The position numbers were made by a program, and so were the translations under genes. A stretch of DNA of 63,764 nt, counting the filler, from Octopus bimaculoides (lineage: Eukaryota), in NCBI RefSeq assembly GCF_001194135.2. It is 6 parts of 6 records of this genome, joined end to end, with 100 filler letters (N's around TTAATTAATTAA, not from the genome) between each part and the next. Parts side by side here need not be neighbours in the genome. Positions count along the whole stretch, not along the records: positions 55,542 to 62,033 come from NC_068993.1; 5 more parts are not named here. One strand, 5' to 3'. The stretch's first letter is position 1, and each line of letters begins with the position of its first letter. Below, piece by piece: positions 1 to 63,764 of the stretch. The notes under the pieces are model-generated. The model was not told the origin of the DNA and ran no database searches. It saw nothing but the letters and a program-made list of their open reading frames with translations.

Positions 1-24132: not shown

Positions 24133-25324
24133 TCAGTTGTGACAGAGAGGTGGGATGATAAAGTGGATCAGAAAGCAGTCATCCATCTGTACACTGTCCA
24201 GTTGTCCATCCACCCTTTCAACCAATCGGTCAATCTGTCAAGAAAACATTGGTGACGATGAAGATGGACGTTCGTTGGACTTCATCTGTTCTGAGAATTA
24301 CGATAAAGACAAAATGACAAATAAACAATAGAAAAATATCCACGCCAAGATGGCTGAGGTGATCTGTTTTCTTTGAGCAGTATATAAAAGAGAAAATGTC
24401 TCAATGACTGATTATAGTGAAAATGACTGAACAGTCAGGAGTTCGTGTACCATCATTATAGCTATATGCTGCGGCTGCATAGGGCTAAGTGATAAATGTG
24501 TCGCGCTCTACTTAGTTTAGAAGCTGGACAGGTGAGACAAGAAAGAAAGAGAGAGGGAGAAAGAGAAGAGATAAGGAGAGAGAAGAGATTAAGGGAAAGG
24601 AGAGATATGAAGGGGAGAGAGGAGAGATAAGGAGAAACAGGAGATATGAAAGAGAGAGGGGAAATAAGGAGATATATGAAGAGACAGAGACATGAAGGAG
24701 AGAGGAGACTTAAGAAGAAGTCACAAAGATATGAAGGAGAGGGAAGAGATAAGGAATCACAGAGATATGAATGAGAGCGGAGTGATAAGAGGGAGAAACG
24801 AGAGATGTGAAGAAGAGAGGGAGACAAAGGGGGGATAAAAAGGAGAGAAGAATACAAAAGAGTGAAAGAGAGAGGAGAGAGTTGGATATTGTCAGGAAGT
24901 GTCGATAAGATGGACGTTGGCATATTTTACTAACCCAGGTAATGGAAAAACAAACTTATAACTAGAAATGGAATCCCTAAGTAGCTCGTTCGTTACATAA
25001 CGTTATGCATGGTGGATTCTCCGTCGGTCTTGACGAGGAGCATTCAGTTGTCTGGCCAGTTAAATTCCTGCTCGTAAAATTAATGTACAGTATATGTGGT
25101 TGAGTACGCCACAGATGTGTGTATCGTTAACGGACTTATGGGGCTCAATAGGCGTGATAAATAGGACAAGGTTGAACTTTTGAATAGCAGGAACAGACAG
25201 AGAGAGGGGAAGGGAGAGAGGGAGAGAGAGAGAGGGGGGAAGAGAGAGGGCAGAGAGAGAAGAGGAGAGAAAAAGAGGGTTAGTGTGAGAGAGGGAACGA
25301 GAGAGAGAGACTCTGTGTGTGTGT

Positions 25325-25396
<72 letters not shown>

Positions 25397-25978
25397 TTGA
25401 GTAAGTCGAGAAACAGAGACCCTAACATATGAACACTTTGTAGCCATTAAAAATAATCGTTCGCTATTGCTTCGTGCAGGAGCTCGTAATCAAGCTGATA
25501 GCCACTACATCCAAATTCAGTGATCTGATGTCATTAAGTATCCCTTTTTTTTTTCGCTAAAGTGATCTCAGATCAAGTGCATTTATATATATATCCAATT
25601 CTTAATACGACCAAGTTGAAGGGGGAAAAAAGCGAAAGACGTCCCTTGTCTTAGTTTTAAAGAACGAATAATCAAGTTTTCTTTGCGGGTAAACAGTCTT
25701 TTGGTTCTTTGATCTGTGTTTTTCAGCAATTCACGGTTGCTTTTCGCACACCGGGAAGTTGAAAAGTTGTAATTTGATTATTTATAGTTATCCTTTTTGC
25801 TAACATTTCTTGTATTATATGGACTTGTTCTTAAGTTTTTGGTGTGTTGTTATTGTTTGTGCGTTTGCCGGTTGTTACGTTTTACCGATGTGATTGGAGT
25901 TTTGACTGTTGTTCATTCTTGTTTATAAAGTTGTTTTGCTGTAGTTCTTGTTTGTGGCTTTCCTATTGTTGAATTTGG

Positions 25979-26098
25979 TGGAGGCGCAATGGCCTAGTGG
26001 TTAGGGCAGCGGACTCGCGGTCATAGGATCGCGGTTTCGATTCCCAGATCGGGCGTTGTGAGTGTTTATTGAGCGAAAACACCTATAGCTCCACGAGG
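25979..26098 (+). mobile_element. SINE family F head, 3'-truncated
   Basis: Near-identical to the reverse complement of 15515-15633; similarity ends at ctccacgagg. Confidence 0.85.
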
Positions 26099-26157
26099 AA
26101 TATCGTTCTGGCTCGGAGAAAAAAAATATGTTGGTTTCGAAAGGATTTATTGATATA

Positions 26158-26383
26158 TTAGAAAGTTAAAGAAGTGATTTTAAATTCTCAATCGCAGAAT
26201 AATGCTAATAATATAGCCTGAACAGGATAAACTACCCCTATTTTGCAGAGAAAAGTGTAGGTGACTAGACAGCTAACCACCTACACTTTTCTCTGCAAAA
26301 TAGGGATAGTTTATCCTGTTCAGGCTATATTATTAGCATTATTCTGCGTTTGAGAATTTAAAATCACTTCTTTAGCTTTCTAA
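26158..26383. repeat. near-perfect inverted repeat, 106-bp arms, 14-nt loop
   Basis: Arms 26158-26263 and 26278-26383 pair at 103/106 positions with no indels (checked base by base). Confidence 0.97.
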
Positions 26384-26914
26384 GACATCTCAACGCTTCT
26401 AAAAGCAAACTTCGTTTGTTTATCTACGTTTGTCGTAATTTGAATTATTGATATATATTTTAATGCACGTTAGTGCGTGTCCATGTGCCCGTATGTGCAT
26501 ATATGCATATGTGTATATGTCTACATGAATATATAATTTTGTGTATACATATGTGTGTGTGTATGAGTGTTCGTATGCATATATGTTTGCGTCTGCACAG
26601 GCGCTTGCAAAATGAACAACCAAATACATACCTGTTATTTAAAAAAGACATTAGTTAAAAGTATTGTTTAAAAGTATTATTTTGGAACGTTGCTTAAACA
26701 GCAACGCAATTTCTTGACTTCACTTGTAATGGAATTTACAACATTTATAATAATATCATGAGATCCAGAAAAGAAAATCAATTGCGTGTACATGAAGCAA
26801 CCGTTTTCACACGTGTCGTTCACAAAGGTTTTCAAACAGAAGAACATAAGGATAAGCTACGTTTATGAATTTGTTTTGCAAGATTCCTGATGTTAGATCG
26901 TGTATTGAAACAGA

Positions 26915-27239
26915 TGTTGTTATATTTCGGGATGGTCATTTTAAACAATTTTTTTATTGTCAAATAAACACCCGCACAATATATTCGTTCTTCACTCGTT
27001 TATCATTGTTCTTATTTTACCTTATATCGATTATCCGGAAATCCTTCGTCACATACCTGGAGACAATCAGGATGGAAGAGTCGTTGAAGAGGTCACAGGT
27101 GTGTGATGAAAGATTTCCAGACAATGAACATAAGATAAAATAAGAACAATAAAAAACGAGTGAAGAACGAATATATAGTGCATGTTTTTACTTGGCAAGA
27201 AAAAAAAAATTTAAATGACCATCCAGAAATATAACAATA
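26915..27239. repeat. imperfect inverted repeat, about 145-bp arms, 36-nt loop (foldback/MITE-like)
   Basis: tgttatatttc.ggatggtcatt, tatattcgttcttcactcgttt and ggaaatc.ttc.tcaca.acctg (26915-27059) are reverse-complemented at 27096-27239. Confidence 0.88.
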
Positions 27240-27644
27240 TTAAGGTCAAGCGTTTTCTTCAAACTTTCATTTCATATTTCAAAAAATATTCAGACAGTGA
27301 ATATTTCAAAAGAAAACCAGCCTCAGTTTACCAGCTGATAATCAGAAACGAGTAACTCTGAGCAGTGGAATTGGAGCCTTTCAATTATCATGTATTTATA
27401 TATACGCGAGGACGTGGAATAAGTACAGTGTTACTGGACGCTCAGGAAAGGAAAGAAATATATATATATCAGACCGAGACGAACATCGCCACGAGATCGA
27501 CTGACGTGTTTCGCGGACTTTGGTACATCATCAGTTACGTTTCTGTTCACTGATTACACGACGTTCGTATTATAATCCTGACAAACACGTTTCATGAAAA
27601 ATGTGTTTAAAATATAACTAGTGTACCTGATCTAAATATTGTAT

Positions 27645-27860
27645 ATCTTTTCTACTCTAGGAACAAGGCCCGAAATTTATGGGGAAGGGACCAGTCGATT
27701 AGATCAACCCCAGTGCGCAACTGGTACTTAATTTATCAACCCTGAAAAGATGAAAGGTAAAGTTGACCTCAGCGGAATTTGAACTCAGAACGTAAAAAAA
27801 GACGAAATACCGCTAAGCATTTCGCCCGGCGTGCTAACGTTTATGCAAGCTCGCCGCCTT
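27645..27860 (-). mobile_element. SINE family B
   Basis: Well-preserved reverse complement of the 34406-34620 copy. Confidence 0.88.
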
Positions 27861-29677
27861 CTGAACATTGTATATCTAAGAAATAAATCCTGATTTCTCT
27901 AAACAAGTACTCCTCATAACACCTCTTTCACATTTTTCTGCACTCTTATTAAATATACCCCACCACCCAGGTGCAATGAGACACAGGTTATGAACCACAG
28001 AACTCAACGAATCACTGCATTATTTGAACTCAGAACCACGAGCTAACGAACAGATATGTCCCACCCCTACACTACGTACGAGGCTGTGAGGTTATTTGAC
28101 TTCCTAAAAACAGCAGACACATTTTCCCCAAATTATATCTCACCGCCTTAAAAAAAGAAATATAGTCATAAGTAGAGAAGATGCAGTTGTTAGATTCAAG
28201 AAAAAGAAAAAAAGTCGGAATAGTCATGTCTAGACTGTTTTTGATAATAGGTTTGCTTGATTAGGGCAATAACTAAAACACCAAACGAGCCCTTCCGTAC
28301 TCACGACTTGCAAGAAATAGATGGGACTGTCAGAGCTGAAACTTCTTTTCCAAAGGTTGATATACAACAACAACAACAATAATAATAATAATCCAGGCAT
28401 TGGCTCTCATGACTTCTGATCTTAACTGATTGGAAGTGTTATCATGTACATGGTTTGTCTTGGTATAAAAGATGAGCTACTGCAAATATCCTGCTCAATA
28501 CCACAGATTCGTTTGTAAGTTGTTTGACCTTAACCACTTGAGCATGTCCCTTGGTGGCTGACGACATGTGCATCTCTGATCACGAGCAGAAGTAGTGGGG
28601 GAGCATCATAGCCATGTGTTGAGAGGAATTCTTTGGCGTTTAAATAGTTCACCTCTGGAAATATGTCTCCTCTCCTATATTTTCTCTTATTCAAGAATCT
28701 TCTTCCAGCATTCGCTAATTTACCTCGTCTAGACCNNNNNNNNNNNNNNNNNNNNNNNNNNNNNNNNNNNNNNNNNNNNTTAATTAATTAANNNNNNNNN
28801 NNNNNNNNNNNNNNNNNNNNNNNNNNNNNNNNNNNGTATATATAGATAGATAGATACATACATACATACATACATACATAGATATTCATAAATGTTCACT
28901 CGCATTTAGTTATGCACATTTAGTTATTCATAAATATATAGTTATGAATAGTAAGATATGGCGGGAAGCTGCGTAGCTATACGGCATTAGACAATCACCT
29001 GAAAAGATTTCTGCTTATTAACATAAGGCCATGCATGATTATCCCCTCAGAGTATCATAGTGGCACCAATACTCACAACTATGATAGAATATAGCACTAT
29101 ATCACGACTCAGTTTTAGCGAGATGCTAATCAGGTATAGGTGGGAATATAAAGGGAATACCCTAAAATGAAATATAATTGATAGAAAGGACAGTTCTGGA
29201 GATACAAATTATAAGGTGTTCCAGTGTTGCAAATGCATACCCATCCAATATATGAATGGACACAGTGGACGTTTCCTAACCATAATTCCTATAAAATGAG
29301 TCTTACTTCCCCCTTGTAAGTTATCACTTTAATAAACAGGAGCCTAACTTACATTTATGCTGATGTTACTTGAAATATACTGAAGGTGTTTCCTTTCGAA
29401 AATATATATAATTTTCTAAGTGACTCACAGTCACTGATAGAAACACTGTTGTTTAGCCGACGAAGGGAAATGACCCTGAAAGAGTACGGTCCACAGATAC
29501 AGCTTTGTGCTTGATGGGGGTGCTGATATCCCCTGTTCAAAAATATAAGGACACAGATCGTGTGTCGTATAGCCAGCTGGAGACGATATCTGCTGGGGTA
29601 AACAATAGTAGCATTCGACCCAAAATGGGACTGCCACATTAGGATGGCAAAAAAAATCGTTATTTAAAGTGCTGCTT

Positions 29678-29731
<54 letters not shown>

Positions 29732-30016
29732 NNNNNNNNNNNNNNNNNNNNNNNNNNNNNNNNNNNNNNNNNNNNNNNNNNNNNNNNNNNNNNNNNNNNN
29801 NNNNNNNNNNNNNNNNNNNNNNNNNNNNNNNNNNNNNTACACAAATATATAGTGTTGTGTCGACACCCCCAAGCGAAGAATTAGGATCTCCCAAAACAGA
29901 TAAATAGAGGTAGTCTGGCTTTGGTAGGTGTGTTGAGTAGCAGTCGAGTAGCAGTTGTGTAGCGGTTGAGTAGAGATCATCCAAAGGTGCTAGATAGCAG
30001 TAGCTTGAGACATAAC

Positions 30017-30090
<74 letters not shown>

Positions 30091-31346
30091 GTTCGACTAT
30101 ATATATATATATATGTTTAACTCACACTTATATCGTTGTGTGAATGAATAATTGGACAGGCAAGTTTGGAGCTAAATAATTGAGAAGAAAAACTTTTTAA
30201 AAAAAGAATATATACGAGGACGTTGAATATAACTCTCCCAGATTTTCTTGGCAAGTAATCTCATTGTGTTCTGACCGAAGTAAAAGTAATAGTGTATTTG
30301 TACTAATGAGTTTGAAGCTGCCACTTATGACAAATCGCTAAATCTTTCCAGCCAACCTGATCTTCTATTCTCCAAATAGATATATCAAAGTTGGCAACCA
30401 CAGTGATATAAAAGTATTTAATATCTATTTTTTAAACATTCATTATCCCTGTCATATCAGATGATTTTATCCTTATCTAATATATTTTGAATTTTTCATG
30501 CGTATATATGTACATTTGTTTTTACTGAATGGTAACTGAAGAGGTTGACATGTCTGTATGCTTTCTTTGGAAGAGTGGGAGAAAGACGAAGTTATACATA
30601 TTATGAGTAAAAAACAGTTATTTATTGTGTGTACAGAGATATACCTATAGGTATGTATACAATGTATGTGTGGATATATATATATGTGGTAGTTGTACAT
30701 ACATATACGCAAGCCTACATGTGCTTATATACATATCTTTGTATATATCTATCTATACATACGGGTATGTACGTATGTATGTATGTATGTATTGTAGTAG
30801 GTTAAAAAGATATCGAAGGCGTATACATAATAGGTACATACAATTAGTGCAGAGAAAGAGCAAGTGTCTCAACACCGATCTTAAGAGCGGAGATTCAGGG
30901 TACACCTAAATAAAAGCAATGTATTGGTCGAGCTGATCTAGGTATAATAAAACGACATGCATGAGCAGTTAGTTTCAAGGTAACAAATCAGTTCATAACA
31001 GATTTAAATAAATTAAAGAATAGCTGTATATAAAACATAGTGGAGAACAGGAGAAAAATTGAATGTAAAAGGGCATAATGATTCAAGTGTAGACAGGCAC
31101 TCTCTAAGATAAGGTAGAACAGAAGTGTTTTAGTGTTAATTCTGTCCAGATACATTAGTAAAAAGAATGGCGTCACTGTTGATTAACTTTCAACTAATAT
31201 TGCTTTCAAATTTTGAAACAAAGCCAGCGGTTTTGAGGTGGAGGTATGTCGATCAAACCCACCACAGTGTTCAACTGCTACTTATTTTATTTACCCTGCA
31301 TCGATGAAAGGCCTTAATATTCCTAATAGATATTATTTTAGAGCTG

Positions 31347-31565
31347 AAGGCGGCGTGCTGGCAGAATCGTTAGCACGCCGGGAAAAAAAAAACGCTTAGT
31401 AACATTTTGTCCGTCATTAAATTATGATTTCAGATGCCACCAATGTTGACCTTACAGTTCATCCTTTCGGAATCGATAAAATGAGTACCAGTGGAACACT
31501 GTGGTCGATGTAATAGATTTAGCCCCTGCACCGAGAATGCTGACCTCGTGCCAAAATTTGAAATC
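31347..31565 (+). mobile_element. SINE family B
   Basis: ggcggcgtgctggcagaatcgttagcacgccggg...catcctttcggaatcgataaaatgagtaccag. Confidence 0.8.
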
Positions 31566-31599
31566 GGTATTACTTCATAGCTGTTTCTACTATTTCATA

Positions 31600-31940
31600 A
31601 TACGGAACTATTCTTGAAACATCTATTATGTGTTACCTACGCGTTTCAATTCTATAAGCTGTAGCCTTCTCACCATTAACGCCATTGATCATATTTCCCT
31701 GTAATTCTTTCCTACGGCGTTCTAGACTGTACCTCTCTACGCCTTAACCATTTTGCCAATTTAGCTTCCAAAATGTACGGTTGAGAGCATTCCTGAGAAG
31801 GCCACCACAAACTAGTAAACGCAGTGCAATTTCCTCAGGGAATTCGCTTGAAACTTATGTCTCCCCAGAGAGAGGGTCATTGGCTGCAAATGTCTGACTT
31901 CTGCTTCACCAGAGTTCATGCAGCTATTCTCTCAGTTTTC
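31600..31940 (-). mobile_element. old CR1-like LINE 3' fragment
   Basis: Minus strand tacagtctagaacgccgtagg translates as YSLERRR (about 31709-31730), a CR1 RT C-terminal motif; the rest is heavily decayed. Confidence 0.5.
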
Positions 31941-33129
31941 TAGCGATACCAAGGTTACACAGTTTGTGATACATCACCCCATTATCACCTTTATCAAAAA
32001 TAAAATATATCCACATTTGAGTGGTTTAGCTGTTGTTTCATAACCAGTCGTAGTGCTGCAATAGTAGTTAGTGTAAGGCAAATCCTTACTGGACGGAAAC
32101 CATGCGGCGGGTGCGTGTGCGTGTGTGTGTTTGTGTGAGCATGTTATTTTCTTCCAGGAATATGATCAGCCTCTTTTGACAATGCGTTCACTGACCTTGC
32201 TTACATTTAGTCAGAGGAATAAGCCTGTAATTTATAATATATATATATATGAGTTACTGTGTGTCTGTCTGTGTGTGTGTGCGCACGTGTGTATGTATAT
32301 TCGTATATATATGTATGTTTATAGGTATATAAATATATACGNNNNNNNNNNNNNNNNNNNNNNNNNNNNNNNNNNNNNNNNNNNNNNNNNNNNNNNNNNN
32401 NNNNNNNNNNNNNNNNNNNNNNNNNNNNNNNNNNNNNNNNNNNNNNNNNNNNNNNNNNNNNNNNNNNNNNNNNNNNNNNNNNNNNNNNNNNNNNNNNNNN
32501 NNNNNNNNNNNNNNNNNNNNNNNNNNNNNNNNNNNNNNNNNTATATATGCATATAATCATGTGTTGATAAGTATATTCATATATGTTGGCGAATAGTTTT
32601 TTTTTTTTTCCTTTTAACTCTAGTAAATTCCATGATGTTCTTTTTCTGTGCCTATGTTCGTGTAGATGCTACACGTACGCACTCGCAAACGCACACTGGT
32701 GCATGGACACACACGGAAACAAACTGACACATACACATACACACACATACACACACACACAGTGGACACACACAGTGGACACACACAGTGGACACACACA
32801 TATCAATATCTCCTGAGAAATATGTCTATACCCAAATGTATACAATAAAATCTTGGCTTTTTCTACTGTCGTTATTGTTTTCATATGTTCACCCATCTGT
32901 GATTTGCATGTTATATCAAAGTGTAAACATATATGTAGATTAATCAAGTTCTGTCTACTATTGACCAGTAGCCATGTCTAATTATATAGTACCAGTTATT
33001 GGATGAGTTTAGTTATGGTAGAATTTATTACTTAGGATATTAAAAGCAGCTCTTATAGATGAATCGCTGTTAGGTGAAACATCCGTCGTTCTGTTATTTT
33101 CTAGGAGGAGATTAGTTAGGATATCGGTA

Positions 33130-33752
33130 AAAGCGCTGCAGTAGAGATTCCAATCCTTTGTGTACAGGATTGATGTCTGTAGATGTCAACTTCTTTTTCA
33201 TCATTTCGGTATCAATAGAATATAATACCAGTTGTGTAATAGGGTTGATGTAATCGGTTGCCCCTACCATATCGAAATTTGTAGCCTTCTTAATAATTTA
33301 GGTAGAATTATAATTATTATTGTCATCACCACAACTATCATTTACCAACAAACACTCTTATTCCTCCTCCTTCTCCTTCAATCTGCTGTTGATGTTGTTG
33401 TTGTTGCTGTTGTTGTTGTTGTTATTATTATTATTATTATTGATGTTGTTGTTGTGATCTAAATTAGTGGCACTTTTGTCCGTCTTTATATTCAGATTTC
33501 AAATTCCTTCGAGATAGATTTTATACTTACCAGCTGAGCACTGGAGCCGATTTAACATTTTAAAACTTGTACCGATAATAGAAATTATTGCTGTTATTCA
33601 AATTCCTCCGAGGTCGACTTTACCTTTTATCTTTCCGAAGTGGATAAATTAAGTACAATTGAGACACAGGAGTCCATAAAATTGACTCATCCCCTCTCCC
33701 AGAATTGTAGCCCTTGTGGCAAAATCTGAAACCAATATTATTATTATTATTA
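33130..33752 (+). mobile_element. train of about three degenerate SINE family B copies
   Basis: aaattcc...gaggtcgactttacc-type blocks and att/gtt tails recur. Confidence 0.6.
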
Positions 33753-33779
33753 TTTAAGACGTCGAACAGTATCTAATAT

Positions 33780-34372
33780 CGTGAAGTTGTTAATTGAAGA
33801 TATTGTGTCTACCGGGGGTTTGTAAGTCTTTCAAGCCAGAACAAGGAACTCGAATAGACTGTACTTTACGCAATATGCGTGCAGTTACAAGTATTGTAAA
33901 TTTTTGTAATACACCTAGATAGTAGGGCATTTCACAAGTTTCCAGATATTTCCCTAGCTTGGCCGGTTTTGAACCCAGTGCTTCGATGACAATAACGACA
34001 ACATCTATGCCTGACCATCGTAGCAGCCACGCCTTAGTGATCTCAATTTTCAGGTCTCCATATTTATCATTCTTTTCTCTTTCTTTCATGATAATATGTT
34101 GACCGCTTGGCACTGCCACGTCGATTATTAGGCACTTTTGTTTCTCCCTCCTAAAGGTTACTATATCCGGCCTTTGGTGCTCTAATACCTTGTCTGTCTC
34201 GAAGTCAAAGTCCCAAGGTTTTGTCTTTGGTTTACTGAACATTCTTCCATATCTCTAATTTCACTGTTGATGCACTCCTGTATGCTAGTCAGCCCACGTC
34301 TACCTTTCATTCTTTTCATGTACAGCCTGTGTACATTCACTTTAGAGTGGAGGGCACCATGCATTGTCAATT
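33780..34372 (-). mobile_element. R4/Dong LINE copy C, 3' fragment with internal deletion
   Basis: MTMHGALHSKVNVHRLYMKRMKGRRGL is joined directly to WDFDFETDKVLEHQRPDIV...IIDVAVP...ARILRKV; the zinc-knuckle region is absent. Confidence 0.85.
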
Positions 34373-34405
34373 ATTGTCGTTGTTCTTGCTGTTGTTTTTG
34401 TTGCT

Positions 34406-34618
34406 CAAGTCGGCGTGCTGGCAGAATCATTAACACGCCGGGCGAAATGCTTAGTGATATTTCGTCTGCCGCTATCTTCTGAGTTCAACATTCGCCGGTG
34501 TTGACTTCGTCTTTCATCATTTCGGGGTCGATGAATAAAGTACCAGCGAAACACTGGGTCGATGTACTCGACAAGTACCCTCCTCCAAATTTCAGGCCTT
34601 GTGCTTTTAGTAGAAAGG

Positions 34619-34620
<2 letters not shown>
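34406..34620 (+). mobile_element. SINE family B, full length with (ATT)n tail
   Basis: tRNA-like head with B-box (ttctgagttcaac), central cattt/cggggtcgatgaataaagtaccag block, and tail agtagaaaggattattatt. Confidence 0.9.
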
Positions 34621-34674
<54 letters not shown>

Positions 34675-34699
34675 CATCATCATCATAAGCATCATTATT

Positions 34700-36050
34700 T
34701 TATTGACTTTGCACGGCTTCTAACGCTGGACATGTACTACGGTGTCAGCTGTTCCCTGCCAGTGAACTAAAGTAACACTCCTTATTTTTCGAGCACCACC
34801 AGGAATATTCATGCGGTTCGAAGCAGTGCTGTTTTCTGCAAGTGCTCCATCCTTATTACAGCCCCTATTTGTTCAATATACTTCTCTAGATTTTTACTCA
34901 CTCTTCCCTGGGCTCCGACCATTATTCGAACTACTACCACCTTTTTCAGAGACCACAACTGTTTAATCTCCCAAGTTAACCTGTCATATCTATCGACTTT
35001 TCTTTCTTCCTTATCGTATAACTTGTTGTCAGTTGAGCATGTTATATCTATGATCCAACATATTTTGCTTTCTTTCTCACTTAACACTGTGTCTGGTTTT
35101 CTATTCTCTATTTCATGGTCGCACTGAATCATAAAATCCCATGGGATCTTTGCCTTATCATTTTCGATGATGCGTTCAGATTTATGTTCGTACCACTTTT
35201 TGCTCTGTCAAGTCCATACTTGTTGCAAAGTGTCCAATGGACAATCCTTGCTATATTATCATGACGACTCATACTCTTGCTGGGCTAGTGGCGTACATTG
35301 ACGAGTAATATGCCATACGGTTTCACCATCTTGTCTTAAAATTCTGCACTTATCATTTGCTGATGATGTCTATTCTGTAATTGATGTAATTCGTTCTTAA
35401 TGCTTGCTCTTTAGCATCACAGAAAAGAACATCTGTTTCCGGTTTAAATCACTTTTAGTCATCCATAACCATCTTTTTACTCTGTCTCTCTTATCTTCAA
35501 CATCCTTTTGAAATTGTCCATGCATTCTTATCTTTATCCAATTTGCTTTATCATTAAAATTTTCCATCCTCCACAAGCTTGATCTTCTTACTTCCAACAA
35601 TAACGGTTCTGTTGCGTTTTTTATATACCATTCTATGTTGTTTTCTTCTGCTCTAATGCTGTGTTAGCATCCAATCAGTCCTCTCCCCGCTGTTTTTCTT
35701 GGTACATACAATCTGGTTGTGTTACTTTTTGAATGGAGTATCCCATATTTAGTCAACAACGTTCTTGCCTTTTTGTCTAAGCTGTTTAGTTCGTCTGCTG
35801 TACATGCGATTACCCCTGCTTCATATCTAAGGAGTGAAACCGCCCAGGTGTTGATAGCTTCAATGTTATTCCGTCCGGTTAATTTCGACTTAAGGATCAG
35901 TCTTAATCTGCGCAAGTACTCCATCTTAATTTTTTTTTTTTTTTTTGTCATTTCTTTCTCCAATTTATCCTTTTGGCAACTCTGATTCGTCCATACATTT
36001 GATTTGACTCCACTTCAAGACTAAAACACCACACTTTTTTCAACGAGGGA
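34700..36050 (-). mobile_element. R4/Dong LINE copy D, 5'-truncated
   Basis: EYLRRLRLILKSKL..N.IEAINTWAVS, LHSKSNTTRLY..R..GRGLIG, MHGQFQK and NRKPDTVL...WIIDI (RLE), LQKTALLRTA. Confidence 0.88.
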
Positions 36051-36074
36051 GTTGACATGCTATTCATCTTTACC

Positions 36075-36380
<306 letters not shown>

Positions 36381-36384
36381 CATC

Positions 36385-37445
36385 TTCTTTCAATTCTGGT
36401 TCAATTTGTTGCCGAGTGTCTTCCTGACACCTAGGGCAGAGAAACTCACTGTATATATTCGTAGGCCATTAAAATAAACAAACCAAATTGTTCATTTACA
36501 AAGTCATGTGATGTAGAAAAGGGGAAGAATGACACAGAGAAAAAGGAAAAAATAAAAAATAAACAATGAAAATAAAAGCGCAAAGGGAAAGAAAATTCAT
36601 AGTGACAATGCTTTTATCTGAACGTGTGAAGTCAGGGATCACTCATAAATAATTTTAGTTCCTTTTTTTGATCATTCCAAGTGCTCCTATATTCCCTGGT
36701 ATTGCCATTGTCTTGAGATGCCACATCTGTTCGATTTCGATTACCAAATCTTTATATTTTCTGAGCTTATGAAATTCTTTTGCGAAATATTATGGTCAAA
36801 GTGTATGCTCCTGTCAATCAATAAACAGACTTTACTGTTTTGGTCTTTCACAACAATATCTGGTTTATTTGCTTTGCTGGTCCGGCCAGTACATACTAGA
36901 AAATCCCAAAGAATCTTTACATTTTCTCCCTCAGCTACCGCTTCAGAGTGACGTTTGTACTATTTGTCAGTAGTTTTGGTTTTATGATGTCGACACATTA
37001 ACCAATGTAGATATTGGCCAACTCTGTCATGTCTAGATTTGTACTCTACAGGAACTAAAACCTTACACCCAGAGATTAGGTGATCCACTGTTTCAATCCC
37101 ATCGTTGCAGTATCGGCACTCTTGGTCAACACCACTTTCCATCATATTGGCTTGATTGTTCCGTGTCAATAAACTCTGATCTTCAGCAACGAAGATAAAG
37201 CCTTCATTCTCTGCATTTGGCTCTGAGCTCCGTAGCCACTGATGGGTGTGCTTCTGGCCAATATCAGCTTGTTTGCTACAGGCCACATATTTGCCATGCA
37301 AAGATTTTGTTCCGACCTATCAACCAATTATTCAAACGCATTTTGCTTTGCTATTCATTTCATCTTCTTTGCAACTACAGTTGCCACACATCCATCATGC
37401 TGTTCAACCTAGATATAATGAATAAACTCACTTGTAAAGTTTATG
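36385..37445 (-). mobile_element. R4/Dong LINE copy F, 5'-truncated, with CCHC knuckle and RLE remnants
   Basis: HGKY...QWLRSS..AENEGF..AEDQSL...CRYCNDGIETVDHLISGC...RHDRVGQYLHW, then KILWDF and NKPDIVV. Confidence 0.88.
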
Positions 37446-37507
37446 CTCTTTTTATTATTATTATTATTGCTCAAGACGTTGTGCCTATAGCAGAGAGGTT
37501 TATTGTT

Positions 37508-37710
37508 CAAGGCGGTGAGTTGACAGAATCGTTAACACGCCAGGCGAAATAGTTAGCTGTATTTCGTCTGCCGCTACGTTCTGAGTTCAATTTTCACCGA
37601 GGTTAACTCTCCCTTTCATCCTTTCAGGGTCCATTAATTTAGGGCTCGATGTGATCCCCACAAAATCCAGGACTTGAGCCTATAGTAGAAACGATGTTTA
37701 TTGTTGTTCT
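37508..37710 (+). mobile_element. SINE family B
   Basis: ggcggtgagttgacagaatcgttaacacgccaggcgaaat...ctgagttcaatt. Confidence 0.8.
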
Positions 37711-37934
37711 TGTTGTTGAAATAGGGAGCAGCGCATGTCACCCAAGTGATGCTGGGATACATATTTACGAGGCTCAAGAGAGCCATTATAACTACGCGTG
37801 TGATAAGGGTACGCCGCTGCAATAAGTGTGTGAATCTGAGAGAGGAGTATGGTGGATAAAATCATAATTAATTTATCTTGCTGTATTTTCTTTTACCCAA
37901 GGGCAGGAACTTTTCAGCACTCCCTCTTTTAAAT

Positions 37935-37988
<54 letters not shown>

Positions 37989-39197
37989 GAGAGACAGATA
38001 GACATACAGGCAGTGGGAGAGAGAGATAATGATGCAAATAAATAAATAAAAGTGCCTGGGCTACATATACAAAATGCACATACATATATGCATGTAAACA
38101 GTGAGAAAACAAGGATTGAAAATATTCAGACGATGAACATTCATGTATAAATAGATGTTTCAATATTATCAACGCAAACGTACAAAATGTATAAAGGCAC
38201 AAAGAATTGAGGCAGATTTCCATTACGGTTATTGTTCATAGATGCAGTGGCTACCTTCTTATATGTTGCATATGCAGATTCTTTACATCTATGCCTATGT
38301 GAAGGAGATGCATATATATTCCGCATAAGAGGACTTTATACGGATTTTCTTAGCATAGTCATAGACGTTGTGAGAAATGTCAGCAAATAGATCAGGAATG
38401 CTCGGGAATAGGAAGGCAGAAGATACATTGGTTCGTTGCTTTAAGGTAGAATTGATTGAATAGGAATTCGTTTTGGCATATGTTGCAAAGAATTGCCTAA
38501 CAAAATATATTTAACGCAAGGAATGGAAAGTGGTGGTCGTCGTAAGAGGCACCTTTACAAGTAAGTGCTTATACTGGATATATTAAAAATCTTTGTTTAT
38601 GTGTAGTGCAGCAACATTACTTTTTCCGATGTTCTGAAAGACAAATGACTCTGGTGTGTGATGTAGTGGAGCTTAGTTCAAATTTATGCAAATGCTAGTG
38701 GCAGTTATTGAAGAAAGAAGAGATTCAAAGTGATGCAAATTATTTGAAATCTAATGACTGTTTTCATCAATTTTTTGTTAAACGTGCCTTAATGCGACAA
38801 CACCTATCATTACAATATTACAGAATATTGCTATATTACGGAATATGTGTGAAACACTGTTTCAGCGTCAGGGAGGGCACAGCGATAAAGGTAACCCAAT
38901 GGGTTGCAGACATCAAGAAAGTTTAGTATTTAGTCGTTGAGTTTAATTATAATGCAACTTGTAATGAATAGAAGACAAAATACAATATTTATTGTTTAAT
39001 GGAGAGCGGAAATAGTGGTTTTATAATATTTTTCAGACCAATTACAGCTAGTAGAATCCATGTTTGATAGGTGATTTGTTAAAAACGGGCAAAGAATACA
39101 TTGATGGCTAGGGTTCTGAAGGAATATGTACGGTTGCGTAAATGCATTTATATAAGTGCATGTGCACCTTTGTATACATCTACTCACACATTCACAG

Positions 39198-39264
<67 letters not shown>

Positions 39265-39873
39265 TACGCATGTCGGTATGCATGTATATATGTATATAAA
39301 CGCGTGTACACACGTTTTTCACGTGTATAAAAGACATATACTTATTCAGAGATCTTTATTAATTCCTAGACTAATAGGAAATTTTCATTTCTGTTTCTCT
39401 AATTCAGAAGGTATTTGTGTGTACGTGCTTAATTTCGCATGCATGTGTATATGTATATGCAACAACATATCTGAATACACATGTTTGCTCCTCTATGCGT
39501 CGTTAATATATTCTGGTCTATTTGGAATGTTCTCTGGTATTAGTATTATACAGAAACTTTGTGTGCTTGTGTGTAAACATGTGTGGTGCTCTAGCATGAC
39601 CTTACTAATAGAGTCTGAAACTTAAGAATATATGACTTTATTAACGTGCATATCTTTGTGAGTAAACAGCACACTTATTTGTAAATGTGAGAAAACATAC
39701 AAATACATATATATACACACACATGCATATATGTATGAATATATATATGTGTGTATATGAATGCATGTATGTATGTATATATATATATATATATATATNN
39801 NNNNNNNNNNNNNNNNNNNNNNNNNNNNNNNNNNNNNNNNNNNNNNNNNNNNNNNNNNNNNNNNNNNNNNNNN

Positions 39874-39932
<59 letters not shown>

Positions 39933-40857
39933 CATCCAATCATATATGTGTGTCTATGTGTATGTATAGGAGCATCTATGTGCATCAATGTGTATGCCTG
40001 TATCTCTCTATACCATTGTGCAAGTAGGTCTTCACTTCTACGACTCGATGATTTTATAAAGTCTTATGGCTTATCTTCTGGACCTGTAAATTATTCAATG
40101 CATGAGTAGTTAAGCCGTGCCATTGTGCCATTTCTGCATCAGTTTGAACATCGTTCCTCCTGTGTCTTTGAGAAGTCAGCGAACTATTAAGTCGTTATTG
40201 ATCTTCGAGAACAATATTTATTTAACCAGTTTTGTTTTTTATGAAACAATAAATCAGCAAAAGTTTAAAGCAATTCCCCTTTCTTTTGTTTTCTTTTCAA
40301 AACTATAACACTAACTTTTCTCATTAACGAGGAAACTGAAGCCGTATGTCTGATAAAATCCCCAATTAAGCGACCACATGATGATGTCCTATGTAGATAT
40401 TAAGATCTGCAAATCTCGAGATGTGTACTTAAATGTATAGTTTGTGTGGTTTATTTATTTAGGAAAAGCTTATAGTCATTATGATAAATACTTAGGTAGC
40501 AAAATTATTCATTGCCCGGCATTAGCCGTATGAGACTTAAATGCTGAAGACAAACAATCCAAAGCATGTATACATCACTTGACAGGATCACCGCTTTCCT
40601 ATTTTCCCAGGTTGAACAGTTATCCCAATTTTTCTATGGATTTTTAAAGCTAATCTTCTCATGTTTATCCGATGCTTTAATGGAATAATAGGCTACATTT
40701 TTGAGGTCTATGAGCACATTAAAAATACATGGGACAGAAAAAGGAGCATCCCTAGACTTTTTATTAAAGAATCGTGTACAATCTGTAATTTTACAAAATA
40801 ATTCTGTGTGATATTTGATTAATATACTTCGTATTTTAAATTTTAAATTCATCTCGA

Positions 40858-40968
40858 CATCAGTCTCACTGTGTGGCACCTTGGGCAAGTGTCTTCTACT
40901 ATAGCCTCTGGCCGACCAAAGACTTGTGAGTGGATTTGGTAGATGGAAACTGAAAGAAGCCCGTCGTA
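40858..40968 (+). mobile_element. SINE family A fragment
   Basis: cactgtgtggcaccttgggcaagtgtcttctactatagcc...ggaaactgaaagaagcccgtcg. Confidence 0.85.
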
Positions 40969-41009
<41 letters not shown>

Positions 41010-42499
41010 NNNNNNNNNNNNNNNNNNNNNNNNNNNNNNNNNNNNNNNNNNNNNNNNNNNNNNNNNNNNNNNNNNNNNNNNNNNNNNNNNNNNNNNNNNN
41101 NNNNNNNNNNNNNNNNNNNNNNNNNNNNNNNNNNNNNNNNNNNNNNNNNNNNNNNNNNNNNNNNNNNNNNNNNNNNNNNNNNNNNNNNNNNNNNNNNNNN
41201 NNNNNNNNNNNNNNNNNNNNNNNNNNNNNNNNNNNNNNNNNNNNNNNNNNNNNNNNNNNNNNNNNNNNNNNNNNNNNNNNNNNNNNNNNNNNNNNNNNNN
41301 NNNNNNNNNNNNNNNNNNNNNNNNNNNNNNNNNNNNNNNNNNNNNNNNNNNNNNNNNNNNNNNNNNNNNNNNNNNNNNNNNNNNNNNNNNNNNNNNNNNN
41401 NNNNNNNNNNNNNNNNNNNNNNNNNNNNNNNNNNNNNNNNNNNNNNNNNNNNNNNNNNNNNNNNNNNNNNNNNNNNNNNNNNNNNNNNNNNNNNNNNNNN
41501 NNNNNNNNNNNNNNNNNNNNNNNNNNNNNNNNNNNNNNNNNNNNNNNNNNNNNNNNNNNNNNNNNNNNNNNNNNNNNNNNNNNNNNNNNNNNNNNNNNNN
41601 NNNNNNNNNNNNNNNNNNNNNNNNNNNNNNNNNNNNNNNNNNNNNNNNNNNNNNNNNNNNNNNNNNNATAACAAATAAAATACATAGCTACTATACAATT
41701 ATGCTTTTAAGCAAACCATGTTCGCGTGACATTTGGTAGGGGTAGATGACATATATTCTCAGTAGAAATTCTTTCTTAATAATGTATTGCAAAAAGACGC
41801 CTGTGACTTGAACATCTTTCGAAAATATACAAACCTTTGTATGTAACAAAAACATGAATGTCTGAACAAGAAGGAAATATTAGTGTGAAATCGCCAGTAG
41901 TACAATGATAAGTATATAGCATATAAGGTGAATTCAGAAATAGGTTATGTGGGATAAATATATTCTTATAGTAGATATCTATGATCAGTGTTTCATCTTA
42001 TCTACAGGAGGAGAAATAATTTAATTTATGTTACACTTAGAGAGAAAAAAGTTTGAAAATATATCAGAAGCTGAAATAACAAATTAAAATCCTCTGCGTA
42101 ATACAAGAGAGAATGGTGAAGATTTGTCTTAGTGATCTACTTTACAGGCAATAATTTACATACCTACTGCGGGATTATGACATAAAACATCTAGATATAT
42201 TTCCTATTAAATAAGAATGTCGACACAAAGATATTTTCGCTGTGGGAAGTCTTATTCATATTACACGAAAGAAAATATTCATTTATATGCACACAACTAT
42301 ATCGAATAGGATAGGGATAGATATGTATATATACACAGGTACATTTTTACAAATATATTTATATATTTATCTATCTCCCTATCTATCTGTTTGGTTGTCT
42401 GTCTGTCTGTCTATCTATCTATCTACACTCTTAGCTGATCGAGTGATATTCTACTACTTGAAACCTTACCACATAATGTGTAATGCACACACACACACA

Positions 42500-42543
<44 letters not shown>

Positions 42544-42582
42544 CATATATATATATGAATATACATGATACATATATATATA

Positions 42583-42681
<99 letters not shown>

Positions 42682-43532
42682 TTGCACAGCGAGAGAGAGA
42701 GAGAGAGAGAGTGAGAGATGAATCTGTATACGTGTGTGCGTTTGTGTATGTGGTGTGTGTGTATAGTATTTTTGTATGATTTACCTATGTATACATGTTT
42801 CTTTGTGCTAGGTTTTATACTTTCCATTATCTATTCCTCACAATATGCACGCTTGTGCCTATCATGATGTTTTACTCATTTTATATTCTAATGTATTTCT
42901 CTTTATTCTAGGTCGTGTGTATATTGGGATCAAACATGACGTATGGAAGCTAATGAATACAGTTAGAAGAATATGGAATAACAACGAGAGAATTAGTGAA
43001 TGTGAATTATGCTTGTTTCTCGAAAACACCCTTTTATACTTAATCGCTAAAACCTTGAACAATTTGTTGCAGATAGGTTTATTAACGTTCAGTTTCTACA
43101 ACAACCAACATTTCTTGTCTGAAAACAGCGTGGCCTCACATATTCCACATTCGGAATCGATTATAACAGTTTTAACAATTATCAGTATATGAATCACAGC
43201 TCAGAAAACTTTGCAAGACAACATAATCGTTGACAATGTAGATTTCATCATAAAATATTCATATCGGTTTTCTGTAGATGTACACCAAAGTGAATTTCTT
43301 AATTGTAAAGTTACTATATAAATGCAATACATACACATGCGCAGACATATACACACATTACACCATCACACGAACCGACACTAATTCTCACCAATATATA
43401 CACATCCACACTAACACACACTTAAACAAACACCCTCGTACTATTATATACTTGTGCATAGATAAAAGCATTCATCATACATACCTATAGACGTATATGT
43501 GTCTGAGTATCTGTTAGCATGTACACACACAG

Positions 43533-43625
<93 letters not shown>

Positions 43626-43744
43626 TAAATATATATATATATGTATGTATATATACGTATACATATGCAGCTGTCTATATATAATGCAAATATGAATATG
43701 CATATGTGTGTGTATATGTGCCTGTATGTATATATATATATATG

Positions 43745-43810
<66 letters not shown>

Positions 43811-43845
43811 GGGTGTGGTATGCAAGAAACAACCAATTTGCTTAC

Positions 43846-43986
43846 CAGAACACTTTAAATTTATGAATATTGCTTTGCGTTGCCAGCAAGTTCCAAAGTA
43901 GCGCGGGTTCAGATTCCAGAAATAATGACAATAATATAACCATATTGACCTTCTTAAGTCGATTGCTGTATTTCAGAAAACATTTA
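43846..43986 (-). CDS. candidate internal coding exon, 141 nt, phase 2-2 (xKCFLKYSNRLKKVNMVILLSLFLESEPALLWNLLATQSNIHKFKVFx)
   Basis: Minus-strand acceptor tttttctcattttcag| and donor TG|GTAAGC; exactly one open frame; phase compatible with the exon at 53444-53511. Confidence 0.45.
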
Positions 43987-44729
43987 CTGAAAATGAGAAA
44001 AACATTTTTTCTACAGAACAGAAGATTTTTTCTGATAATTTTCTTTCTTTTATCTTTCCGAGAATGCCTCAGATTATAAAAAGAACGTTGAAAAGACACA
44101 GAACATAATTAAATATACAACAGACATTTTTATTTTGAAATAACTAAAAAATATTTCCTCAACACCTGAATGCCTGTCTATTTAATAAACCAGGGAGGGA
44201 GCCGCTACTTAATTATTCGACCTACCAGGAACAGTAAGCGAATCTCCCTCAAATTACACACAACTGTCTTAAATAATGATTATACAAAAAAAAAAAAGGG
44301 TTTGAATTTATTTATCGGCCTGCTCCGTGACGGATAACCTGGAATTAAAAGAAACCAGAAGAACAATATAACATTGTAAGGAGTGGCAGGGGTGGGCTGA
44401 GCAATGTGTATGTTTTTCAGAAAAAAATGAGCGATTGGCTTTATTTTTGTTTCATTTGTGACATGCTTATTCTTGTTGTTGAAAATTTATGACATATTAA
44501 TTCAGCATCGCTACCAGGAAGTGTAGGACCTTGTACAGAAGTTATTAGTGTATTGTCACATATGACTATATTTCTTTCAATATTTTCTACTACTAATTAA
44601 AGACATTGATCATTGGTTTGATTTAAATACAGAGGTAAATTAATTTCAATTATTTCAATTATTATTAACATTATTGTTTATTACATTTATATTAATTCGT
44701 TATAATTCGTTATAATATTTTTATTACTG

Positions 44730-45471
44730 TGGTATGTGGCAGAATCGATAGAGTGTTAGACAGACTTCCTTGTGCTGTTTATTTACACCATTTTATATCC
44801 CGCTGAAACTGAATTTCCCATCATCCTTCCGGTTCAGTATATCAATCAATGGAATCATCTGCGTACTTCTCTTGAGTGTATTGTCATGTGCTTAGAATAT
44901 ATTATTGCTATTATTAGCATCACTCTCATCATTATCGTCATGGTGGTGAAGTGGCAGAATTATTTGTTAGGGCGTTGGACAAAATGCTCAATGGTATACC
45001 TGTCTTCTGATTCTTTACGTTGAGAGTTCAAATCCCTCCGAGATAAACTTTACTTTTTATCATTCCATGTTCGATATAATAAAATGCCGATGGTATCGGT
45101 TAACAGCCTTGCCTTATAAATTGCTGGCCTACTGCCTGAATTAGAAATTATTATTATTGATGTTGTTGCTGCCGCCGGTGTTGCTGCTGCTGCTGCTGCT
45201 GCTGTTGTTGTTGTTCTTCTTGTTGTTGTTGTTTTTGTTGTTGTTGTTGGCAGATTTGTTCACCCGTCTGAAGAAAATGCTTAGCGTAATCTCAGCCGTC
45301 GATACGTTGTGATTTCAAATTTCGCGGCAATCGACCTTCACTCTCATCCGTTCATTGGTGGATGAAATAAAGTACCAATCGAGTACTAGAGTTGATGTGA
45401 CTAACTATCGCCTTCCCCGAAATTTCAGGCCTTGTGCATATAGAAGAAAAGATTATTATTATTATTATTAT

Positions 45472-45531
<60 letters not shown>

Positions 45532-45630
45532 AAAATGAAGCAAATTGGCAGAATCGTTAGCGCGTTGGACAAAATGTTTGACAAGCATTGCTTCCTACTT
45601 TTTACCTTCCTACTTTTTACCTTGAGTTCA
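44730..45630 (+). mobile_element. train of four head-to-tail SINE family B copies separated by triplet microsatellites
   Basis: tggcagaat-type heads at about 44737, 44951, 45248 and 45546. Confidence 0.75.
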
Positions 45631-45639
45631 AATACCAAC

Positions 45640-46400
45640 TAACATACATTGATTCCCTAGACAAAATCTTCAAAACATCGATGAATAGCGATTTTCCTCA
45701 TTGAACTGCAACAAAACTCATATCAAGGAACCATTATTGTCACACAGTTCCTTAATCTTAAGCAGCACTCAGCTAGAGAACACAAGCGCACTCTTAGCTC
45801 ACACTGTCATCTAGGACCAAGCCAAACGAAACATAGCTAGGATGCATCTCAACAAATGGTTATTCTCTTCGACCCCGGAAGATACTTCAGCTCCCAACAA
45901 TTATTGATTCTCTACGAAGGTCGGATGAAACCTACATTCGAATTTTACTCTCACATCTGAGATTATGCTTCTGCTAGATATCCTAGGCCGTATCAAGGAT
46001 ACATAGATATCCTAGGCCGTATCCTGGAAAGAGTTATTCTACTGATTGGCAGTCACAGAGATGCTCCACTTTCAAGTTCACATTCAGGCTGTTTCCTTAC
46101 TTTGACTGTTCAGTCTGTACACTAGTGGGCTTTACTGCTCAGTATTGCTGGGTTCATCACACCTATACTCAGGCACATTTTTCACACTTATCTCTATCAT
46201 CCTGATTGTGTTCAAACCCTCAGGATTATACACACATTATTACATCCAGTCTTTCCTTCCTAACATTTCGGCCCTCTGGAATTCGATCTCTGTTTGTGTG
46301 CTCACTTCTCTTGTCTTACAATGTTGGAAGAGGAACATCAATGACATAAATCTCATTGATGTAGAAGACCTATAAAGGCCGTGATTACACCACTTATTCG
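45640..46400 (+). mobile_element. old CR1/L2-type LINE 3' fragment
   Basis: QQLLILYEGRMKPTFEFYSHI* and SFLPNISALWNSI...WKRNIN resemble the LLYK...RP.LEY..IW and SF.P....WN.L C-terminal motifs. A 20-bp direct duplication tagatatcctaggccgtatc lies at about 45976 and 46005. Confidence 0.6.
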
Positions 46401-46816
46401 AAATTCAATCAAAAACAGGATTGATCTCTTGTAACAGCAATAATTTCTATATTAGTAATTTTAGATTTAAACCTACAAAGCTAGACGAGCAGCACAAAAC
46501 CACTAGATGAAGTCCAATATTTCTAAATAAACCATTTTTGATACCAGAATATTTTCATGAGTATACATAAATATATACCATTGATTTTTAAAGATTGTAA
46601 TATTGCTTCGCTTTTTTTCTCTCTATTTATTCATTTATTTCTTTTTTACTTTCCTTCTAATGATTACTTATAAATTGCACCGGCATGGTTACTGGAAGCC
46701 GGCTATATTATGATACACGGAATTAGTCAAGGAAATCACAGGAAATACATTTTTTTATTGGATAATAAGAGTATTATCCAACTATGATATTATATAATGA
46801 TGATGATAATAATATT

Positions 46817-46881
<65 letters not shown>

Positions 46882-47099
46882 TAATAATAATTTCATTATT
46901 GAACACAAACGGTTTACATCAAGAAAACCTTTATGGATGGAACAGGAAAAAGAACACTGAATGCGTGTTTGTGTATATGTGTGCGAGTGTGTTGTGAGAC
47001 TCTCGCGTGTAAATAGGTTTAACGTAAAAGAAAATAGAATAATAAGTAAGTGTAATCCACAGCAGAGAGACATTCGAGAGCTGCTCATAGAAAAAAAAA

Positions 47100-47370
47100 A
47101 TTAAATCACGGGTGCCCTGCCGTCTGGGTCAGGTGCTTTTACTCACATATCTCTGACTTACAGGCGTATGCTCAGGACAGGACCGTTCCCTCGTTCCATG
47201 CTAGCCACTCTTAATGGCTTTGCCAATAGAATGGCAAGAAGACAACTCTTCCCTCTCTAATCTTATTTTCCTCTTTAAGTAAAACTTCAAGAAATTAATG
47301 TGGGATTGGGCGAAAAAGAAAAGGTTTGCATCTAGCCCCTTCAAGCTCGTCCACCATACAATCTTTCTAT
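47100..47370 (-). mobile_element. possible Tx1-like LINE 3' end
   Basis: Minus-strand FLKFYLKRKIRLERE resembles, from memory, the L1/Tx1 C-terminal K..R.ER motif. Confidence 0.4.
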
Positions 47371-47371
47371 T

Positions 47372-47578
47372 ATAGGCAGCACAAGGCATAACATTTTAAA
47401 GTAACGATAGAGTCAATTACACCAATCCAAGTGCTCAACCAGTACTTATTTTATCTAACCCGAAAGGGTGTAAGGTATAGTTGACATCGACGGAAATTGA
47501 ACTCAGAACGTAAAGCAGACGAAATCCCGCTAAGTATTTTTCCCGGCGTGCTAACGATTCGGCCAGCTCATCGCCTCA
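47372..47578 (-). mobile_element. SINE family B
   Basis: ggaaattgaactcagaacg...cggcgtgctaacgattcggccagctc. Confidence 0.82.
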
Positions 47579-47646
47579 AATAATAATAATAATAATAATA
47601 ATAANNNNNNNNNNTTGTACAAATGCAAAACAAAAGTCAAACATAA

Positions 47647-47679
<33 letters not shown>

Positions 47680-47680
<1 letters not shown>

Positions 47681-48790
47681 TGGACTTAAGCAGAAATATC
47701 AACGCCGCATAGAAGGACGAGAAAGCGGATGACGCTGCACGAGGCGCTACACCCTAAAGCAAACGTAAACAGACTGAAAACATAGAATCGTGGCAGAGGA
47801 CGAATTAGTATAGACCATTCTATAAGGAGTGAAAGGAGAACGCTTGCCGAGTATTTGATGAATACTGATGAAGACCTAATGCAATATGCCGCGAAAGATG
47901 TGGGTGAAAATGTAGATGAAATAACTGGTAAGGAAGTGTTTAACCAAAGTGCTGAGGACAAGAGAAAAGAAGACCTTCTTGAAATGAGAGCGCATGGATA
48001 GTTTGAAAGGGATACACAGGACGTTAAGTGTAATACAGTATCGTGGGCATGGCTTGAGCGAAGTGATTTGAAGCGTACCATCGAAAGCCAGATCATTGCT
48101 TCACAAGACCAGGCTCTCGCTACCAATTCAGTGAAGTATAACATCTATAAAACTTTTGACACCCAGAAATATAGACTCTGTGGGAAAAGTGTGGAAAATG
48201 TGACCCACTTGGTTACTGAATGTGAGAGCCTTGCGCAAAAAGAATACAAGCGTTGCCACGATAAAATGTGTGTATCTTCATTAGCTCTTATGTCGTAAAA
48301 CCACTATAAAGTAACAGAGACCTGGTATGAGCATGTACCAAGTATATTTATGCAGGTGGATGGAAAAGTAACGATACTCTGGGACTATGATTTTCAGACG
48401 GCTGGATATTATAATATTGAATAAGAGAAAGAAATACTATCAAATCATTGATATAGCCATATCAAATGATATGAATACTGTGAGTAAAAAGGTTGAAAAA
48501 ATCACCAAGTACTCCGAATTGAAAGTGGAAATGGCAAGACTGTACAGAATGCGAGAGGGTAATGTGAAAGTGATTCCAGTGGCGATCGAAGCGTTGGGCT
48601 CATTCCCATGGAAACTTCAAGATTTCTTAAGGCAAGTGAAAATCTCATGCATGATTGATGTCTGGCAAAAAGCAGCCTTACTGAGCACAACGCACATCTT
48701 AAAGAAAGTATTATATGTTTGAGGGCCTTGTTGTGACTTGACAGATGACTAAAGACTCCGGTGCATTTTTACCTACACTGTGTTACTAAG
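47680..48790 (+). mobile_element. R4/Dong LINE copy E, 5'-truncated, flanked by (AAT)n on both sides
   Basis: LHPKANVNRL, IESQIIASQDQAL, YRLCGKSVENVTHLVTEC...RCHDK, IIDIAISND and QKAALLSTTHILKKV; same subfamily as copy B with a matching 3' UTR. Confidence 0.9.
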
Positions 48791-48791
48791 A

Positions 48792-48871
<80 letters not shown>

Positions 48872-48974
48872 NNNNNNNNNNNNNNNNNNNNNNNNNNNNN
48901 NNNNNNNNNNNNNNNTTAATTAATTAANNNNNNNNNNNNNNNNNNNNNNNNNNNNNNNNNNNNNNNNNNNNCCC

Positions 48975-49272
48975 TCCCTCTCATCGACCCCAGTATTTTT
49001 TTTTTCTTTATAAGAAAATCTGGTACTTATTCCACTGGTCTCTTTAAGCCGAACGGCTAGATTACGGGGACGTAAGCAAACCAACACCAGCTGTCACTAG
49101 GGAAAACAGAGACACGCACACACACGCGCGAAGGGCCTATTTCAGTTTCCATCTACCAAATCCACTCACGGGGCTTTTGGTCAGCCTCGGACTATAGTGG
49201 CAAAAGGCCAAAATGTCACGCAGCGAGGCTGAAGCCGGAACCATGTGGTCGGGTAACAAACCTCACAGCACC
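48975..49272 (-). mobile_element. SINE family A
   Basis: ttcagtttccatctaccaaatccactcac and ggggacgtaagcaaaccaacaccag are reverse complements of family A. Confidence 0.75.
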
Positions 49273-50009
49273 TAAATAGGGATTTTCTATTTAGGCGCAG
49301 AAATCGACGGAATGGTCACGGCTGGAATTAATTTAATTAGAGATAGATTCGCCAAATCCAGACCGACGTGGGGCTAAGCGACCCCGCCAAAGCGAGAGAC
49401 CGTTGGTAGCCAAATACACCCATCAACGTCTTAAAGGTAAATTACTTAACGCAGTCTTGAGTTTGTTTCTTTTGCACAAAGAACAGACGGGATGGTCACC
49501 GATGGAACATCTTTAGTAATAAATGTACATTCGCTTAAGCATGGCCTGGTTTCAAACACCAATAACGCCTCACAGGACTATGTGATCAATGGACATGATC
49601 GATAAACACAGACCAATTTACCGAAAATTCGAAGTCATACTGTCTTTGCATCTTCGATCAGTCTGCTGGGTAAGGACTGACACATTAGATAGTGTAGTCC
49701 TAGATACACTAAGTTTAAATGAGACAGAACGTTCACACACCTGGAACGTCTTTGATCACAGGCCTCCTGGATTCGAACCGACCTTGGGCTAAACAATAAC
49801 AAGCAAACTGTACATATTTTCTTTGTATTCTGATCAAAAACACGGAACGGTCACAACTGGATTCCCCCTGCCAATCCATCCGTAATGCGAGACTACACGC
49901 ATCTATCTCTAACTAGACAAAAGTATATACGTGCGTATATAACCACAGGTGTGTATGTATATATATACATACATATGGGTGTATGAACGAATATGTGTGT
50001 GTATATATG

Positions 50010-50051
<42 letters not shown>

Positions 50052-50637
50052 GTACACATAAAGGCAGCAAGCTGAAGTCTTTGAAGAGAGCAGGAGGAGG
50101 AGGTAGAAAAACGGTCGCGTTTCTTCGACTTTAAAACGAGGAAATAGATCGGAAAGGCCGCCCCCTACACGTGGGCGTGTGAGATTACCCTGCANNNNNN
50201 NNNNNNNNNNNNNNNNNNNNNNNNNNNNNNNNNNNNNNNNNNNNNNNNNNNNNNNNNNNNNNNNNNNNNNNNNNNNNNNNNNNNNNNNNNNNNNNNNNNN
50301 NNNNNNNNNNNNNNNNNNNNNNNNNNNNNNNNNNNNNNNNNNNNNNNNNNNNNNNNNNNNNNNNNNNNNNNNNNNNNNNNNNNNNNNNNNNNNNNNNNNN
50401 NNNNNNNNNNNNNNNNNNNNNNNNNNNNNNNNNNNNNNNNNNNNNNNNNNNNNNNNNNNNNNNNNNNNNNNNNNNNNNNNNNNNNNNNNNNNNNNNNNNN
50501 NNNNNNNNNNNNNNNNNNNNNNNNNNNNNNNNNNTTTTCAGTGTTTGTTCACCAAATCCACTTTCAAGAGATTGATTGGCCAGGGGCTACAGTTAAAGAC
50601 GTCACGCAGTGGGATCGAACACAAAGCTACTTTCCGA

Positions 50638-50997
50638 GCGGCTGTGTGGTAAGAAGTTTCCCGACGACCAAATGGTTCCAGGTTCAGTCCCACTGCGCGG
50701 CACTTGGGCAAGTGTCTTCTATAATAGTCTTGGGCTGACCGAAGCTTTGTGAGTGGATTTGGTAGACGGAAACTGAAAGAAGCCCGTCATATATGTATAC
50801 ATTTTTGTGCTTGTGTCTGTCTCCCCCACCGTCGCTTGGCAACCGATGTTGGTGTGATCACGTCCCCGTAACTTAGCGGTTTAGCAAGAGACCGATAGAA
50901 TAAGTACCAGACTTACAAAAAATAACTCCTGGGGTCGATTTTTTCGACTAAAAGGCGGTGCTCCAGTATGGTCGCAGTCAAATGAGTGAAACGTAAG
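50638..50997 (+). mobile_element. SINE family A, full length (adjacent degenerate minus copy at 50535-50637)
   Basis: Head ggctgtgtggtaag...ggttcagtccca, CORE-like block, and tail cgactaaaaggcggtgctccagtatggtcgcagtcaaatgagtgaaac. Confidence 0.9.
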
Positions 50998-51427
50998 ATA
51001 TATATATACACACACACGTATATACATACAGTATGGATGTATATGGGTGATCACACCAATGTATAAGGTATTTAGATTCGAGTGAGAGAGCAGACGGAGC
51101 TATGATCACAGGCGTTCCAGTTACGACCACCCCGTCTACATTTAGACAATGTATTCATGACTATCAAATGCTCACCCACCTCTATTCCCCCCCCCCCAAA
51201 GGGACTTCGTTTTAAAGGATTTGGTTGTTGTTACTAGCTTTCTCAGATCGACCTACAACGCAGAGGCGCCAAACATATACACACACGTGCTTGAATATGC
51301 ACATACCTAAGATGTATATGTGTACGCGCACGCGTGTATATATATATATATACAAAATTAAATAAAACGTACTTCTTACGAGACATTTTATACACATTCA
51401 ACATCAACAGTATACATTATGCATGCG

Positions 51428-51467
<40 letters not shown>

Positions 51468-51705
51468 NNNNNNNNNNNNNNNNNNNNNNNNNNNNNNNNN
51501 NNNNNNNNNNNNNNNNNNNNNNNNNNNNNNNNNNNNNNNNNNNNNNNNNNNNNNNNNNNNNNNNNNNNNNNNNNNNNNNNNNNNNNNNNNNNNNNNNNNN
51601 NNNNNNNNNNNNNNNNNNNNNNNNNNNNNNNNNNNNNNNNNNNNNNNNNNNNNNNNNNNNNNNNNNNNNNNNNNNNNNNNNNNNNNNNNNNNNNNNNNNN
51701 NNNNN

Positions 51706-51746
<41 letters not shown>

Positions 51747-51817
51747 AGAACGGATCGTCAAATGCCAAGACTTTCACCTGTAAAACAAAGAAGTTCGACA
51801 GAATTCTCTGGAAATTA

Positions 51818-51875
<58 letters not shown>

Positions 51876-52874
51876 CGCATATTCAGAGCTGGGTGTTGAC
51901 ACCAAAACAGGTAAATTTCTAATATCACTAATTAAAAAGTGATAAGCTTTTCTCCCACCCCACCTGTTCAAATCATTTACTAATATCTAAAGATACACAC
52001 ACATATACACGATTTTTTCTAATCAAAAGGGCTTTTCAATAGAATATTTACATGCTATTATTTATAGCGTTATGCGAGTCGAGATCCACTATTTCTATAC
52101 AACCGTAATACAGTTTAGCACTGGGTTAACAGATAAGATATGTTCGTCCTGTCTTTATTTATTCAGATATACATGTGTGTCTATGTGTTGGGCCTGACTG
52201 GAGGGTCATTTTGTAGCTACAGTTTCCAGCATGTTGTGGTTCGGTTTACAGATCGAAATTCCTGCAGGCTAAAATACAATAAATAAAGCAATATATTGTC
52301 CCTCCCCACTACTTTTAGCATGTGTATAAATATACACCCGCAAAGATATATGTATGTATATGTCTCTGAGTATGTTTGATTCTCTATACCTGCCCAAATA
52401 TGTTCTGAAAATTACAAGAGAAAAAGAACAATGGAAATCTTAAGCAAGGTTTTTTTTTTTTTACACACAATCGGCTGTGTGTGTGTATATATTATACATA
52501 TACACACACACACAGATCAACACATATATATGAATATACACAATGGGAGCTATAGGACGTGCGTCTATAAATCGTGTGAATGTTTTTCAACATGCGTAGA
52601 AAGCGTGTATATAAGGAAGTCTATGTAATGTGTATGTGCGTATGTACATGTATGTATAGATGCGAGTGTGTATATGCTTCCTGCAACTACTGACTGAAAT
52701 TCGATATAGGGGAGAGAGAAGAGAGAGATAGAGCAAGGAAAGATATATAAAGAGAGTGAGTGAGAGGAATGCGTGTACGTATGTGTATATACGTATACAT
52801 CGATGGATATATATACATATATATATATATATAGAGGGTGAGCGAAATGGAGAAGCATAGACAGAAAGGAATAT

Positions 52875-52911
<37 letters not shown>

Positions 52912-52967
52912 GGATCAGCGAATGGAAGATAGATCTATACACACATTCATATATAAAGAGAAAAGGG

Positions 52968-53003
<36 letters not shown>

Positions 53004-53105
53004 AGCTTTTGCTATAGATCCCATATACATACACATCTAACCATAGAGAATAGCTGACATATTTATACACACACACATAATATATATATATATATATATA
53101 CTTAA

Positions 53106-53137
<32 letters not shown>

Positions 53138-53443
53138 AGATAGACGTCTATAGAGATAGAGAAGAAATGAAAAGGGAGAGATCGCCATGCGAAACATGAA
53201 GAGAAAGGAGGGGAGAAGCCGAGACAGACACAGAGAAAAGAGAGACGGAGAAAAGGGGAAGAGAGAGAGACGAAGCTTCTATCCCAGCCACCATTACTAT
53301 ACTTCTATCTCCCAGCAGCAGTGCATACGCCATTTTCTTTCGTTCTCTACAACGATTTGAGAGAAGGCGATGGTTCGATGTCGACACGAAGCATCTCATC
53401 GACCACCGGGGAAGAATCCGCAGGTATTTCCAGGTGTACTTAC

Positions 53444-53511
53444 CTGCTGGAAGGGTCACTGTAGCGATTCTCCCTGAAGAAATTGTGGTTGGGATCCGAG
53501 TAATCGGCCAT
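53444..53511 (-). CDS. probable first coding exon of an unidentified minus-strand gene (MADYSDPNHNFFRENRYSDPSSx)
   Basis: aaaATGG context, consensus donor CAG|GTAAGT after 53444, unique CpG-containing sequence, and an ETS-type CCGGAAGT at 53539-53546 just upstream. Confidence 0.55.
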
Positions 53512-54688
53512 TTTGGGAAAAAACTACTTCTCTCTCCACCGGAAGTAGTAGAGCACGACCTCTGGTGGTATAATAGGAGAGGAGAGAGAAATAGTCGAAT
53601 AAGAAGAGAGTGGGAGGAGTTGGGAGTATAAGCTGGAGTAGGAAATAGTAGGGAGGGTGAAAGTGAGAGATAAGAATTAGAGACAGAGAGATTAGTGAGG
53701 GTGAGGAATAGAGATAGAGATAAATAGAGAGTGGGAGATGAGTGGGAGAAAGGAACAATCGAGAGAAAGATAGATAGGGGGGAAGAATAAAGATAGAGAT
53801 AGAGTAAGAGCGTGTGAGGGATGGAGAAGGAAAGGCTAGTTATAGTGTGGGAGGGAGAAAAAGATAGAATGAGAGGAAAAGAAAGAATAGAGAAGGGCGA
53901 TGAATAGAAAGGTAAAAGAGAGTGGTAGTGAGAGGGCGAGAGGAAAGTGTATGAGTTAAAGGAAAGGGTGAGTGTGAGAGAAAATTTGAGACACTGAGAG
54001 AGAAAGAAAGGTTAGATAGAGGATGAGGGAATGGAAAGATAGAGAGAGTAGGGTGGTAGAAAGAGCGTCAGATTGGGTATAGAGAGATGGGAAGGGTAGA
54101 GAGAGGACATATAGAGAGGGAAAAGGGAGATAAGGAAGAGGAGAGAACAAGGTAGAGATGGTGGGAGGAAAGAAGAGAGAGTGAAAAGAATAGAGGTCTA
54201 CAATGAAGGATGATAAAAAAGTATTGAGTGAGAGTGAGAGGCAGAATAAGAAAGGAATACTAGAGAGGAGGAGAAGAAAAAGTATGTGTATTGATAGAGT
54301 GGGAGGAAAGTAAGAGAGAAGGTTATTAGAGAGTGTTAGAGAGGGAAATAAGACTAAAAACTACGAGAGAGGGTGAAGGGGAGAGAAAGAATAATACAGC
54401 GTAGAGGGGAGAGGGGAGGCAGAATAATAAAGAAGGGAGGGAGAAAGAGTGAGTTATTGAGAGACTGAGAGAGGGGGAGAAAAAGAAAGAGCGACAAACA
54501 CAGAGAAGTGATAGAAAGACTGAGAGAAGTGTGAGAGTGAAAGGGGGAGTTAGTAATTACGCTTCTTGTTTGCAACCGCGTGGTGGTGCTAAGCTTCCAC
54601 TTCCGTCACCCGGTTTGGTTCCCCCACATGTCAGTGTTGGGGATCTATGTTTTATAATTCGATTGTATTCTTAGCTAAATCCTAAATC
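53512..54688. promoter_or_regulatory. putative divergent promoter region with a central about 1-kb GA-rich tract
   Basis: Lies between two oppositely oriented ATG+GTAAGT exons; CCGGAAGT at 53539 and acttccg at about 54600. Inference only. Confidence 0.4.
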
Positions 54689-54907
54689 ATGGTTGGAATC
54701 GATAAAACTACCCCCGATTCTTCGTCATCATCGTCTGTACTCAAACAGGTTCTTCCATCACCGAAGCTGATGGACATCATACCAAGGGCTGTAGATGTGG
54801 ACCGAGAGATCCTGGATCTCTTCACGGTGCTGGCAGTCGCCTCCAAGGAGAACAGGTTCGTCGCCGTCGGAGACTTAATTGGCAAACTCAAGGAAAAACA
54901 GGACGGA
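54689..54907 (+). CDS. probable first coding exon of an unidentified plus-strand gene (73 aa, MVGIDKTTPDSSSSSSVLKQVLPSPKLMDIIPRAVDVDREILDLFTVLAVASKENRFVAVGDLIGKLKEKQDG)
   Basis: aatcATGG start, GC-rich non-repetitive codons, donor GGA|GTAAGT at 54908 (phase 0), possible acceptor ttcttag at 54674. Confidence 0.7.
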
Positions 54908-55360
54908 GTAAGTCTTAAGCGATCTCTATTTTATTCTTGTCCCATTTAAAGTCTGCAAGACCTTAACTTATTACGATCGAAATAATTCATGCCATGACCA
55001 CCCTTGTCGAATATTTTCTTCCCTGTGCACCTTGTTTTTAGATGGTGTTGAGGGTTTATGTATGATTTGAGAGAGATTTCGGTGTTATTTCTAACAGATC
55101 CATCTCGTAGATTTAAAGCGTAACAAGTATAAACACCACGTGTTCAACACACATACATACGTGTATATATTCACACACACACACACACACACACGTGCAC
55201 GTATCGTCAGTAGTCCATATATCAGGTTGTTTGCTATGGCAAGTCAGATAGTGACCAGGCGATCTTTGGTTTTCCGTCCATTTGAGTTTGACGAGTCGCC
55301 TACAGAGCTAAGATCTTCATCGGTGCGAATTTTTCTGACTGGCCATAACAAACAACCTTC

Positions 55361-55399
<39 letters not shown>

Positions 55400-55864
55400 G
55401 TTCAGTCCCACTGCGTGGCACCTTGGGCATGTGTGTTCTACNNNNNNNNNNNNNNNNNNNNNNNNNNNNNNNNNNNNNNNNNNNNTTAATTAATTAANNN
55501 NNNNNNNNNNNNNNNNNNNNNNNNNNNNNNNNNNNNNNNNNTTTTCCCCCATAAATATATTTAATTTATATAAGGGCATTACTATACAATATTGCCTCGC
55601 GCTAAACAATCGGATAAACAATCGTCTATGTACTATGCTCCTCGGGTTATGTTGATTTTTTATTTTTATGTGTCTTTACCATACGTGTACTGATGAATAA
55701 AAGATGCAGATTACTGCATTGATTATGAGATCATTGGTTTACCGTTAAGTTAAATGTTTTTAGGAGGTTAGCTTTGAAAGTTGCATTCCTTCGCGATCGG
55801 TACAAATGTGCTTATGGTAGTTTTGACTTTTGGAGTCCCTCTTAGCGTGAGGCATTATTGTACA

Positions 55865-56020
55865 GTAATGCCTTTCGGCAACATATGTTTCATAGCGAGT
55901 GGAACCTCAGAAGTGGTAAATATCCAAGCAAAGTGTATATCGCAGACTGCGATACAGAGAAGATTAACATGGTCCCTGCGCAATGATGACACGTGAATTC
56001 GTGAAGCGTTGCATATTTTT
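55865..56020 (+). pseudogene. U6: U6 snRNA retrocopy with internal insertion
   Basis: 55950-56020 matches U6 nt about 37-107 at 65/71 versus the remembered human sequence; ACAGAGA box intact, AGC triad changed to AAC, ends in TTTTT. A weaker 5' match (ttcggca..acatat) lies at 55865-55886. Confidence 0.9.
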
Positions 56021-56075
56021 CTAAAGGCGGCGTTCCAGCATGGCCGCAGTTAAATGACTGAAACAAGTAAAAGAA
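56021..56075 (+). mobile_element. SINE family A 3' tail abutting the U6 T-run
   Basis: ctaaaggcggcgttccagcatggccgcagttaaatgactgaaacaagtaaaaga matches 50948-50997. Confidence 0.88.
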
Positions 56076-56204
56076 CAAAAGAATATATATAGCTATATAT
56101 ATAGCTAAATCTGCAAGTTTTTTTTAATTCTCTCTGTTTATTTCCTTATAATCCCTTCTGTTGAAGAGCGTAGGCTCGAAACGTAAAAGACTTTCTCACT
56201 TTCC

Positions 56205-56690
56205 CGTCTGGGTCAGATGCTTCTTTTGGCTGTCTCGACACGTATACTCGGCCGGTGGTCGGAAATAAGGTTAAGGATGACTCGTCCGAGAAAATAACAT
56301 TCTTCCATTGCTCTAGGGACCAATTCTATAGGTTTTTACTTCACTCTAAACGCTTTGCAAAGTTTGTTTTTGAAAGTAGTTCTTTTCTGATTGCAGCCCT
56401 CCTATGAAATCCGGCTTTGTGAAGCTCCCGACGAACAGTTTTTGTGGGAACTGGGTTCTCGAGGTGGTAATTTTGGGAGCTGTACTTTTGTGATCCTTTC
56501 TAACAATTCGTGTAAGAGTCCGACAGTCCCTATCTGAAAGTTTTGATTTTCTTCCGGAGTTTTGTTTCGACGAGGAGGTTTTTCCCTCTTTCTCAAAGGC
56601 AGTCATTACTTTCGAGACAGTACTTTTTGATACACCAAACATTTCGACTGTTTTCGTTATACTAGCACCAAACGTAGCAGTTTTTTCTTA
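56205..56690 (-). mobile_element. Tc1-family transposase N-terminal fragment (HTH to first catalytic Asp)
   Basis: MFGVSKSTVSKV...SGRKSKLSDRD.RTL.RIVRKD, then WSLEQWKNVIFSDES (56278-56295), GRVYV; frameshifts present, no TIR seen. Confidence 0.88.
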
Positions 56691-57478
56691 TATCTTTGCA
56701 GATATATATATATATATATATATGTTTCTCCTTGTGTATTAACTTCGCCCAGTCCTGTTGGTTAATGAGTAAATTTGTAAATATACTTCATAGTTGCGCT
56801 TATCTGATTATATGCAATTACGTACGTACACGAGAGGTAAACTGTATGCATATGGTATACATTATATCAATGCGTGTTGGCGCGAACTAATGCGTGTATG
56901 AAAGTGAGTACATATGTATGCGCGTGCGTGCGCGTGAATGTGTGTGTGTGCGCGCGTGTGTGTCTGCGTGTGTGTGAGAAACAGTCTGGGTTTATGCTTG
57001 GATGTCTCTATTTACTTTATAACCGGTTTACACATCCTGTATCCATGTATACATATGTTAGTAATATTTATATTAAATTTTAAATGATTGAATTATTAAT
57101 ATAAACATAAAGATTGACGTATTTCCATATATGCGGCTCTTACTATGTTCATTCATCTGTCCATCTGTCTGTGCGTCTTCATCTATATAACGAATAATCG
57201 ATCGATCGATCTGCATATCCATCTGCCTATATCTCTTTACCTCTCTTTCTCTCTCCCCACCTTTCTCTCTCCCCCTCTATGTATGTATGTATGTATGCAT
57301 GCACGTATGTATGTATGTATGTATGTATGTATGTATGTATGTATGTATATTATTTTTCTTCCGCTTCAGTCTTGGAGTGCGGTCATGCTAGAGTACCACC
57401 TTGATATATGGATATATATATACAGAGATAGATATGAGGCAGACAAACAGACAGATGGACGGGTGGACGGATGGATGG

Positions 57479-57514
<36 letters not shown>

Positions 57515-57530
57515 ATGGATGGATGGATGG

Positions 57531-57684
57531 CACTAGCTTAGTTAGAGTGTGTGCGCCCAGGGCGGCCCTTCAGTTTACTGCTCCCGCACCCTGCCTACAG
57601 GGGACCCAAAAGTAGTGCCGCTCCCATAAAAGTGCGGCATGGGGCGGATCACCCCCTCTCTGTCTCCCTCTAGCTACGCTAGTG
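57531..57684. mobile_element. 154-bp MITE with 17-bp TIRs inserted in a (GGAT)n tract
   Basis: cactagcttagttagag ... ctctagctacgctagtg pair at 15/17; atggatgg flanks both sides; GC-rich interior. Confidence 0.75.
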
Positions 57685-58239
57685 ATGGATGGATAGATAG
57701 AAAGATAGATAGATAGATGAATGCTTAGGATGTATGTATGCATGGCTAAATGGATATTTATTTATATGTATACCATGTATATGTATATATATCTATCTAG
57801 ACACACACATACATTATGTGTGTGTGTTACGTAATCAACAGCACTCGTGAAATTTTGAAAAGTTACTGAGGCTAATGACAGACCTACCATAAATCTAAAT
57901 ATTCATATTTATACTCTTCTATATTTAGAAATATTCCCTCTTGTTAAATATATAAAAAGACGGGGAGAAAGCAGAAATATATTGAAATCCAGCTTCCCTT
58001 TTTCCCCCCTCGCTTCTTTATGTTTAAGGGATGTCTGTGGGTTGAAAAGACGTCATCCTTACATCATTCAGAAATGGGTCACGTAATGTAATAAACAGGG
58101 ACGTGAGTGAAATATTTGGTGAGTTTGAGTTGGGGTTACACAAATCTTCGTGGGAAAGTACTGTATATGTGTGTGTGTGTGTGTGTGTATGTGTGTCTAT
58201 ACGTATATGTCTACATACATGTATACGTAGATACACACA

Positions 58240-58274
<35 letters not shown>

Positions 58275-58340
58275 CCAGAATTGGCCCGAGTCATGTCTAA
58301 CTTAATAGCACCACCTGTAAATGTACATGCACGTGCAACA

Positions 58341-58381
<41 letters not shown>

Positions 58382-58395
58382 TCATGCATATATAG

Positions 58396-58728
58396 GCGTG
58401 GCCGTGTGGTAATAGGTTTGCCATGTGTTTCCAAGATCAGTCCCACTGTGCAAGACTCTGTAGATAAGTATCTTCTACTGTAGCCTGGGGCCAATCAAAG
58501 CTTTGTGAGTGGATTTGGTAGACGGAAACTGAAAAAGGTCCGTCGTGTGTGTGTGTGTGTGTGTGTGCTTGTTCCCCATCACAGGTTGTCAACCGGTGTT
58601 GGTGTGTTTACATCCCGGTAATTTAGTAGTGACTGAGAGAATAAGTACTAGACTTTAAAAAAGTACTGGGATAGACTCATTCCGCAAGGCAGTGCCCCAG
58701 TATGGCCGCAGTCTAATGATTGAAACAA
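58396..58728 (+). mobile_element. SINE family A, full length, diverged
   Basis: ggcgtggccgtgtggta head through gccccagtatggccgcagtctaatgattgaaacaag tail. Confidence 0.85.
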
Positions 58729-58778
58729 GGGAAATATATATGTAAATGCATACACACACATAAATATATGTATGTATA

Positions 58779-58811
<33 letters not shown>

Positions 58812-60774
58812 NNNNNNNNNNNNNNNNNNNNNNNNNNNNNNNNNNNNNNNNNNNNNNNNNNNNNNNNNNNNNNNNNNNNNNNNNNNNNNNNNNNNNNNNN
58901 NNNNNNNNNNNNNNNNNNNNNNNNNNNNNNNNNNNNNNNNNNNNNNNNNNNNNNNNNNNNNNNNNNNNNNNNNNNNNNNNNNNNNNNNNNNNNNNNNNNN
59001 NNNNNNNNNNNNNNNNNNNNNNNNNNNNNNNNNNNNNNNNNNNNNNNNNNNNNNNNNNNNNNNNNNNNNNNNNNNNNNNNNNNNNNNNNNNNNNNNNNNN
59101 NNNNNNNNNNNNNNNNNNNNNNNNNNNNNNNNNNNNNNNNNNNNNNNNNNNNNNNNNNNNNNNNNNNNNNNNNNNNNNNNNNNNNNNNNNNNNNNNNNNN
59201 NNNNNNNNNNNNNNNNNNNNNNNNNNNNNNNNNNNNNNNNNNNNNNNNNNNNNNNNNNNNNNNNNNNNNNNNNNNNNNNNNNNNNNNNNNNNNNNNNNNN
59301 NNNNNNNNNNNNNNNNNNNNNNNNNNNNNNNNNNNNNNNNNNNNNNNNNNNNNNNNNNNNNNNNNNNNNATATATATATATGCATAAATACATACATATA
59401 TGTATATACTTACATATATGTATATCTATATGCATATATGGGTAAACAACATGACATATGAAAACAACATGAAATACGAACGCAAACTTAGGTATGCGAA
59501 CAACGAGAGAAATAAATAGAAAACAAGACAAGTAACATAAAGAACGACCCTTCATCAGTTGTCGGCTGTTAATCTACTCCGCATTTCGAGCAATTAACGA
59601 CAATATGAGGCTTCGAAAAAACAGTTGTTCCGGCGAACTAAAATAGAATTTGGGATTTGCGGAGGGTCAAAGTTGGTAACAAAAACAGGACAGTGGAGAC
59701 ATACAACAAGCCAAACGAAAAGAAAAATGGAGGGCCGTTAGGCGAGACGAGGTAAGGTAGCGAACGCTGGGGGAATATATTTTGACAAGAGAAAAGATAG
59801 GAGAGGGGACAGACTGAAGGAAAAGAAAGATGGACGATGGTCACGTGTGAGTAACGAGAGAGAGTAAAGGAGGAAGAGGGAGAGAGAGAAAGAAAGAGAG
59901 AGACAGATAGAAAACGGTGAAGGGGAGAAAAAAGAATTAGAGAAAGGATGAGAGAGAAAAAAACGAAAGCGAGAGAAGGGGAGAAAAAAGAATTAGAGAA
60001 AGGAAGAGAGAGAAAACGAATAAGTATAATAATTCAAAATATATTGGACTAAAAATTATATATTTACTTCTTTAGCTAATATCAATAAAAGATTGATGTC
60101 TGGTATCAGTTAAAGGAATATTTAAGTTATGGAACATTCAAATTTTACACTAATCCTTCTATATATAAACTGAGAGAGTATATTATAGGTTTAAGAAGTT
60201 ATTACTGTTACTCCTTACATAATATTTATATTTTTTGGTGGTACTTGTTTAGAAGGGTTATTTATATAAAGGCCCTTATAAAATACTAAGATCAGGAGGG
60301 CAGAGCCATTTAAGAAAGAGATAAATCAAGTAATCTCAAAAGATCATTTCAAACAGTTTTGTCTTTGTTCAATCAGTCTATGAAATAAAACTGACCCATA
60401 AAAACAAATAAAATCAGTGACAGGCAGAGTCTTCATGACAATTTATTTATTAACTTCTCTGTTGTAGTAGAGACAACATGTTCTTTGTCTATCTCCTTAA
60501 CTTCTTGGAGATTTTAGGTATTATTATTCTCTCGTGTCCATCTGTTCTAATTTAATTAAATTCTATGTCTTTGTGCAGCTGAGGATTGCTCTGCATTTTA
60601 AATTGATGTAATGATTACATTGTTCAATTAAATGGAGTTGCATGAAACGATCGTACTGCATTACCTTTAGATATCCTTGTTGCTTATTTTGATTTTAATC
60701 ACCTTACTTTGAAATTGCATGGATAATACCGTACTAAATTCTGATTCCTCATCTTAAGTACCATATTCACCTGA

Positions 60775-60806
<32 letters not shown>

Positions 60807-60816
60807 GTCTGTCTGC

Positions 60817-60853
<37 letters not shown>

Positions 60854-61199
60854 CATATATATATATATATATATATATANNNNNNNNNNNNNNNNNNNNN
60901 NNNNNNNNNNNNNNNNNNNNNNNNNNNNNNNNNNNNNNNNNNNNNNNNNNNNNNNNNNNNNNNNNNNNNNNNNNNNNNNNNNNNNNNNNNNNNNNNNNNN
61001 NNNNNNNNNNNNNNNNNNNNNNNNNNNNNNNNNNNNNNNNNNNNNNNNNNNNNNNNNNNNNNNNNNNNNNNNNNNNNNNNNNNNNNNNNNNNNNNNNNNN
61101 NNNNNNNNNNNNNNNNNNNNNNNNNNNNNNNNNNNNNNNNNNNNNNNNNNNNNNNNNNNNNNNNNNNNNNNNNNNNNNNNNNNNNNNNNNNNNNNNNNN

Positions 61200-61258
<59 letters not shown>

Positions 61259-61761
61259 AATATATTTTTATACATATGTAAATACATATATATGAGTGTA
61301 TAAATATGTTTATTCATACATGTATATGAATATACATATATATATGCGCACACGTATTTTATTACTTAAAGCCATGTCTATTTTCAACTGTCTGTTCGTT
61401 TTTGTTCATTACAATTCATCGTATTAGCGTTCTAAATATTAATTCCTTTCGTGGTTACCGAACCATCAGCTAATCAGGAGAAAATATGTTGTCAAATGTA
61501 CAAGATATGATTTTGGTAGTATTGTTATAACGCTCAATCCAGCTAGCTGATTTGAAGTTATTTTTATAATATAAATTTTGCATATGGGAGCCCCATGTAA
61601 TAATTTCTGTTCTTGTGCCCGAAAAGGGTCATAACAAATCCCTTAAAGTTATGATCTGCACTGATGTATTTTGGTTGTGGTGGTCGTCGTAGTAGTGGTG
61701 GTGGTGGTGGTGGTGGTTGTGGTGCTGATGATGATGGTGGTGGGGGTGATAGTGGTGTTGG

Positions 61762-61792
<31 letters not shown>

Positions 61793-62329
61793 GATGACAT
61801 GATGAAGACTACGAACTGACGATGACGCCAACGACGACACCAATGATGACGACTACGATGATGGTGATGATGGTGATGATGGTGATGATGATGATTACTA
61901 TTATGCAACAGCTTATAAAGAAGCAACTTTCCAATACTATTTGCAGTACCACCAATTTGACCATTTCTGCCAACACCACCACCACCATCAACCACCATCA
62001 CTACTACCACCACCACCACCACCACCACCACCANNNNNNNNNNNNNNNNNNNNNNNNNNNNNNNNNNNNNNNNNNNNTTAATTAATTAANNNNNNNNNNN
62101 NNNNNNNNNNNNNNNNNNNNNNNNNNNNNNNNNATATATATATATATATATATATATAAAAACAAATAGTAAATGAGTATATGCATATATACGTACAGGT
62201 ATGTGCATACCGACATCCACCTGTATGTATAGGTGCATATCTGGGTACAGGACATTGCAAACAAAACGTAGACGAGAAAACACACAGATTGGACCAACAG
62301 ATTGGACGATTTGACTGAGGACTGGTGAA

Positions 62330-62630
62330 ACCAGAAGGCTACACCAGGCTCCAATCTGATTTGGCAGAGTTTCTACAGCTGGATGTCCTTCCTAGCGCCA
62401 ACTATTTCGAGAGTGTAGTGGGTGCTTTTACATGCCACCAGCACAAAGGTCAGTCAGAATGTCCTGGCAACGGCCACGCTCAAAATGGTGTGTTTTACAT
62501 GCCACCTGCACAGGAGCCAGTCCAGTGGCACTGGCAACAATCTCAATCGAATGTCCTTACACATGCCACCAGTACAAGTGCCAGGAAGGCGACGCTGGGC
62601 ACAGGTGCCATCACGATTTCGCTTTCGCTT
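62330..62630 (-). mobile_element. RTE-type 3' end / RTE-related non-autonomous element with about 67-bp subrepeats
   Basis: Minus-strand gttggcgctaggaaggacatccagctgtagaaac is the typical RTE tail motif (from memory); ttacatgccacc recurs three times. Confidence 0.6.
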
Positions 62631-63469
62631 GCCCATATATATAGATATATATACACAAATACATATATACAGATATATATATATAGACATGCACATATAT
62701 ATATACACACACACACACACATATATACAAACACACAAATACATATTTAGACATGCACACATACATATATATACACACACAAACACACATATATACATAC
62801 ATATGCACACATACACACCCACACATATATACACACAAACATATATACACACACAAATACATATATACACACACATACCTATACACATACACATACATAT
62901 ACACGTACAGATATATACACACACATATACACACACACATATACACACACACATATATACACATACATGCACACACATAGAGGCACACACACATATATAC
63001 ACATACATGCACACACATACATACACACATACAGGCACACACACATACATATATATACATATATATATACACACACATATATACAAACACACACACATAT
63101 ACAAATACACACATACATACACACATATATGCATACACTGACAAACACATATATACACATATTTAAAATCAAAAGCATGAAAAAACAAAAGAAACACTTT
63201 GTTGTCAGCGTCATAGAAATTTCTAAAAATAGAGAAAAAAAATTATGGAAACAAAGGTTAAGAATGATGTCTCATAATGGCACCAAACCAATTTGTAGCA
63301 GAAAAGGGGAGGAGGGCGGGGAGAGGAACAGTTAAACAGAGAGGATGCAAAATATGAGTTGATGAATCATAAGATGTAGTGTCCATGCTTGTCAGAAAAA
63401 AAAAAACTAAAATAATAATAATAATAATAAATAATAAGTAATAATGGTGCAGTTGTGGCTGTGAATCTA

Positions 63470-63562
63470 TATTCGAAGACATTTGCCCAAAGTGTTGTGC
63501 AATGGGACTGAACCTAGAACCATGTGGTTGGGAAGCAAACTTCTTACCACACAGCCACGCTT
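63470..63562 (-). mobile_element. SINE family A head
   Basis: Reverse complement of gcgtggctgtgtggtaagaagtttgcttcccaaccacatggttctaggttcagtccca. Confidence 0.85.
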
Positions 63563-63585
63563 GTGTCTATATATATATATATATA

Positions 63586-63727
63586 TACCGGAGTAAGCAC
63601 ATGAAATGTGCAACAAGGTGGAAAAAAGAGTACTCAAATACCAGAGGTAGAGTAATATGCTTTATTTAAAAGCAGCAGAAATATAACAAAAGATTGTTAC
63701 TCTGAGTTTCATGTTCCCGTTCATCCA
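63586..63727 (-). mobile_element. possible Penelope-like terminal repeat fragment
   Basis: A hammerhead-like motif is followed by aataaa and T-rich sequence; resemblance only. Confidence 0.4.
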
Positions 63728-63764
63728 TGTATATGTATATGTATATATGTGTCTATGTATATAT

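What the first reader, a model, noticed from the sequence alone, without database searches (positions are those of the whole stretch)
55865..56075. U6 snRNA retrocopy fused directly to a SINE 3' tail (U6-retroelement chimera)
Seen: 71 nt of U6-like sequence ends in its TTTTT and is followed with no spacer by the last about 55 nt of SINE family A. The full-length SINE has gattttttcgactaaaagg at this point (50937-50955), so there is a T-run microhomology. Established: mammalian U6/L1 chimeric retrocopies have this architecture (U6 5', retroelement 3' end) and arise by RNA ligation or template switching. Inference: an analogous fusion route operates here with a SINE tail; I do not recall it being described for molluscs. 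The AGC triad is mutated, so this copy should not be a functional U6.
Basis: partly seen in the sequence, partly recalled or inferred. Interest (0 to 1): 0.75.

Follow-up and report, generated by a model that had tools for sequence, protein, structure and literature searches.

The report
Dead U6 copy joined to SINE tail
A broken, 5'-shortened copy of the U6 spliceosomal RNA sits directly against the last ~60 bases of an octopus-type SINE; it is most likely a by-product of LINE reverse transcription, a kind already described in platypus, lizard and opossum, so it is new mainly for its host.

Summary
Window 55950-56020 (+) is U6 nt 37-107, 65/71 identical to human U6. It scores 66.3 bits against Rfam U6 (E 1.6e-15). 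It ends in exactly five T, the length of the mature U6 3' end. With no spacer it runs into 56021-56082, the 3' tail of a SINE. That SINE has a full-length copy in the same piece (58396-58740) and copies in Octopus sinensis (~80% identity). A 2 x 12-nt terminal repeat follows (56083-56106).

The U6 part has no first 36 nt and its AGC triad reads AAC, so it is not a working gene.

The best reading is an RNA-level U6/SINE-tail chimeric retrocopy. It would arise by template switching or RNA ligation, followed by LINE-mediated insertion.

This is not proven.

Doucet et al. 2015 already report 5'-truncated U6 joined to short L2/Mon-1, AnolisSINE2 and RTESINE1 tails. I found no mollusc report. Verdict: new member of a known kind, modest interest.

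The parts
55950..56020 (+). U6 snRNA-derived segment, U6 nt 37-107. It is 5'-truncated. The ACAGAGA box is intact and the AGC triad is mutated to AAC. It ends in T5.
   Evidence: Rfam U6 66.3 bits, E 1.6e-15. 65/71 identical to human U6, ungapped. Substitution list.
56021..56082 (+). 5'-truncated 3' tail of an octopus-type SINE (CTAAAGGCGG...GAAACAAGTAAAAGAACAAAAGA). It includes a small GCGGC/GCCGC hairpin.
   Evidence: 80% identity to the tail of the in-piece full-length SINE (D17). 79-81% identity to O. sinensis copies in L001. Four-way alignment A1. The hairpin is predicted but not significant, z -0.7.
56083..56106 (+). Terminal tandem repeat (ATATATATAGCT) x 2. Probable 3' end of the retrocopy.
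   Evidence: Exact 12-nt tandem duplication (D2). The other SINE copies also run into TA-rich simple repeats at this point.
55876..55949 (.). 74 nt of unique 5' flank between the MITE-like element and the U6 start. Not U6, not SINE, not repeated in the DNA available.
   Evidence: No Rfam match at E<=1. No blastn match in the piece, L001 or L002. U6-5' resemblance at chance.
55572..55875 (.). MITE-like element with 34-nt terminal inverted repeats (context, not part of the chimera).
   Evidence: Inverted repeat I1: arms 55572-55605 and 55842-55875, 88% complementary.
56196..56690 (-). Tc1/mariner transposase remnant (context). N-terminal HTH part with frameshifts and stops, truncated after '...PKEASDPD'.
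   Evidence: Three-frame translation. 84% identity to P0001, E 3e-81. 75% identity to Octopus sinensis LOC118762572. Pfam HTH_Tnp_Tc3_2 on the hits.
58396..58740 (+). Full-length reference copy of the SINE family in the same piece, followed by a simple repeat and an assembly gap.
   Evidence: Sequence. Tail match D17. Body matches SINE copies in O. sinensis L001.

Best explanation
This is a dead chimeric retrocopy made at the RNA level.

Proposed steps (inferred):
1. The reverse transcriptase of the SINE's partner LINE started target-primed reverse transcription on the 3' tail of a SINE RNA. That LINE is probably of the 'stringent' type, which recognises a specific 3' tail and simple repeat.
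2. After copying about 85 nt (terminal repeat plus tail), the enzyme continued on a mature U6 snRNA. Either it switched template onto the U-run 3' end of U6, or U6 had already been ligated to a 5'-OH SINE fragment through its 2',3'-cyclic phosphate (RtcB-type ligation).
3. Reverse transcription stopped at U6 nt 37, and the cDNA was joined to the chromosome.

The product has no promoter, no U6 5' stem-loop and a mutated AGC triad, so it does nothing.

Shown: the two parts, their orientation, the zero-spacer joint at the native U6 3' end, and the non-functionality. Inferred: the single-event RNA-level origin and the enzyme responsible.
For: - The U6 part ends at the last position of the Rfam model, with exactly five T. 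The major mature form of U6 ends in a 5-U tract with a 2',3'-cyclic phosphate (PMC6789731). A DNA-level accident has no reason to fall there.
- The SINE tail follows with zero spacer, in the same orientation, and runs to its own terminal repeat.
- The U6 part is 5'-truncated and has no A-tail or other priming tail of its own. By itself it has no evident route into the genome. The SINE tail supplies that route.
- The same architecture is documented for LINE families other than L1 (PMC4476161). Examples are 5'-truncated U6 upstream of a short L2 sequence in platypus (TSDs there only 1-9 bp), and U6 chimeras with the SINEs Mon-1, AnolisSINE2 and RTESINE1.
- Rough chance estimate (inference). SINE copies occur about once per 5-6 kb in the octopus DNA available: piece plus L001. 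A same-strand SINE 5' end within +/-1 nt of a given site is therefore expected at about 3e-4.
- The divergence of the two parts is similar. The U6 part differs from human U6 at <=8.5% of positions. The tail differs at about 5% from the small four-copy consensus.
Against: - No TSD encloses the whole unit. The best flank match for the U6 start scores 6.0, where 55% of random flanks score as high.
- It is a single copy. Recurrence, the empty site and junction reads could not be tested.
- The SINE's own T-run lies 2-3 nt 5' of the breakpoint, so microhomology-guided switching does not explain the joint exactly.
- A T8 run at 56118-56125 could be read as a low-complexity TSD of a tail-only insertion.
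- The partner LINE was not identified.
Confidence: 0.65

Rival explanations
1. Two independent events. A U6 pseudogene or gene remnant was already present, and a heavily 5'-truncated SINE later inserted right at its T-run.
For: The candidate TSD TGCATATTTTT (56010-56020) versus TGCAAGTTTTT (56111-56121), or simply T5 versus the T8 run at 56118-56125, could enclose the tail alone. Doucet et al. judged one U6atac/Alu pair without a TSD to be two independent events.
Against: That TSD scores 6.0, which is the null median. It needs a coincidence of about 3e-4 per site (inference from the SINE density). It leaves unexplained how a 5'-truncated, tail-less U6 fragment reached this site. None of the three other SINE copies available is a tail-only fragment.
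Confidence: 0.13
2. DNA-level rearrangement. A U6 retrocopy and a longer SINE copy lay close together, and a microhomology-mediated deletion between the U6 3' end (GTTGCATATTTTT) and the similar internal SINE stretch (GGTTGATATTTTT) removed what lay between them.
For: There is about 13 nt of imperfect similarity between the U6 3' end and the SINE segment just 5' of the tail in an O. sinensis copy. As a result blastn extends the SINE alignment back to 56008.
Against: A deletion through the shared T-run should keep the SINE's GA/CGA before CTAAAGG, and it is missing. The in-piece SINE copy has no such T-run (CATTCCGCAAGG). This reading still requires a prior U6 retrocopy next to a same-strand SINE.
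Confidence: 0.08
3. One member of a propagating composite family, in which the U6 fragment plus SINE tail acts as a new 'snRNA-headed' SINE-like repeat, rather than a one-off.
For: SINEs with snRNA-derived (U1/U2) heads exist (PMC4494074; cited in PMC11838501). A recent Octopus vulgaris repeat annotation lists families classed SINE/U (19 recent insertions) and U-L1 (2) (PMC13282606).
Against: The U6 part lacks its first 36 nt, and no internal or upstream promoter is evident. No second copy occurs in the piece, in 20.8 kb of O. sinensis DNA or in L002. Copy number could not be measured in the genome.
Confidence: 0.07
4. Assembly artefact: the contig mis-joins a U6 read and a SINE read.
For: The piece has two N gaps and many simple repeats.
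Against: The joint lies 2.7 kb from the nearest gap, inside ordinary unique sequence. An artefact would not be expected to fall exactly at the U6 3' end.
Confidence: 0.03

Closest known systems
U6/L2, U6/Mon-1 (platypus), U6/AnolisSINE2 (lizard) and U6/RTESINE1 (opossum) chimeric retrocopies: 'Group IV' snRNA pseudogenes of Doucet et al. 2015 (PMC4476161)
   Same: Sense U6 ending at its native 3' end, joined directly to a short 5'-truncated tail of a LINE or of the SINE that this LINE mobilises. U6 is usually 5'-truncated. TSDs are very short or undetectable.
   Different: The host is a cephalopod mollusc, and the SINE family is different. Only one copy was seen here, and its TSD is unresolved.
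Mammalian U6/L1 chimeric pseudogenes (Buzdin 2002; Garcia-Perez 2007; Moldovan 2019, PMC6789731)
   Same: U6 at the 5' side and the retroelement 3' end at the 3' side. The joint lies at the U6 poly-T end. The proposed routes are template switching or RtcB ligation.
   Different: Those carry mostly full-length U6, a poly(A) tail and clear 7-20-bp TSDs, and they depend on L1's relaxed poly(A) recognition. Here U6 is truncated at nt 37, the tail is a specific SINE tail with a simple repeat, and no TSD is seen.
SINEU, SINEs with U1/U2 snRNA-derived heads (Kojima 2015, PMC4494074)
   Same: An snRNA-derived 5' part fused to a LINE-type 3' tail.
   Different: SINEU are multi-copy and transcribed from their heads. 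Here there is no evidence of amplification, and the U6 piece lacks a promoter.
Dada-U6 DNA transposons inserted in U6 genes (PMC8869645)
   Same: They leave U6 fragments adjoining a mobile element, and they are reported in Mollusca.
   Different: Dada-U6 inserts at CTTGCGCAG (U6 nt ~64-72). That site is uninterrupted here (55976-55990). The breaks are instead at nt 36/37 and after nt 107.

Membership tests
Functional U6 snRNA gene (Rfam RF00026) | Covariance-model score above the gathering threshold | tested here: met
   66.3 bits against 44, E 1.6e-15. The score comes from model positions ~36-105 only.
Functional U6 snRNA gene (Rfam RF00026) | Complete RNA with 5' stem-loop (nt 1-36) | tested here: not met
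   Homology starts at U6 nt 37. The upstream resemblance is at chance level and overlaps a MITE terminal repeat.
Functional U6 snRNA gene (Rfam RF00026) | Catalytic ACAGAGA box and AGC triad intact | tested here: not met
   ACAGAGA is intact, but AGC reads AAC (G54A at 55967).
U6/retroelement chimeric retrocopy (Group IV snRNA pseudogene) | The U6 part ends at the native mature 3' end (poly-T) | tested here: met
   It ends at the last model position with exactly T5. Mature U6 ends in 5 U (PMC6789731).
U6/retroelement chimeric retrocopy (Group IV snRNA pseudogene) | Directly joined, in the same orientation, to a 5'-truncated LINE or SINE 3' part that runs to the element's own 3' end | tested here: met
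   Zero spacer. The tail 56021-56082 aligns to three other SINE tails and is followed by a terminal repeat.
U6/retroelement chimeric retrocopy (Group IV snRNA pseudogene) | One TSD enclosing both parts | tested here: inconclusive
   All candidates are at chance: whole unit 6.0, tail only 6.0, alternative 7.0, null median 6. Short or absent TSDs are usual for the L2-type cases.
U6/retroelement chimeric retrocopy (Group IV snRNA pseudogene) | Empty orthologous or allelic site lacking both parts; recurrence with independent joints | not testable with these tools
No eukaryote genome collection is available. Exact-protein look-ups and contig scans were empty.
Octopus-type SINE family (tail shared with Octopus sinensis copies) | Sequence homology to the dispersed family | tested here: met
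   79-81% identity over 50-68 nt to copies in the piece and in O. sinensis CM016861.1.
Octopus-type SINE family (tail shared with Octopus sinensis copies) | SINE head and body present | tested here: not met
   Only the last ~60 nt plus the terminal repeat are present. Upstream of it is U6.
snRNA-headed SINE (SINEU-like) | Multi-copy family with a promoter-bearing head | not testable with these tools
   No second copy in about 47 kb of available DNA. Genome-wide copy number is unknown. The head is truncated.
Dada-U6 insertion | Element inserted at CTTGCGCAG within U6 | tested here: not met
   The target site is continuous at 55976-55990.

The most novel reading that the evidence does not exclude
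U6/SINE-tail chimeras are a recurrent class in cephalopod genomes. That would show that the capture of mature U6 by non-L1 ('stringent') LINE machinery extends from vertebrates to protostomes. It might also be the source of the 'SINE/U' repeats annotated in Octopus vulgaris. The mechanism would be template switching or RtcB-type ligation at the cyclic-phosphate end.
Probability: 0.25. Interest if true: 0.45.

Novelty: new member of a known kind. Interest (0 to 1): 0.3.

Why it matters
If the single-event origin is confirmed, this would be an invertebrate (mollusc) example of U6 capture by a LINE/SINE system. It would support the view that U6 chimera formation is a general property of non-LTR retrotransposition rather than a vertebrate or L1 peculiarity. 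Such chimeras can also serve as markers of which LINE/SINE pairs were active in octopus genomes, where retroelement activity is of current interest. The copy itself has no function.

Tried and rejected
There was therefore no depth, junction or allele test.
- Exact-protein look-ups: ORFs over the joint, the left flank, the Tc1 remnant and the longest ORF were not on record.
- Protein search: the antisense ORF across the joint was searched to fish out other chimeras. It found 8 word candidates and no hit.
- DNA pattern scans: the SINE tail gave 0 hits in metagenome contigs (two scans) and in viral contigs.
- U6 5' half at 55865-55912: rejected. The score is at chance, and 55842-55875 is a MITE terminal repeat.
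- Antisense U6-like string downstream (56124-56137): rejected as chance, 60 of 500 shuffles reach it.
- Empty site from the Tc1 element: the element is truncated near 56196 and does not span the chimera.
- Dada-U6: rejected because its target site is intact.
- Tail hairpin as an RT recognition signal: the fold is not better than shuffles.
- L002 (ENA contig with a related Tc1): it has no octopus SINE, so it comes from another organism and was of no use.
- Rfam on L001 and L002: nothing found.

Full report
WHAT IS THERE

The only strong RNA-family match in the piece (55542-62033) is U6 at 55920-56020 (+). It scores 66.3 bits against a gathering score of 44, with E 1.6e-15. The other Rfam rows are microRNA models lighting up on TG/TA microsatellites, all far below their gathering scores.

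The covariance-model alignment is real only from model position ~36 onward. A pairwise alignment to human U6 gives an ungapped 65/71 match of U6 nt 37-107 to window 55950-56020. The six differences are at nt 54, 60, 71, 81, 82 and 98. G54A destroys the AGC triad, while ACAGAGA is intact. The segment ends in exactly five T (56016-56020). That is the last position of the Rfam model and the length of the U-tract of the major mature U6 form (PMC6789731).

From 56021 the sequence CTAAAGGCGGCGTTCCAGCATGGCCGCAGTTAAATGACTGAAACAAGTAAAAGA... follows. It is 80% identical to the tail (58686-58734) of a full-length SINE at about 58396-58740 in the same piece (family D17). It is 79-81% identical to SINE tails in a 20.8-kb locus of Octopus sinensis chromosome CM016861.1 (L001). 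In the four-way alignment the SINE homology of the chimera begins at CTAAAGG. Upstream of that column the other copies carry SINE body, whereas the chimera carries U6. The tail runs into an exact 2 x 12-nt repeat (ATATATATAGCT, 56083-56106), as the other copies run into TA-rich simple repeats.

First, the start coordinate 55865 is not U6. Positions 55842-55875 form the right arm of a 34-nt, 88% inverted repeat whose left arm is 55572-55605. Together they bound a 304-bp MITE-like element. The U6-5'-like string TTCGGCA-ACATAT...TGGAAC at 55873-55905 is reached by 35 of 500 shuffles, and unrelated windows of the piece score as high. The U6 part is therefore 5'-truncated at nt 37.

Second, the T-run microhomology is only partly right. 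One O. sinensis SINE copy reads GGTTGATATTTTTGACCAAAGG at this point. This resembles the U6 end GTTGCATATTTTT enough for blastn to extend the SINE alignment back to 56008. But the GA/CGA between the SINE's T-run and (C)TAAAGG is absent from the chimera. The in-piece SINE copy has no T-run there.

Third, the proposed TSD does not stand. I tested gapped local alignments of the 25 nt before each candidate 5' boundary against 56066-56140. The scores were 6.0 for the U6 start, 6.0 for the tail start (TGCATATTTTT versus TGCAAGTTTTT) and 7.0 for an alternative (TAAATATCCAAG versus TAAATCTGCAAG). Random flanks have a median of 6 and a 95th percentile of 9.5. The TSD test therefore discriminates nothing, in either direction.

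CONTEXT

The piece is AT-rich (37% GC) and full of microsatellites, with two N gaps. A Tc1/mariner transposase remnant lies on the minus strand at about 56196-56690. Its best named relative is an Octopus sinensis protein at 75% identity; unnamed ENA proteins reach 84%. Together with the SINE copies in O. sinensis, this places the window in an octopus-like cephalopod genome (inference). The Tc1 remnant ends before the chimera, so it gives no empty-site comparison.

HOW IT MOST LIKELY AROSE

The best-supported reading is an RNA-level chimera that was reverse-transcribed and inserted in one event by the LINE that mobilises this SINE. The reasons are these.
- The U6 part stops at the mature RNA 3' end, and the SINE part starts with no spacer in the same orientation.
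- The U6 part is 5'-truncated and has no priming tail of its own.
- The retained SINE segment is just the 3' tail plus its terminal repeat. This is the portion a tail-specific LINE reverse transcriptase would need (inference; the predicted GCGGC/GCCGC hairpin is not statistically supported).
- This exact architecture is documented elsewhere. In platypus almost all U6-L2 chimeras have a 5'-truncated U6 upstream of a short L2 sequence, with TSDs of only 1-9 bp, and U6 chimeras also form with the SINE Mon-1. Anolis has six U6-AnolisSINE2 chimeras. Opossum has a 5'-truncated U6 joined to RTESINE1 without an obvious TSD (PMC4476161).
- With about one SINE copy per 5-6 kb in the DNA available, an independent same-strand SINE 5' end within one base of the U6 end is expected at roughly 3e-4 (inference).

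The sequence cannot tell whether the joint was made by template switching during reverse transcription or by RtcB-type ligation of the U6 cyclic-phosphate end to a 5'-OH SINE fragment (PMC6789731). The offset of the SINE T-run from the joint speaks mildly against a microhomology-guided switch.

RIVALS

- Two independent insertions. This remains possible because a T8 run after the terminal repeat could be a low-complexity TSD. It needs an unlikely coincidence, and it leaves the tail-less U6 fragment unexplained.
- A DNA-level deletion through the shared T-rich stretch. This predicts a GA/CGA that is missing.
- An amplified composite family. This cannot be excluded without the genome. An O. vulgaris repeat annotation does list SINE/U and U-L1 classes (PMC13282606), but the truncated U6 piece has no evident promoter.
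- A Dada-U6 transposon. This is excluded because its target CTTGCGCAG is intact.

WHAT COULD NOT BE DONE

No cephalopod genome collection is offered. Look-ups by exact ORF, a protein search with the antisense ORF across the joint and DNA pattern scans all came back empty. The genome-wide count of U6-tail joints, the orthologous empty site and junction RNA reads therefore remain the decisive tests.

VERDICT

The thing is a non-functional U6(37-107)/SINE-tail chimeric retrocopy with probability about 0.65. It is a new member of a known kind: known in vertebrates for non-L1 LINE/SINE systems, with no mollusc report found in the searched literature. Interest is modest.

Noticed in passing
window 55572-55875: A 304-bp MITE-like element bounded by 34-nt terminal inverted repeats (88% complementary). 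Each arm is itself partly palindromic (GGCATTA...TAATGCC). No family or TSD was assigned.
   Followed up: partly
window 56196-56690 (-): A Tc1/mariner transposase remnant (HTH domains) with frameshifts and stops, truncated after the '...PKEASDPD' motif. Closest named relative is an Octopus sinensis protein (75%). Many relatives of about 75% identity lie on long ENA contigs from a different, SINE-free organism (L002).
   Followed up: partly
window 58396-58740 (+): A full-length copy of the SINE family, with an internal (TG)n stretch and a simple-repeat tail that runs into an assembly gap. Its 3' flank and TSD cannot be read.
   Followed up: partly
window 58812-59369 and 60880-61199: Two N gaps (558 and 320 nt), both flanked by (TA)n. 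The long 'inverted repeats' and long ORFs reported across them are artefacts of N runs and TA repeats.
   Followed up: yes
window 56900-58400, 58730-58810, 59370-59445, 61200-61360: About 55 sub-threshold Rfam microRNA/snoRNA matches (mir-297, mir-466, mir-5014 and others). All lie on TG/TA/TATG microsatellites and far below gathering scores, so they are not genes.
   Followed up: yes
window 61660-62033: A long imperfect triplet repeat (GGT/GAT/GTT)n. It gives open frames rich in H, P, T or V on both strands and runs to the edge of the piece. Coding or not is unknown.
   Followed up: no
window 59895-60006: A 56-nt tandem duplication (79% identity) inside a purine-rich (GA) tract.
   Followed up: no
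L001 9470-9490 (-), Octopus sinensis: The internal stretch GGTTGATATTTTT of this SINE copy resembles the U6 3' end (GTTCCATATTTTT). The similarity could favour U6/SINE template switching, or it could confuse alignments.
   Followed up: partly
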